A stretch of DNA of 64,000 nt. It comes from an uncultured Chloroflexia bacterium (lineage in GTDB: Bacteria > Chloroflexota > Chloroflexia > QHBQ01 > JADMIH01). This document shows positions 1 to 64,000 of this stretch, piece after piece. The DNA lies in the NCBI GenBank assembly GCA_963797095.1, contig CAWCNY010000003.1, positions 960,001 through 1,024,000 of the forward strand, given 5' to 3'. Every line of letters starts with the position of its first letter. Within the stretch, counting starts at the first letter, position 1. Both the position numbers and the translations under genes were made by a program. A model generated the notes under the pieces. The model did no database searches and was not told the origin of the DNA. It saw only the letters and a program-made list of their open reading frames with translations.

Positions 1-1
1 T

Positions 2-226
2 GATATCTCCATAGTAGGCTTCGACGATATAGACCTGGCCTCCCAGGTCCGCCCCTCGCTGACCTCGGTGGCGCTCCCAAGAAGGGAGCTGGCAGTAAAG
101 GCGGTTGAGTTGCTGATCCGGCAGATCGAACATGCAGACCAGAAGATGCTTCCACAGAACCTGGTGCTTACTCCCAGAATTGTCGCCCGCCAGTCAACAG
201 CGCCGCCACTGGCCAGTAGCGAGTAG
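2..226 (+). CDS. LacI-family transcriptional regulator, C-terminal fragment (truncated by window edge)
   Basis: Frame +2 reads DISIVGFDDIDLASQVRPSLTSVALP...LVLTPRIVARQST then TAG at 224-226; GFDD, PxLT(S/T)V and (L/I)VxRxST are typical LacI effector-domain C-terminal motifs. Confidence 0.85.
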   Translation, partial: DISIVGFDDIDLASQVRPSLTSVALPRRELAVKAVELLIRQIEHADQKMLPQNLVLTPRIVARQSTAPPLASSE

Positions 227-346
227 CACGTAGTGCTCCCTGCGCAAGCAGCGAGTGGTGAGTGGCGAGTGGCGTGCGATGGCATTTGTTTAGCGGGCGC
301 AATGTGACAGCGCCTGACGCTATATCGCTCACTTCAGGAGAAAGCA

Positions 347-2416
347 ATGCAGCCATTCACTATGGATTTGAGAAGAAGCGACCAATCGAGGATTGACCTT
401 TCCTACCTGTCGGAAGCGCCCGCTGGAAGAGACGGATTCGTTACGATCAAGGGCGGACACCTGGCGAAGCCTGACGGGGGGCGGCTGCGCCTCTGGGGCG
501 TAAATGTGACCGACTGGAGCCCAGGCTCGGTTACTATTCCCTCCAAAGAGGACGCGCCCGTGTACGCGGCTATCCTGGCCCGGTTCGGCTTCAACTGCGT
601 TCGCCTGCACTTTCTCGACCTCGATGCTCCACGCGGTCTAGTAGATAGCTCTCGCGACGACTCCCAGCACCTGGACCCGGCGCAGCTGGACAGGCTCGAT
701 AATTGGATAGCCGCGCTCAAGGAGCATGGTATATATTGCGACCTCAATCTGGTGGTCGGCAGGTCGTACAAGGCCGGGGATGCCGTGCAAGACCATGACC
801 GGATCGGCTGGGCCAAAGCTCTTACTTACTTTGACCCCAGGCTGATCGAGCTGCAAAAATCGTATGCCGAGCAGATCTTGACTCATTACAATCCATACAC
901 ACAGGCCGAATACCGGCACGACCCTGCAATCGCCATTATTGAACTGGTGAACGAGAACTCGCTCGTTGAGGCGTGGCACTATGGCAGCCTGCGCTCTGCC
1001 AAGAGTAAAGGGTCAGGGGAGAATGTGCAACCGCTACCAGCGTACTACACTCTTATGCTCGACGATATGTACCAGCAATATCTCCGGCAATCAGGGTCTG
1101 ACAGGCTAGCCCAACTCCGTGAGGTTGCAGGGATAGAGGGTACAGATCCTGTACCTCGGCTCAACCCGGAGGAATTCGAGGCCGCGCCTGCTGGACGATT
1201 CCAGACGGAAACCGCTTTCTACATGGAGATAGAGCGCAGCTTCTTCAGCGATATGAAGTCTTTTCTGAGAGAGAAGCTTGGAGTGGGGCAATTGCTGCTC
1301 GGCAGCAACGACCACATGTACGGCCAGAGCGGCTACCCGATGGTATGGAGCAATTCGGTGCTGGACATCATAGACGGGCACATGTACTGGCAGCACCCCG
1401 CGCATGCCTCCGGGCAGAACACACCAATGGTGAACGACCCACTCCATTCAATGATAGTGCGACTTTCGCGCACGGCACTCGCGGGCATGCCTTTCACGGT
1501 CAGCGAGGTGAACCATATTTTCCCCGGCGATTGGATCAGCGAGGGGATACCGGTGTTGGCGGCTTACGCGAGCCTCCAGGACTGGGACGCTGTTATCTGG
1601 TACACTTTTGAGCCGAAGCAGAACCCCGAATGGAAAGTTTATGTGGGCGACACCTTTGATCTCTCGCTGGACCCGGTTAGGATGCCGCAACTGGCGGCGG
1701 GTGCGCTGGCATTCCGGCGGGGCGACGTGAAAGAAGCAAGCACGACTATAAAGCGAACTTACACGCTTGAGCAAGTCCGCGAGAGCTTGCGCATGTCGCC
1801 GGGCGAGAGACCGTACTACACTCCGGGCTTGCCACTTTCCCTGGCCCTGCAACATAAGATGCGCGTAGGCTCGCTTGAGGGGCCGCCAACTGAAGCGATC
1901 AGCACGCGAGATGCGAACCCTATTGTTTCGGATACCGGGGAGTTAGCGTGGTACACGTCACCAGAAGGGGACGGGTTGGTTACAGTAGATACCCCTCGCT
2001 CGCAAGCTCTGATTGGATCCCTGGGGGCGAACAATAGGTCGGTGAGCAATCTTTCGGCTGATGTGACGAACCGGTTTTGCGCGATTACGCTGAGCGCACT
2101 GGATGCGAAACCAATTGCCCATGCCGGTAGGTTGCTGCTAACCACCGGCGCGCGCGTAGAGAACACGGGGCAGGAGTGGAACGAAACAAGAAGCGAGATA
2201 ACCGAGTTCGGTGGGCCACCTTCCCTGGTCGAACCTGTCAGTGGTCGCATAACGCTGACACACCTGCAAGGCGCGACCTCGGTGCATGTGGATGCGCTCG
2301 ACGGGGCGGGCCGGGCCATTGGCGAAGCGCTCCCGGCTCAGAACACAAGCGATGGGTGGGTGATCCAGGTAGGAAACCCGGTCACGACATGGTATGAAAT
2401 CACAGTTGAGCGATAG
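347..2416 (+). CDS. Glycoside hydrolase, clan GH-A (GH5-like), with C-terminal beta-sandwich-like extension
   Basis: GFNCVRLH, ELVNEN (acid/base), DGHMYW and PFTVSEVN (nucleophile) motifs; RBS AGGAG upstream; no signal peptide evident. Confidence 0.75.
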   Translation: MQPFTMDLRRSDQSRIDLSYLSEAPAGRDGFVTIKGGHLAKPDGGRLRLWGVNVTDWSPGSVTIPSKEDAPVYAAILARFGFNCVRLHFLDLDAPRGLVDSSRDDSQHLDPAQLDRLDNWIAALKEHGIYCDLNLVVGRSYKAGDAVQDHDRIGWAKALTYFDPRLIELQKSYAEQILTHYNPYTQAEYRHDPAIAIIELVNENSLVEAWHYGSLRSAKSKGSGENVQPLPAYYTLMLDDMYQQYLRQSGSDRLAQLREVAGIEGTDPVPRLNPEEFEAAPAGRFQTETAFYMEIERSFFSDMKSFLREKLGVGQLLLGSNDHMYGQSGYPMVWSNSVLDIIDGHMYWQHPAHASGQNTPMVNDPLHSMIVRLSRTALAGMPFTVSEVNHIFPGDWISEGIPVLAAYASLQDWDAVIWYTFEPKQNPEWKVYVGDTFDLSLDPVRMPQLAAGALAFRRGDVKEASTTIKRTYTLEQVRESLRMSPGERPYYTPGLPLSLALQHKMRVGSLEGPPTEAISTRDANPIVSDTGELAWYTSPEGDGLVTVDTPRSQALIGSLGANNRSVSNLSADVTNRFCAITLSALDAKPIAHAGRLLLTTGARVENTGQEWNETRSEITEFGGPPSLVEPVSGRITLTHLQGATSVHVDALDGAGRAIGEALPAQNTSDGWVIQVGNPVTTWYEITVER

Positions 2417-2466
2417 AGATAGCAGGGGCCAACACGAGCAGGCGGATCTCTTATGCGAAACTCAAC

Positions 2467-4524
2467 TCACGCCCCGCTCGCGGCCAACTCCTCCAGGTCC
2501 TTGCCGCTGGGCGAAAACTGCTTGGGCGTCAGGTCGGGCGCGGCGGGCTGCGGGCCGAGGATCTTAGCCAGCCCATCTGAATAGACCGTCTCAGAGCGCA
2601 ACAGCGCCTCAGCCACCTGGTCCAACTGGGCTCGCGACGCTGTGAGAATATCGCGGGCGCGCTTATGAGCCTCATCGAGGAAGCGCTGCACGTCCTGGTC
2701 GATCATGGCAGCAGTCGCCTCGCTGTATGGCCGCCCCCGAAGTCCATCATAGCCACCCTGCTGGTCGTCGCTGTCCACGGAAGCCAGCCCGATCGTGCCC
2801 ATGCCCCACTGGGTGACCATCTGCCTCGCCAGGCGAGTGGCCTGGGTCAAATCGCTCTCCGCGCCGGTTGTGATATCACCGAAGACTATTTCCTCGGCTG
2901 TGCGTCCTCCCACCATGATCGCCAATCGAGCGGTGAGATAGGAGAGGCTGTAGCTGTAGCGGTCCTCGCCGGGCACCTGCTCGGTGACACCGAGGGCGCG
3001 GCCACGCGGGATGATGGTCACTTTGTCTACCGGGTCGGCTCCAGGCGAGCGCCAGGCCACCACCGTGTGGCCGCCCTCGTGGTAGGCTGTGATGCGGCGT
3101 TCCTGCTCGGACAGGGCGAGCGGCCTCACGCCGCCCAGCCGCACCTTGTCGAGCGCCTCTATGAAGTCGGCCAGCGTTACCTGGCCGGCATCGCGACCGG
3201 CGGCGTTGAGGGCAGCCTCGTTGCACAGGTTCTCGATGTCCGCGCCGCTGAAGCCGGTGGTCATACCAGCCAGGTCCGAGAGGTTGACGTCGGGGGCGAG
3301 GGGCAAGTCGCGGCTGTGGATAGCGAAGATGCCCTCGCGGCCTTTGCGCTCCGGCAGGGGCACTTCTACCTGACGGTCGAAGCGACCGGGGCGCAGCAAG
3401 GCAGGGTCGAGCACGTCGGGCCTGTTGGTGGCTGCCAGCACGATCACCTCCTGCCGCTCGTCGAAGCCGTCCATCTCCACAAGTAGCTGGTTGAGAGTCT
3501 GCTCGCGTTCGTCGTTTTGACCGAAAGTGTTGGAGCCTCGGCGGCGAGCCACCGCATCCAGCTCGTCTATGAAGATGATGGAGGGGGCTGCCTGTTTGGC
3601 TTGAGAGAAGAGGTCGCGCACCCGGCTTGCGCCCACGCCAACGAACAACTGCACGAACTCCGACCCGCTGATGCTGAAAAAGGGCACGCCGGCTTCGCCC
3701 GCGACCGCGCGGGCCAGCAGCGTCTTGCCTGTGCCGGGAGGGCCGACGAGGAGCGTGCCACGCGGTATGTGCGCACCCACCCTACGGTACTTTTCGGAGT
3801 TACGCAGGAACTCAACCTCCTCCGATAGAGCGGCTTTGGCCTCATCGGCACCGGCCACGTCCTTGAAGGTGGTGGCCGGACGATCCTGCGCATAGCGACG
3901 CGCCTGGCTGCGGCCAAAGTTGAAGATACCCGCCTGGCTGTTCATAGCCTGGCGTCCCATCCAGACCAGCAGACCGAGCAGCAGCAAGAATGGGAAAGCG
4001 TCACTCAGGAGCACGAGAAACCAGGGTGTGGACGGTGAAGAGACATTCACGACGACGTTATGCGAGATGAGCAGCGGCATGAGCGTTGCGTCGCCCACCG
4101 TATCAGGGAAGGTTGTTTCAAAATTGGTGTAGAGGGTTGCAGCGCCGGAGGCAGGGGTGGTTTGGGTGGATGGCTCAGGCGTGCCCGCACCCGGCGTGCC
4201 TGGGAGCGCGCTGCCCGCAATAGCCTGCACAAAGGTGCCGCTTATGTCTGCTCCCTGGATGCTCACTTGCTGGACATTGCCTGACTGCACCTGCGCCAGG
4301 AAGGTGCTGTATGGGATCTCGATGGAGGAGGCCTGGCCCTGAGGCAGGAAGAGGATAATGTTCCAGATCACCAGCGCCGCAAGCAGCGCCCAGTTGATCC
4401 AGTTGCGAAGCGGCGAGCGAGGCGGTTGCTGTTGTCCTTGCGGTTGCTGTGGAGATTGCTGCTGTCTCTGAGGCTGCGATTGCGGCTGGCCTGATGGCTG
4501 TTGCGGATTTTGTTTGGTGTCCAT
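2467..4524 (-). CDS. ftsH: ATP-dependent zinc metalloprotease FtsH
   Basis: Two TM segments, Walker A GPPGTGKT, Walker [31 protein letters not shown], zinc motif HEGGH. Confidence 0.97.
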
Positions 4525-4686
4525 TATCTCTCCTCACCTGTTCAGCATACCTAAATCCCCTGGTTCCAGGGAAGGCATGAGAATATGGCCTGTTACAAGT
4601 GTGCAGGATATGAACGGAGGTGCGGAGCGTATTCTCCGCTGATTTTACCACACTACTCCCTGCACAGATAGATCCAGGCTGCTACA

Positions 4687-4864
4687 TAAGTGTTCAGACC
4701 TAGGGTGGAGGGATCCAGCTTAAGAGTAAACCAAGACCCACCCCCAGCCCCTCCCACACGCGGGAGGGGAGAAGTAAATAGTGAGGAGAGATTGGGGGAC
4801 ACCCCCAAGGTACCCGGCAGGGGGGCGCCCCTGCACCCCCGTTACCCCTAATCTGAACGGCTTA
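4687..4864. mobile_element. MITE/REP-like non-coding element
   Basis: Imperfect terminal inverted repeats (TAAGTGTTCAGACCTAGGGT ... ACCCCTAATCTGAACGGCTTA) enclosing three GC hairpins (4748-4769, 4792-4808, 4817-4834). Confidence 0.55.
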
Positions 4865-4949
4865 CGGGCTGCTCTTCTCCTGCCCTCGGTGCCGGCACCA
4901 GGGGGCGAGAAGACGTATCCGGTAGTCTTCCAGAGTGTGAACCACCCGC

Positions 4950-5879
4950 CTAAAGGCGGGGGCTTCTGCAGGCGACTTGCACCGCCTGTTGGCTAGTTCC
5001 TAGCCAAAGATTGAGGATGTTTATGGCAGCATTATGGTCTGTATCAAGAGAACAGCCACACTCGCAGGAGTGCCAACGCTCGGACAACTCTTTCTTCTTG
5101 ATAGTGCCACAGGAGCTACACACTTGGCTGGTGTAACGAGGGTCAACAAGCACAACGTTCCTCCCGGCACTTTCAGCCTTGAAGGTGACGAATTGTACGC
5201 ACTGACTCCAACCAGCATCCGATATGGACAAGGCAAGGCTATGATTGCGAACCATGCTACGGGGTTACAACTGCTCAAAGACAATAGTGCCGTACTCATT
5301 CATCAGGCGGCGAGACTGCTTATGCAGGAAGTCCGCTCGCTGGTTGTGGATACGTCTGTGTATTTGAGCAACTGCCTTTTTCGCCTTGTTCCTACGGTGC
5401 CGCCACCCTTACGACGGGAAAGCGTCTGTTGAGCCGTGGCGAGCTTGTGCAGGGATTTACGCAAGCACCGTGGATCCTCAATTCGCTGTCCGTCAGAGAG
5501 GGTTGCGAACGTGGCAAGTCCGAGGTCTATGCCAACCGCCTTGTCCGAGTAGGGCAGGGTAACCTCTACAACTTCAACAGAGAAGCAAACGTACCAGTGC
5601 CCACCTTCTCGCTTGATAGAAACCATCTTGACCCTACCATGCATAGCCCGGTGCATCCTGACCTTGACGGTTCCTATCTTGGACAGTCCTATCTTGGACA
5701 GAGTGAGCCTGTCGTTTTGGAGCGACCAACCCAACTGAGGGAAGGTGAACGAGTCGTACCAGCCAGCGCCTTTGAAGCGTGGATAGCCCGGCGTTTCCCC
5801 CGACTTCACCATACGAAAGAAGACGCTCACTCTGCTTACAAGTAGGGTACGACCGGCACTTGATCGTGCGTCTAGACAT
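4950..5879 (-). pseudogene. tnpB: TnpB RNA-guided endonuclease, pseudogene
   Basis: Fragments in different frames: MSRRTIKCRSYPTCKQ / FFRMVKSGETPGYPRFK...GIDLG / HRRNKAKKAVAQIHRRIHNQRADFLHK...VFEQL* / TSQVCSSCG...CECG...DTDHNAAINI; apparent N-terminal deletion ~5830, 15-bp duplication 5672-5701, frameshift ~5400, TAA at 5265-5267. Confidence 0.9.
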
Positions 5880-6285
5880 GCTTTTGGTTTTCTATGTACT
5901 GCTTTATTACGGCGAGTGGTGCGCCCCCGACCGTGCTTACAAAGTAGGCGTTGGTCCAAAGCGAGGGCAATCGTTTCTTCAACTGCGGAAACTCTTTCCG
6001 AAGCAAGTATGAGGAACGCCTCTTACACAACTTTATCAGGCGGTGTATGCCGAATTGTGGGTCACACTCAACAAGCAGGTGAATATGGTCGGGCATTACC
6101 TGTAGCTCAAGTATCTCGGACTCTCGTTCCTCACATACTTGCCGGAGGATGTCTTTCAGCCGTTCGGCTACGTCATCCACCAGCACCTTACGGCGGTATT
6201 TCGGGCACCACACAACGTGGTACTTGCAGGAGTACACCAGGTTGTTGTTGGACTTGAAACCCTTCACAGGAACATTATATAGCAA
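5872..6285 (-). CDS. tnpA: IS200/IS605 Y1 transposase TnpA
   Basis: YHVVWCPKYRR, HUH motif DHIHLL, LW..YFVSTVG and catalytic YIENQ. Confidence 0.95.
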   Translation of the reverse strand: MLYNVPVKGFKSNNNLVYSCKYHVVWCPKYRRKVLVDDVAERLKDILRQVCEERESEILELQVMPDHIHLLVECDPQFGIHRLIKLCKRRSSYLLRKEFPQLKKRLPSLWTNAYFVSTVGGAPLAVIKQYIENQKHV

Positions 6286-6538
6286 AGAGCTATCTAATGC
6301 AAGACTCTGACCGGACTTGTGGCAAACTCGCAGCTAACCTACTGCGTAGGGGCGGCTGTATCCCCAGCCCTATAGGGCGGCGTCTTAGCCGCCATGCGAT
6401 TCGATAATGGTGGGGGCGCGGCAAGTCAGCGGCCATCAAGTGCCACTTCATTTCCCATCACTTCGCATGTTGCTAAACGCAGGGGAAATGGCACCAGGCA
6501 GCGAATTCGTTCGTGGGAGACGAACGGGATAGCCTCTT

Positions 6539-7840
6539 CTATTTCACCAGCAGCCTTTCTGGCAGATAATCTTTGTGGGCGGCAGCCATCTCGTCGTAGA
6601 TGGTCTCGGCCTTCGAAAGAGAGAAGCAGAGGGGGTTGCTAGCGAGGGCGCGGATGCCATCTCGGCGGGTACCGGACCAGGCGGCTTCGGCGGTGAGCGC
6701 CTGGTATTCACCGAGCATCCTGGTCAGGCCGACTACGTGCGCCGGCATGTGGCCTTCGGTGAGGGGCACCACGCCGTTACGGTCCACATATCCCTCCACC
6801 TCCACAACCAGATTATCCGGGAAATCGGTTATGGCCCCACGATTGGGCACGTTGACGGGCCATACCTCTTTGCGGTCGTTGAAGACGGCGTCCATAACAT
6901 CGATTGCAAGCTCCAATTCGTTGATACCGCCGCGCGAGCGGCGAGGGTCGAGCACGGGCACGTCGGAGGCGGCTTGCTCGCGGTAGTGCTGCCAGTAATC
7001 GGGGACCTGGGCCATGATGTCCTGGGCGCGGGTGGTCGGCTTGGCCTGTAGCTCCGCCAGTATCTCCTCTTTGTAATAATAGTAAAGATAGTAATCGGCC
7101 GGGATCGCGCCCATCATAGAGGTAAGCTCAAGCCAGCGCAGCTCATGTTTGCTTGTATCAGGCTGGCGCTTTCGATGCTCGTAAGCGCTTTGTATGAAGG
7201 GCATCATGTCCGCGCCGTCGTACAGGTGGCGCACCGTCCACGAGTTGTGATTGAGGCCGATCATGGCCGCGTCTACCTTGTCGGGATCGAGACCCGCAAG
7301 GCGCGCCATCCATCTCGGGTAGACTATAGGGCCTTCGCAAAGGGAGATGGTGGGGATATATGTGTGGTGAGTGACCGCCTCGGCTACGATGTTGACGGGG
7401 TTGGTGTAGTTGAACAGGATGGCGCGAGGGCAGACGGCCTCCATGTGGGCCACGATATTTTGCATGACGTGGATGGAGCGGAGCGCCATGAAGAAGCCGC
7501 CTGGGCCCTGAGTCTCCTGGCCGATGATGCCATGTTTGAGCGGTATGCTCTCATCGAGGTAGCGGGCCTCGAAGCCTCCCGGCCGAAAGCTCGTCAGCAC
7601 TGCGTCGCAGTCTTGCAGGCCGGCCCGGCGGTCGGTGGTGGTGGTTATGGTGAGGTCAAGCCCCCTGGCGCGCGCCATCTTACCGGCCAGCGTCTTCACA
7701 AGGCCAAGCCGCTCGGCGTTAAGGTCGATCAGCACGACCTCCGAGCCGTTGAAGTTCTCGCCCTGCTGGACGAACGAAGCCATAGTGCCGGGCGCTCGCG
7801 TGCTGCCCCCGCCTATATACGCCATTTTGATTCTTGCCAC
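6539..7840 (-). CDS. Family 4 glycosyl hydrolase (NAD+/Mn2+-dependent; 6-phospho-beta-glucosidase-like)
   Basis: IGGGST NAD-binding, GQETQGPGG, NYTNP, Cys motif CEGP, GLNH, NVPNRG, VEV. Confidence 0.9.
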   Translation of the reverse strand: MARIKMAYIGGGSTRAPGTMASFVQQGENFNGSEVVLIDLNAERLGLVKTLAGKMARARGLDLTITTTTDRRAGLQDCDAVLTSFRPGGFEARYLDESIPLKHGIIGQETQGPGGFFMALRSIHVMQNIVAHMEAVCPRAILFNYTNPVNIVAEAVTHHTYIPTISLCEGPIVYPRWMARLAGLDPDKVDAAMIGLNHNSWTVRHLYDGADMMPFIQSAYEHRKRQPDTSKHELRWLELTSMMGAIPADYYLYYYYKEEILAELQAKPTTRAQDIMAQVPDYWQHYREQAASDVPVLDPRRSRGGINELELAIDVMDAVFNDRKEVWPVNVPNRGAITDFPDNLVVEVEGYVDRNGVVPLTEGHMPAHVVGLTRMLGEYQALTAEAAWSGTRRDGIRALASNPLCFSLSKAETIYDEMAAAHKDYLPERLLVK

Positions 7841-7963
7841 GTTGCCTCCGGTTGTGTTTTTCTCCGCAGGAGATTATACACCGGATCGCTATGTCTGGCA
7901 GGGCGAAAGGGAATCCACCGGGCAACCCAGTCTCATTGCTGCTGCGCCACGAGGGCTCTTAGT

Positions 7964-10309
7964 CTAGGTCTTGCCGCCCAGTTGTGCGGCCATCAGTTCA
8001 CCAATGTGCAGTACAATCACCGGCAATTTCTGGGCGTCGATGCCGCCGCGCAGGTGCATAATGCAGCCGGGATTGTCCGTAACGAGGACGCGCGCCCCCG
8101 TTTTTCTGACGTTGTCCAGCTTGCGGGCGAGGATATGCTCGGCTACCTCAGGGCGAGTGACGGAGGTTGAGCCGCCGAAGCCGCAGCAGACCGAGCTCTC
8201 CTCCATTTCACGAAGCTCAAGCCCCATGACCTCTCGAACCAGGCGGCGAGGCGCATCGTCTATGCCAAGCACGTTGGCCGATTGGCAGAAGTTGTGGTAG
8301 GTAACGGGGGAGAAGGGGGAGTGCTCGCGGGCAAGAGCGCCGGGTTCCAATTGTGCGACGGAGTCCATAAAAGTGGTGAAGTCGATCACGCGCTCGGCCA
8401 ACGACCGGGCGCGTGTCTGCCACGACGGCTCGCCCTCGAATAGGCGCTCGTAGTCGTGCAGCATGGCGATGGCGCAGCTTGTGCCGCCCGTCAGGATGTA
8501 ATCGGCGCGCACCTTCTCCAGTTCTTCTATAGTGTAGCTGGCCATCTTGCGCGCGGGGCCGAGTATGCCTGCGTCGAGGGCAGGCAGGCCGCAGCAGTGC
8601 TGCTTTTCGGGCACTATCATGGTGACGCCACACGCATCCAGCACGCGGGCAATCGAAATCGCCATGCGAGGGAATAGGCGGTCGGTGATGCACTGGATGA
8701 AGTAGGCCACGCGCAGGCCACGCGCGTTACTTTGGAGGGGTTTGCCTGTGTAGGGCCTCACTCTTTTCAGGCGGTCGCGCGCCGGGGAGGAGGGAAGGGC
8801 GGGGGGCGTGCGCCAACTCGTGAGGTTGTGGACCATCGGGATGACGTTCGCGCCCACGCGGCCGGTGCGCGTGAATCCCTTGTCGCGCAGAGGGGTCGAG
8901 GCGACTGCCCCCGCGCGCATGGCGATATCCACCAGCCTGGGGTGCGACCAGAACTCCATGGCGGCGTGCATGGGCGAGGCTACGCCCTCTTGCTCGGCCA
9001 CCATGCTGCGCACTTTGAGGATCTGTTGGGGGAGAGGGATGCCGACGGGGCAGACGGTTGCGCAGGCGTTGCACGACACGCACAGCGATTGGGGGCCTGC
9101 GTCCGCCTCAAGGCTATGATGGAAGGGTGTATTGACAAGCCCGATCGCGCCCGAATAGATGTGGCCGAAGACGTGCCCGCCGACCACGCCGTAGGGCGGG
9201 CAGACATTGGCGCAGGCGGCGCACCGTATGCAGCGCAGGGCATCGCGGATGAGAGGGGTGTCGCGCATCCTCATGCGGCCATTGTCGAGGAGGACGATGT
9301 GCATCTCTTTGCCCTGTTCGGGCGGGCCGGACACGAAATTGGTGTAGGAGGTGATAGACTGGCCCGTGGCCGAGCGGGCCAGCAGGCGCAGTTGGAGCAT
9401 AGCGGCCTCGAAGTTGGGCACCAGTTTCTCGACCCCGGCAAGCACCACATGGACGCGTGGCAGGGTAGTCACGAGGCGGGCGTTGCCCTCGTTTTCAATG
9501 AACATGACGGTGCCGCTTTCGGCGATGAGAGCGTTGGCCCCGCTCACGCCAAGCCCGGCCTCAAGGAAGTCGCGGCGCAACTCGGTGCGGGCTACCCCCA
9601 CCTGCTCGGTGATATTGTCGCGGGACACCTCGCGCCCGAGGGTGCCTGTGAAGAGGTCGCCCACCTGCTCGCGGCTTTTGTGGATGGCGGGCATGACCAT
9701 GTGGGAGGGGCGCTCGTGCGAAAGCTGCTGTATCCACTCGCCCAGGTCGGTCTCGATAGCCTGGATGCCGTGTTCTTCCAGCACGCCATTTAGCTCGATC
9801 TCCTCGGAGACCATGGTCTTGCTTTTGACTACGTGCTTGATGTTGTGCTTGCGGCAGAGGTCCAGCACGTAGCGGTTGGCTTCGTCGGCCCCGGCGGCCC
9901 GGTAGACGGTGATGCCGTGGGCTTCGGCGGCGCGCTGGAAGCGATCTATATAGTCGGGCAGATGGTCGATCACCTCGTTCTTGATGGAGGCCAACCTGTT
10001 GCGCATGGCCTCGAACTCAGGGGTGCCATTGGCAAGGGGGAGGGCACGAGTGTGGAGTTCGGAGTGTGGAGTGCGGAGTAGGAGGGCGTCTTCTGGGATA
10101 AGTGCTGGGCGTTCGGGGTTTTCTTCGTAGGCGGCAAAGGCGCTTTCGCGTGAGACGCGCCAGGAACGCTGGAAGTTGAGGAGATTACGACGTAGCTGGG
10201 GGTTGTCGAGGGCGCGACGGTAGCGCTCTTTGAACTGTACAGGCTCGTGGCCTGTGCCTCCCGCACCCGGCGACCTAGGCTGCACGCCGCTTCTTCGTTG
10301 ATCGGGCAT
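7964..10309 (-). CDS. Lactate utilisation protein, LutB(LldF)-LutA(LldE) fusion (LUD domain + 2x[4Fe-4S] + two CCG domains)
   Basis: KSKTMVSEEI, ETDLGEWI, PSHMVMPAIH, CIRCAACANVCP, CVSCNACATVCP followed by QHCCG, YHNFCQ, VCCGFGG, NPGCIMH. Confidence 0.88.
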   Translation of the reverse strand: MPDQRRSGVQPRSPGAGGTGHEPVQFKERYRRALDNPQLRRNLLNFQRSWRVSRESAFAAYEENPERPALIPEDALLLRTPHSELHTRALPLANGTPEFEAMRNRLASIKNEVIDHLPDYIDRFQRAAEAHGITVYRAAGADEANRYVLDLCRKHNIKHVVKSKTMVSEEIELNGVLEEHGIQAIETDLGEWIQQLSHERPSHMVMPAIHKSREQVGDLFTGTLGREVSRDNITEQVGVARTELRRDFLEAGLGVSGANALIAESGTVMFIENEGNARLVTTLPRVHVVLAGVEKLVPNFEAAMLQLRLLARSATGQSITSYTNFVSGPPEQGKEMHIVLLDNGRMRMRDTPLIRDALRCIRCAACANVCPPYGVVGGHVFGHIYSGAIGLVNTPFHHSLEADAGPQSLCVSCNACATVCPVGIPLPQQILKVRSMVAEQEGVASPMHAAMEFWSHPRLVDIAMRAGAVASTPLRDKGFTRTGRVGANVIPMVHNLTSWRTPPALPSSPARDRLKRVRPYTGKPLQSNARGLRVAYFIQCITDRLFPRMAISIARVLDACGVTMIVPEKQHCCGLPALDAGILGPARKMASYTIEELEKVRADYILTGGTSCAIAMLHDYERLFEGEPSWQTRARSLAERVIDFTTFMDSVAQLEPGALAREHSPFSPVTYHNFCQSANVLGIDDAPRRLVREVMGLELREMEESSVCCGFGGSTSVTRPEVAEHILARKLDNVRKTGARVLVTDNPGCIMHLRGGIDAQKLPVIVLHIGELMAAQLGGKT

Positions 10310-10310
10310 A

Positions 10311-10877
10311 TCAGACGCCTTTCTCGGTGAGTAGGATTATGTGGAGGGCTTTCGGCCCTTGCACGCCGATGGTCAGCACGCGCTCGATGTCGGCGGTGCG
10401 GCTTGGGCCAGTGACCATCGACACGTAGCGGTGGCCCTCTTCGGTCAGGTTGGACAGGATCGCGGCTGCTTCATCGAGACTGGGAACCAGGGAGGACTCG
10501 GGAACGAGCACGACGCAGATATCGGCAAGCATGGTGAGCAGGCGCGGCGCGAGGCCGTTATCGGCCATTATGAGGGAGCCTGTTTCAGCTATGCCAGCGC
10601 GGGCGTGCGCTATACCGACCCCGCCAGCCAGGGCGGCGGCAAGCTCCGATCTACCCGGTTCATCCATATCTTCGACTATTGATACCCGCTTGCCCGATGC
10701 TTCCAGGGCAGCGAGCAAAAGGGGAAACTGCTCTGCTACAGCCCGCGTACAGCGGACGACGCCATCGGTTGTTCCCGCGATGAGCGTGGCGGCATCCGAT
10801 TCATTATTGACGACGGACACCTGCGCGCCTGCCGCGCGGGCGTAGCGCTCGAATGGCTCCAGGAGATCGTCAAGCAT
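10311..10877 (-). CDS. lutC: LUD-domain lactate utilisation protein C
   Basis: GIAETGS and TGPSRTADIE...GVQGP motifs; adjacent to lutB-like gene. Confidence 0.88.
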   Translation of the reverse strand: MLDDLLEPFERYARAAGAQVSVVNNESDAATLIAGTTDGVVRCTRAVAEQFPLLLAALEASGKRVSIVEDMDEPGRSELAAALAGGVGIAHARAGIAETGSLIMADNGLAPRLLTMLADICVVLVPESSLVPSLDEAAAILSNLTEEGHRYVSMVTGPSRTADIERVLTIGVQGPKALHIILLTEKGV

Positions 10878-12372
10878 GATGGCCGATCCTTCCTTGCATC
10901 AATGCGAGCAGCCGAGCGAAAGCGGAGTCCCAGGCTGAATTGGTGTGGGGTTGATAGGTCGTTTGGGCGAAGGAAGCAGCGACGATGCGGCGACCTGCTT
11001 CGATGCCGGGGAGGTGGCCCGTCGCCACTGCCTGAACCAGCACGTTACCCAGCGCGGTGGCCTCTATCGGCCCTGCCACCACAGGCCTGCCACATGCGCC
11101 GGCGGTCCACCGGCAGAGTAGAGCGTTCTGGCTGCCACCGCCAACCACGAGTATTGTATCGAGTGGGTGACCTACAAGATCTTCGAGGTTTGTGAGTACC
11201 CAGCGGTATTTGAGCGCGAGGCTTTCGAGGCAGCAGCGCACTACCTCTCCGGGGGTTGTGGGTGCGGGTTGGTTTGTGAGGGCGCAGTATGCCTGGATGG
11301 CGGATTGCATATCGGGTGGGTTTAGGAAGTCGGGCGCGTCGGGGTTCACGATGCTCGCCAGGGGTGGGGTTTGTTCGGCCAGCCCTATTAATTCGGGCCA
11401 GGTGAAGTTGAGACCCTGGTTTTGCCAGCCGCGCCGGCATTCCTGTAGCAGCCAAAGGCCACCAACGTTTTTGAGGAAGCGGATGGTGTTGGCAACACCG
11501 CCCTCGTTGGTGAAGTTGAGAGCGCAGGCTTGCGCGCTCAGTATGGGCTGCGGCGTTTCGATGCCGACCAGGCTCCAGGTGCCGCTGCTTATGTAGGCGC
11601 TCCGCACGTCAAGGCCGGGGATGGCGGCGACCGCACTGGCTGTGTCGTGGGTGGCGATGGCTATTACAGGGACGTTTCCGCGCAAGCCCAGTTCCTCGCG
11701 GAGTGAGGGCAGCATGTCGCCTAGGATGGTGCCTGGGGCGACGATTGGAGGCAGGATGCCGGTGGGCACGCCTAGCCCGGCCAGTAGACCGGTGGCCCAA
11801 CGCTTCTCGCGCGCGTCGAAGAACTGGGTGGTGGTGGCGTTGGTGTACTCGGCGACAGCGCGGCCTGTGAGCCGGTAGTGGAACAGGTCGGGGATCATCA
11901 GGAGGGTACGAGCCGCAGCGAGGTGGGGGTCATGAGTGTGGGCCATGCTCGCCAGTTGATACAGGGTGTTGATTGGCAGACGCTGGATGCCGGTCTGCGC
12001 GTAGAGTTGTTCCTGGGAGATTACAGCATCAACTAGCTCGGGTATGCCTTCTGTGCGGCTGTCGCGGTAATGGTAGGGATAGCCCAGGAGGTGGCCTTGC
12101 GCGTCGAGCAGGGCGAAATCTACCGCCCAGGAGTCGATGCCGATCCCGGCGAGCGGCTCGTCGTACTGAGTGGCGTACCTGGCGATGCCCGCTTTGATCT
12201 CCCGCCAAAGAGCATCCACATCCCAATGGAGGTGCCCATCTATCTCGACGGGTCCATTAGGGAAGCGGCGTAGCTCCTCCATGTGGAAGCGCCGCCCATC
12301 GAGGCGGCAGGCTATCACGCGTCCGCTGGACGCGCCGAGGTCTATGGCTAAGAAGGTGGCCGAATCGGTCAT
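10870..12372 (-). CDS. rhaB: Rhamnulokinase (FGGY family)
   Basis: IDLGASSGR, DSWAVDF, HYRD, HDTASAV, SSGTWSLVG, TNEGG, EATALGN; rha context. Confidence 0.93.
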   Translation of the reverse strand: MTDSATFLAIDLGASSGRVIACRLDGRRFHMEELRRFPNGPVEIDGHLHWDVDALWREIKAGIARYATQYDEPLAGIGIDSWAVDFALLDAQGHLLGYPYHYRDSRTEGIPELVDAVISQEQLYAQTGIQRLPINTLYQLASMAHTHDPHLAAARTLLMIPDLFHYRLTGRAVAEYTNATTTQFFDAREKRWATGLLAGLGVPTGILPPIVAPGTILGDMLPSLREELGLRGNVPVIAIATHDTASAVAAIPGLDVRSAYISSGTWSLVGIETPQPILSAQACALNFTNEGGVANTIRFLKNVGGLWLLQECRRGWQNQGLNFTWPELIGLAEQTPPLASIVNPDAPDFLNPPDMQSAIQAYCALTNQPAPTTPGEVVRCCLESLALKYRWVLTNLEDLVGHPLDTILVVGGGSQNALLCRWTAGACGRPVVAGPIEATALGNVLVQAVATGHLPGIEAGRRIVAASFAQTTYQPHTNSAWDSAFARLLALMQGRIGHHA

Positions 12373-13193
12373 ATCAGGGTGGTGCGCACGCCGAAGGCTT
12401 TCACTACTTCGTGCAACTCTTCATCCGTGAGGCCCTCGCCCTTGCCGCCGTTAATCAGGTCCATGTATTCGTAGCGGGCGGCGGTTTCCGCGTACTCGAT
12501 GCGGTCGGCGGCGCGGGTGACCGAGATATCGGAGCGGGCCATGACGCCGTGCTTGCTCCATAGGACGACGCTGTGGTGGCGAAGGGCTTCGACGTTAGCC
12601 TGCATCAGAGCGGGCGAGCCGGGAAGCAGGTGGGGCAGCACGCCGACGCCCTGCGGAAGTTGTACGATAGTTTCCGGCTCCCAGCGCATGAGGCGGCGGT
12701 TCATTATAGCAGTATCCCGGTATTCCGAGATGTGGCTGAGATAGACGAGGTTGGGGGGTTGGGCGTGGATAAGGGCGTGGAAGTTGGTGCCTGTGGTCTC
12801 TACCTGATCGCTGTGGATGGCGAGGTGAGAGTTGAATTCGCTGGTGACGCGCTCGAAGAGGCGGCGCGGCGCGGTGTAGAGCTGGCCCGTAAGCCCATCT
12901 TCGCTTATGACGATAGCGCCCAGGTTGGCGGCAGGATCGGTGCGGATGTCGCGCAGGCGGCGGCCCGAGCCTGTGACGATCACCACTTTTCCGGCGAGCG
13001 CAGGGGCGGGTTGAGGCAAGTCGATCGGCTGGCTGAGCGGAAAGCGGCGGCGCACCTCGATGGGCCAACCTATGTAGATAGAGATATTGCCCGCCGCGCC
13101 CTCGCTGGCTTCGATGCCGCTGAGACGCTGGCCCGCCTCGCCAATGGTGGCGATCAATTCATCAAGGTCCGGATAGGGTTCCGGTAGGGACAT
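12369..13193 (-). CDS. rhaD: Class II aldolase, rhamnulose-1-phosphate aldolase-like
   Basis: EGAAGNIS, VTGSG, TSEFNSH, HAQP, WEPET, PGS, WSKHG; rha context. Confidence 0.8.
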   Translation of the reverse strand: MSLPEPYPDLDELIATIGEAGQRLSGIEASEGAAGNISIYIGWPIEVRRRFPLSQPIDLPQPAPALAGKVVIVTGSGRRLRDIRTDPAANLGAIVISEDGLTGQLYTAPRRLFERVTSEFNSHLAIHSDQVETTGTNFHALIHAQPPNLVYLSHISEYRDTAIMNRRLMRWEPETIVQLPQGVGVLPHLLPGSPALMQANVEALRHHSVVLWSKHGVMARSDISVTRAADRIEYAETAARYEYMDLINGGKGEGLTDEELHEVVKAFGVRTTLI

Positions 13194-13209
13194 GAGGTTC
13201 TCCTGGAGG

Positions 13210-13290
13210 GGTAGTCGGTAGTCGGAGGTTCCAAGTTTCTGGTTCCAAGTTTCTGGTTCTTGAATTCTGACTACCGACTACCGGCTATCG
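13210..13290. repeat. Composite heptamer palindromic repeat element (copy 1)
   Basis: (GGTAGTC)2 ... TTCCAAG/TTTCTGG heptamers ... (GACTACC)2; outer arms are reverse complements. Confidence 0.75.
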
Positions 13291-13291
13291 G

Positions 13292-15496
13292 TTACCTAAG
13301 AAACGCTTCGTGCAGACCGCCGTCTACTGAGATTATCTGGCCTGTGGTCTGGCGTAGGCGGTTGGTTAGTAGGAGGAAGATGGCCTCGGCCTGGTCGGCG
13401 GGTGTGATCGGTTGCTTGAGCAGGGTACGATTGGCGTAGAATTGCGAAAGCTTCTCTGTGAGGACTTCGGTCGATTCGACTTCGCTGTAGTCGATGCCGT
13501 ACTTGGCGAGGGAGGCTATCACGCGGTCGCGGGGGAACATGGCGCTGCCCTGTACGACGGTGGCGGGAGCCACGCCATTTACCCTCACCAAGGGGGCTAG
13601 CTCTATCGCCAGCTCCCGGACGAGGTGGTTGGCTGCTGCCTTGCTGGTATCATACGCAAGGCTGCCTTTCTTGGCTACCACGGCGTTTACCGAGGTGGTC
13701 AGCACGAGGTTGGCGGGGAGGCCCTGCGCTTTGAGGACGTTCGATGCCTCGTCGGCCACCAAGTAGAGTCCGGTGATGTTGATATCGAAAGTGCGCGCCC
13801 ACATCTCGTCGGGGATGCGGCCCGACGTGTCGGGCGACACGAAGATACCGGCGGTTACGGCCACCGCGTCGAGGCCACCGTAGGCCAGGGTTGTCTGTTC
13901 AAGCATGGCGCGGAGGCTTTCGCGGCGGGTTATGTCGGCGTGGAGGCCGATGGCGGGGCCGCAGTTGGAGATACCGCTGCCCGCCACGCCGACACCGAGG
14001 CCGTACTTGTCGGTGATGGCTTTGGCGGCTTCGTGCGCGCCTTCGGTATCGCGGTCCACGCACACTATATGCGCGCCTTCCTTCGCCAGCCTGAGGGCCA
14101 CCTCGCGCCCGATGCCGCTGGCCGCGCCGATCACGGCTATCACCTGCCTTGCAAGCTCCTTCTCGGCAGGCATGCGCTGTAGCTTGGCCTCCTCCAAGAG
14201 CCAGTATTCGATGTCGAAGGCTTCCTGTAGGGGGAGGGCCGTGTACTCGTCCACCGCCTCGGCCCCGCGCATCACTTCGACCGCGCAGTTGTAGAACTCG
14301 GCGGTCACCCGCGATTCGCTCTTGTCTTTGCCCCAGGCGATCATGCCCAGGCCGGGGATCAAGATCACGGTAGGGTTGGGGTCGCGCATGGCAGGCGAGT
14401 TTGAGTGCTTGTGCTTGTTGTAGTATCCGGCGTAGTCCTTCCGGTATTGCTCCAATCCCGCCGCCAGTTTGTTCTTGAGAGCGTCCGTGTCCTCGGTCTG
14501 GGGGTTCCACTCGACGTAGAGCGGCTTGATCTTGGTGCGCAGGAAGTGGTCGGGGCAGGAGGTGCCAAGCTCGGCGAGGCGAGGCGCATCGTGGCTGTTC
14601 ACGAAGCGCAGGATGGCGGGGTCCTCCTGCACGGTGCCGATGAAGCGCCTGTACTGGCTCACCTGCCCGCGCAGCCAGGGGAGGACCTCGGCAAATATCC
14701 GGTGGCGCTTCTCCTCGTCCAGCGATGCGTATTTCCGGCCGCCGAAGGTATTTTCGCCGGGGTCGCGCTCTTCGATGTAGCGGCCCGCGCGCTCGATCAG
14801 GTCAAGGGTTAGCTCGTAGCACTCCTTGTCGTCGTTGGCCCAATTGATCAAGCCGTGCCCGCCCAGGATCACGCCCTTGGCGGGGGGGTGGTCGCGCACG
14901 ATCTGCTCAAGCTTGAGGCCCAGGTCGAAGCCGGGACGCTGCCACTCGGTCCAGATAACTTCGTCGCCGTAGATCTCTCGCGTAAGCTTTTGGGAGTTGC
15001 GGGCCGCCGCGATGGCGATCACGGCGTTGGGGTGCATGTGATCGACGTGGCGGTAGGGGATGAAGCCGTGGAGCGGGGTATCTATAGAGGAGGGGCGGGG
15101 ATTGAGGTTGAAGGTGCAGTGGCTGTACAGGCCGACAATGGCGTCCTCGATGGGCGTTTTGGGGCCGCGATGGGGCGCATGGTGGTAGTGGCTCTGGAGG
15201 GCAAGGAGCTTATCCATGTAGAGAGAGGAGAAGTTCTCGCGCCTGGAGGTGCGAAGGTCGCCGCCTGAGCCTTTGACCCACAGCACATCGACCGCTTCGC
15301 CCGTGAGGGGGTCTTTCTCGATGATTTTGGAGGAGGTGTTGCCCCCGCCCGTGTTAGTGATGCGGCCATCCGCCCCCAGCAGGTTCGACCTGTAGACAAG
15401 GCGCTCGACCGGATCGAGCTTGCTCGCATATTCGTCGTCCCAGCCGTAGTTTACGTGCCTGAACGACGATGCTTCTGTTGATGTTGCTGATGACAT
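13292..15496 (-). CDS. rhaEW: Bifunctional rhamnulose-1-phosphate aldolase / short-chain (lactaldehyde) dehydrogenase, RhaEW type
   Basis: N-terminal class II aldolase (GGGNTSSK, KGSGGDL, HVDHMH, SCPDHFLRTK) fused to SDR (GAASGIG, S...YDTSK, RVNGVAP, VDGG). Confidence 0.9.
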   Translation of the reverse strand: MSSATSTEASSFRHVNYGWDDEYASKLDPVERLVYRSNLLGADGRITNTGGGNTSSKIIEKDPLTGEAVDVLWVKGSGGDLRTSRRENFSSLYMDKLLALQSHYHHAPHRGPKTPIEDAIVGLYSHCTFNLNPRPSSIDTPLHGFIPYRHVDHMHPNAVIAIAAARNSQKLTREIYGDEVIWTEWQRPGFDLGLKLEQIVRDHPPAKGVILGGHGLINWANDDKECYELTLDLIERAGRYIEERDPGENTFGGRKYASLDEEKRHRIFAEVLPWLRGQVSQYRRFIGTVQEDPAILRFVNSHDAPRLAELGTSCPDHFLRTKIKPLYVEWNPQTEDTDALKNKLAAGLEQYRKDYAGYYNKHKHSNSPAMRDPNPTVILIPGLGMIAWGKDKSESRVTAEFYNCAVEVMRGAEAVDEYTALPLQEAFDIEYWLLEEAKLQRMPAEKELARQVIAVIGAASGIGREVALRLAKEGAHIVCVDRDTEGAHEAAKAITDKYGLGVGVAGSGISNCGPAIGLHADITRRESLRAMLEQTTLAYGGLDAVAVTAGIFVSPDTSGRIPDEMWARTFDINITGLYLVADEASNVLKAQGLPANLVLTTSVNAVVAKKGSLAYDTSKAAANHLVRELAIELAPLVRVNGVAPATVVQGSAMFPRDRVIASLAKYGIDYSEVESTEVLTEKLSQFYANRTLLKQPITPADQAEAIFLLLTNRLRQTTGQIISVDGGLHEAFLR

Positions 15497-15528
15497 CCCC
15501 TTAGCTCCTTCTCTTGCATTCTCTTGCG

Positions 15529-16809
15529 TTACGCTCGCTTTGATGTGACTTCACTTTCGTACGTCTCTATATCGTTCATAAACGCCATGCCAACGGGCAC
15601 TTCCTCTTGCAGGCAGAAATAGTCCCACACGGCCTGCCAGGGCATACCCTTCATCTCTTCGAGGGCTGCGAGGCGGGCGGTGTAGTTGCCTTCGATTTCA
15701 AACCGGCGCAACCGCTCGGTAGGCTCAAGCAAGGCGACCAGGGCCGCACGCAGCACATTGCGCCCCCCCACCACCCAGGCGGCGATGCGGTTGATACTGG
15801 CGTCGAAGAAGTCGAGACCGATATGCACGCGGTCAAGATGCTTGCCAACGATCACCTCGCGCACGATTGCCTGTGTTTCGTCCGACAGGATGACCACGTG
15901 GTCGCTGTCCCAGCGCACGCCCCGGCTGATGTGGAGCACCACGCCAGGCACGTACATGAGCACCGAGGAGAGTTTGTCGGCCACCGATTCGGTGGGGTGA
16001 AAATGGCCGCTGTCGAGGCACAGCAGGATGCCCTTGCTGACGGCGTATCCGAAGTAGAATTCGTGGGAGCCTACCACGTAGCTCTCCGAGCCAAGCCCGA
16101 ACAGCTTGCTTTCGACCGAGTCGAGGTTGTACTTCGGATCAATTGGCACAGCAAGGCTAGCATCCAACAATTCTTTGAGAAGTTGGCGAGGCTTGGCCCG
16201 ATCTACGGGCGTATCCTTCAAGCCGTCGGGTATCCAGATGTTGGTGACACAGGTTGTGCCGAGTTGTTCGCCAAAATATGCCCCTATATGGCGGCAGGCG
16301 ATGCAGTGCTCGATCCAGAACTGCCGGATGTGGGGGTCGTAGCTTGAGAGGGTGAGGCCGCTATCTGCCAGGGGGTGCGAGAATATGGTGGGGTTGAAAT
16401 CGAGGCCGTGGCCGTTCTTCCTGGCCCAATCCACCCAGCCGGAGAAGTGCTCGGGCTGTAGCTCGTTCCGCTCCACTTTCTTGCCTCCTGTCTCCGCGTA
16501 GGAGGCGTGCAAATTCAGGCGGTGGTTGCCCGGTATAAGGGTGTAGACGCGGTCAAGGTCGCTCCGCAGTTCGTCGGGGGTGCGGGCCTTGCCGGGGTAG
16601 TTGCCTGTGGCGGCAAGCCCGCCTCCGAGGGTGGCGTCGGGCGACTCGAAGCCGCCTACATCGTCGCCTTGCCAGCAGTGTATGCTGAGCGATACCTGCC
16701 TGAGGGCGTTCAGGGCGGCATCCGTATCGACGCCGAGGGCGGCGTAGCGCTCGCGGGCGAGGGAATAGGCGTCCTGTAGCTGTCTGGTTGTGGGGGATGT
16801 GCCGAACAT
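15529..16809 (-). CDS. rhaA: L-rhamnose isomerase
   Basis: [68 protein letters not shown]. Confidence 0.96.
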
Positions 16810-16822
16810 CGTGATTCCTTTG

Positions 16823-17146
16823 TCAGTCGAGGTGAAAGATCTCGGTTAGCTCTACGAACATTTCGTCCGGGCGGGCGTTGTTGGGCGACTCGAAGAATGG
16901 GGCCATGAGCTCCTGCCAGCGGGTGTTTACCTCTTGTTCGAGCATGAGGGCCTGCGCCACCTGAAGGCTTTCCGGCGTCTCGAAGTAGCCGAACAACAGC
17001 CCATCGTCACGCATGAAGATGGAGTAGTTGTGCCAACCTGCCTCACGCAGGGCCGCCAGCATCTCAGGCCACACGTGCTCGTGGTGGCGCTTGTATTCCT
17101 CCAGCCGTTCCTGTTTTACTTTGAGGATAAAGGCTATGCGTTTCAT
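16823..17146 (-). CDS. rhaM: L-rhamnose mutarotase
   Basis: MKRIAF...EEYKRHH..VWPEM...HNYSIF...LFGY...WQELM...EIFHLD; start reassigned to ATG at 17146 because the upstream extension is repeat DNA. Confidence 0.92.
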
Positions 17147-17157
17147 GGTGATGTTTT

Positions 17158-17256
17158 GGTAGTCGGTAGTCGGTAGTCGGTAGTCGGAGGTTCCAAGTTC
17201 CTGGTTCCAAGTTCTTGAATTCTGACTACTGACCACCGACTACCGACTACTGATAG
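17158..17256. repeat. Composite heptamer palindromic repeat element (copy 2)
   Basis: (GGTAGTC)4 GGAGG TTCCAAG TTCCTGG TTCCAAG TTCTTGAATTCT then GACTACT/GACCACC/GACTACC units; near-identical core to 13210-13290. Confidence 0.75.
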
Positions 17257-18297
17257 CTAGAAGTCGAAATTATCAATGTTGGTTGAGTCGAATACGGTGG
17301 GCTTGCCCAGCAGGACTGTGCCGTCCGATTCGATTGTATAGTCACCGAGTTTGCCGGCGGTGAACTTATCGCCGGGGTTGCCCTTGATCTTACCGGTGGC
17401 GATGGCATCGAGGGTGTAGATCGAGAGATAGCCGAGGTCGCCGGGGTTCCAGAGGGCGAAGGCCGGGGCCGCGCCGCTCTTGACGTAGGCGCGCATCTGG
17501 TTGGGAGTGCCAAGCCCGGTCACGATCACCTGGCCGATCTTGTTGCCGTCGGTAACGGCCTTGGCAGCCGCCGCAATACCGACGGTAGTGGGCGAGATGA
17601 TACCTTTGAGGTCAGGATAGGTGGTCATCAGGCCCTGGGCCTCGGTGTAGCTCTTCTCGTCCTGGTCGTCACCGTAGACGGTCGCCACCAGTTCCAGACC
17701 TGAGTATTCGGGCTTGGTCAATTCGTCCTTCATGAAGCCGATCCACTCGTTCTGGTTGGGGGCGGTAGAGGTGGCGCTAAGGATGGCGATCTTACCCTGG
17801 CCGTTGAGCAACTTGGACATAAGCTGGATCTGGCCCCTGCCTATGTCCTCGGATTTGGCCTGGTTGATGTGAACCGTGCGGCCACCTGCTGCGATTGCCG
17901 AGTCCCAGCTAACCACAGGAATCCCGGCGTCGATAGCCTGCTTGCCAACGGGCACCAGCGCGTCGGAGTCGTCAGCCGAGATCGCCAGCCCGCTCACGTT
18001 CTGCGAGATGAGGGAGTTGATAAGCTGGATCTGCTGGGTGGCATCCGCCGTGGATGGACCCTGGTAGGTAACTGTCACGCCAAGCTCCCCGGCGGCTTCC
18101 TGCGCGCCTTTGTTGGCTGTATCGAAGTAGGGGTTGCCCAGGTTCTTGGGCACCAGTACATAGGTCTTGCCGCTGCCGCTGCTCGTGCCTGTGGTGGGGG
18201 CAGCGACGGGGGTGGCTGTCGGTGAGCCGCTGTCGCAGGCGGCGAGCGCGATGCTTACGAGCATCATGAGCGCGAGAATTAGACTCTTCTTCCTCAT
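17257..18297 (-). CDS. rhaS: Rhamnose ABC transporter substrate-binding lipoprotein
   Basis: Signal peptide with lipobox LAAC from MRKKSL; PKNLGNPYF, TAPNQNEW, SPTTVGI, TGLGTP, LWNP. Confidence 0.88.
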   Translation of the reverse strand: MRKKSLILALMMLVSIALAACDSGSPTATPVAAPTTGTSSGSGKTYVLVPKNLGNPYFDTANKGAQEAAGELGVTVTYQGPSTADATQQIQLINSLISQNVSGLAISADDSDALVPVGKQAIDAGIPVVSWDSAIAAGGRTVHINQAKSEDIGRGQIQLMSKLLNGQGKIAILSATSTAPNQNEWIGFMKDELTKPEYSGLELVATVYGDDQDEKSYTEAQGLMTTYPDLKGIISPTTVGIAAAAKAVTDGNKIGQVIVTGLGTPNQMRAYVKSGAAPAFALWNPGDLGYLSIYTLDAIATGKIKGNPGDKFTAGKLGDYTIESDGTVLLGKPTVFDSTNIDNFDF

Positions 18298-18437
18298 CGG
18301 TATTTCCTCCTGTGGTCTGGACATCATAGATTTAGTGTCGTTAGTTTTGCCTTTATCACGCGGGTAACCGGGTAACATGTTTGCAATAGGCTTCCTCCTT
18401 ATTCCGGTGGTAAGAGTATTCAGTTAGGCACAGGTCG

Positions 18438-19499
18438 CTACTGGTTGAGAATCAGGGCGCGCGACCAGAAGAAGAAGAGTCCGAATATGACGAGCACGGC
18501 CAGGGCAAAGCCTGTGCGCACCACGGTATCTCTTCGTAACAGTAGCTTGAACTGTATCCTGCGGCTGATAGTTGGCAACAGGATAGAGAGGATGAGCAGG
18601 GAGCCTATGGCTATATCCTGCACCTGCCCCTGGATATTGAGCAGCCCCATACCGAAGCGGAGTATGCCGACGAGCAGGAGGGCCAGCACAGCGCCGATCA
18701 TGGTGCCGCTACCGCCGAAGATACTGATGCCGCCGAGCACCGTCACTGTAATAACCGTTAGCTCCAGGCCGGTGCCGATATCGGGGCGGGTGCTGCCGAA
18801 GCGGGCGGCGAGAATGAACCCGGCGATGGCTGCCATTACGCTTGAGAGGACGAATATGACGATCTTGATCCGCTCGACAGGCACACCGGAGTAGCGAGCG
18901 GCGGCCTCGTTATTGCCGATGGCGAAGAGATAGCGCCCGAAGGTGGTCTTGTGGAGCACCAACCCGAAGATAAGAGCAAGCACCACGAAGACAAGCAGCG
19001 AGAAGGGCACACGGGTGTCGAAAAGGGTGCCCTGGCCCAGGTAAGTGAACTCGGGAGGGTAGTCGCGGGCGGCCTGGTCGCCAAGGAGGACGTAGGCCAG
19101 CCCCCGGTAGAAGGAGAGGGTGCCGAGCGTCACGGCGAGGGATGGCAGCTTCAGGCGCGCCACCAGCACGCCGTTCACCAGGCCCGCTACCACGCTCACG
19201 AGGAGGGCAACCAGCACCGCCAGCCAGATATTCCAGCCACCCATATAGAGCCAGCCCATCAGGGAGGCGGAGAGGCCGAGCGTGGAGGCGACGGAGAGGT
19301 CGATGTTGCCCGTGACGATGATGTAGACCATCGGCAGCATCATGATCCCGATCTCCATGAAGTCGGAGACGGTGCGAAGCAAGTTGTTGCCGTTCAGGAA
19401 GAATGGCGACAGCGCGCTGTTGAGGATGCTCGCCGCGATAATGAGCAGCACCAGCAGCGATTCCCACCTGACGAATATGCGTTGCAACGTCCTGGTCAT
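18438..19499 (-). CDS. Sugar ABC transporter permease (RhaQ-like)
   Basis: IDLSVAS, TTFGRYLFAIGNNEAAARYSGV, VLGGISIFGGSG; multiple TM segments. Confidence 0.92.
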   Translation of the reverse strand: MTRTLQRIFVRWESLLVLLIIAASILNSALSPFFLNGNNLLRTVSDFMEIGIMMLPMVYIIVTGNIDLSVASTLGLSASLMGWLYMGGWNIWLAVLVALLVSVVAGLVNGVLVARLKLPSLAVTLGTLSFYRGLAYVLLGDQAARDYPPEFTYLGQGTLFDTRVPFSLLVFVVLALIFGLVLHKTTFGRYLFAIGNNEAAARYSGVPVERIKIVIFVLSSVMAAIAGFILAARFGSTRPDIGTGLELTVITVTVLGGISIFGGSGTMIGAVLALLLVGILRFGMGLLNIQGQVQDIAIGSLLILSILLPTISRRIQFKLLLRRDTVVRTGFALAVLVIFGLFFFWSRALILNQ

Positions 19500-19519
19500 G
19501 TTGTGCCATCCCTAACCAT

Positions 19520-19634
19520 TACTGCGTATTTCGTACTCCGTACTGCGTATTCACTCGTCACCTGTCACCTGTCACCTGTCACCTGTCACCTGTCACCTGT
19601 CACCTGTCACCTGTCACCTGTCACCTGTCACCTG
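19520..19634. repeat. Heptamer tandem repeat: perfect (TCACCTG)11 preceded by degenerate TACTGCG-type heptamers
   Basis: TCACCTG repeated 11 times at 19558-19634, the last unit overlapping the stop codon of the upstream permease. Confidence 0.95.
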
Positions 19635-20644
19635 CTTCTAGGCATCACTCTTTGCAGCCTGCGCAGGATCGCTGAGTCGGTTATCACAGCCAGCAAGATA
19701 AGAAGGCCCTGCACGGCCAGTTGCCAGAAGGGCGAGATATGGATCAGTGTGAGGGCGTTATTGATGATGCCCAGGAGGAACGCCCCCAGGCTTGCACCCA
19801 GCACGCTCCCACTGCCGCCGAAGATGTTGACCCCGCCCACAACCGGTGCGGCCACCGTCTGTAGTTCGAAGCCGAGGGCGGTGTTGGTCTGGGCGGCCTC
19901 GAAGCGCGAAGCCCACAGCACACCCGCCAGCCCGCATAACACCCCCGAAAGGAGGAACACCAGGAAAACAGTCTTCTGTATGGGGATGCCGGCGAAGCGC
20001 GCCGCGTCGGGATTGCTGCCAACGGCGTAGATGTCGCGGCCTGTACGTGTGAAGTTGAGAAAGAGGAAGACGGCGGCCGCCACCACTATCGCGAAGATGA
20101 TCAGGTTGGGCACGCCGAGCGGAGTGCCCTTGGCGATCTCTTTGAAGTCGGGGGGCATCTCGAAGGCGTTGATCCACTGGCCGTTGCTATAGAGGAAGAT
20201 CAGGCCGCGATAGACGCTGAGCGTGCCGAGGGTGGCGATGATGGGAGGCACCCCGCCGTAGGCGACGATCAGACCGTTGACGCTGCCGAGCACAGCCCCC
20301 ACCGCCATACCGAGTGGAACCGTGAGGAGGACAGGCATGCCGGGGAAAGCCACAGCCGTGAAGGAGACCATCATAGCGGTCAGCCCGATGCTTGAGCCAA
20401 CCGACAGGTCGATGCCACGTGTGATGATCACCATCATCTGAGCCAGCGCCACGATCACAAGGATCGAGATGTTGAGCAGAATGTCTTTCAGGTTGTCGAC
20501 CGTGAGGAAGGCAGGATTTCGCAGGCTCACTGCCAGGGCAAGCACAAGGATGAAGAGGATAATGCCGGCCTCGCGGAACCTGACAACGGCACGCATGAGG
20601 CGCTGTTGGGGACGGCTATCTGTTGGGGTGGCTTCTGCGATCAT
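19628..20644 (-). CDS. Sugar ABC transporter permease (RhaP-like)
   Basis: GIDLSVGS, TRTGRDIYAVGSNPDAARFAGI, GFELQTVAA.VVGGV.IFGGSG. Confidence 0.92.
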   Translation of the reverse strand: MIAEATPTDSRPQQRLMRAVVRFREAGIILFILVLALAVSLRNPAFLTVDNLKDILLNISILVIVALAQMMVIITRGIDLSVGSSIGLTAMMVSFTAVAFPGMPVLLTVPLGMAVGAVLGSVNGLIVAYGGVPPIIATLGTLSVYRGLIFLYSNGQWINAFEMPPDFKEIAKGTPLGVPNLIIFAIVVAAAVFLFLNFTRTGRDIYAVGSNPDAARFAGIPIQKTVFLVFLLSGVLCGLAGVLWASRFEAAQTNTALGFELQTVAAPVVGGVNIFGGSGSVLGASLGAFLLGIINNALTLIHISPFWQLAVQGLLILLAVITDSAILRRLQRVMPRSR

Positions 20645-20656
20645 CGTGCTCCCTGG

Positions 20657-22192
20657 TCAGGCCACTGTAGCCGCCGACATCAGCTTTTCCTGGGTGGCCA
20701 CTGCCCGGCTGAACTCACCTGTCAAGCGCCCCTCGCGCATCACCAGGATGCGGTCGCTCATGCCGAGCACTTCGGGCAGTTCGGAAGAGATCATCAGAAT
20801 GGCAAGTCCCTGCGCGGCTAGATTGCTCATCAAGGCGTGAACCGCCGCCTTGGTGCCCACGTCGATGCCGCGGGTTGGCTCGTCGAGGATGAGGATACGA
20901 GGGTTGGTGCCGAGCCACTTGGCGAGCACCACCTTTTGCTGGTTGCCTCCCGAAAGCTCGCCCGCCTTCTGCTCGACGCTCGCCATCTTGACCGAGAGAG
21001 TTTGCGAGCCTTCGCTGGCCGACTGCTTCTCGCGGTTCCGATCTATCCAACCCCTTATCGAGAACTTCGACAGCACGGGAAGGGTGATATTGTCGGCTAT
21101 GCTCATTTTGAGGACGAGGCCGTGCTCTTTGCGGTCCTCCGGCACATAGCCGATGCCGAGAGCCATGGCACTGTCGGGTCCGGTGATCGTTACGGGCTTA
21201 CCATTGACCTTGATCGTGCCCTCGGTGGCAGGCTCGGTGCCGAAGATGGCCCGCGCCACATTGGTGCGGCCCGCCCCGATCAGGCCGGACATGCCAACTA
21301 TCTCACCCCGGCGAAGCTGGAACGACACCCCGGAAAAGACCCCTTCGCGTCCAAGACCATCAACCTGGAGCACTACCTCACCAGGCTCTGCCGCCTGCTT
21401 GGGGAATAGCTCGCCGAGGGCGCGGCCCACCATCATGCGGATCAACTCTTCGGTGGTGATGCCCGACATTTCGCGGGTGGCGACATAGTTGCCGTCGCGC
21501 AGGACCGTCACGCGGTCGGCCAGGGCGAATAGCTCTTCCAGACGGTGGGAGATGAAGACCACGGCGGTGCCGGTCTCACGAAGCTGGCGCACGATGGTGA
21601 ACAGTTCCTCGACCTCGCCCAGAGTGAGGGAGGAGGTAGGCTCGTCCATGATCAGCACTTTGGCGTTGATGGAGAGGGCGCGAGCGATCTCGACCACTTG
21701 CTGCTGGGCCACGCTCAACTCGCGGGCTTTGGTGCGAGGATCTATAGGGAGGCCCAGGCGATGCAAGAGGTCGCCTGCCTCCTTGTACATACGCTTCCAG
21801 TCGATGCCCCATCTGCTTGTGGGTTGGCGGCCCACCATGATGTTCTCGGCCACGTCAAGGTCGGGGAAGAGGCTTGGCTCCTGGTAGATGGCGGCGATGC
21901 CCTCCTCTTGCGCTTCGCGGGTATTGGCGAAGGAGACGGGATGCCCGTCCAGTGCTATTTCGCCCGTATCGGGTTGGTGCACGCCGGTCATGATCTTGAT
22001 GAGGGTGGATTTGCCCGCGCCGTTTTCGCCAAGCAGGGCGTGAACTTCGCCCGCGTATACGTCGAAATGGACGTCCTGCAAAGCATGGACGCCACCGAAA
22101 GATTTCGAAACGTGCTGAACCTGGATGACAGGTCTTTTATCGCTCATCACTGAACTCATACTCAGCCGCAACACCGCTGATTTTTGATGCAA
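20657..22192 (-). CDS. Sugar ABC transporter ATP-binding protein (RhaT-like, two NBDs)
   Basis: GENGAGKST, LSVAQQQ, MDEPT, PEDRK, LSGGNQQK, LDEPTRGID; true start may be ATG at 22159 or 22147. Confidence 0.95.
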   Translation of the reverse strand: MHQKSAVLRLSMSSVMSDKRPVIQVQHVSKSFGGVHALQDVHFDVYAGEVHALLGENGAGKSTLIKIMTGVHQPDTGEIALDGHPVSFANTREAQEEGIAAIYQEPSLFPDLDVAENIMVGRQPTSRWGIDWKRMYKEAGDLLHRLGLPIDPRTKARELSVAQQQVVEIARALSINAKVLIMDEPTSSLTLGEVEELFTIVRQLRETGTAVVFISHRLEELFALADRVTVLRDGNYVATREMSGITTEELIRMMVGRALGELFPKQAAEPGEVVLQVDGLGREGVFSGVSFQLRRGEIVGMSGLIGAGRTNVARAIFGTEPATEGTIKVNGKPVTITGPDSAMALGIGYVPEDRKEHGLVLKMSIADNITLPVLSKFSIRGWIDRNREKQSASEGSQTLSVKMASVEQKAGELSGGNQQKVVLAKWLGTNPRILILDEPTRGIDVGTKAAVHALMSNLAAQGLAILMISSELPEVLGMSDRILVMREGRLTGEFSRAVATQEKLMSAATVA

Positions 22193-22260
22193 TCCTGGCC
22201 GCTATGCCGCTCGATAGGCCCGCTGTCCAGGGTGGGACGCACATAGCCTTTGAGCGAGTT

Positions 22261-22345
22261 TCGAAAGTAAGTACTTTCGATTGCGTTATCATAGCACCGT
22301 CTGTTTAGAAAGTCAATAGTTTTGAAAGTCTTTTTTTACGAATTT
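22261..22345. promoter_or_regulatory. Putative DeoR-type (RhaR) operator array in the divergent promoter
   Basis: Perfect palindrome TCGAAAGTA-AG-TACTTTCGA (22261-22280) plus degenerate GAAAGTC copies at ~22308 and ~22324. Confidence 0.65.
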
Positions 22346-22439
22346 CTTTTGAAGTATTGTCCAACGTTGCCATTTCTGCTATGATGAGATCGGCCCGCCA
22401 TTGTGATGATCCATCGAAAATGGATAGAGGAGGGAGATT

Positions 22440-23222
22440 ATGGCCCAGGTAGATCAAGCGCTGTCGCCTGAGCGAAGGCGAGAGCAGATCCTGACGTACT
22501 TAACCAGCCACGAGCGCACGTCGGTGGTAGATCTGAGCCAGGTGCTCGGTGTGTCGGAGGTAACGGTGCGCAAAGACCTGGACCTCCTTGAGGAGCAGGG
22601 CCTTTTGACCCGCGTGCGCGGCGGTGCGGTCGTTTCGGGGCGGGGGAGGTTGGAGAGGTATTTCGCCACGCGTGAGCAGGAGCACCTTGAGGAAAAGCGC
22701 AGGATCGCCCAGGCCGCAGCCTCTCTTATTCAGTCTGGGCAGCAGGTTTTCCTGGACGCCAGCACCACGGCCTTGCAGGTAGCGCGGCTGATCAAGGACC
22801 GCGACGACCTGATCGTGGTCACGAACGGTTTGTATACGGCCCTTGAGTTGAACTTTTGCACGGGCATTACGACCATTGTGGTGGGTGGGACGATGCGCCA
22901 CCGCTCAAGCTCGCTGGTGGGCAGCTTCAACCACAACGCTCTCCAGCGTTTGCGGGTGGACCTGGGGTTCTTCAGCGCGCGTGGCGTGAGCGCTCGCGAC
23001 GGGCTGATGGAGTCGGATATGGAGGAAGCGCAGCTAAAGCAGCAGATGGTGAGTGGATCGAGTGTAGTAGTGGGTATTGTGGATTCGAGCAAGTTTGGGA
23101 CGACCGCCTTCAACGTCTTTGCGATTCCACAGGAGATCGATCGCGTTATCACCGACGAAAACGCGCCAACGGAGATTGTTGATCGGTTGCGCGCGCAAGG
23201 GATTCACGTCGATCTTGTGTGA
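22440..23222 (+). CDS. DeoR/GlpR-family transcriptional regulator (RhaR-like)
   Basis: ERRREQIL...GVSEVTVRKDL...RVRGGA HTH; FLDASTT, VVTN, DSSKFG; divergent from the rha operon. Confidence 0.93.
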   Translation: MAQVDQALSPERRREQILTYLTSHERTSVVDLSQVLGVSEVTVRKDLDLLEEQGLLTRVRGGAVVSGRGRLERYFATREQEHLEEKRRIAQAAASLIQSGQQVFLDASTTALQVARLIKDRDDLIVVTNGLYTALELNFCTGITTIVVGGTMRHRSSSLVGSFNHNALQRLRVDLGFFSARGVSARDGLMESDMEEAQLKQQMVSGSSVVVGIVDSSKFGTTAFNVFAIPQEIDRVITDENAPTEIVDRLRAQGIHVDLV

Positions 23223-23361
23223 GTTATGCCGGTGGCGGCGTTGGCTATAAGTACACCTTTCCAATGTCGTCAACTATGACGATTGCAGGAGGTTAAGAGT
23301 TGGGAGTCAGGGAAAGTGGTTGGGTTACCTCGCCCGGATGGCACGGCAAGTACTCTCACTT

Positions 23362-24558
23362 CTACTTTTTTGATGAGAGGGATGGTGTATCAAGAATGTC
23401 TACCCCGCTAATGAATACATCGTCCGGAGATGGGTTTGTCGAGCTAATTTTATCGGCCTTGTCGTGAAGCTTCTTCTCCAGATCAACACGTGTAACTTTA
23501 CCGAATGGATGGGCATAAAACGGTCCGCCTTCGCCTTTTGCGCCCACTTTGGTGGTGTTCTCACTCTGGTACGCTGTGCCCGCAGCCTTCGGAACGGTCC
23601 ATGTGACGACGCTCCCAAAAGGAGCATTAATAACCAGCTTATCGATGTTTGCCGAAGTCACCTTGATGTTAGCGTTAAGGGTTACCATACCATCCTTCCA
23701 ATCAAAGCGGCTCATATCTGCGTGTGGCTCATTGCGTTCGTAGCGCCTTTTAGAGTTCACTCCTGAGGACCTGTGGGGCTTCACGTAAAACGAGCCAACG
23801 GGTACCTGCTTGTCGAAATCTTCTGGCCCTTTCACTCTTAGCAGAGCATAGAGTTGCGGGAATTGAACCGCTTCGGCACAATCCAGGGACCACTTATTTG
23901 GCTCATCGAACCACGCCTGGATAGCATCGGAGGGCTTCTTCCCCGATTTCAGGTGGAGCATCCACACGAATTCTAAATCCGCTTTCTTCTCCCAGTAGGC
24001 GCGGTCATATTTGCCTGTTACCTCAGGACGGCCAAAATCAATAGATTGGAGCTTGGAAAGGGCGCTCAGCAGCGCATCATGATAGACTTTTCCATGATAG
24101 TCTTGAGGCGAAGCCGCTGGTGGGGGCGGGATAGGCTTCGAATAGCCTCCCGGAGCAGGTGCGGCTGCCAATCCTCCCGATGCCGAGCCCTTCGCGAGAG
24201 TGTCTCGCTGCACGTTAGCTCTGACCCTGCCTGAGTGCTCCGTTTCCGCCGCGAGGCTCTCCTGAAAATCGGGTTTGCCATTAGGCACATGAGGACTGTC
24301 TGCACTCTGGGCGTGTTGGAGGAATCGCTGGGTAGCTCGATTACCATAGCTCTGTTGCAGATCCTGCACCAAGTTCACCAACACCGGTTCGTTGCCGCGC
24401 CCGTGCAGCGCGTGACGGCTTATGAGAAAGGACGCCTGGACAGGCGCGTCTGCATGCGCGGCTGGACCGATGAAGTCCCCTTCCATTGAGTGTTCGCTTG
24501 GTAGTTCACGCAAGCTTCTTGTATGCTCGTCATTTTCGCGCAGGTGTTCGCCCGGCAT
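23362..24558 (-). CDS. Putative eCIS-type cargo protein with C-terminal Tgl-like transglutaminase domain
   Basis: N-terminal LQQSYGNRATQRFLQ and VQR motifs; C-terminal YW...PSDAI...DCAEA...YALL...G..FD...YQSEN...FYAH.FG pattern recalling Bacillus Tgl; more AT-rich than neighbours. Confidence 0.55.
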   Translation of the reverse strand: MPGEHLRENDEHTRSLRELPSEHSMEGDFIGPAAHADAPVQASFLISRHALHGRGNEPVLVNLVQDLQQSYGNRATQRFLQHAQSADSPHVPNGKPDFQESLAAETEHSGRVRANVQRDTLAKGSASGGLAAAPAPGGYSKPIPPPPAASPQDYHGKVYHDALLSALSKLQSIDFGRPEVTGKYDRAYWEKKADLEFVWMLHLKSGKKPSDAIQAWFDEPNKWSLDCAEAVQFPQLYALLRVKGPEDFDKQVPVGSFYVKPHRSSGVNSKRRYERNEPHADMSRFDWKDGMVTLNANIKVTSANIDKLVINAPFGSVVTWTVPKAAGTAYQSENTTKVGAKGEGGPFYAHPFGKVTRVDLEKKLHDKADKISSTNPSPDDVFISGVDILDTPSLSSKK

Positions 24559-25050
24559 TTCAGGTCCGTCCTTTCAAAACCGGCCATTGAATTCGGAATG
24601 TGGGATGCGAATGAATGAGGCATTATTCCGCATTCCGCATTCCATTGGCGAGCCGGATAGTGAGGAGTGTAATCAGGAGAAATGGGCCAGGTGGAGCAGA
24701 ATCAACATATCTCAGGGGTTATGGGACCACAGTACGATCTTGATATATCGCATTCTACAATAAATGACAGGGGAGCGGGAGAGGTGTAGAGGTTTAGAGG
24801 TTCCAACGGCCTACAAGGTCTGTCTCCCGAGCCCTGTCTGTTCCCGCTCTTGATGATATAATGATGTACTGCGTCTTACCTCGTGTGGGCCTTATGTGTG
24901 CGTTTGGTCCTATGTTAGCAGCAGACTATGACCATACACGTTTACGCCTTGGATCGTCGGGAGCTAACTCCTCGGGGGGCGTAGACCCATTCCTGTTCGT
25001 CCATACCCTGAAATAGCGGTCGTCGACCTGACGGTGAAAGGAGAGACGAG

Positions 25051-26190
25051 ATGAACAAGGTGACAGCGCCAGGAGGAATTGCCATCCCGGTAGTGGGAGA
25101 TGGGAGCGGTATCGAGCGGGGCACACAGATCCATCCGGAGGAGCTGCAACTGGCCCTGCGCAACAAAGCTATGCCACTGGAGGCGCTCCGCTACGATGTG
25201 ACGCCCACCGGTATGCACTACACGCTAGTGCACTACGATATCCCTTTCGTGGACGGGGAACGGTGGCAGCTACAACTGGCCGGGCGCTTGCGCAAGCCAA
25301 TTTCGCTGTCGTTGCAGGAGTTGCAGCGGCGACCCGTGCGCGCTTTGCGGGTGACGCTGGAATGCGCGGGTGACGGTCGCGCCTTGCTGCAACCTCGCCC
25401 GATCAGCCAGCCCTGGTTGACCGGAGGGGTGGGAACCGCCGAGTGGACGGGCACACCGCTCAGACCTCTGCTGGCGGAGGCTGGTGTCGAGGACGATGTT
25501 CAAGAGATAGTGTTCACCGGACTGGATCATGGGATCGAGGGAGGTGTTGAGCAGGACTACCAACGAAGCCTGCCCGTTGAGTTAGCTTTGCATGAAGACA
25601 CTCTGCTTGCCTGGGCGATGAACGGCGCTCCTCTCGAACCGCAGCACGGCTATCCATTGCGCCTGATCATACCCGGTTGGTACGGGATGGCACACGTGAA
25701 GTGGCTGCGCTCGATCGAAGCTATCGACCACAACTTCGAGGGATACCAGCAGGCAGTGGCGTACCGCTACAGCCAAACTCGAAGCGAGCCGGGCGAGCCT
25801 GTTACGCTGATGCGAGTGCGCTCGCTGATGATCCCGCCCGGCGTGCCCGATTTTTTGACGCGCACGCGGGTGGTGCAAAGGGGCAAGGTGGAGCTAGAGG
25901 GGCGGGCGTGGTCGGGCGCAGGGGGGATCACGGCTGTGGAAGTGAGCGTGGATGGGGGCAAGAGATGGGCGGAGGTGGAGGTGGAAGAGGCTGACTTGGG
26001 GCTGCCAGGACGCGGTGACTACGCCTGGCGGCATTGGACCTACAGTTGGGAAGCCTCTGTCGCGGGTGAGTACGAGCTTTGCTGCCGGGCTTACGACAGC
26101 GCGGGCAACGTTCAGCCTGTTGAGCAGCAGTGGACGGCTCGCGGCATGGGGAACAACATGGCGCAAAGGGTCTCGGTTTCGGTCGTGTGA
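25051..26190 (+). CDS. Sulfite oxidase family molybdopterin oxidoreductase
   Basis: TP...HY.IP, TLECAGDGR, AEWTGTPL, MNGAPL...HGYPLRLIIPGWYGMAHVKWL, GRAWSG, VEVSVDGG; RBS AAGGAG. Confidence 0.92.
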   Translation: MNKVTAPGGIAIPVVGDGSGIERGTQIHPEELQLALRNKAMPLEALRYDVTPTGMHYTLVHYDIPFVDGERWQLQLAGRLRKPISLSLQELQRRPVRALRVTLECAGDGRALLQPRPISQPWLTGGVGTAEWTGTPLRPLLAEAGVEDDVQEIVFTGLDHGIEGGVEQDYQRSLPVELALHEDTLLAWAMNGAPLEPQHGYPLRLIIPGWYGMAHVKWLRSIEAIDHNFEGYQQAVAYRYSQTRSEPGEPVTLMRVRSLMIPPGVPDFLTRTRVVQRGKVELEGRAWSGAGGITAVEVSVDGGKRWAEVEVEEADLGLPGRGDYAWRHWTYSWEASVAGEYELCCRAYDSAGNVQPVEQQWTARGMGNNMAQRVSVSVV

Positions 26191-26414
26191 ACGATCTGAT
26201 TCGGAGAACGCCTTCCTAGAAACAACACTCGACACCTGTCTCTAATGCCGAGGGAGATAGCTATTCTTGCCCTCATTAACTTAAAGGCGTTGGTGGGGGG
26301 AAAACGGGACAGGTTTTGAGGTGTACTTTGGTATAGTCTTTTTGGTGCGGAATGGGGTTGGGAATGGGGTTGGTAAGGGATTGGGCGAGGCACTTCCTTG
26401 AAGGGTTGACGGCC

Positions 26415-28565
26415 TTATGGCGGGCCGAGCGGGCTATTCGTGCTATTCGCTATGAATACTATCTTGGCTATCTGGCCGCGTGTGACGTCGTTGTTGGGGC
26501 GGAAGTATATGCCTGGGCAAGGCTCTCCCGGCCCGCCACATTGGTAGCCGTTGATGATGTCCCTCGACGCTAACCTCTCGACAAAGGGGTGAAAAGTGGC
26601 ACCGACCGGCACATCGCTGAAGGTGGCGGTAGCATGGTTTTCGGAGTAGTGGGCAGCGTTCGATGTGATCTTGGCTAGCTGCCCCCTGGTCACCGGGTTA
26701 TTGGGGAGGAAGGTACCGTCGGGATAGCCCGATACGATGCCGTTGTAGGCCGCCGTTTCTACGAATGAGTAGAAGGTGTTGGCGGGGGGCACGTCGCTGA
26801 AGGTAGGGTGCTGCGGGATGTGAAGAGTATAGTCGAAGGCAAGCACGATGATCTTGGTGACCTGCCCCCGGCTGGCGTTGCTGTACGGGCGGAATGTGCC
26901 GTCTGGGTAGCCTGAGATAACTCCCGCGCAGTAGAGATAGCGCACGCCCTCGTAAAAGTAATCGCCGGGGTGAACGTCCAGGAAGTTGACCGTGCAGGGC
27001 GTGGGCGTGATCGTTGCCTCCACCGTCGAAGTTGGTGGTGTGGCGAGTATTGTCGTCGCCGTTGCTGCCGCTGTTACGGTTGGCGTGAAAGTAGGCGTAC
27101 TCGTATCACTGTTGGTTACTGAGGTAGAGGTTGGCTGGAATATGGATGTGGAAGTGGCGGTTGGCAGCGCCTGGGTAGCACTGGCCTCAGGTAAGGGAGT
27201 GCTGGTAGGCGCGGATGTGCGAGTTGAGGTAGGGGCGGTGGCCTGGGTGGATGTGCGGGTTGGGGATGGCACAGGTTGAGTCGGCGGCGTGCTGGTGGAG
27301 GTTGGCGCGCTCGATTGGGTAGGGGTGCGGGTGTAGGTAGGTGTGCCGGTGGGGGTGTAGGTAGCAACGGGGTTTAGCCGGCCTGCGTAGGTCGGGCCGA
27401 TGGTGTAGGGGAAGACGGGCACTAATCGAGTGCCGGACACAGGCTCTCGGACGGTCAGCTGGTAGTGGTAGCCCAGTCCGTCGCCGTCGTCGATGCCGTT
27501 GTGGGGGTCGAGACAGGTGGTGCAGGTGTTGTCGTAATAGTAGTCCTGGAAGAAGATGCCGGAGGTGGCCGAGATCACGTTGCCGGACATAGTGGTTACG
27601 TTGGCGTCGGTGCGCGGGCCGGTCTGGGAAGCGGGGATAGTGCCCTGGCTGGGGTCAAGGGGGTTTCTGAGGAGGCAGTTGCGGATGTGGGCCACGCCGC
27701 AGCCGGTGGGGGAGGCGGGGTCGTCGTAGTCGCGGGTCTTCCAGCCGCTCTGGGCCAGCACGCCGGCCGCCTCCCAGGGTCCGTAGACGGGGAAGCCATC
27801 GGCGGCGAAGCCATAGACAGGGGAGTGGGCGGTGCCGGTGTCGCCCAGCATGTTAGCCAGGCAATCGGGGTAGGAATGGTGATGGTAATCGCCGTTGGCG
27901 GCATGGCCGGGGCAGATATCGAGATCGTACTGCTCGAAGGAGGGGGCGGTGTTGTACCAGACGTGCCCGTTCTGGTAAGATTGGGCGTCGGACCAGTTGT
28001 AGATGGCGACGCCGTTCACCCACAACCCGATAGCGCCGAGGGAGGTTGAGACCGCCTGGGTGGCGAGGAGGGGCTGCATTGGGAAGTTGGCCGTCCTGTT
28101 CTGGGGGTTGGGGCAGGAGGGGCCGGGAGGCCAGTAGCCGAGGGTGCAGGGCTGGTACCTGTACCCTATATCGTCGCCGAACAATACATCCTGGCCTACG
28201 GTGGCCGTGGTCTGGCCGTTGCGGAAATCGGTGGCGGCACGGGGCCTGCTGTTAAGCTCTTCGATGAGGGCCATCGTCATCGAGGTGTGATAGTTGGCGA
28301 TGCTGTGGGTTTGCACCTGCACGTAAGGCACGCCCCCTATGCTTGTTTGCGTGACCGATTGCACGTTGACAGGCGAGGAAGGCCAGTGGGGGTTGATCTC
28401 ACCTGTTGTGTTGACGATCCAGGCCGACAGGATGGGGGGATAGAGGGAGGTGCTGGCTTTAGACAGAGTGGTAGGGGAGAGGGTCAGCGTGAGGGCTGCG
28501 GCCCCGATCAAGATGAGCAGACCCCCCAACAAGAGAGGCAGGCGGTAGGTGCGCAGGGGCTTCAT
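26415..28565 (-). CDS. Secreted YHYH-domain protein with Thr/Pro linker and C-terminal SLH repeats
   Basis: Signal/TM from MKPLRT; GHAANGDYHHH, HSPVYGFAADGFPVYGP, LDPHNG...YHY; long T/P/S linker; three SLH motifs (F.DV, GY.DGTF.P, TRGQ.AKI). Confidence 0.85.
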   Translation of the reverse strand: MKPLRTYRLPLLLGGLLILIGAAALTLTLSPTTLSKASTSLYPPILSAWIVNTTGEINPHWPSSPVNVQSVTQTSIGGVPYVQVQTHSIANYHTSMTMALIEELNSRPRAATDFRNGQTTATVGQDVLFGDDIGYRYQPCTLGYWPPGPSCPNPQNRTANFPMQPLLATQAVSTSLGAIGLWVNGVAIYNWSDAQSYQNGHVWYNTAPSFEQYDLDICPGHAANGDYHHHSYPDCLANMLGDTGTAHSPVYGFAADGFPVYGPWEAAGVLAQSGWKTRDYDDPASPTGCGVAHIRNCLLRNPLDPSQGTIPASQTGPRTDANVTTMSGNVISATSGIFFQDYYYDNTCTTCLDPHNGIDDGDGLGYHYQLTVREPVSGTRLVPVFPYTIGPTYAGRLNPVATYTPTGTPTYTRTPTQSSAPTSTSTPPTQPVPSPTRTSTQATAPTSTRTSAPTSTPLPEASATQALPTATSTSIFQPTSTSVTNSDTSTPTFTPTVTAAATATTILATPPTSTVEATITPTPCTVNFLDVHPGDYFYEGVRYLYCAGVISGYPDGTFRPYSNASRGQVTKIIVLAFDYTLHIPQHPTFSDVPPANTFYSFVETAAYNGIVSGYPDGTFLPNNPVTRGQLAKITSNAAHYSENHATATFSDVPVGATFHPFVERLASRDIINGYQCGGPGEPCPGIYFRPNNDVTRGQIAKIVFIANSTNSPLGPP

Positions 28566-28719
28566 CGAATTGATCTCCCTTGAGCCGGCTGGATAGTTCC
28601 GGGCGTCTTCTGTTGCTTTTTCCGGTTCGGGTTCGAAGCGGGACAAGCAAACCATTCTTTCACCCTCGCACAGGTTGGGGGTCACCACATTTTATCGCCT
28701 GTGCCAGCTTAACAAAGAA

Positions 28720-28741
28720 TTGTTCAGAAGTTGTTCAGAAG
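28720..28741. promoter_or_regulatory. Direct repeat, candidate OmpR-family binding site
   Basis: TTGTTCAGAAG twice in tandem (11-bp period) between the divergent YHYH gene and the response regulator. Confidence 0.5.
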
Positions 28742-28847
28742 TGTTTATGATGGTGTGTATGCTCGCGCCCTGCCAGGGTCTACACGATATCTTAACAACT
28801 GCCCTCTATAATATTTGGAGAGGTCACTGGGAGCGAGGAGTACGAAC

Positions 28848-29543
28848 ATGAGCAAGACCATCCTGGTGGTTGACGACCACGCCAATGTGAGAACGCTGCT
28901 TGACGACTACCTGGGCGAGTACGGCTACAAGGTGCTGACGGCCCGCGATGGGGTGGAGGCGTTGGTTGTTGCTCGCGGCGAGAAGCCCGACCTGATCCTG
29001 CTCGATGTGATGATGCCCAACCTGGATGGGTTTGGGTTTATGCGAATCTTCCGCAAGGAACAGAGCATACCTGTGATCCTGCTCACGGCTCGGCTGGGAG
29101 AGACCGATAAGGTGCTCGGCCTGGAGTTGGGGGCTGACGACTATATAAGCAAACCCTTCGGTATGCGGGAGCTGATAGCGCGCATAAGGGCGGTGCTTCG
29201 GCGGGTGGATGCCCCGGATGAGGTGGCTCAGGCCAGGGTGTACAGGCTGGCTGGGTTGGAACTTGACCGGGGCACGCGTAATGTGATGGTGTGTGGCAAG
29301 GCTGCAAGTCTTACGCCGTCGGAGTTCGAATTGCTGGCGACCCTGATTGCTTCGCCTGGGAGGGTGTTCACGCGGGAGACGCTGCGCGAGCGATTACAAG
29401 GCCAAGAGTACGAGGGGGTAGTGAGGACAATAGATGTGCACATCCGCAATCTGCGCCGCAAGATCGAGCCTGACCCGGCCAAGCCTACGTATGTGAAGAC
29501 CGTGTTCGGCGTTGGCTACAGGTGCTGTACTGAAGACGAGTGA
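28848..29543 (+). CDS. OmpR/PhoB-family response regulator
   Basis: ILVVDD, LLDVMMP, LLTA, GADDYISKPF, LTPSEFELL, RTIDVHIRNLRRKIE, TVFGVGY; RBS AGGAG before ATG 28848. Confidence 0.96.
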   Translation: MSKTILVVDDHANVRTLLDDYLGEYGYKVLTARDGVEALVVARGEKPDLILLDVMMPNLDGFGFMRIFRKEQSIPVILLTARLGETDKVLGLELGADDYISKPFGMRELIARIRAVLRRVDAPDEVAQARVYRLAGLELDRGTRNVMVCGKAASLTPSEFELLATLIASPGRVFTRETLRERLQGQEYEGVVRTIDVHIRNLRRKIEPDPAKPTYVKTVFGVGYRCCTEDE

Positions 29544-29615
29544 CGAGTAGCGAGTAGCAGATGTTCCTGGTCCTCCGGCTACCGACTACCGACTACTGAC
29601 TACCGGCTACTGAAA
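29543..29615. repeat. Heptamer repeat tract (GAGTAGC / GACTACC family)
   Basis: GAGTAGC x2 then GGCTACC GACTACC GACTACT GACTACC GGCTACT; same family as 13210 and 17158. Confidence 0.7.
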
Positions 29616-29621
29616 CCGACT

Positions 29622-31016
29622 TTGCGATCCCTTACCGTAAAACTAATCCTGGCCTTTTTTGTCACCAGCGTGGCTGGGGTGGCGCTGGCGGCTTTGTTCA
29701 TCAGGCAGTTTGTCACGCAGGAATTCGAAGACTATGTAATCACTCAGCAGAGCGCGAGCTTTGTGGGGGATATTACCGAGTATTACGTGCAAAACGGGTC
29801 GTTGGTGGGGGTAGATGTGTGGTTACGCCAGAGGACTGGTAATCGCCTGGGCGAACCCCCGCCTCCGGGCGCGGTACCAGGTACGCTTCCTCTCCATTTC
29901 GCCCTGGCGGATACTACAGGGCATATCGTGATCCCATCGGACGATTACAGGCCGGGTGAGGCTGTGAGCGCTGACGAGATCGCCCGTGGCAGGCCGATGA
30001 GCATAGGAGGGCAACCAATAGGGACCGTGCTCGATCCGAAGCAGGGACCGCTCTTGACCCAGAGCGAGGAGCGCTACCTGGAGGGCACAGATACGGCTCT
30101 GATAATCGCAGCGGCGATCACGGTCGCTGTGGCGTTGGGGTTGGGGGTGCTGGTGGCGCGGCTGGTGACACGCCCGGTGCGCGAATTGACAGCCGCCACT
30201 CAAAAGATCGCCGCCGGGGACCTCGAACAGCGCGTGCCCGTGAGATCGCGGGACGAATTGGGCCTGCTGACCATGCAATTCAACAGCATGAGCAGAGACC
30301 TTAACAGGGCCACCCAACTGCGCCGCCAGATTACCGCCGACATTGCCCATGACCTGCGCACACCCCTCAGCGTAATTTCGGGCTACCTTGAGGCTCTGCG
30401 CAACGGCGACCTGGAGCCGACGCCCAAACGCTTCGCCACGCTGCATGATGAAGTGCAGTCGTTGTTGAGGTTGGTGGAAGACCTGCATACGCTGTCGCTG
30501 GCGGATGCGGGCGAGCTATCGCTGGACCGCCAGCCCGTGGTGCCCGGCCGGATACTCGCGAGGGTGGCGGAGACCTTCCGCCACAAAGCCGAGCAGAAAG
30601 GTATTCGGTTGAGCGTGGAGACGGGAGGCGAGGGCGTACCTCAGATATGCGTGGACGCCGAGCGGGTGGCCCGCGCCCTGAGCAATCTCGTCAGCAATGC
30701 TCTGCGCTACACCCCGCCGGGCGGCTCGATCAGCCTTATTGTGCGTGGAGGGGCGGACCCCAGGTGGGCGGAGTTGATTGTATTCGATACAGGGTCTGGG
30801 ATCGCTCCTGAGGATCTGCCGAACGTGTTCGAGAGGTTCTATCGAGCGGACAGCGCCCGCCAGTCCGACAGCGGCGAGTCGGGCCTGGGATTGGCGATAG
30901 TCAAGTCGGTGGCGGAGGCGCACGGCGGGCAAATCAAGGTAGAAAGCACCCAGGGCAAGGGCACCACGTTTACGATGCGGCTACCGGCGACAGGCGGACC
31001 GGGAACCAGGAACTAG
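29622..31016 (+). CDS. HAMP-domain sensor histidine kinase (BaeS-like)
   Basis: Two TM segments, HAMP, H-box IAHDLRTPL, N-box NLVSNALRY, DTGSGI, FERFYR, GLGLAIVK. Confidence 0.95.
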   Translation: MRSLTVKLILAFFVTSVAGVALAALFIRQFVTQEFEDYVITQQSASFVGDITEYYVQNGSLVGVDVWLRQRTGNRLGEPPPPGAVPGTLPLHFALADTTGHIVIPSDDYRPGEAVSADEIARGRPMSIGGQPIGTVLDPKQGPLLTQSEERYLEGTDTALIIAAAITVAVALGLGVLVARLVTRPVRELTAATQKIAAGDLEQRVPVRSRDELGLLTMQFNSMSRDLNRATQLRRQITADIAHDLRTPLSVISGYLEALRNGDLEPTPKRFATLHDEVQSLLRLVEDLHTLSLADAGELSLDRQPVVPGRILARVAETFRHKAEQKGIRLSVETGGEGVPQICVDAERVARALSNLVSNALRYTPPGGSISLIVRGGADPRWAELIVFDTGSGIAPEDLPNVFERFYRADSARQSDSGESGLGLAIVKSVAEAHGGQIKVESTQGKGTTFTMRLPATGGPGTRN

Positions 31017-31024
31017 GAAGGGAA

Positions 31025-31657
31025 TCATTTCCGCCATAACGGGTCGGGCACTGTGAAACCGAGGTCACCCTGCCAGCTATTGCGCGCCGCTACCTCCTGG
31101 ACCGGCTTGCGAGCGCCGACGCCCCACTTGCCGATTGGGTAACCCATCGTAATGCACCCATGCATGAACCAGCCTGCATCCTTCGGCACGCCCAGGATGT
31201 CCATCACCTCGTTCGAGTGGTAGCTTTGCAGGAACCCCGTCAAGGTAGCGCCGATCCCTTCGGCGCGGGCTGCCAGCATGGCGCTCCACATGGCGGGGTA
31301 GATGCCGCTGCCGTCGCGGTTGCGACCGAATCCGATCAGGAGTAATGGTACTTCGGCAAAGTGCTGGGCCAGGTGAACCCCCGACCTCACCGTTCGCGCC
31401 AGCGCTGGATTGTTTTTCATCATCTCGATGAGGCCATCGAGTGGCGCGCCAATCATGCTCTCCATTCCCTGCACGTAGAGTGGTGCGAATTGCGCCTTGA
31501 TCTCCGCGTCATCTACCAGGACGAATCGCCACTGCTGGTCGATGTTCGGCGCGTGGATGGCAGCGTCGAGGATGCGGGCCTGCACATCGTAGGGGATGGG
31601 GTCAGGTTTCAATCGCCGCATCGAGCGGGTTGTGTACAGCGCTTCGTAGATATCCAT
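31025..31657 (-). CDS. Nitroreductase family protein
   Basis: TTRSMRRLKPDPIP, LDAAIHAP, WRFVLV, LAARAEGIGATL, MGYP. Confidence 0.88.
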   Translation of the reverse strand: MDIYEALYTTRSMRRLKPDPIPYDVQARILDAAIHAPNIDQQWRFVLVDDAEIKAQFAPLYVQGMESMIGAPLDGLIEMMKNNPALARTVRSGVHLAQHFAEVPLLLIGFGRNRDGSGIYPAMWSAMLAARAEGIGATLTGFLQSYHSNEVMDILGVPKDAGWFMHGCITMGYPIGKWGVGARKPVQEVAARNSWQGDLGFTVPDPLWRK

Positions 31658-31720
31658 TATTCTCTCCTTGTTGGCTTGTGTTGGTTTGCCTCTTTCGGTC
31701 CAACCACCTGGTATGGGTGG

Positions 31721-32712
31721 TCAAATGTCATTATGTTCCACAGTGATGACTACGTGCCCCTTTTTGTATCCTGCTTCGACATATCTGTGGGCATTCGCTA
31801 TCTGTTCCAGCGGGTAGCATCTATCTACGACCGCCCTTATCTTTTCCGCCTCAATAAGCTCTTTGAGGAAATTGTAATCTTCAGTGTATTCGGTTGCTGA
31901 CCTTGATGCCCAGGGTATGAATTTCCTGCTCCTTCTCATCGACATCCATCGCCCCAGCACTTGCTGCGACAGCACAGGGTTAGCTGAAAGGAAGCGTCCA
32001 TCAGGCGTTAACAATCGCACACTACGGGCAAACGAACTCTTGCCTACCACGTCAAAGATGAGGTCATAGGTCTAACGGCTCCTGGTGAAGTCTTGTTGCG
32101 TGTAATCAATAACCTGGTGTGCGCCAATCGAGCGCAGCATGTCCAATTTCCCTGTGCTGTCCACGCCCGTGACGACAGCCCCAAAGTAGCTGGCGATCTG
32201 CAGCGCATAAGTGCCTATGCCGCCACCCGCACCAATGATCAAGACCCTTTGTCCGCGCTGTATATTGGCTTTTCTGACCAGATAGGCTGCATCGAGGCCG
32301 CCAACAGGCAGGGTGGCGGCTTCCTCACAGGTCATATTGGAAGGTTTTATTGCCAGCACCCCGCTTCCAGGCAGACAGGCGTACTCAGCATGGGCACCCA
32401 AACGAAGACCGCACCATGCAATAATTTGGTCACCCTTCCTGAACCGTGCGACCTCCTTGCCGACCGCCTCGATTGCCCCGGCTAGCTCCTGTCCGAGAAT
32501 GACGGGTTTTGGTCTTATGCGGCCCAGATAAATCCGTAAGGGAAGCTTGAGCGCGATTGGAACTCTCAGGCCTCGAAGCTCGCATTCTCCTGATGTTATC
32601 GTCGTCGCACATATTCTTATCAGCACTTCGTTGTCCTTCGGAGCAGGTTTTGCCACCTCCTGGAGTTGAAGAACTTCGGGTGGCCCGAATTTTGTGAGGA
32701 CATTGCTTTCAA
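31721..32712 (-). pseudogene. NAD(P)-dependent MDR oxidoreductase, frameshifted paralog
   Basis: TTG start at 32712 with RBS GGAGG; frameshift after MKA (next frame VLTKFGPPEVLQLQEVAKP); second frameshift ~32075 (TRSR* then [11 protein letters not shown]); C-terminus KGHVVITV. Confidence 0.8.
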
Positions 32713-32745
32713 ACAGATGCCTCCATGTCGTTGGGCTTCGTTCTT

Positions 32746-33711
32746 CTATTCCATAGTGATGACGACTTTGCCTTTGACGCGACCTTCTCCAAGATACCGG
32801 AGCGCTTCGGGAACCTCGCTCAACGAAAACCGTCTATCAATGGCCGGGACGACTTTACCTGCTTCATAAAGCTCCGTTATATGAAGCATATCTTTCAGAT
32901 TTGGTTGAACCACGAGGACGCGTATCTTCCTGGTGGTGATTCTTCTAATCAGTGGTCCCAGGAGCAAGATCTGGAAAAGTGTGGCTACAGAACCTCCGAC
33001 GGCGTAATAACTTCCATTGGGCCTTAGCGCCCGCTTGCAGGCGAAAACCGAGCGATACGCGATAAGATCAAGTATCAGATCATACTGTTTTCCATTCCTG
33101 GCGAAGTCTTCCCTGGTGTAATCAACGACGTGGTCTGCGCCAATCGAGCGCATGAAGTCGAGCTTGGCTGTGTTATCCACTCCCGTCACCTCGGAGCTGT
33201 ACAGTCTGGCAAGCTGCACTGCAAACGAGCCTGCACCGCCACCAGCGCCGTTAATCAAAACCTTTTGCCCCGGCTGGACCTCTCCTTTATCGCGGATCCC
33301 TTGCAGGGCGATCACAGCCGCTTGCGGAATGGCCGCTACTTGCTCGAATGTCATACCGGCCGGTTTCAACGCCAGGGACCTCTCACGAGCGCAGACATAC
33401 TCGGCAAAACCACCCATCCGGCCCAGGATATCTCCGAAGACTTCATCGCCTGGCTGAAATCGCCTGGCGTTGCTGCCAACCGCCTCGATCCGCCCGGCTA
33501 TATCCGACCCGAGTATGTGGCGACGCGGCCGTAGAAGCCCTCCGATGCGGACATACGACGGCTTGCCCACCAGCCCCTCCCAGTCGGATCTATTCACAGA
33601 TACCGCCCGAATCTTGATCAGTACTTCATCGCCGGTAGGGGTAGGCTTTTCTACCTCCTGGAGCTGGAGAAGATCGGGTGAGCCGTATTTTGTGTATACA
33701 ACCGCTTTCAC
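32746..33711 (-). CDS. NAD(P)-dependent alcohol dehydrogenase / quinone oxidoreductase (MDR family, no Zn ligands evident)
   Basis: MKAVVYTKYGSPD, ILGSDIAG, GGFAEY, INGAGGGAGSFAVQLA, VVDYT, KGKVVI. Confidence 0.9.
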   Translation of the reverse strand: MKAVVYTKYGSPDLLQLQEVEKPTPTGDEVLIKIRAVSVNRSDWEGLVGKPSYVRIGGLLRPRRHILGSDIAGRIEAVGSNARRFQPGDEVFGDILGRMGGFAEYVCARERSLALKPAGMTFEQVAAIPQAAVIALQGIRDKGEVQPGQKVLINGAGGGAGSFAVQLARLYSSEVTGVDNTAKLDFMRSIGADHVVDYTREDFARNGKQYDLILDLIAYRSVFACKRALRPNGSYYAVGGSVATLFQILLLGPLIRRITTRKIRVLVVQPNLKDMLHITELYEAGKVVPAIDRRFSLSEVPEALRYLGEGRVKGKVVITME

Positions 33712-33714
33712 GAA

Positions 33715-33996
33715 TTACCTCCGGGGTTGCTTTGATTCGGGCCTTTCGGCTGGGTCGGATCTGACACGATTGACCGAGACTAAGGGCATTCCTAAATCTC
33801 GCACTTTCCTTAGCAATCCATGCAACGCAGCCTGATCGATCGCCGTGCCAGTCAGGAGAGTTTCGCCGTTGTTTTCCAGGGTGACGGTCAGGCCCTCAAA
33901 CCAGTCTGTCCATTGACTCCCCAGGTGTCCCTTGACCCTGATTTGATAGGCCGTGGGTTGGCCTGGATCCGTTTCTGTGCTGAGGTTGTTTGACAT
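33715..33996 (-). CDS. Conserved small hypothetical protein of the type found beside MalT-like regulators
   Basis: YQIRVKGHL...W.DWFEGL......T.LTG...DQAALHGLL.KVRDLG.PL.SV; start placed at MSNNL. Confidence 0.75.
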   Translation of the reverse strand: MSNNLSTETDPGQPTAYQIRVKGHLGSQWTDWFEGLTVTLENNGETLLTGTAIDQAALHGLLRKVRDLGMPLVSVNRVRSDPAERPESKQPRR

Positions 33997-34118
33997 TGGC
34001 GTACCTGTTATGACCCCGCATGACGCTCTACTACTTGCTAAATCTACAAGCAGCATAGCGTCACCATAGTGTTGGCGTACAGACACTAAAGTGTTGTTCG
34101 GGGTGTTGTTGTGTGAGG

Positions 34119-36791
34119 TTACAGCAGGCCTAACTCGCGGGCGCGTGCTATCGCTTCGGTGCGTCTCTGGACCTGTAGTTTGTCAAAGATCTTTCGATTG
34201 TGCCCTTTAACTGTGTCGAGGGCGAGGTAGAGTGTCCTGCCAATCTCCTGGTTCGAGAGACCCTGGGCGATGAGTTGGAGCACTTCTAATTCCCGCCGGC
34301 TCAATGGCTCGATGAGGGGCTGTGGAGAGGAGGCGGTGAGGGAGCCGGGTGGGTGGAGAGGAGATTCGCCTGCGCTCATCCGTTTCTCAGCTTCAAATGC
34401 TGACAGGAGCTTACCCGCATAAGCTCGCATATTCCCGCGAACGGCCGCTTCGGCCAGTAATTGAGACATTGGAGTACCTTCATCGACGAAGGTGCGGGTG
34501 AAGCCTCCAGGCTCTGCCAGGGCCAGTGCGTCACCCAGCAGTTGCACAGCCTCGCTCTTGTCGCCATGAGCATGGAGGGCGATCGCTTGCAGGATCATCA
34601 CTTTGAGGCGTTCATCCTCCCAACCCCTCGCCTCCATCTGCTCTCGTACCGGCCCCAGCACTGCCAGCGCCTCGGACGTGTTGCCCTGGGCCAGATATAC
34701 GCGGGCCTGGCTAAGAGGGAGGTGGTGCGTCTGCGCGAGATGAGCGGCCGCCGCCAGATTGCCCTGGCGAAGGAACGTCAGCACTTGTGCGGCAGCAACT
34801 TCAGGGATACGAAACACGAAATCTTGCCGGTGCGCGGACAGGTCGGCCTGGGCCAGGATAGCCGTCGCGCCGTCCACATCTCCCTGGGCCAGTTTCAGGC
34901 GGGCAAGAAATACCTCACAGACAATGAACCTGTCAATAACCTTTTCATATTGCCGCGCCAGTTGATGGGCCTGCCGCCCGTGCTCCTCGGCGGCCTCCAG
35001 GTCGTTCCACTCGTAGAGGACGCGCGCCAGGCCAAGATGGGCTTCGTAGATAATCTGAAGCGGCTGATCACCTGCCATTTGCAGGACGTGCCGGTAGGTG
35101 TCAGCCGCCTGGTAGAGCTGGTTGTCGCCCTCCTGTATATTGCCCAGGCCGATTGTCGCCAGTATGGTGGTGAAGATATCGCCGGATGCCTGGCTGATGG
35201 AGATGGCTTCGGTAAGGGCCTGGCGAGCAGCGACACGGTCTCCCTGGAGGACGTAGGCGTACCCAAGCGTCCAGTTAGCGTTAGCGCGCAAAGACCGGCT
35301 GGTGGTGGGCAGGTACTCCAGGGCGCGGCGCGACTGGTAGATCATGGTCGCTGCATCGTACCTGGTGAGAGCCAACGTAGCCCTGGCGGCGGCGATTTGT
35401 CCGACGAGGTATGAGGTCCTGTCGCCCGCCTCGGTGCCTCGCAGGGCGGCTTCAGCAGCCTGGAGTTTCTCCTCTACTCCGGTCGTACGGCCGACAACCA
35501 GCGTCAACGAGCCATACTTTACCCACAACGAGGGCCTGGCATCCATCACAGTCTTTGGCAGAGACCCCAGCCACTCCAGCATCGAGGTAACCAGGCCGCG
35601 CAGATGGAGGGGAGTGCCTCTTCCTTCAATCAGACGCTCGGCGCGCTCAACATCGTTGGCGGCAACAGCATGGTGAAAAGCTTCAATGTCCAGGCTGTTG
35701 TCCTCGTACCATTGGCTGGCGCGAATGTGCAATGCAGCCACGCTGCTCACCCCTGCGGTATCCTGTTGCAGTCGCTGCCGCAGCAGATCGGCAAAGAGAT
35801 GGTGATAGCGGTACCAGCGCCGCTCGTTGTCCAGGGGAACGATAAAGAGGTTGGCGCGTTCGAGGTATGCCAGGGTTTCTTGCCCGGAGGCAGAGGGGTC
35901 GAGTAGAACGGCGTCGCAAAGGGGGCCGCACAGGCGGTCGAGGATAGAAGTGCGCAGCAGGAACGTCTGGACGCTTTGGGGCTGCTGTTGCAGGACTTCC
36001 TCAACCAGATAGTCCATTACGAAACGATGGCTGCCGGTGAAAGATTTGATGAAGCCGGTGGCATCTTTATGCCCCTGCATCGAGATCGCGGCCAATTGCA
36101 AGCCGGCGATCCAGCCTTCGGTGTGGGTTTCCAGCGCATCGATATCCTCCGCCGAGAGGTTCAGGCCCATAGACTGGTTGAGAAATCCGGCGGCTTCAGA
36201 GGGGGTGAAGCGCAGGTCTATGACGCGCAGCTCGGTCAATTGGTCGCTGGCGCGCAGTCGCGCCAGCGGTAGCTGTGGGTCCTCCCTGGTGGCGATGACC
36301 AGGCGCATTTGTGGTGGCAGGTGCTCAAGCAAAAAGGCGAGGGCCTGGTCAACAGGTCTGGAATCAATAACGTGGTAGTCGTCAAGTACGAGGGCGAAAT
36401 CGTGCGGGATGGTGGCTATCTCATTGAGCAGGGGAGTGAGGATCGATTCGGCGGGCGGCGGTTGAGGTGGCGACGCAAGGGCCGGACGGAGCAGGCCCAA
36501 CACCCATTCTCCAATATTGGGCGCAACCGTCCGTAAAGCAACGACAAGGTAGGTCAGAAAGCGTGCAAGGTCGTTATCCCCTTCGTCCAGAGACAGCCAT
36601 GCCACCGGCAGGTCGCAACCGGCCACCCATGCGCTCACCAGGGTGGTTTTGCCGAAACCTGCCGGGGCCGAGACGAGGGTCAGCTTGTGGTGCAGCCCCT
36701 CGTTTAGCCTCTTGATCAGGCGGGGGCGAGGGACAATCTTAGGCGGAGGTGGTGGGATGTAGAGTTTAGTGGTCAAAACCGGCGTGGACAT
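34119..36791 (-). CDS. MalT-like large ATP-binding LuxR regulator (LAL/STAND)
   Basis: TKLYIP, APAGFGKTT, WLSLD, LVLDDYH, TEGWIAGLQL, WYRYHHLF, TPR region, C-terminal LuxR HTH (LSRRELEVL...GLSNQEI...TVKGH). Confidence 0.95.
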   Translation of the reverse strand: MSTPVLTTKLYIPPPPPKIVPRPRLIKRLNEGLHHKLTLVSAPAGFGKTTLVSAWVAGCDLPVAWLSLDEGDNDLARFLTYLVVALRTVAPNIGEWVLGLLRPALASPPQPPPAESILTPLLNEIATIPHDFALVLDDYHVIDSRPVDQALAFLLEHLPPQMRLVIATREDPQLPLARLRASDQLTELRVIDLRFTPSEAAGFLNQSMGLNLSAEDIDALETHTEGWIAGLQLAAISMQGHKDATGFIKSFTGSHRFVMDYLVEEVLQQQPQSVQTFLLRTSILDRLCGPLCDAVLLDPSASGQETLAYLERANLFIVPLDNERRWYRYHHLFADLLRQRLQQDTAGVSSVAALHIRASQWYEDNSLDIEAFHHAVAANDVERAERLIEGRGTPLHLRGLVTSMLEWLGSLPKTVMDARPSLWVKYGSLTLVVGRTTGVEEKLQAAEAALRGTEAGDRTSYLVGQIAAARATLALTRYDAATMIYQSRRALEYLPTTSRSLRANANWTLGYAYVLQGDRVAARQALTEAISISQASGDIFTTILATIGLGNIQEGDNQLYQAADTYRHVLQMAGDQPLQIIYEAHLGLARVLYEWNDLEAAEEHGRQAHQLARQYEKVIDRFIVCEVFLARLKLAQGDVDGATAILAQADLSAHRQDFVFRIPEVAAAQVLTFLRQGNLAAAAHLAQTHHLPLSQARVYLAQGNTSEALAVLGPVREQMEARGWEDERLKVMILQAIALHAHGDKSEAVQLLGDALALAEPGGFTRTFVDEGTPMSQLLAEAAVRGNMRAYAGKLLSAFEAEKRMSAGESPLHPPGSLTASSPQPLIEPLSRRELEVLQLIAQGLSNQEIGRTLYLALDTVKGHNRKIFDKLQVQRRTEAIARARELGLL

Positions 36792-36931
36792 GGATCAATT
36801 ATAGAACACGCCCAAAGTTCAAAAAGCACCCCTCGCGCCTATGTGCTACGAATGCAGTACTTCCCTTGGCGATCATGCCTGTCGAGTAGCATAATGGAGG
36901 CGGTAGATAACTACGGAAGGGGGCATGAATT

Positions 36932-37000
36932 ACACCCATTTGAGTGCCAAAACAAGCACTCAAATGGGTGTTGACAGGTTGCGTGTACAGGGGTTACAAT
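36932..37000 (+). promoter_or_regulatory. 16-bp-arm inverted repeat abutting a sigma70-type promoter
   Basis: ACACCCATTTGAGTGC-8nt-GCACTCAAATGGGTGT (36932-36971); TTGACA 36971-36976, 18-nt spacer, TACAAT 36995-37000. Confidence 0.7.
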
Positions 37001-37071
37001 GCTGTTTTATAGAATAGCACTTATGTCCGCAGAGACACGCAGTTTTAGAAATTATGATTTAGGAGAATTAG

Positions 37072-37275
37072 ATGAATAAGAACGCGATGCTTGAGATCAA
37101 TAGACATGGCGAAGTGCTGGGTAAGAACGGGGGGCCAATCGGTGGCGGCGACGAAGCCGGCGTGTTGAGTGTTTGGTACTTCAATGATTGGAAGGGCGTG
37201 GGCGTCTTGCCCCCAATGGAGGACGAAGACGGCACGGCACTGATTTTGATGGAGCGTCTCAATAAAGGCGAGTAG
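37072..37275 (+). CDS. Small hypothetical protein (67 aa)
   Basis: RBS AGGAG at 37061, consensus promoter upstream, hairpin downstream (37343-37374); no recognisable family. Confidence 0.6.
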   Translation: MNKNAMLEINRHGEVLGKNGGPIGGGDEAGVLSVWYFNDWKGVGVLPPMEDEDGTALILMERLNKGE

Positions 37276-37578
37276 GTTGCTTGCCCATCAAGAAATAGGG
37301 GAGCGCGGAACTAGCCTGCCTCTCCGACAAAGAGCACGCGCATAGCCGCGAGCTTTTAGCCACTCGCGGCTATAGACCGTATGGATAAAGACATGAGCTC
37401 GATATATCGAATGTTACTTGTAACATTCACCAGCGTCAACAGAGCTATCAACACAGTCCAAACGGTCAACCACTTGCGTGCTTCCTGCTGTAATCTTGAG
37501 TTGTAGTTCGTCTGTTCCGTGATGTTCAATTACCCCATCGACAGACTGCTTAGTGCGTATTTGTGAAGGAGGATATCC

Positions 37579-37776
37579 ATGCCAGAATCCAGTGCTGCCG
37601 ACCCGACGCCGCCCCCATCAAAAACCAATGTCGATGAAAGAGTAAAACCACCCGCCTCAAATGTGGGGCACGATGAACGTGAATGGAGCATAGATGAGGA
37701 AGGTGTTGTGGACGTGCCTAGCGACCACTCCGACCCCGATTTCAACGCCGATCTCGATCCGACCGACGCGCCCTGA
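37579..37776 (+). CDS. Small acidic, probably disordered hypothetical protein (65 aa)
   Basis: Strong RBS AAGGAGG just upstream of the ATG; D/E/P-rich. Confidence 0.55.
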   Translation: MPESSAADPTPPPSKTNVDERVKPPASNVGHDEREWSIDEEGVVDVPSDHSDPDFNADLDPTDAP

Positions 37777-37909
37777 CCGGCTGCCTTATGGCTAATCCGC
37801 GGCGGAGACCCGCTGAAGCTGCCCGAGCCGTAATCAAGAGTGTTCGAGGCTGTGAACGATTGAGCCGGAATATCCCCTGAACGTTACCATATTGGCTCGC
37901 TCCACTGGT

Positions 37910-38443
37910 TCACTCGCCCCTGCTCTGCTCCCCGGCCCAAAGAACCCAATCGGGGGCGGATCCCGTTTTCTGCCCAAGCAGCAGATTCAGCTGTGCGGCA
38001 TGTCCCTGAACGTGGCGCATGTTGTACAGCAATAGCTCCGCGAAACTGACCTCGCCCCACCCAAATCGGCAGCTCCGCTCCGCCGCTTCGTCGGTCAGTG
38101 CCTCAATCGTCGCCCGGCATTTCTTGCGGCAATTGCCAAGGTAGGACTGGAGTTCCTCTTTCGTGTAGGCCCCTTCAGGCACCGGACCGTCCTCGTCCTG
38201 CTCAATCAGCGCGAAGGGAGCCGGGGGAGCGAAGCCTTCCTCGGCCCCGGTCAGGTAGAGGTCGAGCCAGAACAACGCGTGATAGACGATATACCAGAAC
38301 TGAGACAACTCCGGTCGCTCCGAGGGGTGTTCCCATAGGCGGGCATGCCACAATTCGTCCGGGCAGGCGTGAAGAGCGTTGCCGAGATCGTCAATAGCTG
38401 CTCCGAACTGCTGCCAGACGATCGTTCTCCAGGAGGTGTTCAT
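37910..38443 (-). CDS. DinB family protein
   Basis: QFGAAID.L..A..ACPDELW, FWYIVYHALFWLDLYL, ELLLYNMRHVQGHAAQL; start placed at MNTSWR. Confidence 0.85.
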   Translation of the reverse strand: MNTSWRTIVWQQFGAAIDDLGNALHACPDELWHARLWEHPSERPELSQFWYIVYHALFWLDLYLTGAEEGFAPPAPFALIEQDEDGPVPEGAYTKEELQSYLGNCRKKCRATIEALTDEAAERSCRFGWGEVSFAELLLYNMRHVQGHAAQLNLLLGQKTGSAPDWVLWAGEQSRGE

Positions 38444-38525
38444 TTCGAGACTCCTGTGGATTTCCGCTGTGGATTCAATCAGCATTGGTGGTCAGGCGCC
38501 GGTGGTTGCAGGTGAAGAACAAAAT

Positions 38526-39017
38526 CTACTGGTGGCAATAGACGTAGAAGATGTAATCCTGGGAGCTTGTCTCGACTCCCAGATCGTTGAGCAATCTGAG
38601 AATTTGCGCGCGGTGGTCTGTGCCGTGATTGACCACATGGAGAAGCACCTGCCACACGATGAGGTCTCTGTCCTCGTCCGGTTCTTCAATGGGCTTATCG
38701 AACAACATATCGTCCTGCAACTCTGCAAGATAATCACACATATTTTGCTCAACGCTGTCCCAGCGCTCGCGAATGATTTCACGGTCGTCAAAGTCAGCGG
38801 GAGGAAACGATTCTGAGGGTTCGATACCTCGCAGTTCGCTGAACCATACGTCATCCACGCCCATGAGATGGACGATCTGGTCTCGAACAGACCCGTGAGA
38901 GTAGCTTACGTTTTGCGTGAACTGTTCATGGGAAAGCTGAGTGATGTAACTGTCCCATATCTTGCGGTTTTCAGCGAAATGATAGCCGTAGAAATGGCGA
39001 AAGGCGTTTGCGTCCAT
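38526..39017 (-). CDS. DinB family protein
   Basis: GSVRDQIVHL, WQVLLHVVNHGTDHRAQI...L..LG; RBS GGAG. Confidence 0.9.
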   Translation of the reverse strand: MDANAFRHFYGYHFAENRKIWDSYITQLSHEQFTQNVSYSHGSVRDQIVHLMGVDDVWFSELRGIEPSESFPPADFDDREIIRERWDSVEQNMCDYLAELQDDMLFDKPIEEPDEDRDLIVWQVLLHVVNHGTDHRAQILRLLNDLGVETSSQDYIFYVYCHQ

Positions 39018-39157
39018 GTTGTCTCACTCCTCTCCTTATGCTATAGCAGTAGTCTCTCCAGGGCCTATCACTTCAGCCCTGTGACCAGGCGTCGTTGCAA
39101 CATTCCGGTTTTCGGCCTACCTTCCTCACACTCCATAAATTCCGTGCGCTTGCTTCC

Positions 39158-40378
39158 CTAAGCGACATCCGCAAATTCCACCGCCACTTTCGTATCGAGA
39201 AAGCCTTCCAGTCGCGCCGCCTCGGTCTCTATCTCTCTGCGAACCCTGTCGACAGGCGTGGCAAACATTCTGACCTTCACAAGCGTTTGACCCTTCCGCG
39301 TTTCGTACTCCCACACTCCCTCTATCCTTCCGTCCACAAGCACCACCGCGCTAATCCACGCCGCAGGACGAAACACCTTGTCTTTATGCTCGCTGACAAG
39401 CAACGGCTCAATGTTACGACTTTGCGTCAGCACATACACATCAAACATGGGCAGCAATCTTACGGTGTGCACATTCTGCACACCCTGCTCCACTTTCACT
39501 TTCTCTATAGATTCAATCGTCGAGGCGAGCACTGATGCCTTCCACCCCTCCACGTCCACCGTCTCCACTTCATCTCCCAGCGCCTCGAACATCTTCTTCC
39601 CGAAGGTCCTCCCTCCGCCGTTCCACCAGAAGCTGAAGTCTCGGGGTGTGGCTGGGCCGTACGTCCGCAGGTAGCGCTGTGTGACCTCCCGCTGCGCCTC
39701 CTTCGGCTCCCACTCCTTCCACTCTTTCAGCCTGAGCCACTTGCGGGGGTTCACAAAGGTCTTATTAGTGCCCTCACCAGGGCCGAAGCAAAGCTCGCCT
39801 CTGTACATAGACGGCTTCCAGAGCGTGCCCCAACTTGACCCAAGCAGCGCCCTGCTCACCTCAGGCGTCTTCATCCGCTCGGCCACGCCGTTCGCCAGCG
39901 CTTCCCGCGTCATCGGCTCATCTCCAGCGTCGCCAAGCACTTCAGGCACTGCCAGCAAGAACTCATCGTACTGCGCCTCGGTAAACCCAGATTGGAGGAA
40001 GTCGTGGAGCCGGTGCCGCCTCCCATCCGCGCAGCGAGCCGCCACCAGCAGGGGAAGGTCCTCGGCGGCAAACAGATGGATAGTGCCGCGCATGGCCCAC
40101 GTCTTGACGAGCGTGCGATCCTGCCACAGCGCCCTCTGCACATCTGCGCGCTTCAGCCCGTCCACCCGTGCCCCGATCGCCAACTCGGCAGCCGACATGA
40201 CCTGCGCTTGCACACCAAGCACGCGCTCAACTGCCCCGACAAAGTTGCGTTGCTCCAATCTCCCTGCCAGGAAGTGTTGCTCCAACCTCCCTGCCAGGAA
40301 GTGTTGCTCCAACCTCCCTGCCAGGAAGTGTTGCTCCAACCTCCACGCGCGCACCTGTGCCCATGTCAATGAAATCAT
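39158..40378 (-). CDS. AlkZ/YcaQ-family (HTH_42) winged-helix DNA glycosylase-like protein
   Basis: GVQAQ catalytic-type QxQ motif, W.MRGTIHL, RYLRTYGPAT..DF.WW, LLPMFDVY, VLVDGRIEGVW. Confidence 0.85.
   Translation of the reverse strand: MISLTWAQVRAWRLEQHFLAGRLEQHFLAGRLEQHFLAGRLEQRNFVGAVERVLGVQAQVMSAAELAIGARVDGLKRADVQRALWQDRTLVKTWAMRGTIHLFAAEDLPLLVAARCADGRRHRLHDFLQSGFTEAQYDEFLLAVPEVLGDAGDEPMTREALANGVAERMKTPEVSRALLGSSWGTLWKPSMYRGELCFGPGEGTNKTFVNPRKWLRLKEWKEWEPKEAQREVTQRYLRTYGPATPRDFSFWWNGGGRTFGKKMFEALGDEVETVDVEGWKASVLASTIESIEKVKVEQGVQNVHTVRLLPMFDVYVLTQSRNIEPLLVSEHKDKVFRPAAWISAVVLVDGRIEGVWEYETRKGQTLVKVRMFATPVDRVRREIETEAARLEGFLDTKVAVEFADVA
40250..40344. repeat. In-frame 27-bp tandem repeat (3.5 copies) in the AlkZ-like gene
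   Basis: TTGCTCCAA(C/T)CTCCCTGCCAGGAAGTG x3 plus partial; encodes RLEQHFLAG x3. Confidence 0.95.
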
Positions 40379-40572
40379 CAGCTACAATTGGTCCTTTTGC
40401 GGCTCCCGCTCTCTACCATCCTGAGTAGCCAGGCCCAGTGCTTATTGCTTCATGCTCCCGACCTCTCAGCAACCCCACAAATTACCTGTTCGATCTCCTG
40501 GCTATTTTGCCCCCTTGAAATCGCGGCGTGAGGGCGTGCAGACCGCTGCAACGCAGGTCATTTCACGGCACG

Positions 40573-40601
40573 ATTATAGCACAAAAGTTCTGAGAGATCA
40601 A
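40573..40601 (-). promoter_or_regulatory. Promoter with overlapping SOS (LexA) box-like site
   Basis: Minus strand TTGATC-17nt-TATAAT with AGAAC-TTTT-GTGCT (40578-40591), one mismatch from AGAAC-N4-GTTCT. Confidence 0.6.
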
Positions 40602-40727
40602 TGATATGACGCTGCGGCCGCCCGCGCCGCTACGGTAGCCGCCTAGCAACGCGGCTTGCTTACACCTTGGCGTAGGTGACAGGCCGGGTCTGGCACTCAA
40701 TCGGACCTGTCATCCAATGTCTTGCGC

Positions 40728-42131
40728 TCAGGAAAGAGGCAGCTTAGTTGTGTCCGGACCCGTCAGCCACGATAGCAGCCAGTCGACCAACAGGTGCACA
40801 CGGTTACGCCAGGAGGGGATGTGCAATATGTAGTAACCGTGCCACATGATCCATGCCGGCAGGCCCGTGAACGTGAATGGCCCGATCTCGGCTACACCCG
40901 TGTAGTTGCCTAAAAGAGCGAGGTGGCCCAGGGGCTTGAACCGGAATGGTGGAGCCTCCTGTCCACGTACCGCTGCCGCGATGGCCTTGCCCACGTAGGT
41001 ACCCTGGTGTTCGGCGGCCTGCGCTGTGGGCGGAATGGGTTGGTGAGTGACCGCATCATATGCCCATGCTACATCCCCAACTGCGTAGACCTCGGGGTGG
41101 TTGGGCAGGCTAAGATGCTCGTTCACCATCAGCGCGCCGTTCGGAGCGTGCTCACCTGGGAGGGATTGGACAATGTCCGGGGCGGTGATGCCCGCTGCCC
41201 AAAAGAGCGTCCGGCATGGGATCTCACCCTTGTCGGTCAGCACCGCGTGGTCCGTGGCTCCCAACACAGATACGCCGGTCATGACCTCTATACCCTCGGC
41301 CTCCAGTGTTCGCCTTATCGCATCGGAAGCCTTTGGTGTGCCCATCGGCACCACTCGCGGGGCGTGGCCCACGACCACAATCCGCATGGGTTCGTGGGCC
41401 AGCCACGGGTAGCGAGCGAACATGCCTCCCACCAGGTAGGAGTGGACCGTAGCAGCCAGCTCAACGCCTGTATCCCCGGCTCCTCCCACTACAAAAGTCA
41501 GCAATTCCATCCTTTCTGCCGGGTCTGTAGCCCTGTGGGCGTTCTCTATGGCCTCGATGAGGTGGTTGCGTAGCTGCAAGGCGTCGGCGGGATTATGAAA
41601 GAGCAACGCGTGTTCGCGCAGACCGGGAAGGTCGGGGACGGCTGTTCTGCTACCGAGGGCGATCACAAGATAATCATATGGGCGTGGACCCGCAGTGGTG
41701 GTCGCCATCCGTTCCTCCAGGTCGACCCCTGTCACATCGGCATACAGCACATGGAAACTTCGACCCCTCTGGAAGGCTCGCACCGGAACCATCACGTCGC
41801 TTGGATTAGCCCTGCCGTTGGCTACAATCCAGAGGAGCGGAGCAAAGAGCAGGTCGTTGTTGCGGTCGGCGAGGAGAATGCTCGTGCTGGGCTCCCCTCG
41901 CAGCTGGCGGTCCAGCTCAAGCGCAGCGTGAAGGCCCCCGAAGCCCGCGCCCAGGATCAAAATGCGGTGGCGGGCTTCGCGGTACTCTGCCTCGGTCTGG
42001 CTGGTGTGCCACTCAAGCCTAAACAGCTGCCCGTCACTATTCCGCCTGCGGGCGAGAAGGACAAGACCTGCTAAATTTCGCCTGCGGGCGAGAAGGACAA
42101 GACCTGCTAACGCGGCAGTTCCCAGAGCCAC
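40728..42131 (-). CDS. ndh: Type II NADH dehydrogenase-like FAD-dependent oxidoreductase
   Basis: ILGAGFGG, YDYLVIALGS, VVGGAGDTGVELA, WAAG, VYAVGD, PPTAQAAEHQG, AWIMWHGYY; exact start uncertain. Confidence 0.85.
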   Translation of the reverse strand: MALGTAALAGLVLLARRRNLAGLVLLARRRNSDGQLFRLEWHTSQTEAEYREARHRILILGAGFGGLHAALELDRQLRGEPSTSILLADRNNDLLFAPLLWIVANGRANPSDVMVPVRAFQRGRSFHVLYADVTGVDLEERMATTTAGPRPYDYLVIALGSRTAVPDLPGLREHALLFHNPADALQLRNHLIEAIENAHRATDPAERMELLTFVVGGAGDTGVELAATVHSYLVGGMFARYPWLAHEPMRIVVVGHAPRVVPMGTPKASDAIRRTLEAEGIEVMTGVSVLGATDHAVLTDKGEIPCRTLFWAAGITAPDIVQSLPGEHAPNGALMVNEHLSLPNHPEVYAVGDVAWAYDAVTHQPIPPTAQAAEHQGTYVGKAIAAAVRGQEAPPFRFKPLGHLALLGNYTGVAEIGPFTFTGLPAWIMWHGYYILHIPSWRNRVHLLVDWLLSWLTGPDTTKLPLS

Positions 42132-42329
42132 TTGCTTAATGAATGAATTCAGCTTGAGGACACCTCCGCCAGGTACTTGCCATCAGGGGCACTACCTGGG
42201 CGCTATGTCGGGTGCGGCCGGTTGTGGGCGATCATATCGGCCAGTCTCCCCGAATTGACCGTTTCCGATTGCAGCAAGACCTGGGCCACCTGGTCTTGCT
42301 GAGCGCGAGAGCCGGTTCAAGATACACGC

Positions 42330-42941
42330 CTACTGGCCCATATGCGCCACCGCGGGTTGGTCCATGAAGTGCCAGCGCACGGAATCCTGTGGCCGGTCGG
42401 GCGTGTGCAGCACCAGAATGAACTGCGCCTCTTCGTCTCCGGGGTTGTGGCTGAGGTGGGGCAAACCAGCCTCAAAGAGCAGCATGTCCCCAGGTTCCAG
42501 GATGTAAGTGGCTTCAGCCACCTCATACCTGATGGTGCCCTTTAGGCAGCAGACGAATTCATGGCCGCTGTGGATCACGCGGCCGCTCCCGATGTTCGAG
42601 TGAGGGGCGAGTGTGAGTAAGAAAGGTTGGATCTGTTGTTTCTCCAACTGCATACCCATGCCCTCTATGGCTACGCCCCGGCTGGTTATCAGTGGGCCTT
42701 GCCCGGCCTTCACATAGATGACGCTGGTCTGCTGGTCGGTTTCGAAGAAGTAGCTCATCTTGACATTGAGGGCGGTGGCCAGTCGCTGCAAAGTAGCCAC
42801 GTTGGGCGAGATCTCGTCGCGCTCAATGAGACTGACTGCGTTCAGCGACAGCCCGCACTGTGCCGCCAACTCTTTCTGAGATAAATTCAGCTCCCTGCGC
42901 AGTTCGCGCAACCTGGCACCGACCGAGAATTGGTTATCCAC
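42330..42941 (-). CDS. XRE-family HTH regulator with cupin sensor domain
   Basis: LRELRRELNLSQKELA...SLIERDEISPNVATL; cupin HSGHEFVCCLKG...LEPGD...PH. Confidence 0.92.
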   Translation of the reverse strand: MDNQFSVGARLRELRRELNLSQKELAAQCGLSLNAVSLIERDEISPNVATLQRLATALNVKMSYFFETDQQTSVIYVKAGQGPLITSRGVAIEGMGMQLEKQQIQPFLLTLAPHSNIGSGRVIHSGHEFVCCLKGTIRYEVAEATYILEPGDMLLFEAGLPHLSHNPGDEEAQFILVLHTPDRPQDSVRWHFMDQPAVAHMGQ

Positions 42942-42952
42942 CGCTTACCCCC

Positions 42953-43064
42953 TTGACAAATTACCAATATAGTGGTATATATTATGTAGAAGATGGCATA
43001 TATGACTAGTAAGTTAGGAAAAGTGCCCAAATTATTGGTAATGACGCTTCCCTGCACTATTATA
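42953..43064. promoter_or_regulatory. Divergent promoter region with repeated imperfect palindromes
   Basis: TTGACA (42953)-17nt-TATATA on +; TGGTATAAT on - (~43059-43067); TTACCAATATAGTGGTAT (42961) and inverted copy TGCCCAAATTATTGGTAA (43024). Confidence 0.55.
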
Positions 43065-43183
43065 CCACTTCTTACGGCGCTTGCGGTGATTGGTCGCGAG
43101 AATATCAATGCGCTCACAATTTGTATGGGAACAGGCGATTTCGATGATAGGAAGGCCGTTCCCGGAAAGCTGGAGGCGATGTT

Positions 43184-43423
43184 ATGGAAGGAATCAGCAT
43201 TACCAGAGAGTGCGCTGACCAGCGGAGCTTCTGCTGGCCCCCTCTCATGGAGTTGATCCGCAGCCTGAGGCTGGCACAAACAGGAGATGTGTTGGCGATT
43301 CTCGCCAACGACGAAGAAAGCAAAGAGGTGATTCCGCTCTGGGTCGACAAAGCCGGAGAGGAACTCCTCGGCATCGAGACACTCGGCGACGTGACGCGTT
43401 TCGTCGTACGCAAAGTACGATAA
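43184..43423 (+). CDS. TusA-family sulfurtransferase (variant motif)
   Basis: SFCWPPLMELIR...GDVLAIL..D..S...IP.WV.KAG...F.VRK; RBS GGAGG. Confidence 0.75.
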   Translation: MEGISITRECADQRSFCWPPLMELIRSLRLAQTGDVLAILANDEESKEVIPLWVDKAGEELLGIETLGDVTRFVVRKVR

Positions 43424-43434
43424 GGAGAAATCAA

Positions 43435-43698
43435 ATGGCTACTATGACTGATATTGACCTGACGACTATTAGTGCTGCCAAGACTGTCGATGCCAGGGCG
43501 ATGGCTTGCCCCGGCCCCCTGCTGGAGGCCAAGAAAGGGATCGGCCTGGTCAGGGTCGGCGAGGTACTGGAGATCTGGTCGGGCGATGCCGGTACAAAGA
43601 AGGATATGCCGATGTGGTGCGCCAAGGTTGGACATGATTTTCTCGGCGTAGTTCCCGCCGACGGCTACGACCGCCTTCTCATTCGTCGAATGAAGTAG
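43435..43698 (+). CDS. tusA: TusA-family sulfurtransferase
   Basis: VDARAMACPGPLLEAKK...GEVLEI...D.GT..D.P.W....GH; RBS AAGGAG. Confidence 0.9.
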   Translation: MATMTDIDLTTISAAKTVDARAMACPGPLLEAKKGIGLVRVGEVLEIWSGDAGTKKDMPMWCAKVGHDFLGVVPADGYDRLLIRRMK

Positions 43699-43779
43699 CG
43701 CTCTCTCAGAGCGCGGCCAGGTCTGGCAGGTTGTCAGGTCCTACAGCCTGCCTGCTGAGACCCGGAAGGATGTGCACCT

Positions 43780-44307
43780 ATGCCGGATAAATCACAAACG
43801 GCCACCATGCCGAAGATCCTTATCCTGGGGACGCTATCGGGCGGCTACCGGGGAGCCGACTCCACCGGGCAGTCGCACCTGGAGTACCCGGCCAACACAT
43901 ACATACTGCCAATCAGAACTGCGGCCATTTTCCCTCCACGCTTCTATCTGGACGCTTTTCGGCGCGGCATCGACGGCATCATTGTGATGTACAGCGGTAC
44001 CGATAGCCCATACAAAGGCGACTCCGAGCGGACCGGCCAGATCATCAACGAAACCTACAAGTCGATGAAGGAACAAGGCCTTGACACGAGGCGTCTGCGC
44101 CTGACGGCGATCTGCACAGTGTGCATGCGCCCGTTCCTCAAAGAGATCCACGAGATGAACGCCCTGCTCGACGAGATCGGCCCGGCGCTGGAGGTTCGGG
44201 ATGCCGAAGGCGGGGTGCGGGATTCCCATTTGAGTCCCGCAGTCCTCACACATGAAGCAAGCCTTCGGCACTCCGCAGTGAAAGGACAATCGTATGGCAC
44301 CCAATAG
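43780..44307 (+). CDS. MvhD/FlpD-like hydrogenase iron-sulfur subunit homologue (Cys-depleted)
   Basis: Y.GAD..G.....YP, AF..G.DGI.V, G.D..RL.L..ICTVC..PF pattern; overlaps hdrA-like gene. Confidence 0.75.
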   Translation: MPDKSQTATMPKILILGTLSGGYRGADSTGQSHLEYPANTYILPIRTAAIFPPRFYLDAFRRGIDGIIVMYSGTDSPYKGDSERTGQIINETYKSMKEQGLDTRRLRLTAICTVCMRPFLKEIHEMNALLDEIGPALEVRDAEGGVRDSHLSPAVLTHEASLRHSAVKGQSYGTQ

Positions 44308-45643
44308 CCTACAGGTAGATGTGCTGGTTATCGGGGGCGGGATCGCCGGTATGCAGGCGTCTCTGGACCTCGCCGACCAGGGTTACCGGGTGGCCCTGGT
44401 GGAGAAAAGCCCAAGCGTCGGGGGCAAAATGATCGGGCTGAGCAAGGTCTTCCCCACCCTCGACTGCGCGAGCTGTATCACGACCCCTAAAATGTCGGCT
44501 GTCGCTCACCACGATAATATCGACCTGATAACCTACAGCGAGGTGCAGTCTCTGTCGCGCGACGAGGGCGGCTTTGTCGCCCAGGTGTTGAAGAAGCCAC
44601 GCTATGTGAACGAAGACGATTGCACCGGCTGCCGCTCTTGCGAGCTTGCCTGCCCCCTCGATCTCCCCGACGGCGAGAACGAGTTTGGTCGCACCGCGCA
44701 CCGGGTGGCATACATCCCCTTCCCCACGGCTGTGCCCCAGAAAGCACTTATCGATATCGACCACTGCATCTTTTGCGGCAAGTGCATCCAGGCCTGCCCG
44801 GCGAACGCTATCGACTTCAACCAGCAACCTCAAAATATCGAGGTGCGGGCCGATACCATTATCCTGGCCACAGGCTTTGAAACAACCCCTCGCGATGCCA
44901 AAAAGGAATACGGCTCCGGCAAGCTGCGAAATGTGATCGACGGCCGGATGATGGAGCGTTTGTTGGCCCCCACCGGTCCTTATGGACGCGTGCTGAGGCC
45001 GTCCGACGGCAAGCAGCCCTCTTCCATAGCATACGTTCAATGTGCAGGCTCGCGTGACCTGACGCTCGGTGTGCCATATTGCTCGCGGGTCTGCTGCATG
45101 TACGCCATCAAGCAATCGATCCTCCTCTCCGGCACTCTGCCCATGGCCGATATCACCATTTACTACATGGACATACGCACGTTCGGCAAGGGCTACGAGC
45201 AGTTCTACCAGAGCGCTAAAGCGATGGGCATCGAGTTCGTCAGAGGCAAGGTGGCGCGCGTAAGCGAAGACTCTGACGAGAATCCCGTCGTGCGGGTGGA
45301 ATTGATCGAGGACGATTCGAGGGTAGTCGAGCGCAAGCACGACCTGGTAGTGCTCTCGACGGGCATGCTGCCGGGGTGGAACTCGGAGAACATATTCGGA
45401 GTGGCAAAGGCTGACGACGGCTTCATTCAGATACCCAATTGCAATGTCGCTCCATCAGTGACGATGCGGGAGGGCGTCTTCGCCACAGGCACAGCGACCG
45501 GCCCCATGGATATTGTGGACAGCATCATGACGGCAGGGGCCGCGGCTGCCGAGGTTGCGGCCTACTTGCAGGCCAAGCGTGCCGGCGCTCCGGTGCCAAG
45601 CACCGCTGAAGTCACACCGGAGAGGAGTCTTGTATATGTCTGA
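44294..45643 (+). CDS. hdrA: Heterodisulfide reductase subunit A-like flavoprotein (short form)
   Basis: IGGGIAG, KVFPTLDCASCI, two CxxCxxCxxxCP motifs, CAGSRD...YCSRVCCMYAIK, YMDIR. Confidence 0.92.
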   Translation: MAPNSLQVDVLVIGGGIAGMQASLDLADQGYRVALVEKSPSVGGKMIGLSKVFPTLDCASCITTPKMSAVAHHDNIDLITYSEVQSLSRDEGGFVAQVLKKPRYVNEDDCTGCRSCELACPLDLPDGENEFGRTAHRVAYIPFPTAVPQKALIDIDHCIFCGKCIQACPANAIDFNQQPQNIEVRADTIILATGFETTPRDAKKEYGSGKLRNVIDGRMMERLLAPTGPYGRVLRPSDGKQPSSIAYVQCAGSRDLTLGVPYCSRVCCMYAIKQSILLSGTLPMADITIYYMDIRTFGKGYEQFYQSAKAMGIEFVRGKVARVSEDSDENPVVRVELIEDDSRVVERKHDLVVLSTGMLPGWNSENIFGVAKADDGFIQIPNCNVAPSVTMREGVFATGTATGPMDIVDSIMTAGAAAAEVAAYLQAKRAGAPVPSTAEVTPERSLVYV

Positions 45644-47783
45644 GACATCTGAAATGCGTGATATGACGCAGCAGCAGCCTACAGATACGCCTGTGGTTGC
45701 GGCTGCCGGTGACGCAGACTCCCCAACTTACACCAACTCAAACCCGCGTATCGGCGTCTACGTGTGCCACTGCGGAGGCAACATCAGCGATACGGTTGGC
45801 TGCCAGGAGGCCGCCGAGGCCCTGGGCAACCTACCGGACGTGGTGGTGGCGCGTGACTACCAGTTTATGTGCTCGGACCCCGGCCAGAAGCTGATTACAG
45901 ACGACATCAACGAAAACGGGGTCAACCGGGTGGTGATCGGTGCCTGCTCTCTCTTCCTGCATGAGCAGACCTTCCGCAAAACGGTGGAACGCGCCGGGCT
46001 AAACCCGTACCTGTACTACCATATCGGCCTGCGGGAGCAGGATAGCTGGGTGCACCACAGCGACCGGAACGCGGCGACCGATAAGGCCATCCGCATGATG
46101 TCCGCCGGGGTGGCTCGCGCCCGCCTCATGAAGCCCCTTGAGCCGGTGAAACTGGATGCCGACAAGCACGCGCTTGTGATCGGGGGCGGCGTGGCCGGGC
46201 TGCGCTCGGCGCTCTCCATAGCTCGGCGCGGCTTGCGCGTCACGCTGATCGAGAAGAGCCAGTTCCTGGGCGGCAATATGGCGCGATGGGACCACGTCTT
46301 TCCGACCGAGGAGGACGCTCGCGGTCTGCTGGACGCCCTCATAAAGGATGTGCTGGCAGAGCCTAACATCACGGTCCACACGGGCGCCGAACTGATATCC
46401 GCCAAAGGCTACGTGGGCAACTTTGAGATGCGCATTCGCCAGCAGCGACGCGGCGTTGCCGAGGATTTTACAGCCCTCGCCGAAGCGGCTGCAGTGTGCC
46501 CTGTCGAGGTACCGGACGAGTTCAACTTCGGCATGAGCAAGCACAAGGCCATTTACCGGCCTTACGAGGGGTGCTACCCTGCCGGTCCCACCATTGATTG
46601 GGAGCACTGCACCAAATGCGGGGAGTGCCTCAAGGTGGCCCCCAAAGGGAGCATTCGCCTGCATTCGGAGCCGGTCGAGTTTGACCTGAAGGTGGGCGCG
46701 GTGGTAGTGGCCACGGGTTTCCGCCCTTATGAGCCTGCCCACGGCGAGTTTGGCTATGGCGAGTACCCCGGCGTGGTGACGCTACCTCAGTTGGAGCGGC
46801 TCCTATCCCAGGACGGCCCGACGGGTGGGGAACTGGTATGGCACGGGCGGCCTGTGCGCAGCCTGGCGCTGATCCACTGCGTGGGCAGCCGCCAGTTGGA
46901 TGGAGTACATGCACCCGGCCTCGATGGCAGGCTGAATGAGTACTGCTCTCGCGTGTGCTGCACGGCCAGTCTTGCCGCGGCGAACCGAATCCGCGAACGC
47001 TTTCCGCAGGTGAACGTGTACGACCTCTACCGCGATATACGCACATATGGGCGCGGTCATGAGGAGTATTACACCAGGGCATCCAAAAACCGGGTGACCT
47101 TCCTGCGCTATTTAGCCGAGGACGGCCCGGCGGTCGCACCCGCACCGCCACCCGACGAGCACCCCCTTCTGGTGAGAGTAAAAGACCAGCTTACATGGGG
47201 CGAGGAAATCGATCTGCCGGTGGACCTGGTCGTGCTGGCGGTTGGGATGGTGCCGTCCCCGGTGCAAGACCTGATCGACATGCTAAAGGTGCCGCAGGGC
47301 ACCGACCGCTTCCTGCTGGAAGTGCACCCCAAGCTCCGCCCCGTCGAGACCGCCGTGACCGGCGTATTGCTGGCGGGCACGGCCCAGGGCCCGATGAACA
47401 TACAGGAGAGTTGCGCGGCTGCCGAGGCCGCGGCCTCCAAGGTGGCGGTGCTGTTGGGCCGGGGCAAAGTCGAACTTGAGCCTTACGTGGCCCAGGTAGA
47501 CCCGGAGCGCTGCCAGGGCACCGGGGAGTGCGTGCGAGCATGTCCTCAGGAGGATGCCATCCGCCTGGAGACCTTCACCGAGAATGGCAAGACGTTCAGG
47601 CGGGCCGTGGTTACGGCGGCCAACTGCAACGGCTGCGGTGTATGTGTGTCGGCCTGCCCCAGCCGGGCCATCGACGTGCAGGGCTGGCGATTGGACGAGT
47701 TCGAAGCGATGGTCGAGGCGATCACCGCGGAACCACCCGCCGGTGAGCCTGCCCACAGACCTGCCATGGAGGCAGTGGTATGA
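45636..47783 (+). CDS. hdrA: Heterodisulfide reductase subunit A-like flavoprotein (long, QmoB-like without fused MvhD)
   Basis: IGVYVCHCGGNI, MCSDPG, GACS, IGGGVAG, CVGSR...YCSRVCC, HPKLRPVET, C-terminal ferredoxin motifs; start placed at ATG 45636 after AGGAG. Confidence 0.92.
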   Translation: MSETSEMRDMTQQQPTDTPVVAAAGDADSPTYTNSNPRIGVYVCHCGGNISDTVGCQEAAEALGNLPDVVVARDYQFMCSDPGQKLITDDINENGVNRVVIGACSLFLHEQTFRKTVERAGLNPYLYYHIGLREQDSWVHHSDRNAATDKAIRMMSAGVARARLMKPLEPVKLDADKHALVIGGGVAGLRSALSIARRGLRVTLIEKSQFLGGNMARWDHVFPTEEDARGLLDALIKDVLAEPNITVHTGAELISAKGYVGNFEMRIRQQRRGVAEDFTALAEAAAVCPVEVPDEFNFGMSKHKAIYRPYEGCYPAGPTIDWEHCTKCGECLKVAPKGSIRLHSEPVEFDLKVGAVVVATGFRPYEPAHGEFGYGEYPGVVTLPQLERLLSQDGPTGGELVWHGRPVRSLALIHCVGSRQLDGVHAPGLDGRLNEYCSRVCCTASLAAANRIRERFPQVNVYDLYRDIRTYGRGHEEYYTRASKNRVTFLRYLAEDGPAVAPAPPPDEHPLLVRVKDQLTWGEEIDLPVDLVVLAVGMVPSPVQDLIDMLKVPQGTDRFLLEVHPKLRPVETAVTGVLLAGTAQGPMNIQESCAAAEAAASKVAVLLGRGKVELEPYVAQVDPERCQGTGECVRACPQEDAIRLETFTENGKTFRRAVVTAANCNGCGVCVSACPSRAIDVQGWRLDEFEAMVEAITAEPPAGEPAHRPAMEAVV

Positions 47784-48115
47784 ACGCACAAAGCAAAGAA
47801 GCTAAAGAAGCGGCCAGAGAGGCAGCCAGGCAGCGCACGCAGATGCTGTTGGAGTTGCGCAAGCAGCACGAGCAGCAAGTGAAAGAAGCCCAGGAGCTTC
47901 TGAGGGCTCAACAGACGGCCCGCAAGACGCTGCAGCAAGCGCTGCAAGGGGGGCCGCGCTCGATCCCGCAACTTGCCGGGGAGACCGGTATGGCCTCTAA
48001 TGAGGTGCTGTGGCACATGGCCGCTATGAAGAAATATGGCGTGGTGGAGGAGATGGGCATGGACGAGGATGGCGAGTACTACCTGTACAGCCTGTCAAAG
48101 GAGGGGAAGCCATGA
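47780..48115 (+). CDS. Small winged-helix protein
   Basis: Coiled N-terminus then GPRSIPQLA..TG....EVLWHMAAMKKYGVV.E...Y.Y; ATGA overlaps with both neighbours. Confidence 0.75.
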   Translation: MNAQSKEAKEAAREAARQRTQMLLELRKQHEQQVKEAQELLRAQQTARKTLQQALQGGPRSIPQLAGETGMASNEVLWHMAAMKKYGVVEEMGMDEDGEYYLYSLSKEGKP

Positions 48116-49320
48116 GCGCCACACACACGATAGACACCACCGATGCTGTGAAGGCCACCGGTCACCGCGCCGACCCGAGCTTCCTGCTGGAGCTGAAGAA
48201 ATACGGGGAAGTAAACATCGAGTCCTGCTTCAACTGCGGCAACTGCACCGCGATATGCCCTCTCTCCACGGACGAGACGCCCTTCCCGCGCGGCAACATC
48301 CGCATGGTGCAGGTGGGCCTGCGCGACAACCTGCTGGAGAGCGTAGACCCATGGCTCTGCTACTACTGCGGCGATTGTTCTGCAACCTGCCCGCGGCAGG
48401 CCGAGCCCGCCGAAGCCCAGATGACCATGCGCCGCTGGCTCACCGCTCGTTACGATTGGACCGGTCTGGCACGCAAGTTCTACACGTCCAAAGTCTGGGA
48501 GCTCGGCTCGGTGCTCTTGCTGGCCGCCCTGGTGGTGGGCATGTTCGTTATCTGGCACGGGCCGGTTGTGACCGACCACGTGGCTCTCAATACCTTCGCC
48601 CCGGCCAGCGTCGTGGAGATTGGCGACCTGATCATGCTCGGCGGCCTTTCCTTCTTCCTGCTGTCCAACGTCTTCCGGATGTGGCGATTCACGCTGGGCC
48701 GGGACGAGCGGGCCAACTTGCCGCTCTGGGCCTACGTGACCGAAGCCTGGCAGTTGGTCTACCATTTCGCGACCCAAATCCGCTTCTCGAAGTGCGACGA
48801 GGAGGCAGGGTTGCACTTCTGGCAGAAGGCGCGCTGGCGCAACCACTGGCTGCTGGTGAGTGGCTACGTGGTGATGTTCGTGCTGGTCGTCTTCTTCCTG
48901 GAGTGGTTCCAGACCGATAACTACTACCCGATCTGGCATCCCCAGCGCTGGCTTGGCTATTACGCGGCGGCTGTGCTGCTGTTTGGCGCAGGCACAGCCA
49001 TCTGGGGGCGCATCAAGAAGGACCAGCAGATGCACCGCTTCTCTCACCTCAGCGACTGGATGTTCCCGGTACTCCTCTTCTTGACGGCCCTCACCGGCCT
49101 TCTGGTCAATATCTTCCGCTATATGGACCTGCCACTGGCAACCTACATTATCTATGTGGCCCACCTGGCGATTCTGACGCCCATGCTGGTGCTGGAAGTG
49201 CCGTTTGGGAAATGGTCCCACCTGGCCTACCGGCCCGTGGCCATATATCTTCAGGCGCTGAAGGAGAAAGCGCGCCAACAACAAGCAATTGCTGCCGGAG
49301 TACCCGCCCCGGCCGATTGA
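48112..49320 (+). CDS. QmoC-like subunit: 2x[4Fe-4S] (HdrC-like) domain plus multi-TM cytochrome b-like domain
   Basis: CFNCGNCTAICP, PWLCYYCGDCSATCPR, ~6 TM helices with His (NHWLL, HLAIL, PFGKWSHLAYRP). Confidence 0.85.
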   Translation: MSATHTIDTTDAVKATGHRADPSFLLELKKYGEVNIESCFNCGNCTAICPLSTDETPFPRGNIRMVQVGLRDNLLESVDPWLCYYCGDCSATCPRQAEPAEAQMTMRRWLTARYDWTGLARKFYTSKVWELGSVLLLAALVVGMFVIWHGPVVTDHVALNTFAPASVVEIGDLIMLGGLSFFLLSNVFRMWRFTLGRDERANLPLWAYVTEAWQLVYHFATQIRFSKCDEEAGLHFWQKARWRNHWLLVSGYVVMFVLVVFFLEWFQTDNYYPIWHPQRWLGYYAAAVLLFGAGTAIWGRIKKDQQMHRFSHLSDWMFPVLLFLTALTGLLVNIFRYMDLPLATYIIYVAHLAILTPMLVLEVPFGKWSHLAYRPVAIYLQALKEKARQQQAIAAGVPAPAD

Positions 49321-49324
49321 GAGG

Positions 49325-49397
49325 CAAAATGTAATGCGTAAAACGTAAAACGTAATGCGTAGCAGTCGTTAGTCGTCAACTGACAACCGATAACTAA
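49325..49397. repeat. Degenerate heptamer tract
   Basis: AAAATGT AATGCGT AAAACGT AAAACGT AATGCGT then AGTCGTT/AACTGAC-type units. Confidence 0.6.
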
Positions 49398-49410
49398 AAG
49401 GAGGTTTCCC

Positions 49411-49773
49411 GTGTCTCAGAAAATGGTAGTTGTATGCAACCACGCCGATCCGAGCGGCATAATGCCCTCGCTGATCTTCGCTTCGTCGGGCATCGCCCTC
49501 GACTACGATGTGCACATGTTCTTCTGCCCAGGCGGGGCGCAGGCGCTGGTCAAAGGCGAGCTGGAGAAGCTCGGAACGCCGAAGGGGATGCCCAACCCTG
49601 TCGAGCTGTTCAACACGATACTGGACCAGGGCGGCGAGGTCGTATTCTGCGAGCTTGCCGTCGAGAGCAAGGATATCAACCCTGAGACGCTGCGCGATGA
49701 GCGCATCGTCGTCGAGAAAGTGCCTCCCTTCCTGATGGGTGCCGAGGGAGCGGGCATGACCTACGTTTTCTAG
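49411..49773 (+). CDS. DsrE/DsrF-like family protein
   Basis: Short alpha/beta protein: LIFA...A...DV.MFF..G...L.KG...G.EV.FCELA; RBS AAGGAGG. Confidence 0.75.
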   Translation: MSQKMVVVCNHADPSGIMPSLIFASSGIALDYDVHMFFCPGGAQALVKGELEKLGTPKGMPNPVELFNTILDQGGEVVFCELAVESKDINPETLRDERIVVEKVPPFLMGAEGAGMTYVF

Positions 49774-49781
49774 CGTCTCCA

Positions 49782-49836
49782 GGATTTTGACCGCGAGCTC
49801 TCAGGCTGAGTTCCGGAGAGCTCGCGGTCAAAATCC
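49782..49836. terminator. Long perfect hairpin (21-bp arms) after the dsrE-like gene
   Basis: GGATTTTGACCGCGAGCTCTC-13nt-GAGAGCTCGCGGTCAAAATCC; no U-tract. Confidence 0.5.
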
Positions 49837-49850
49837 CAGTGGGTAAGCGC

Positions 49851-50507
49851 ATGAGCACTCAAGCACCAGCACCAGCACCAGCACCAGCACCAGCGCCAAC
49901 GCAAGCGCAATGCGACGCACCGGCTAACCCGTCCGTGGGGAGCAGGCTGCGCGCACGCCGGCGGGAGCGTGGTCTCTCGCAGAGAGAGCTGGCGGAGCGG
50001 GCAGGTGTATCACTGAACTGCATCAGCCTGATCGAGCGTGACGAGATCTCGCCCAACGTGGCTACCCTGCGGCGACTGGCCTCCGCGCTCAACGTGAAAA
50101 TGAGCTACTTCTTCGAGGCCGGCGATCACGCTAATGTCCTTCACGTGATAGAAGCGGCCGATCGCCTTGGCCTCAGCCAGCCCACCTACGACAGCCAGGC
50201 CGCACATGGTACAGGCTACAAAGTGTCGCTTGAGGACGTATGTTCCAGCCTGGGAGAGCAGGCGATACAGCCCTGTGCGCTCACGCTCAAGCCTCACGCC
50301 TCGGCAGGCGGTTATGCGGCGCAAACCGGCCACGGGTTCGTCTATTGTCTGCGGGGCAGTTTGAAATGCGACCTGGATAACGAGAGCTATCTACTTGAAC
50401 CGGGAGAAGCGCTGCTCTTTGAAGGCACCGGTCCGCACAGGTGCGAAAACCCGGGCGAGACTGAGGCGCACTTTGTGCTTGTACTTCAGCCCCCTGAGGG
50501 CGCTTAG
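49851..50507 (+). CDS. XRE-family HTH regulator with cupin domain (paralog of 42330-42941)
   Basis: LSQRELAERAGVSLNCISLIERDEISPNVATL...LNVKMSYFFE; cupin GFVYCLRG...LEPGE...PH; N-terminal (AP)n from GCACCA repeats. Confidence 0.9.
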   Translation: MSTQAPAPAPAPAPAPTQAQCDAPANPSVGSRLRARRRERGLSQRELAERAGVSLNCISLIERDEISPNVATLRRLASALNVKMSYFFEAGDHANVLHVIEAADRLGLSQPTYDSQAAHGTGYKVSLEDVCSSLGEQAIQPCALTLKPHASAGGYAAQTGHGFVYCLRGSLKCDLDNESYLLEPGEALLFEGTGPHRCENPGETEAHFVLVLQPPEGA

Positions 50508-50945
50508 TGCAGGGCACACCCGCCGGGCCATCCCCCTCCTGAACTGGAGCCTGCCGGGGGTCCGGCGCGCCGCCATTCGCTGGCCGATGACTTCAGTCTC
50601 CCCCGGCCATGGTAGCCAACGATTTTTCACCGATTTGTAACGCCCTGTATGCCCGGTCGTATACCTTTCCCTGCTACACTACATGTGGTGGAGTTTGCGC
50701 CATAGCCACTCGACCGGGCATCAGCCAGGCTCCCGACAGAAGTGTAGCTGTTCAACGAGGCATGCGCGGGGGCTTTTCCGGCTTGCAGGTGATTACATGA
50801 GCGCCGGTGCCCTTGAGGATGGGCATTTATGCAATGAGCTGCCAACGATGAAACCGGCTTTTAGCGGGGCCCGGTTTTTTGTTTTCCGGGTATGCACCCT
50901 CAAGAACGTTGAGAACGTGAGCAACTGGGTGCTGAAGGAGGACCC

Positions 50946-51980
50946 ATGATGGCACTCACTATGTTAGCTTGCAATACCTCCAGCCATGTTATTGCAGAGA
51001 TACCCGGATCGTATCGAGATTTGATCGACCAACCATACTGGGCCGCACTTACTACCGTCATGCCTGACGGACAGCCGCAAACTACCCCGGTGTGGTGCAA
51101 CCGCGAGGGCAACAACAACTACGTGTTGACCAATACGATGCAGGGGTTTCGCAAGGAGAAGAATATGAGGGCCAACCCGCACGTAACCCTGCTGGTCTAT
51201 GACCCGTGCAATCCGTCACGCAATATCGAGATACGGGGCCTTGTGGTCGAAATGAGCGAAGCGGGAGCGGTGGAGCACGACGACCGCCTGGCGCAACTCT
51301 ATCTGGGTAAGCCCAATGCCCGGTTTTTCGGGGATGCCGTGCCGGCGGACCTTGCGCGGAGCTTCGTCCCGGTCAAAGTGACGATTGCACCTATCCATGT
51401 GCGCGTTGGAGAGCCCACGCCTTCGGCGGCTTTGAGAGCACAGTCAGGGCAGTTGCCTGATGTTCGCCACAATCAAGAGACGTGCGCAAGCGAAGGGCCA
51501 GGTGCTATCCCCATCGCCCCTGCTGCTCCCACGCTCGTTACTGCCCATGTGCCTGTGACCGTGCCCGATTCACATCAAGACCTGCTGGTGCGCCCCATAC
51601 ACGGTGTCCTATCAACTATGATGCAGGACGGCCAGCCACAGTCGAGCCTGGTGTGGGTGGACTATGACGGCACTCACATACTCATCAACACTGCCCTGGA
51701 GCGCCAGAAATGCAGGAACATGCAAGCCGATCCGAGGGTTACGCTGCTCGTGGTTGACCCGAGCAAGACCGACCTCTGGATCGAGGTGCGCGGTCGCGTG
51801 GCCGAGATAACTACAAACGGTGCCATAACCCACGCGGACATGCTCGCGCAAAGGTACATGGGCAAAGACAAGCGGCGTTTCTACGGCGATGTTTACAAGA
51901 CGGAATGGCAGCGATATGAAACGCGTGTCATCGTCAAGATCGAGCCGGTCAAGGTGTCGCTTGACGCGATATTCAGGTAG
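50946..51980 (+). CDS. Tandem two-domain PPOX-class F420-dependent oxidoreductase
   Basis: Two copies of L.T.M.DG.PQ..(P/L)VW...NT...K..NM.A.P.VTLLV.DP...IE(I/V)RG; RBS AAGGAGG. Confidence 0.85.
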   Translation: MMALTMLACNTSSHVIAEIPGSYRDLIDQPYWAALTTVMPDGQPQTTPVWCNREGNNNYVLTNTMQGFRKEKNMRANPHVTLLVYDPCNPSRNIEIRGLVVEMSEAGAVEHDDRLAQLYLGKPNARFFGDAVPADLARSFVPVKVTIAPIHVRVGEPTPSAALRAQSGQLPDVRHNQETCASEGPGAIPIAPAAPTLVTAHVPVTVPDSHQDLLVRPIHGVLSTMMQDGQPQSSLVWVDYDGTHILINTALERQKCRNMQADPRVTLLVVDPSKTDLWIEVRGRVAEITTNGAITHADMLAQRYMGKDKRRFYGDVYKTEWQRYETRVIVKIEPVKVSLDAIFR

Positions 51981-52109
51981 GTTAGGCCCGACCGGCCGAA
52001 AATTGCCGAGGCCGAGCACTGGATGAACACGGGCCATCTCGATCTTATCGACTGATATGTATTCGAGATGGCCCGTGTCTATCTGGAGCCTCGAACTTGT
52101 CGGCAAGCT

Positions 52110-52628
52110 CTATACAGCGCGTAGCGCTCCCTGCGGAGCAGCAGATAGCTCCGTTGCTATCTGCCTGGCCCAGCGTCGGATGTCGTCCCAATCCCTGAAA
52201 TCGCCATAGGGCACCTGCGCCCATTTGGCTGCGATACGCTCACCGAAGCCCAACCCCTTCGGATCGAGCTTCCCCACGAACACCTTGTGGTCGTGCGCCT
52301 CTACACCATTCAGGGTGGGGGACAGTCTTTTCGGATCGTCGTGAGGTTGCGGATCTTGCTCGCCCACGGGGCCGCTGCTGAAGAGCCACACAGGCAGTTT
52401 CGATAACGCAGCGCGATGGTGTGCGGGGAAGTTCTGCGCTTCAGGCAGCCAGTTGCCCATATAGACGCTGCTTCCGAGGATTACGGCATCGTAGCCCCTG
52501 ATGGCGCCGACCTCGGCGACATCTCGTAGATCGGCATCAATCGCGGAGTTGTGCAACTCGTCCACGATGGCGCTTGCGATCTCACGAGTGCTTCCGTGCT
52601 TGCTAGCTACGGCAACGAGGACTTTCAT
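52110..52628 (-). CDS. Flavodoxin-domain protein (HemG/Flavodoxin_5-like)
   Basis: VLVAVASKHGSTREIA, YDAVILGSSVYMG.W, PVWLFSSGP, GDFRDW. Confidence 0.88.
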   Translation of the reverse strand: MKVLVAVASKHGSTREIASAIVDELHNSAIDADLRDVAEVGAIRGYDAVILGSSVYMGNWLPEAQNFPAHHRAALSKLPVWLFSSGPVGEQDPQPHDDPKRLSPTLNGVEAHDHKVFVGKLDPKGLGFGERIAAKWAQVPYGDFRDWDDIRRWARQIATELSAAPQGALRAV

Positions 52629-52688
52629 AGTGATGTTCTCCCTCTAATTACGACTATTACCGCTTTACGACTATTACCGCTACCGCTG

Positions 52689-55001
52689 CTACCAGGGAAG
52701 CGCTTCCTCAAGTGTTATCCTGTTCGTAGTAAGCCCCGGTTGCCTGGGTTGCGCCTCTTGTCTTTGTGCTTCCACCACCGCGATAGCCGCCAGGTTGACA
52801 ATATCCTTGACCTCGTTGTCGCGTTGCAGCACATAGACCGGCTTCCTCATGCCAACCAGAATCGGCCCCACGATCTCGGCGTTTGCCAGTTGCTGTACAA
52901 GCCTGTACGCGATGTTGCCCGCCTCCAGGTTGGGGAAGATCAGCACGTTAGCCTCTTTTTGCAGTCGATTGAACGGGTACATGCTGTTTAGCAGGTCGGC
53001 GGCGAGGGCGGTATTGGCTCGCATCTCGCCGTCTATGACCAGGTCGGGCTCGCGCCTCCTGACAATATCCACCGCCTCTCGCACCATCTCGGTGCGCTCG
53101 TTGCGCACGCTGCCGAAGTCGGAGAAGCTGAGCATGGCGACCCGAGGCTCCACATTGAAGTCACGCGCCAGCCTGGCCGTGAGGATGGCTATCTCCGCCA
53201 GCTTTTCAGCATCGAGATCGACGTTCACAGTCGTGTCGGCGAAGAAGAGCACCCGATTGCGGAGCGTTACCATATAGACCCCGGCGGCGATCAAGCAATC
53301 AGGCAATGTCTTGATGATCTGGAGTGGAGGGCGCAGTACCTCAGGGTAGTGCAGGCACAGCCCTGAGATCATGCCATCTACCTCATCCATTTCCAGCATC
53401 ACCGAGGCGTAATAGTTGGGGTTAGCCACCAGTTCCCACGCCTCCATCTTTGTCACGCCCTTGCGCTTGCGCAGGTCGTACAGCCGTTGCGCGTAGTCGA
53501 GACGCCTTTCGGAGGTGCGGGGGTTGATGTATTCGGCACCCTCCAGGTGGATCTGCAACTCCTCCGCTCTGCTGATTATCTTCTGCTCGTCCCCCAGCAG
53601 CACGGGCCGGGCTATCCCTTCTTCAATTAGCTGGTGCGCGGCATGGATCGTCTTTTCGTGCTCTCCCTCGGCAAACACGATCCGCTTGGGGTTGGCTTTG
53701 GCTTTATTGAACACTATGCGCATCATCTCGCGAGATTTGCCCAGGCGTGCCTCAAGTTGTTCCTTGTATTTCCCGATGTCGATCTGCAACCTGGCGACGC
53801 CCGTTTCCATGGCCGCCTGCGCCACGGCGGGCGCTTCCCACAGCAGTATTCGCGGGTCGAGGGGTTTGGGGATCAGGTAGTCGGGGCCGAACTGCAAAGC
53901 CTCCAATCCATAGGCCTTGGCGACTGCGTCGGGCACGTCCTCCCTGGCAAGCGCGGACAATGAACGAGCCGCCGCGACCTTCATCGCTTCATTGATCTGG
54001 GTGGCGCGCACATCGAGAGCGCCCCTGAAAATAAAGGGGAAGCCCAGCACATTGTTCACCTGGTTGGGGTAATCCGACCTGCCGGTGGCAACAATAGCGT
54101 CCGGCCTGGCGGCCCTGGCATCCTCGTAGCTGATCTCAGGGTCGGGGTTAGCCATCGGGAAGAGGATGGGCGTTGAAGCCATTTGAGCGATCATCTCCTG
54201 CGTTACGATCCCGCCCATCGAAAGGCCAACGAACACGTCTGCGCCGTTGAGCGCCTCGGTGAGGGTGCGGGCCTCGGTTTCGGCGGCGAACTGCTCCTTA
54301 TACGGGTTCATGTCGATCTCGCGCCCCCGGTAAATTACGCCATGGCGGTCACACATCATGATGTTGTCTTTGTTGGCGCCAAGTTCCACGTAGAAGCGCG
54401 CGCTGGCGATGGCCGCGGCCCCGGCCCCGCTGATGACGATCCTGACCTCCGACAGCTTCTTGCCCGCAAGATCGAGCGCGTTGAGCAGGGCGGCCCCGGA
54501 GATGACCGCGGTCCCGTGCTGGTCGTCGTGGAAGACCGGGATCTGCATCTCTTTCTTCAAGCGCTCCTCTATGTAGAAACATTCGGGAGCCTTGATATCT
54601 TCGAGGTTGATGCCCCCGAAAGTATTCTCAAGCAATGCAACCGTTTGCACCACCAACCCGGGGTCTTCTGTGTTCAATTCCAGGTCAATAGCGTCAATAT
54701 CGGCAAAGCGCTTGAATAGAACGGCCTTGCCTTCCATAACGGGTTTACTTGCCAGGGAGCCGATGTTGCCCAGGCCAAGCACCGCCGTACCGTTGGTCAC
54801 AATGGCGACAAAATTACCCCTGGCCGTGTATTTGAACGCATCGTCGGGGTTCTCAGCAATCGCCCTGCAAGGCTCGGCCACGCCTGGCGTGTATGCAAGC
54901 GACAGGTCGCGCTGGCTCATGCAGGGTTTAGTTGGCGCTATCTCCAGCTTGCCTGCCGGCCACCCCGAATGATAGTCCAATGCCTCTTGATTACGAATCA
55001 T
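52689..55001 (-). CDS. maeB: NADP-dependent malic enzyme with phosphotransacetylase-like domain
   Basis: [49 protein letters not shown]; C-terminal PTA-like domain (FAEGE, DGEM, FPNL.AGNI.Y). Confidence 0.95.
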
Positions 55002-55298
55002 GTCTGCACCTCCACATTCATTGGGGCCATCGAGCACAGCAACCGGTGAGGGAATGCCCCTCTTTACAATATAGAGCACAAAGGTGGCACGCTAGATGAA
55101 CGCAGGTTAAAGTTCGGTGACAAATAGCGGTGGATTGCCATACAGGCCCAAGCTCATCGCCATTAGCCCTCGGTCCTCCTGGGCGTTGAACTGGTTTGTA
55201 ACTCCTATCCTGTAGCATATCCGTAGACAGAAGCCATACCGTGGGATTGAGAAGAACCCACGGCTAATCCGAAATATTAGGAGAATAGGAGGCCCACA

Positions 55299-55637
55299 AT
55301 GCCTGAGAAGATCGCCGACAGAGTTGAAACCAACGGCCGCCCGATACCGGAGAAAGCCCCTGAGAAGATCGAGGAGACCGCTCGCCGGTATATGCGCGAG
55401 GCCGGGGATGTCGCCCAGGACACTTTCCGCGTCTACAATGATCTGCTGGCTACTACCACCAATTACTACCTCGATACGCTCGACAAGACCATCCATGACA
55501 CCATGGAGCTTACCGGTGAGGTTGAGCATGCCATGGAGAATATGATGACCATCTATCGCCGAGCCTACACCGAGGGGTTCAAGGCCTGGCAGGCCTACTG
55601 GCAGGAGATCAACAAGTCGCTTGTTCGCCCGAAGTAA
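55299..55637 (+). CDS. Helical hypothetical protein, phasin-like
   Basis: RBS AGGAGG; 112 aa amphipathic all-alpha sequence ending in aromatic-rich helix (GFKAWQAYWQE). Confidence 0.65.
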   Translation: MPEKIADRVETNGRPIPEKAPEKIEETARRYMREAGDVAQDTFRVYNDLLATTTNYYLDTLDKTIHDTMELTGEVEHAMENMMTIYRRAYTEGFKAWQAYWQEINKSLVRPK

Positions 55638-55673
55638 AGTGACCTTACGCGGGTAAAATATCAGGGCACAACC

Positions 55674-55760
55674 GCAAACAACAGGCCCCGTGCTTGCTCC
55701 GACAACCGGCTCCGTTTTGGGTGTTCCGGTGGCGAGACAGGTACGGGGCCTGTTGTTTGC
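55674..55760. terminator. Long stem-loop downstream of the phasin-like gene
   Basis: 18-bp perfect arms GCAAACAACAGGCCCCGT / ACGGGGCCTGTTGTTTGC with further internal pairing (ACCGG/CCGGT). Confidence 0.55.
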
Positions 55761-55866
55761 ACGTCTGCTTGCTATCTTTTCTACTTGCCTGCTGGCGCGT
55801 TTTCTACTATACAGAAGGTAGACACTTCGCCCTGCGCCCCTATCCACTGCAAAGAGGTTCCTTCAA

Positions 55867-56742
55867 ATGATGGCTAAATATGCACGTTTGAGCCTGGTTG
55901 CCCTGTTCTTGATTGCCCCGGTCGCTCTTGCGGCCTGCGATTCCGGCGGGTCCGCTACGGCCACTCCCGGCGCGGCAGGCGGGTCGGCGGGCGGTGTGGT
56001 GCAGGACCTGAACTCCATCCTGGCCTCCGGTCTCCAATTCCAGGACTTGCAGGCAAATTCGGTGACGGTCTTCATAGATACCTCGATCCCTGTGGTTTGC
56101 GCCGCCGCCTACGGGCCCACTACCGACTACGGCAGCCTTTCCACCGACCCGGAGATGGCAGGGCAGGCCCGCACCGACCATCACGCTCTGCTCAGCGGCC
56201 TTCAGCCTGACACCGATTATCACTTGCGTATGCAGGCCGTGGGGCCGGATGGCATCTTCTACCGCAGCAATGACTACACATTCCACACGCCCGATGCCGC
56301 CCCCGGCGCTGCCAAACCTGCGGGCACCAACCTCGCGCTCCTCAGTAACGGCGCTCACGTGACCGGAGTAAGCAGCAATTTCGGGGGCGGCGATAACTCG
56401 GGTAATTTCGGTGCCGACAGTGCTTTCGATGGCGACCCGAACACGCAATGGTCGAGCAACGGCGACGGCGACAAAGCGTGGATCGAGATAGAGCTAGCCG
56501 GTCAAGCGCATATCACTAGCATCGGGTTCTGGACGCGCACCATGGGAAGCAGCGCCCAGATCATGTCGTTCCAGGTGGTAGCGGACGGTGGCGAGACCGA
56601 CGGCCCCTTCCAATTGGGCGATGCTGGCTCGATCCACTACTTCCCCGTCGATTTCACAGCGCAACGCCTGCGCTTCGAGGCTGTGGACACCAGTGGCGGC
56701 AATACCGGGGCTGTGGAGATCGAGGTTTACGGCCAGCCGTAG
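55867..56742 (+). CDS. Lipoprotein with FN3-like and discoidin (F5/8 type C) domains
   Basis: Lipobox LAAC; YG.T..YG...H...L.GL.PDT.YH.R; AFDGD..TQWSS...AWIEIEL...LRF...GAVEIEVY. Confidence 0.8.
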   Translation: MMAKYARLSLVALFLIAPVALAACDSGGSATATPGAAGGSAGGVVQDLNSILASGLQFQDLQANSVTVFIDTSIPVVCAAAYGPTTDYGSLSTDPEMAGQARTDHHALLSGLQPDTDYHLRMQAVGPDGIFYRSNDYTFHTPDAAPGAAKPAGTNLALLSNGAHVTGVSSNFGGGDNSGNFGADSAFDGDPNTQWSSNGDGDKAWIEIELAGQAHITSIGFWTRTMGSSAQIMSFQVVADGGETDGPFQLGDAGSIHYFPVDFTAQRLRFEAVDTSGGNTGAVEIEVYGQP

Positions 56743-56746
56743 CCTT

Positions 56747-57556
56747 CTACTGATTGATCCGGGTCCACATTGTGGCTACATGCAGGCCGTTCTTGCCCAA
56801 TATTTGCAATCTATAGCCGATGCGCGCCAGGGTGTCTGCCATAGTCAAGGCAACTTGCGTATTATGCACCTCGCACAGGATGGCGGGGTGGTGCCGGGCC
56901 AGCAGACGTTGTGCGCCCGCGATCACCGCCGCCTCGGCACCCTCCACGTCGATCTTGAGCAGAGCGGGAGTGGGTAGCCCCATCTCCTCGCATACTGTAT
57001 CCAGCTTTTGCAACGGCACGCCCGTAGATGCTGAACCTGGGAGTGGCGCTGCTTGCACGCCGGGTGGTAGCTCTACCCCGCCGAACTCCTGCACGTAGGC
57101 GGCGCTGGCTGCTCCCACGTCCTCGCGACTGGCGACCAGGGTTGCCTCGCCGTCCCGGTCGCCAAGCGCCAGCGCGTGAACCGCCACTTTTTCGGCAAGG
57201 CCATTGCGCTCCAGCGTGGCCTTCAGTATGTCGCGGTTGTACTGGGCGGGCTCGAACGCTTCGACATGCTCTCCTCCGAGCTTGAGCCATGCGCAGGTGT
57301 AGTAGCCCGTGTGCGCCCCGATGTCGTAGAGAGTGCCGCCACCCCGCGCCATCCCTTCCAATGCAGCAAGCATCTCAGGCTCGTAATCGCCTGTGAGGAA
57401 CCTGTCTGCCCAGCCTGTCCCCTCGCCCGATGGTAAGTAGAGCCATAGGCCCTTCAGCGCCCCGCTACGGACATCCCGCCAGCCGTGGATCAGGCTCGTC
57501 CTGGGCTTTGCCCGGCCGGGGCGCAGGCGGCGTTTGATTGATTGGAGTAGGGTCAT
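56747..57556 (-). CDS. FkbM-family methyltransferase
   Basis: G.YEPE, YDIGAHTGYY, AFEP, ALGD, LLKIDVEGAE, LCEVH. Confidence 0.92.
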   Translation of the reverse strand: MTLLQSIKRRLRPGRAKPRTSLIHGWRDVRSGALKGLWLYLPSGEGTGWADRFLTGDYEPEMLAALEGMARGGGTLYDIGAHTGYYTCAWLKLGGEHVEAFEPAQYNRDILKATLERNGLAEKVAVHALALGDRDGEATLVASREDVGAASAAYVQEFGGVELPPGVQAAPLPGSASTGVPLQKLDTVCEEMGLPTPALLKIDVEGAEAAVIAGAQRLLARHHPAILCEVHNTQVALTMADTLARIGYRLQILGKNGLHVATMWTRINQ

Positions 57557-58905
57557 TGCACCAGGCCCTCGTCATGAGTAGTATCCTGGTCGGCCTCGGA
57601 TAGCGCTTTTCTCAGCGCGAAGAGGGCCACCCCTGTGCCTGTCACCCGCGCCAGCAGGCGGGCTATCACCGCGCCGAAACCCGCGTAAACCGGGATCAGG
57701 AGCCAGCCAGCCAGACCCAGCACCCCCACCCGCAGCCAATCTGCGAAGGCGAGCACGCGGGGCCTGTCGAGCGGGAAGGCGATCAAGAAGAGCGAGCTGG
57801 TCACCAGGTCGAAGAGGACGATGGGTAGGAGCGCCATGAAGAGAGGGGCTGCCTCTGTATAGCGCTCGCCGTAGAGGAGGGCGATGGCGGGTTGTGCCAC
57901 CAGGGCCGCCAACGCCAACGCCCCCGCCAGCACCAGCGACCCGGTCAGCACCCGCCTCAAATAGCGTCTTATCTCGACGCGGCCGCGAAGGCGGCTGGCG
58001 CGGGGCATCATCACGGTGAAAAGGCTCTGATTGAGCACATCCAGGCGCATCGCCAGCGTCAGCGCGACCGAGTAGACGCCGACGGTCGCAGGGTCGGCCA
58101 GCCTCCCCAGGAGCAGCAGGTCGCCCTGCGCCACGATGATCGATCCCAGGTTGGAGAAGAATATCCACTTGCTGAAGTCGAACATAGAGCGCATGAGACC
58201 GCCCTGTGGGGCGAGGGTCCCACGATGCGGGCCTGATCGCCAGGGGAGCCACCCGGCCGGGAGGAGGAACCACGCGGGCAAGGTGCTCACTATTGGCAGG
58301 GCCACGTTCCACACCACCAGACTCGTCAGGTTGAGGCTGCCGGTCGCCAGCAACAGGAGGATGCCGCCCAGCGTGATAACGGCATTGAGCAGGCCAGCCA
58401 GTCCAAGCCTCCCGAACTGCTCAAGCCCCACAAGCACCGTGCCCGGATAGCTGCTGATCGCCAGCGCGACCAACGTAAGAGAGCCTACCTGTAAGTAGGG
58501 CGTCAGGTCCGATTGGTTGAGCACGCCCTGGGCGATTGGCGCTGCCAGCAGGAAGACCAGCAGGGCTGTGGATGTGCCTGTCAGCACCCGGAGGCCCAGG
58601 TAGAGGCGGGCTACCATGCCGGATCGCGCGTCTTTTTCCGCCACGAACTGCGCGATGAACTTGATGGCGGTATAGGTGAGGCCGAGGTCGGCCAGGGTGC
58701 CGCAGATGGTCACCACTGCCATCACCAGCCCGAACCGCCCGAAATCGACAGGCCCAAGCACGCGAGCCGAGGCCACGTTGCCCACCAGCGCCAGCAACAT
58801 CTGGAGCACCCGGGATCCGAAGGTCGCGCCCAGGTCGGTCAAAGCCCGCCTGCCGCCCGCAAAGATGGATGTGTCGGGCGTATCTGTATCCGCGATCAGC
58901 CGCAT
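57553..58905 (-). CDS. Polysaccharide flippase (Wzx/MOP family)
   Basis: ARVLGP.DFG.F, DLGL, ~12 TM segments, D.LLLG....VGVYS.A, LLYGERY. Confidence 0.88.
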   Translation of the reverse strand: MRLIADTDTPDTSIFAGGRRALTDLGATFGSRVLQMLLALVGNVASARVLGPVDFGRFGLVMAVVTICGTLADLGLTYTAIKFIAQFVAEKDARSGMVARLYLGLRVLTGTSTALLVFLLAAPIAQGVLNQSDLTPYLQVGSLTLVALAISSYPGTVLVGLEQFGRLGLAGLLNAVITLGGILLLLATGSLNLTSLVVWNVALPIVSTLPAWFLLPAGWLPWRSGPHRGTLAPQGGLMRSMFDFSKWIFFSNLGSIIVAQGDLLLLGRLADPATVGVYSVALTLAMRLDVLNQSLFTVMMPRASRLRGRVEIRRYLRRVLTGSLVLAGALALAALVAQPAIALLYGERYTEAAPLFMALLPIVLFDLVTSSLFLIAFPLDRPRVLAFADWLRVGVLGLAGWLLIPVYAGFGAVIARLLARVTGTGVALFALRKALSEADQDTTHDEGLVQ

Positions 58906-58919
58906 AGTGGTGGCGGGGG

Positions 58920-59861
58920 CTAGCTTTCGCTCGCCTTGTTCTGCTGCCTGTTCCGCCGGCCCAACAGGCGCACGTAGGCAGGGAGAGCGCGGCGGTCCCA
59001 GGGGCGCAGGCGAACCAGCGCGCGCAGGTGGCGCCGCGCCGCGCCGGGGTCTCCCTCGTCGATGTAGAGCCGGGCCAACTTGTAGTTGATATTAGCGAGG
59101 CTCCTGCGCCCCCTGGCGCGCACTTCGGGAGGGATCTTATCGCTGCTGGCCTCCATGAACTCGGTGATGACCTTGATCGAGTTGAGTAGGGGCATCTCCC
59201 TCTGTATGCGCGAGGTGCGCCCGCTGTGCTCCCGCATCAGCACCAGCACTTCGGGCACGTAGCTGGCTTTGTAGCTTGCTGCCAGCCTGAGAGTAAATTC
59301 GTAGTCCTCGTTGGCCCTGATCTCCCTGAAGCCGCCCAGCTTATCGAAAACCTCGCGCCTCACGACGAGCGTGCTCGATATGGCGCGAGGCTCCTCAAGT
59401 ATGTCTCCCAGGATGTAGCCGTTGAAGTCGCGTTCGGGAGGCAGGCATGGCGCGCTGAGGAACTCGTTTTCGATGAAGCGCTGGACGTTGCAGAATGCGA
59501 ACCCCGCCTCCGGGGCGCGCTCCAACGCTTCAAGCTGCTTCTCGATGCGCCGCTCTTTCCAGATGTCATCGGAATCGAGGAAGGCGATCAGGGGCGTGGT
59601 AGTGGTGTGCGCGCCTCTGTTGCGGGCCTCACCGCGCCGGTTGACGTGAGGGCCGGGCAGGAAGACCACGCCGGTACGCCCTTCCGCAGCCTTTCGAGCC
59701 TGCTCTACCACCTGCGCGGTGTGGTCGGTCGAGCCGTCGTCCACCACAACCACTTCCTTTGGTAGCACGGTCTGGGCGAGCACGCTCTGGAGGGTGGCCT
59801 GGAGCAGGTCGGCCCGGTTGTAGGTTGGTATTACGACGCTGATCAAGGAGCTTTGCGTCAC
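58920..59861 (-). CDS. Glycosyltransferase family 2
   Basis: ISVVIPTYNR, VVDDGSTD, ARNRG, IAFLDSDD.W, GGF...EDYE. Confidence 0.93.
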   Translation of the reverse strand: MTQSSLISVVIPTYNRADLLQATLQSVLAQTVLPKEVVVVDDGSTDHTAQVVEQARKAAEGRTGVVFLPGPHVNRRGEARNRGAHTTTTPLIAFLDSDDIWKERRIEKQLEALERAPEAGFAFCNVQRFIENEFLSAPCLPPERDFNGYILGDILEEPRAISSTLVVRREVFDKLGGFREIRANEDYEFTLRLAASYKASYVPEVLVLMREHSGRTSRIQREMPLLNSIKVITEFMEASSDKIPPEVRARGRRSLANINYKLARLYIDEGDPGAARRHLRALVRLRPWDRRALPAYVRLLGRRNRQQNKASES

Positions 59862-60769
59862 CGTTGGCCGCTTTCCCGTTGCTGGCGGGCCATTTCCAAA
59901 AGACCCTGCTCAGGGGTGCGTGGGGCCCATCCCAACTCCTCCCTGGCGCGGTCGCATGAGAGGGATGTGTCGCGCCCGAACATGGCTTGCGGGGGCATAG
60001 GCTCATCGAGCACCAGGGCTGGATCGAGCGAGAAAGCCCGCGCTGCCGAGCGCAGGAAGTCGGCCCTGCTACAGCGAATAGGCCCTGCCAGGTGGAAGAT
60101 GCCGCGCTCTACGCCGAGGAGGAGACGCAGGAGGGCGGGCGCCAGGTCGGCGAGTGCGGTGGGCGTGCGATACTGGTCGCTGTAGGCGTGGACCTTCTGC
60201 CCCTGCCTGAGCTGCTCAAGTGAGGGGGCGAGGCGTGGGTCTGAGCCGGGGGGTGACAGGCGATAGTCGCGCCCATACACAAGGCAGGTACGCGCCACGC
60301 AGCTATCCTCTATCATACCGGTCACGGTAGCCTCGACGGCGGCTTTGGCGCGCCCATAGTCGGAGCCTGGATCGATCTGATCTCGCTCGGAGTAAGGGCG
60401 ACCGGCCTCGCCGGAAAAGACGGCATCGGACGAGACGAGGAGGTAGCGCACCTGCGGGTTGGCCGAGACGAGGGATGCGCATACCTTCTGGGCGGTGCGC
60501 TCCGCCTCGGAGGGGTCGTTTCTTCCTGGAAGAGAGCAATCGAGCACGTGCGTTGGCGCGAGTTTTTGGAGCAAGTCGTGTACATCCTGTGAGTTAGAAA
60601 GGTCGAGCCGTATGGCCTGTGGATGATTTGCCTTGCCCGTGCGGAAGGTCCAGCGGGCGTCCTGAGGCCAGCCGGGCAAAGCGCGCACAGCCCCACCGAC
60701 GAAGGAGGACCCACCCAGGAGCAGCATGCGCAGCTCTTTCGAGTGTTTGCCTGAGATGGAGCGGCTCAC
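59858..60769 (-). CDS. RmlD-like extended SDR (sugar-nucleotide reductase)
   Basis: LLGGSSFVG, VSSDAVFSG, PY.E.D...P...YGRAK, DQYRTPT, GIFHLAG, DTSL. Confidence 0.85.
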   Translation of the reverse strand: MSRSISGKHSKELRMLLLGGSSFVGGAVRALPGWPQDARWTFRTGKANHPQAIRLDLSNSQDVHDLLQKLAPTHVLDCSLPGRNDPSEAERTAQKVCASLVSANPQVRYLLVSSDAVFSGEAGRPYSERDQIDPGSDYGRAKAAVEATVTGMIEDSCVARTCLVYGRDYRLSPPGSDPRLAPSLEQLRQGQKVHAYSDQYRTPTALADLAPALLRLLLGVERGIFHLAGPIRCSRADFLRSAARAFSLDPALVLDEPMPPQAMFGRDTSLSCDRAREELGWAPRTPEQGLLEMARQQRESGQR

Positions 60770-61890
60770 CGGCTGCCGTCAGCGGCCACTTTGAGCGTGC
60801 TGGCTGCTATCTGCGTGAGGGCCTCGGAAGCGCACATGCGATAATAGATGTCGCCATCGCGCAGGTAGTCGAGGTTCTTGGCACCGGGCGAGACGGGGAT
60901 ATAGGGGTTGACGACCACCAGCTTGAGGCCGCGCTGGCGGGCTTGCGCGATTATGCCCCGGCGGTCGGCGCTCACGCCCACCACCAGGAGGGCGTTCGAC
61001 TCCGGATGAAAGTGCACCTGGTGGAACTCGTTGACCACGCCCGACCCGCGTACCTGCTCGTAGTCGTGGATGCCTGTCAGATCGAACAGCCTGTCGATGT
61101 TGTCGGTGAAGATGTTGTGAAGGAAGCCCGTCTGCCGCAACTGCATCAGGCAGTGGTGGGCCTCGCTCGGCTGGGTAGTGGCGGCCTGGGTGTGCCAGCC
61201 CGCGAAGCGGCGGAACATGCCGGTCAGGTCTTCTTTAAGGAGGGAGGGGAAGCGGTCCTTTTCGCCCAGGCAGAAATCCTCGTAGCCGTAGTCCACCCAG
61301 AAGAGGTCGTGCACCTCCTTGAGCATGGGCAGCCCGGCCTCGTAGCTGAGACCGCTGCCCGCCAGCAGGTCGCAACCGCTGACCCCCAGGGCTTCCAGGT
61401 CGAATACGGCGTTCGACTCGATGGCCGGGGGCGTGGGGAGCGGAGGCTCCGGGTAGCGCGCGGCCAGGCGGGTCAGCCTGTCGAGGTCCTCCGGCGTGGG
61501 CCAGCCCGATATTATGCGCGCCAGCGTGATGCCCTCCTCAGGGTGAAGCACCTCGAACTTGCTGTTGGCCGCCAGGGGGTCGGAGGGGTCCGGGCCAGGG
61601 CCTTCCAGTTGTTGGACCACCGGGCGCATGGCTTCATCCTCGCCCCAGTGGACGTAAAAGAGGAAAGGGTTCTCGATGCTTGTGCCGCTATCGGAGAGCA
61701 CGTGGCGACCTCCGAAATAGACGGTCCGGCTGAGCTTGGGGTGCTCGGAATCGCGCTTCCAACCCCAGATGATCCTCTCCACAAAGGCGTCCGGGTTCAG
61801 GTGGGAGGCCTCTCCCGGATCGAGCACCTGGACAGGCGGGTTAGCACTCCTGGATAGCAGGTTATCGGGGACGGTATCTATATTCTTCAT
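60766..61890 (-). CDS. Sir2/sirtuin-fold protein with unknown N-terminal domain
   Basis: LAGSGLSYEAGLP, P..AH..L..L, TDNID.L, LLVVGVS, VVVNP; lacks catalytic HG and Zn-finger CxxC; start placed at MKNID. Confidence 0.7.
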   Translation of the reverse strand: MKNIDTVPDNLLSRSANPPVQVLDPGEASHLNPDAFVERIIWGWKRDSEHPKLSRTVYFGGRHVLSDSGTSIENPFLFYVHWGEDEAMRPVVQQLEGPGPDPSDPLAANSKFEVLHPEEGITLARIISGWPTPEDLDRLTRLAARYPEPPLPTPPAIESNAVFDLEALGVSGCDLLAGSGLSYEAGLPMLKEVHDLFWVDYGYEDFCLGEKDRFPSLLKEDLTGMFRRFAGWHTQAATTQPSEAHHCLMQLRQTGFLHNIFTDNIDRLFDLTGIHDYEQVRGSGVVNEFHQVHFHPESNALLVVGVSADRRGIIAQARQRGLKLVVVNPYIPVSPGAKNLDYLRDGDIYYRMCASEALTQIAASTLKVAADGSR

Positions 61891-62034
61891 GCCCACCCCT
61901 CTCTGGGTTTATGTAGGCCACATTATAGCATTATCACCGCTTTTTGCTCCAACCAAATACGGTCCTGTTGGCGCAGACGGGTTACGCTTCGCCTACGCGG
62001 GATAGCATCCATTGGCATGATCGTGCGAAACCCC

Positions 62035-62090
62035 TTGACAACTTAACACTGTTAAGTTATCCTCCTTGCATAACTTAACAGTGTTAAGGA
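62035..62090 (+). promoter_or_regulatory. Promoter with two palindromic operators (TetR-like)
   Basis: TTGACA (62035)-17nt-TATCCT; AACTTAACA-C-TGTTAAGTT (62040-62058) and AACTTAACA-G-TGTTAAGG (62072-62089). Confidence 0.75.
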
Positions 62091-62150
62091 AACCCGATAA
62101 TGCCAGGACCTTACTGAGGAAGTCGTTACCTGCAAAGGGGAACAATCGGA

Positions 62151-63923
62151 ATGGATGCGACAGATACATCGACTGGAATAGTGATCGAGCGGAACGTGAT
62201 GGTTCCGATGCGCGATGGGGTCAGGCTGGCGGCCGACGTGTTTCGCCCGGCAGGCGAGGGTCGTTGGCCTGTGCTTGTCACGCGGATGCCCTACAACAAG
62301 GAGATGTCGTTTGGAGATGACCTGGACCGCCGAGTGTTTCTGGAGTTAAACCTGGATGCTCAGCGGGTGATCAGGGCCGGGTATGTGATAGTGATCCAGG
62401 ATACGCGAGGGCGGTATGCCTCGGAAGGGGAGTTTGAGCCGTTTCGGGATGAGAAGAACGATGGGTCGGATACGATTGCGTGGGCGACCCGGCAGCCATG
62501 GTCGAATGGTGTGGTGGGGATGTACGGAGTTTCCTACCAGGGGCTGACGCAGTGGCAGGCGGCGTTGGATCGGCCCGAGGCGTTGAAGGCGATAGCGCCC
62601 GCGCAAAGCTTTATGAGCTGGTACCCGTACCAGGGCGGGGCGTTTTCATTGAGTGTAATCGGAGGGTGGACGGCCACGCAGGGCCTGCCGGGGGATCTGC
62701 AAAGGGAGGTCGCGCAGGGGAAGGCCAGCGCCGAGGAATTGGCGGAGGCTATGAAGCTGGAGGTGGACCTGACGACGCTGCTGGCGCGCGTGCCGCTGGC
62801 CGATGTGCCTGCCTTCGCGAATCGCGTGCCTTATTATCACGACTGGCTGGCGCATCCCGCCTACGATGATTACTGGCGGGGTTTCGAGGCGGGAGGTAGC
62901 TATGAGCGTGTTGAGGTGCCTGCGTTCATTCTCGCGGGCTGGTACGACTACTTTCTGATAAAGGATCTGGAGAGCTACAAGGGGATGCGCGAGCGTGGCG
63001 GGAGCGACCTTGCCCGCCGCCGGACTCGCTTGGCAGTTGGACCGTGGTCGCACGGCAACTTCTGGGCGTATTTCCCGAACAGGCCTGAGATAATGGGGTT
63101 GGCCGGAATGGATGCCATTGATCTGACGGAAATGCAGCTGAGGTGGTTCGATCACTGGTTGAAAGGGATCGACAACGGAGCGGAAACAGACAAGCCCGTT
63201 CGTATCTTCGTGCTTGGGGCCAATATGTGGCGCGACGAAGACGATTGGCCGCTGCCCGACACGCAGTACCGCCCATATTACCTGCACAGTGGCGGTCACG
63301 CCAACCGCGCAGCAGGGGATGGCCTGCTGTCGGTCGAGATGGAGAGCGTGGACGGGCAGGATAGCTTCAACTACGACCCACATAACCCGGTGCCGAGCCT
63401 GTCACCCGCTCTCATGGTCTCACCGGAGCCGCAGAACCTGATGGACCAGCGTGCCGCCGAGGACCGTGGCGATGTGCTCTGTTACACAAGCTCTCCACTG
63501 GAGAAGCCCTTGGAGGTTACGGGGCCTGTGCGGATGGTGCTATATGCTTCTTCCTCGGCTGTGGACACCGATTTCACGGGCAAGTTGGTTGATGTCTATC
63601 CGGATGGACGCACCGATCTGCTTACTGAGGGAATCTTGCGAGTGCGCTATCGCAACTCGATCTCGGAGCCGGAGCTTATGGAGCCGGGTAAGGTGTATGA
63701 GCTGAATATAGACCTGGGGGCTACGGCCAACGTCTTTCTGCCGGGGCACCGCATCAGGTTGGAGGTTTCCAGCAGCAACTTTCCGCGCTTCGACAGGAAT
63801 ACCAACACGGGCGGTGTTATCGCTACCGAGGGCGAGTCGGACTTTGTTACAGCCACCAACACTATCTATCACGATAGCGCATATCCATCACACGTGGTTT
63901 TGCCCAGTATCGAGCGCGATTGA
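62151..63923 (+). CDS. CocE/NonD family hydrolase (peptidase S15-like)
   Basis: VPMRDGVRLAAD, R.PY, QD.RGRY.SEG, nucleophile GVSYQG, GWYD, GPWSHG, C-terminal SSNFPRFDRN. Confidence 0.93.
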   Translation: MDATDTSTGIVIERNVMVPMRDGVRLAADVFRPAGEGRWPVLVTRMPYNKEMSFGDDLDRRVFLELNLDAQRVIRAGYVIVIQDTRGRYASEGEFEPFRDEKNDGSDTIAWATRQPWSNGVVGMYGVSYQGLTQWQAALDRPEALKAIAPAQSFMSWYPYQGGAFSLSVIGGWTATQGLPGDLQREVAQGKASAEELAEAMKLEVDLTTLLARVPLADVPAFANRVPYYHDWLAHPAYDDYWRGFEAGGSYERVEVPAFILAGWYDYFLIKDLESYKGMRERGGSDLARRRTRLAVGPWSHGNFWAYFPNRPEIMGLAGMDAIDLTEMQLRWFDHWLKGIDNGAETDKPVRIFVLGANMWRDEDDWPLPDTQYRPYYLHSGGHANRAAGDGLLSVEMESVDGQDSFNYDPHNPVPSLSPALMVSPEPQNLMDQRAAEDRGDVLCYTSSPLEKPLEVTGPVRMVLYASSSAVDTDFTGKLVDVYPDGRTDLLTEGILRVRYRNSISEPELMEPGKVYELNIDLGATANVFLPGHRIRLEVSSSNFPRFDRNTNTGGVIATEGESDFVTATNTIYHDSAYPSHVVLPSIERD

Positions 63924-63955
63924 CCCGGTTGAGTATACTGGGAGGTACAAGGTGA

Positions 63956-63984
63956 GGGTGAGTTTCAGGCTCACCCCTAAAAAA
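63956..63984. terminator. Hairpin with A-tract, candidate intrinsic terminator (minus strand or bidirectional)
   Basis: GGGTGAG-TTTCAGG-CTCACCC followed by CTAAAAAA. Confidence 0.35.
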
Positions 63985-64000
63985 GCCGGGAGATTGCGGA

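Follow-up and report, generated by a model that had tools for sequence, protein, structure and literature searches.

An operon for a candidate Qmo-like membrane complex linked to TusA and DsrE sulfur carriers in a soil Chloroflexota genome

The operon described here, at positions 42330-50507 of the window (the whole stretch of 64,000 nucleotides analysed, from a soil Chloroflexota genome), comprises eight co-directional genes flanked by two paralogous XRE-cupin regulators. First come two TusA genes and a gene for an MvhD-like protein depleted of cysteine; two HdrA genes follow, short then long, and after them the genes for a small winged-helix protein, for a QmoC-like membrane subunit with FeS and haem, and for a DsrE-like protein. 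It is proposed, with about even confidence, that they specify a membrane-bound Qmo-like complex ('type II Qmo' or HdrA-type) whose redox partner would be TusA- and DsrE-bound sulfur in place of APS reductase. The operon thereby points to an uncharacterised route by which ordinary heterotrophs may pass electrons to or from protein-bound sulfur. The following features were assigned:

7964-10309, minus strand: LUD+Fer4+CCG fusion, the sole CCG-domain protein of the window, 34 kb from the operon
42330-42941, minus strand: XRE-type HTH and cupin regulator 1, divergent from the operon (Pfam HTH_3 1.2e-15, Cupin_2 2.6e-15)
42942-43183, no strand: AT-rich region between the divergent genes, containing promoter-like hexamers and an inverted repeat of 9 nt
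43184-43423, plus strand: TusA1, with an atypical CWPP in place of CPxP (Pfam TusA 5.2e-11, profile positions 12-70 only)
43435-43698, plus strand: TusA2, a canonical sulfur carrier with CPGP (Pfam TusA 1.3e-17)
43780-44307, plus strand: MvhD/FlpD-like protein (Pfam FlpD 6e-15)
44294-45643, plus strand: short HdrA (QmoA-like), 449 aa (NCBIfam HdrA2 475.7 bits, model positions 139-575 of 777)
45636-47783, plus strand: long HdrA (QmoB-like, no fused MvhD domain), about 715 aa (555 bits to HdrA 5odc_A)
47780-48115, plus strand: winged-helix protein, 111 aa (Pfam HTH_20 and HTH_24 and NCBIfam ArsR matches, all below cut-off)
48112-49320, plus strand: QmoC-like membrane subunit (NCBIfam qmoC 199.2 bits, below the cut-off of 300)
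49411-49773, plus strand: DsrE-like small protein of sulfur-transferase type (Pfam DrsE_2 26.9 bits, DsrE 23.7 bits, both barely above cut-off)
49839-50507, plus strand: XRE-type HTH and cupin regulator 2, co-directional, 66 nt past dsrE (Pfam HTH_3 5.2e-17, Cupin_2 4.2e-11)
50856-50871, plus strand: terminator-like hairpin and T run 3' of regulator 2, from a consensus scan only (9 sites found in the region, 6.2 expected)

The first-pass annotation had reported eight co-directional genes between the regulators, five of them overlapping. Open reading frames and domain searches bear out this arrangement, and the ORF coordinates place successive overlaps of 14, 8, 4 and 4 nt between the five genes from mvhD to qmoC. 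Because the same gene-for-gene order recurs in other genomes, the arrangement is far from chance. A longer ORF (42993-43256) was considered as the first TusA gene and rejected; the true first TusA is the 79-aa ORF at 43184-43423. The two regulators share 49% identity, and each has orthologues at the equivalent position elsewhere: regulator 1 in L010 (71%) and congener L197 (82%), regulator 2 in congeners L197 and L196 (61-63%). Between regulator 1 and TusA1, promoter-like sites lie at 43035-43063 (plus) and 43008-42981 (minus), the two found in the consensus scan against 2.9 expected, which is chance level. By eye, TTGACA at 42954 is followed after a 17-nt spacer by TATATA, and ATTACCAAT at 42961-42969 has its reverse complement at 43034-43042; a repeat search of the intergenic region gave no inverted repeats within 40 nt.

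The short HdrA is an FAD domain with an inserted 2x[4Fe-4S] ferredoxin domain; it matches HdrA 8rvv_A with 408.8 bits, and 16 cysteines are conserved in 47/47 orthologues. In the long HdrA, which has the full-length HdrA architecture (residues 36-688 align to 3-641 of the 654 in HdrA 5odc_A), four N-terminal cysteines, four near the FAD and seven in the C-terminal ferredoxin domain are conserved in 58/58 sequences, while the DCxxC pair is gone and the inserted ferredoxin domain is degenerate. The two proteins have thus lost complementary sets of clusters. The QmoC-like subunit joins an HdrC-like 2x[4Fe-4S] domain, to which its match with solved HdrC structures is confined as the N-terminal part, to a NarI/HdrE-like transmembrane domain of about five hydrophobic segments; its eight FeS cysteines and His245, His351 and His370 are conserved in 60/60 sequences, and its subtype differs from the qmoC of a congener with the same cassette. 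The cofactor sites that remain are intact. The CCG/noncubane-cluster site, at which HdrB and DsrK carry out S-S chemistry, is found in no operon subunit, and for this reason any assignment of a catalytic site is a guess. The first-pass statement that the window holds no HdrB stands for the surroundings of the operon, but has to be qualified by the one CCG-domain protein 34 kb away.

Two HdrA-like flavoproteins with an HdrC/HdrE-like membrane subunit also make up ordinary QmoABC, and relatives are called 'QmoC' in some metagenome sources. That the operon simply encodes QmoABC serving APS reductase is nevertheless barely conceivable, and is refuted as far as sequence can tell. Identities to canonical QmoA, QmoB and QmoC are 25-36% (34-36% for the short HdrA against QmoA, 26-27% for the long HdrA against QmoB), operon subunits and canonical QmoABC form separate clades in both trees, and the qmoC model scores 199 bits here, under its cut-off of 300, whereas in 5/5 Desulfobacterota carriers a canonical qmoC (491-511 bits) accompanies the operon-type paralogue (187-199 bits). 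The trees, the identities and these coexisting copies together uphold the earlier view that the subunits are distinct from canonical Qmo. Profile searches of the genome (93% complete) likewise bore out the predicted lack of aprA, for which nothing exceeded the cut-off (best 23.5 bits), and of dsrA; DsrC and the siroheme sulfite-reductase domain NIR_SIR were also not found. Outside Desulfobacterota, aprA occurs in 2/48 and dsrA in 5/48 of the carrier genomes tested.

The linkage to sulfur carriers is conserved, as the first-pass annotation had required of its self-contained, sulfur-linked operon. Of the 65 genome loci flanked by 5 kb or more, 59 encode TusA, the MvhD-like protein and the short and long HdrA co-directionally upstream of QmoC; these 59 comprise 41 from Chloroflexota and 18 from Desulfobacterota, Bacteroidota, Planctomycetota, Krumholzibacteriota and Elusimicrobiota, the taxa being labels on MAG records, in which contamination is possible. 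An independent metagenome search, seeded with the MvhD-like motif, placed TusA directly upstream of the MvhD-like gene in all 65 loci with enough flank, and the short HdrA, long HdrA, winged-helix and QmoC-like genes in 15/15 loci, with DsrE in 14/15. DsrE lies within 4 kb downstream of qmoC in 43/43 Chloroflexota loci with flank, and loci of the Bacteroidota type have a different DsrE-like gene upstream of TusA. In 31 loci an ArsR regulator with two conserved cysteines lies upstream; its second-best NCBIfam match, below cut-off, is BigR. Both this regulator and the TsuA/YeeE-type thiosulfate transporter that adjoins the operon in 16 loci are neighbours suggestive of sulfur.

According to the relevant part of PMC10504309, canonical Qmo lacks a catalytic site and passes its electrons on to another enzyme. 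The present operon, likewise devoid of a recognisable catalytic subunit, might similarly supply a terminal enzyme whose gene lies outside it, in the way that Qmo supplies AprAB, with TusA and DsrE as accessories (in maturation or thiolation, for example) and not substrates. This is judged improbable: no candidate terminal enzyme recurs in the operon neighbourhoods, where the only companions across phyla are TusA, the DsrE-like and winged-helix genes and regulators; aprA above cut-off, dsrA, DsrC and NIR_SIR are all missing from the genome; and the reactive carrier cysteines are conserved. Cys25 of TusA2 is present in 39/39 aligned orthologues and Cys80 of the DsrE-like protein, which has no close relative among solved structures, in 57/58. 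In TusA1, Cys17 occupies the position of the catalytic cysteine in the alignment; this protein is 53% identical to a TusA of an SQR locus on contig C2 and 57% to its orthologue in congener L197, and no orthologue was found in L010. The winged-helix gene, translationally coupled between hdrA and qmoC and at the equivalent position in 58/65 loci, encodes a protein with no cysteine, whose AF2 model (pLDDT 94.7) shows an N-terminal hairpin of helices 3-29 and 31-55 followed by the wHTH and matches only generic MarR/ArsR folds; it may simply be a regulator.

The MvhD-like protein was described at first as an MvhD homologue. Fold and family agree with this, the AF2 model (pLDDT 83.7) matching MvhD 5odc_D with a TM-score of 0.86 normalised to the target, but the canonical cluster cysteines are gone and only two cysteines remain, C112 and C115 of a CxxC motif. 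Both are conserved in 49/52 cluster members, the remaining three being canonical MvhD proteins that belong to other systems, and do not vary across a 47-row alignment of MvhD-like proteins; cysteines at positions 47 and 76, as in canonical MvhD, occur in 33/52 and 29/52 members. C112 and C115 could be cluster ligands instead of a redox-active dithiol.

How such a complex might work can be sketched from these parts. The QmoC-like subunit would connect to the quinone pool, giving or taking electrons by way of its haems b and two [4Fe-4S] clusters, and a heterodimer of short and long HdrA would relay them through FAD and FeS clusters. The MvhD-like subunit would occupy the place from which MvhD feeds HdrA in methanogens, its invariant CxxC being the putative reaction site for persulfide brought by TusA and DsrE. 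Stated generally, as quinone-linked redox chemistry on TusA/DsrE-bound sulfur, the proposal is one on which belief and doubt are evenly balanced. The reductive direction is thought most likely, albeit tentatively: sulfane sulfur on the carriers would be converted into sulfide, for its disposal or detoxification. Standard potentials are about -74 mV for menaquinone and about -270 mV for S0/HS-. Quinol alone can therefore not reduce persulfide, and the reductive reading needs a second, hypothetical donor. Electrons would then come from quinol together with a low-potential donor, possibly by confurcation. That donor would be ferredoxin, reacting with the long HdrA at its C-terminal ferredoxin domain, or NAD(P)H in variants such as the four loci whose short HdrA contains an inserted GltD/NfnB-like NAD(P)H module.

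The genome encodes two haem-copper oxidase loci and cytochrome bd, so that the organism can respire oxygen; the earlier picture of a sugar-using heterotroph under anoxia should be softened in respect of the anoxia. An adjoining NDH-2 completes a set of enzymes through which the quinone pool drains to oxygen, and a TusA-DsrE2-DsrE-TusA-SQR(type III) locus elsewhere in the genome would generate sulfane sulfur. The oxygen reductases and the SQR locus fit an oxidative role just as well as the reductive one. Sulfide or carrier persulfide would then be the donor, with electrons passing via the MvhD-like subunit to quinone, possibly with bifurcation between quinone and ferredoxin at the HdrA flavin. 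A potential of about -270 mV is halfway between those of these two acceptors, and by analogy with HdrABC-MvhAGD, all three elements are present: MvhD as entry point, HdrC as the branch towards the high-potential acceptor, and the C-terminal ferredoxin domain as the branch towards ferredoxin. Oxidation by this route nonetheless appears rather unlikely. SQR already couples sulfide to quinone; for oxidation past the sulfane level a catalytic site such as HdrB/LbpA, DsrAB or PDO is needed, and the operon has none; the MvhD-like protein is without the canonical cluster cysteines; and the carriers, by their MAG record labels, are mostly Anaerolineales, Bacteroidales and Desulfobacterota, which are typically anaerobes.

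Other cargo on the carriers was also considered. In 16 loci a TsuA/YeeE-type thiosulfate transporter, an extra TusA and a DsrE adjoin the operon just downstream of qmoC. The complex might accordingly cleave reductively a thiosulfonate that TusA acquires either from tetrathionate or from a TsuA/YeeE importer. Against this, the thiosulfate couple has a very low potential, about -400 mV; most loci are without the transporter, and the window's genome contains neither a Sulf_transp/YeeE homologue nor a siroheme sulfite reductase for the sulfite released. Precedents exist in the formation of Cys-S-thiosulfonates by Metallosphaera DsrE3A and TusA beside an Hdr-like complex, as described in part of PMC4175335, and in the binding of thiosulfate to a conserved cysteine of YeeE/YeeD, as summarised in PMC13047784, but a thiosulfate-derived substrate is still held to be a doubtful choice. 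Far more doubtful is the suggestion that the proteins are selenium carriers, in a YedE/YedF-like context, and that the complex reduces selenium species for SelD. TusA1 scores about equally with YedF (20.0 bits) and TusA (19.7 bits), both far under cut-off, a SelD with an in-frame TGA is encoded in the genome, and SelD occurs in 44/48 carrier genomes. In a sample of the class, however, SelD occurs in 131/151 genomes, of which only four have a QmoC-like match; SelD is equally common with or without the operon, and so there is no enrichment. Moreover, selD sits on a contig other than that of the operon, and the linked transporter (Pfam Sulf_transp 1.4e-86) fits TsuA (319 bits, cut-off 400) much better than selenium YedE (122 bits).

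The preferred reading, a complex acting on carrier-bound sulfur, can be set against known systems. Canonical (type I) QmoABC of sulfate reducers and green sulfur bacteria likewise has a short and a long HdrA-derived flavoprotein and a membrane subunit fusing an HdrC-like 2x[4Fe-4S] domain to a haem-b transmembrane domain; HdrB is absent and a quinone link presumed in both. Beyond the divergence in identity, model score and clade given above, canonical Qmo goes with aprBA, whereas the window operon goes with TusA and DsrE, including in genomes without aprA, and has a separate, cysteine-depleted MvhD-like protein and an extra winged-helix gene. The first-pass annotation had called the system undescribed. 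A 'type II Qmo', nearer to HdrA, occurring with or without Dsr/Apr and of unknown function, had already been named by Neukirchen et al. 2023 (ISME J, PMC10504309), and was the sole relevant description found in the literature searched. The window HdrAs fit it, the long HdrA aligning end-to-end with methanogen HdrA while remaining distant from QmoB. The claim has to be softened accordingly. The passages on type II Qmo, with which the comparison is by description only, give no link to TusA, DsrE, an MvhD-like or a winged-helix protein, and their examples, Ammonifex degensii and 'Ca. Vulcanisaeta moutnovskia', are sulfate reducers. The transporter-TusA-DsrE-like trio that adjoins the operon in the 16 related loci resembles the TsuA/TsuB (YeeE/YeeD) and YTD or DsrEFH type II clusters, which in the relevant sections of PMC13293266 and PMC13047784 are discussed with DsrAB and DsrC, both missing, like YeeE, from the window's genome.

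An HdrA-type flavoprotein encoded with TusA and DsrE-family sulfur transferases is also a feature of sHdr, as outlined in PMC11094781, and the Thermomicrobium roseum cluster treated in PMC6776052 is a Chloroflexota precedent. The operon was rightly set apart from sHdr: it has no HdrB/HdrC pairs, Etf or lipoate-binding protein (the only GCV_H homologue is on another contig), and its HdrAs are two different proteins accompanied by a membrane QmoC. In DsrMK(JOP) and HdrDE, a quinol- or methanophenazine-linked haem-b subunit feeds S-S reduction (of the DsrC trisulfide and CoM-S-S-CoB) at a CCG-domain catalytic subunit, DsrK or HdrD, with no flavoprotein. The working concept is alike, but the window operon has two HdrA flavoproteins and no CCG domain, and its genome no DsrC. 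With HdrABC-MvhAGD and related methanogen complexes (PDB 5odc, 8rvu, 7bkb) the operon shares the full HdrA domain order of the long HdrA, the MvhD fold and the HdrC-like N-terminal domain of QmoC. The operon encodes neither HdrB nor a hydrogenase, and in place of the MvhD cluster cysteines it has a CxxC at another point of the chain; the HdrA homodimer has its counterpart in two diverged paralogues with complementary cluster loss, and the high-potential arm would terminate in a membrane haem domain.

The operon is a real, intact and strongly conserved system, and judged by its sequence it is best described as a member of a widespread family of TusA/DsrE-linked, type-II-Qmo-like HdrA membrane complexes. 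The gene row proposed in the first-pass annotation was borne out, in that a six-frame ORF listing and scans against Pfam and NCBIfam agree on it. The features are:

40728-42131 (-), NDH-2 type dehydrogenase (Pyr_redox_2 plus NDH2_C), next to regulator 1 and co-directional with it
42330-42941 (-), XRE-HTH plus cupin regulator 1
43184-43423 (+), TusA1, 79 aa
43435-43698 (+), TusA2
43780-44307 (+), MvhD/FlpD-like protein
44294-45643 (+), short HdrA, 449 aa
45636-47783 (+), long HdrA, about 715 aa
47780-48115 (+), winged-helix protein, 111 aa
48112-49320 (+), QmoC-like protein, 402 aa
49411-49773 (+), DsrE-like protein, 120 aa
49839-50507 (+), XRE-cupin regulator 2

Between mvhD and qmoC each gene overlaps the next, by 14, 8, 4 and 4 nt in turn, and the two regulators share 49% identity. 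An ORF at 42993-43256 was considered as the first TusA and rejected, the true TusA1 being the 79-aa ORF that starts at 43184; its motif reads CWPP, and its reactive cysteine aligns with that of TusA. The operon is single-copy in its genome (G000; 6.02 Mb in 8 contigs, 93.24% complete; the window is C3:960001-1024000), where tblastn detected no further MvhD-like, HdrA, winged-helix or QmoC-like gene and no close DsrE paralogue.

Since the NDH-2 type dehydrogenase lies directly behind regulator 1, the operon has a quinone-reducing enzyme as its neighbour; orthologues of this enzyme were found in only three of 24 congeners, none with syntenic flanks, and insertion borders could not be drawn. The downstream flank encodes a PNPOx-like protein, a flavodoxin-like protein and a malic enzyme-PTA fusion, and a terminator-like hairpin (50856-50871) follows regulator 2; in a consensus scan neither the terminator-like nor the promoter-like sites of the region stood clearly above chance. 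Inspection by eye of the divergent promoter region revealed ATTACCAAT at 42961-42969 and its exact reverse complement, ATTGGTAAT, at 43034-43042, with 64 nt between them, and these may be putative half-sites for the XRE-cupin regulators; a repeat search of the promoter region, with a range of within 40 nt, returned no inverted repeat. The only sequencing runs listed for the operon were two soil-metagenome DNA runs from one study, with small shares of it, and no RNA run was among them.

With the QmoC-like protein as query, a scan covering one genome per species confirmed 551 relatives, and the best 80 were taken further; the 65 of these 80 loci with at least 5 kb upstream of qmoC served as denominator for linkage. 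Genes for TusA, the MvhD-like protein, the short HdrA and the long HdrA lie co-directionally upstream of qmoC in 59 of the 65, and the winged-helix gene is present in 58. By record title these 59 core loci comprise 41 from Chloroflexota and 18 from elsewhere, namely Desulfobacterota-type lineages, Bacteroidales, Lentimicrobiaceae, Phycisphaerae, Krumholzibacteriales, Elusimicrobiales and an unclassified MAG. As to the exceptions, L070 and L087 have TusA and MvhD-like genes that fall outside the distance or identity windows, L058 has its MvhD-like gene at the very start of the contig, and L060, L069 and L085 have the QmoC-like gene in another context. Blast detects a DsrE gene in the 4 kb after qmoC in 45 of the 67 loci that have this flank, among them all 43 from Chloroflexota, and five loci from Bacteroidota, Krumholzibacteriota or similar groups have a different DsrE-like gene before TusA. 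An independent second scan, of metagenome contigs and seeded with the MvhD-like motif, placed TusA directly upstream of the MvhD-like gene in 65/65 loci with at least 600 nt of flank; where at least 5.8 kb lay downstream, the short HdrA, long HdrA, winged-helix and QmoC-like genes followed in 15/15 loci and DsrE in 14/15. The reactive cysteines of the carrier proteins are conserved as well (39/39 for TusA, 57/58 for DsrE). The linkage to tusA and dsrE, on which the first-pass reading had been made to depend, is thus conserved in genomes and in metagenomes.

Recurrent neighbours of the operon (clusters of ORFs called by a simple greedy method; counts of small genes come out too low)
LysR regulator, near the operon: 40 loci
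ArsR regulator with two conserved cysteines, near the operon: 31 loci (among its NCBIfam hits BigR ranks second, below cut-off)
TsuA/YeeE-type transporter with an extra TusA and DsrE, adjoining the operon: 16 loci
Sigma-54 activator with PAS domain, near the operon: 13 loci, mostly Desulfobacterota-type
Cysteine-less TusA-like gene, near the operon: 7 loci

Some Anaerolineales (L018, L021, L029, L040, L066 and neighbouring loci; clusters c26, c15 and c16) have a VKOR-family membrane protein, recognised by Pfam, near the operon at five loci, and a radical-SAM-like protein and a small NifX/NifB-like protein, both so judged by eye, at seven loci each. Two HdrA-like genes, each of about 590 aa, flank the QmoC-like gene at L059, L069 and L085. 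Behind them lie a canonical MvhD with all the usual cysteines and two further genes that by eye resemble the small and large subunits of [NiFe] hydrogenase; such an arrangement would be a hydrogenase-linked Qmo-like complex without TusA. In searches of a protein collection for cultured carriers of the operon, all proteins retrieved came from MAGs or metagenomes and had generic names.

The first-pass reading would have been refuted by a genome with aprAB and subunits branching within canonical Qmo; the subunits were found to lie outside the canonical clades. On the NCBIfam equivalog model for qmoC (NF038018) the window protein scores 199.2 bits and does not reach the cut-off of 300; each of five Desulfobacterota-type carriers examined (5/5) has one canonical qmoC at 491-511 bits and, elsewhere in the genome, a TusA-linked paralogue at 187-199. 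Identities of the window proteins to canonical QmoA, QmoB and QmoC of three genomes are 34-36%, 26-27% and 25-29%, against 57-63%, 46-50% and 48-50% to the corresponding TusA-linked orthologues in Desulfobacterota-type loci. A quick QmoC tree, drawn with midpoint rooting, splits five canonical sequences from the 80 loci and the window with support 100, and places the window as sister to L010, a locus from another family of the same order. Likewise, a quick and unrooted HdrA tree of 37 sequences (16 of the 59 loci, picked for taxonomic spread, with three canonical QmoA and three QmoB, and no HdrA outgroup) separates canonical QmoA plus QmoB from the TusA-linked short plus long HdrA with support 96.

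Search for aprA and dsrA covered the genomes of 48 of the 59 core loci, 41 from Chloroflexota and seven others; the 11 Desulfobacterota-type loci were left out, sulfate reducers being expected to carry these genes. Matches over cut-off were obtained for aprA in 2 of the 48 (0 of 41 Chloroflexota) and for dsrA in 5 of the 48 (4 of 41 Chloroflexota), and because these genomes are incomplete MAGs the remainder are to be read as "not found" rather than "absent". The first pass noted no aprAB or dsrAB in the window; in the 93.24%-complete genome the best aprA match is 23.5 bits against a cut-off of 641.75, and no dsrA was found. Nor did the genome yield a DsrC/TusE domain or a YeeE/Sulf_transp homologue. 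This 93%-complete assembly also yielded no NIR_SIR siroheme domain, and hence no known reductase of the siroheme type for sulfite or nitrite; the bacterium may be dependent on reduced sulfur sources. The sole match to the GCV_H family is on contig C6. The earlier statement that hdrB is missing from the window stands as regards the operon, all CCG-domain proteins of the genome lying outside it. The nearest, 34 kb off, is the sole CCG protein of the window, a fusion of LUD, 4Fe-4S ferredoxin and two CCG domains (7964-10309 (-), 781 aa) that is LutB/LutA-like and unrelated to the operon.

The genome has a second sulfur locus, on contig C2 at about 641800-645500 (L096:5826-9479), encoding TusA, a DsrE2-like protein (193 aa), a DsrE-like protein (139 aa), a further TusA and a 380-aa flavoprotein that scores 380 bits on the type III SQR model, short of its cut-off of 525; a PocR-type regulator adjoins it. 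The second TusA of this locus is the closest paralogue of the operon's TusA1 (53% identity). A SelD gene (C2:243079-243930) contains one in-frame TGA, a feature shared by most of the genomes with SelD (131) in the class sample described below, and the lineage probably uses selenocysteine. A link between the operon and selenium was considered and rejected: SelD is present in 44/48 carrier genomes but also in 131/151 of the class sample, and so is not enriched.

The two HdrA proteins are complementary. The long HdrA aligns end to end with methanogen HdrA (5odc_A; 555 bits, residues 36-688 against 3-641), and the short one matches HdrA 8rvv_A with 409 bits. In all 58 orthologues the long HdrA keeps four N-terminal cysteines, four near the flavin domain and seven in the C-terminal ferredoxin domain; the second cysteine of its first motif is always missing, the DCxxC pair is lost, with FPTEEDARG replacing FPTxDCxxC, and the inserted ferredoxin domain is degenerate, its cysteines being kept in only 13-44 of 58. 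The short HdrA, which has neither N- nor C-terminal domains, is its mirror image, and DCxxC, both inserted CxxCxxCxxxCP motifs and four flavin-proximal cysteines are kept in 47/47. The domain order is thus complete in the long HdrA, and DCxxC and most of the inserted-ferredoxin cysteines survive only in the short one. From these patterns we infer that the two form a heterodimer which together would rebuild one asymmetric HdrA dimer. In one relative (L117:10758-12590) the long HdrA, of 610 aa, is entirely without the inserted ferredoxin domain, a loss that fits the degeneracy of this domain across the family. In four loci (cluster c34, about 900 aa; L058, L070, L083 and another) the short HdrA contains an inserted GltD/NfnB-like module (Fer4_20 plus Pyr_redox_2), which gives these variants a predicted NAD(P)H port.

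The QmoC-like protein has about five hydrophobic segments, and a solved relative (HdrC) exists for its N-terminal part alone. Its eight cluster cysteines, His245, His351 and His370 are kept in 60/60 sequences, and further histidines in 50-56 of the 60. The MvhD-like protein has the MvhD fold (AF2 pLDDT 83.7; TM 0.86 to 5odc_D), and is without the cysteines that canonical MvhD has in its N-terminal CxxC and in GCHxGDC. Its family has instead an AICTVC pair, C112/C115, present in 49 of 52 cluster members and invariant in a 47-row alignment; the three members without it are the canonical MvhD proteins of hydrogenase-linked loci. Positions 47 and 76, which are cysteines in canonical MvhD, are cysteine in 33/52 and 29/52 cluster members respectively, and Thr and Ser in the window protein, which therefore has two cysteines in all. 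In the AF2 model C112/C115 come immediately after strand 106-110, residue 47 after strand 40-45 and residue 76 after strand 66-71; by this strand topology, rather than by coordinates, the pair would sit at the sheet edge where canonical MvhD has its cluster site. A docking run of TusA2 against the MvhD-like protein scored 0.04 (mark 0.32), which speaks neither for nor against. The winged-helix protein was modelled with pLDDT 94.7 as a helical hairpin plus wHTH and has no cysteine. A fold search returned generic MarR/ArsR matches only, with no DsrD-like or other specific relative, and the clusters retrieved by an Atlas look-up were ArsR/wHTH or unnamed. In 58/65 loci its gene keeps the same translationally coupled position, with a subunit gene on each side, which is compatible with the protein being either an embedded regulator or a subunit.

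Of an even sample of the class (151 genomes, including that of the window), only four have a QmoC-like match at E <= 1e-60. (The class and genus tallies include three unpublished genomes, G018 and G036 from the same genus and G102 from the same order, none with a QmoC-like match.) The match at 77% identity is in the genome of L010, which has the entire cassette with both XRE-type regulators but without TusA1, and the congeners G093 and G042 matched at only 37-40%. The operon was nevertheless not found to be unique within its genus, an idea that was rejected on the evidence of a complete cassette in G093 and a remnant in G042. Identities between G093 and the window are 82% for regulator 1, 57% for TusA1, 78% for TusA2 and for the MvhD-like protein, 85% for the short and 81% for the long HdrA, 69% for the winged-helix protein, 92% for DsrE and 61% for regulator 2, against only 35% for the QmoC-like protein. 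The G042 remnant consists of genes for the QmoC-like protein, DsrE and regulator 2 only, beside unrelated genes and a fragment that by eye looks to be of IstB type. This ORF (L196, G042:C20:28000-42000, at 8658-9056 (-)) lies just upstream of the remnant and by eye resembles an IstB-type transposition helper in its C-terminal portion, an indication that an insertion broke the operon of G042.

The QmoC-like proteins of these congeners belong to a second subtype (L117:12796-14067; L197:3571-4722, from G093; L196:8947-10101), 31-38% identical to that of the window and still with HdrC-like and membrane domains; on the qmoC model it reaches 211-223 bits. It takes the qmoC position of operons that in their other genes are 60-92% identical to the window operon, and occurs in 5 of the 15 long metagenome loci, none of which has HdrCB in place of QmoC. 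Compared gene by gene, every gene of the window operon except qmoC and TusA2 (a tie) is closer to G093 than to L010, and qmoC alone is closer to L010 (78%); this argues that in one lineage the membrane-subunit gene alone was exchanged, and the membrane subunit seems to be exchangeable between subtypes.

We take carrier-bound sulfur to be the partner of the complex, because only TusA- and DsrE-type carriers, with conserved cysteines, travel with the flavoprotein/QmoC core across phyla, no recurring terminal enzyme was found in the operon neighbourhoods, and Apr, Dsr and DsrC were not found in the window's genome. By analogy with solved Hdr complexes, the HdrC-like domain of QmoC would be the arm to a high-potential partner, haem b and quinone, and the C-terminal ferredoxin domain of the long HdrA the arm to ferredoxin; the MvhD scaffold would provide a third port, with its invariant CxxC as a candidate thiol or persulfide site. 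We favour the reductive direction, in which sulfane sulfur would be reduced to sulfide with electrons from quinol and a low-potential donor, the NAD(P)H module of the four variant loci being an alternative donor port. An oxidative or bifurcating direction is a serious rival, plausible above all in the organism of the window, which is oxygen-respiring, with two haem-copper oxidase loci and a cytochrome bd, and SQR-bearing. Persulfide, at about -270 mV (a general literature value), would be a mid-potential two-electron donor. The most explicit form of this rival is a flavin-based bifurcating sulfane-sulfur oxidoreductase, in which a TusA/DsrE persulfide would donate electrons via the CxxC of the MvhD scaffold and the HdrA heterodimer to both the quinone pool, through QmoC, and ferredoxin; we consider it improbable. 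Were it true, sulfide and sulfane sulfur could serve abundant "fermenters" and heterotrophs of soil as a source of low-potential reductant, and the reversed reaction would be sulfur disposal.

Anaerolineales, Bacteroidales, Elusimicrobiota and others are usually counted as fermenters or plain heterotrophs. If the complex does act on carrier-bound sulfur, many of them would own a dedicated, quinone-linked machine for protein-bound sulfur, as would sulfate reducers that have it beside a real Qmo, and it would be an unaccounted term in the cryptic sulfur cycling of soils, sediments and digesters. The family would also represent a natural experiment in rewiring the HdrA bifurcation module, with a homodimer replaced by two complementary paralogues, the MvhD cluster cysteines by a CxxC, and a swappable membrane subunit. 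As the parts are small and well defined, the question is directly testable with purified components.

A full-text literature search, with subscription papers and supplementary files beyond its reach, turned up no description of a TusA-linked Qmo-like complex; the accessible text of PMC12142623, PMC13047784, PMC13293266, PMC13490349 and PMC6776052 deals with canonical Qmo, with the YTD/DsrEFH type II cluster or with sHdr. With canonical QmoABC the operon shares two HdrA-like flavoproteins and an HdrC/HdrE-like membrane subunit, without HdrB; it differs in that no pairing with AprAB was found in the window's genome, and in the rarity of aprA among the 48 carrier genomes searched. Unlike sHdr, it has no CCG domain (HdrB) in any of its proteins and no lipoate-binding protein LbpA in its cluster, although in both systems TusA and DsrE-family sulfur transferases accompany HdrA. 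It has in common with HdrABC-MvhAGD the MvhD fold and, in the long HdrA, the full domain order, but the canonical [2Fe-2S] cysteines of MvhD are missing and the cluster cysteines of the long HdrA are partly lost, with counterparts on the short one. In contrast to TsuAB and the YTD cluster, the genome has no Sulf_transp match, the transporter adjoining the operon in the 16 related loci. The closest description is that of type II Qmo, which in the accessible text of Neukirchen et al. 2023 (PMC10504309) is closer to HdrA and occurs in organisms with or without Dsr/Apr. The window agrees with it in having HdrA-like flavoproteins (555 and 409 bits) far from canonical QmoB and QmoA and a genome in which neither aprA nor dsrA was found, an assignment by the wording of that paper, whose named examples are Ammonifex degensii and Vulcanisaeta moutnovskia. 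The same text gives at least two independent origins for QmoAB, with which the split of TusA-linked from canonical sequences in our trees agrees. The parts of the operon are in this way partly anticipated in print, and what remains testable is the sulfur-carrier linkage and the proposed mechanism.
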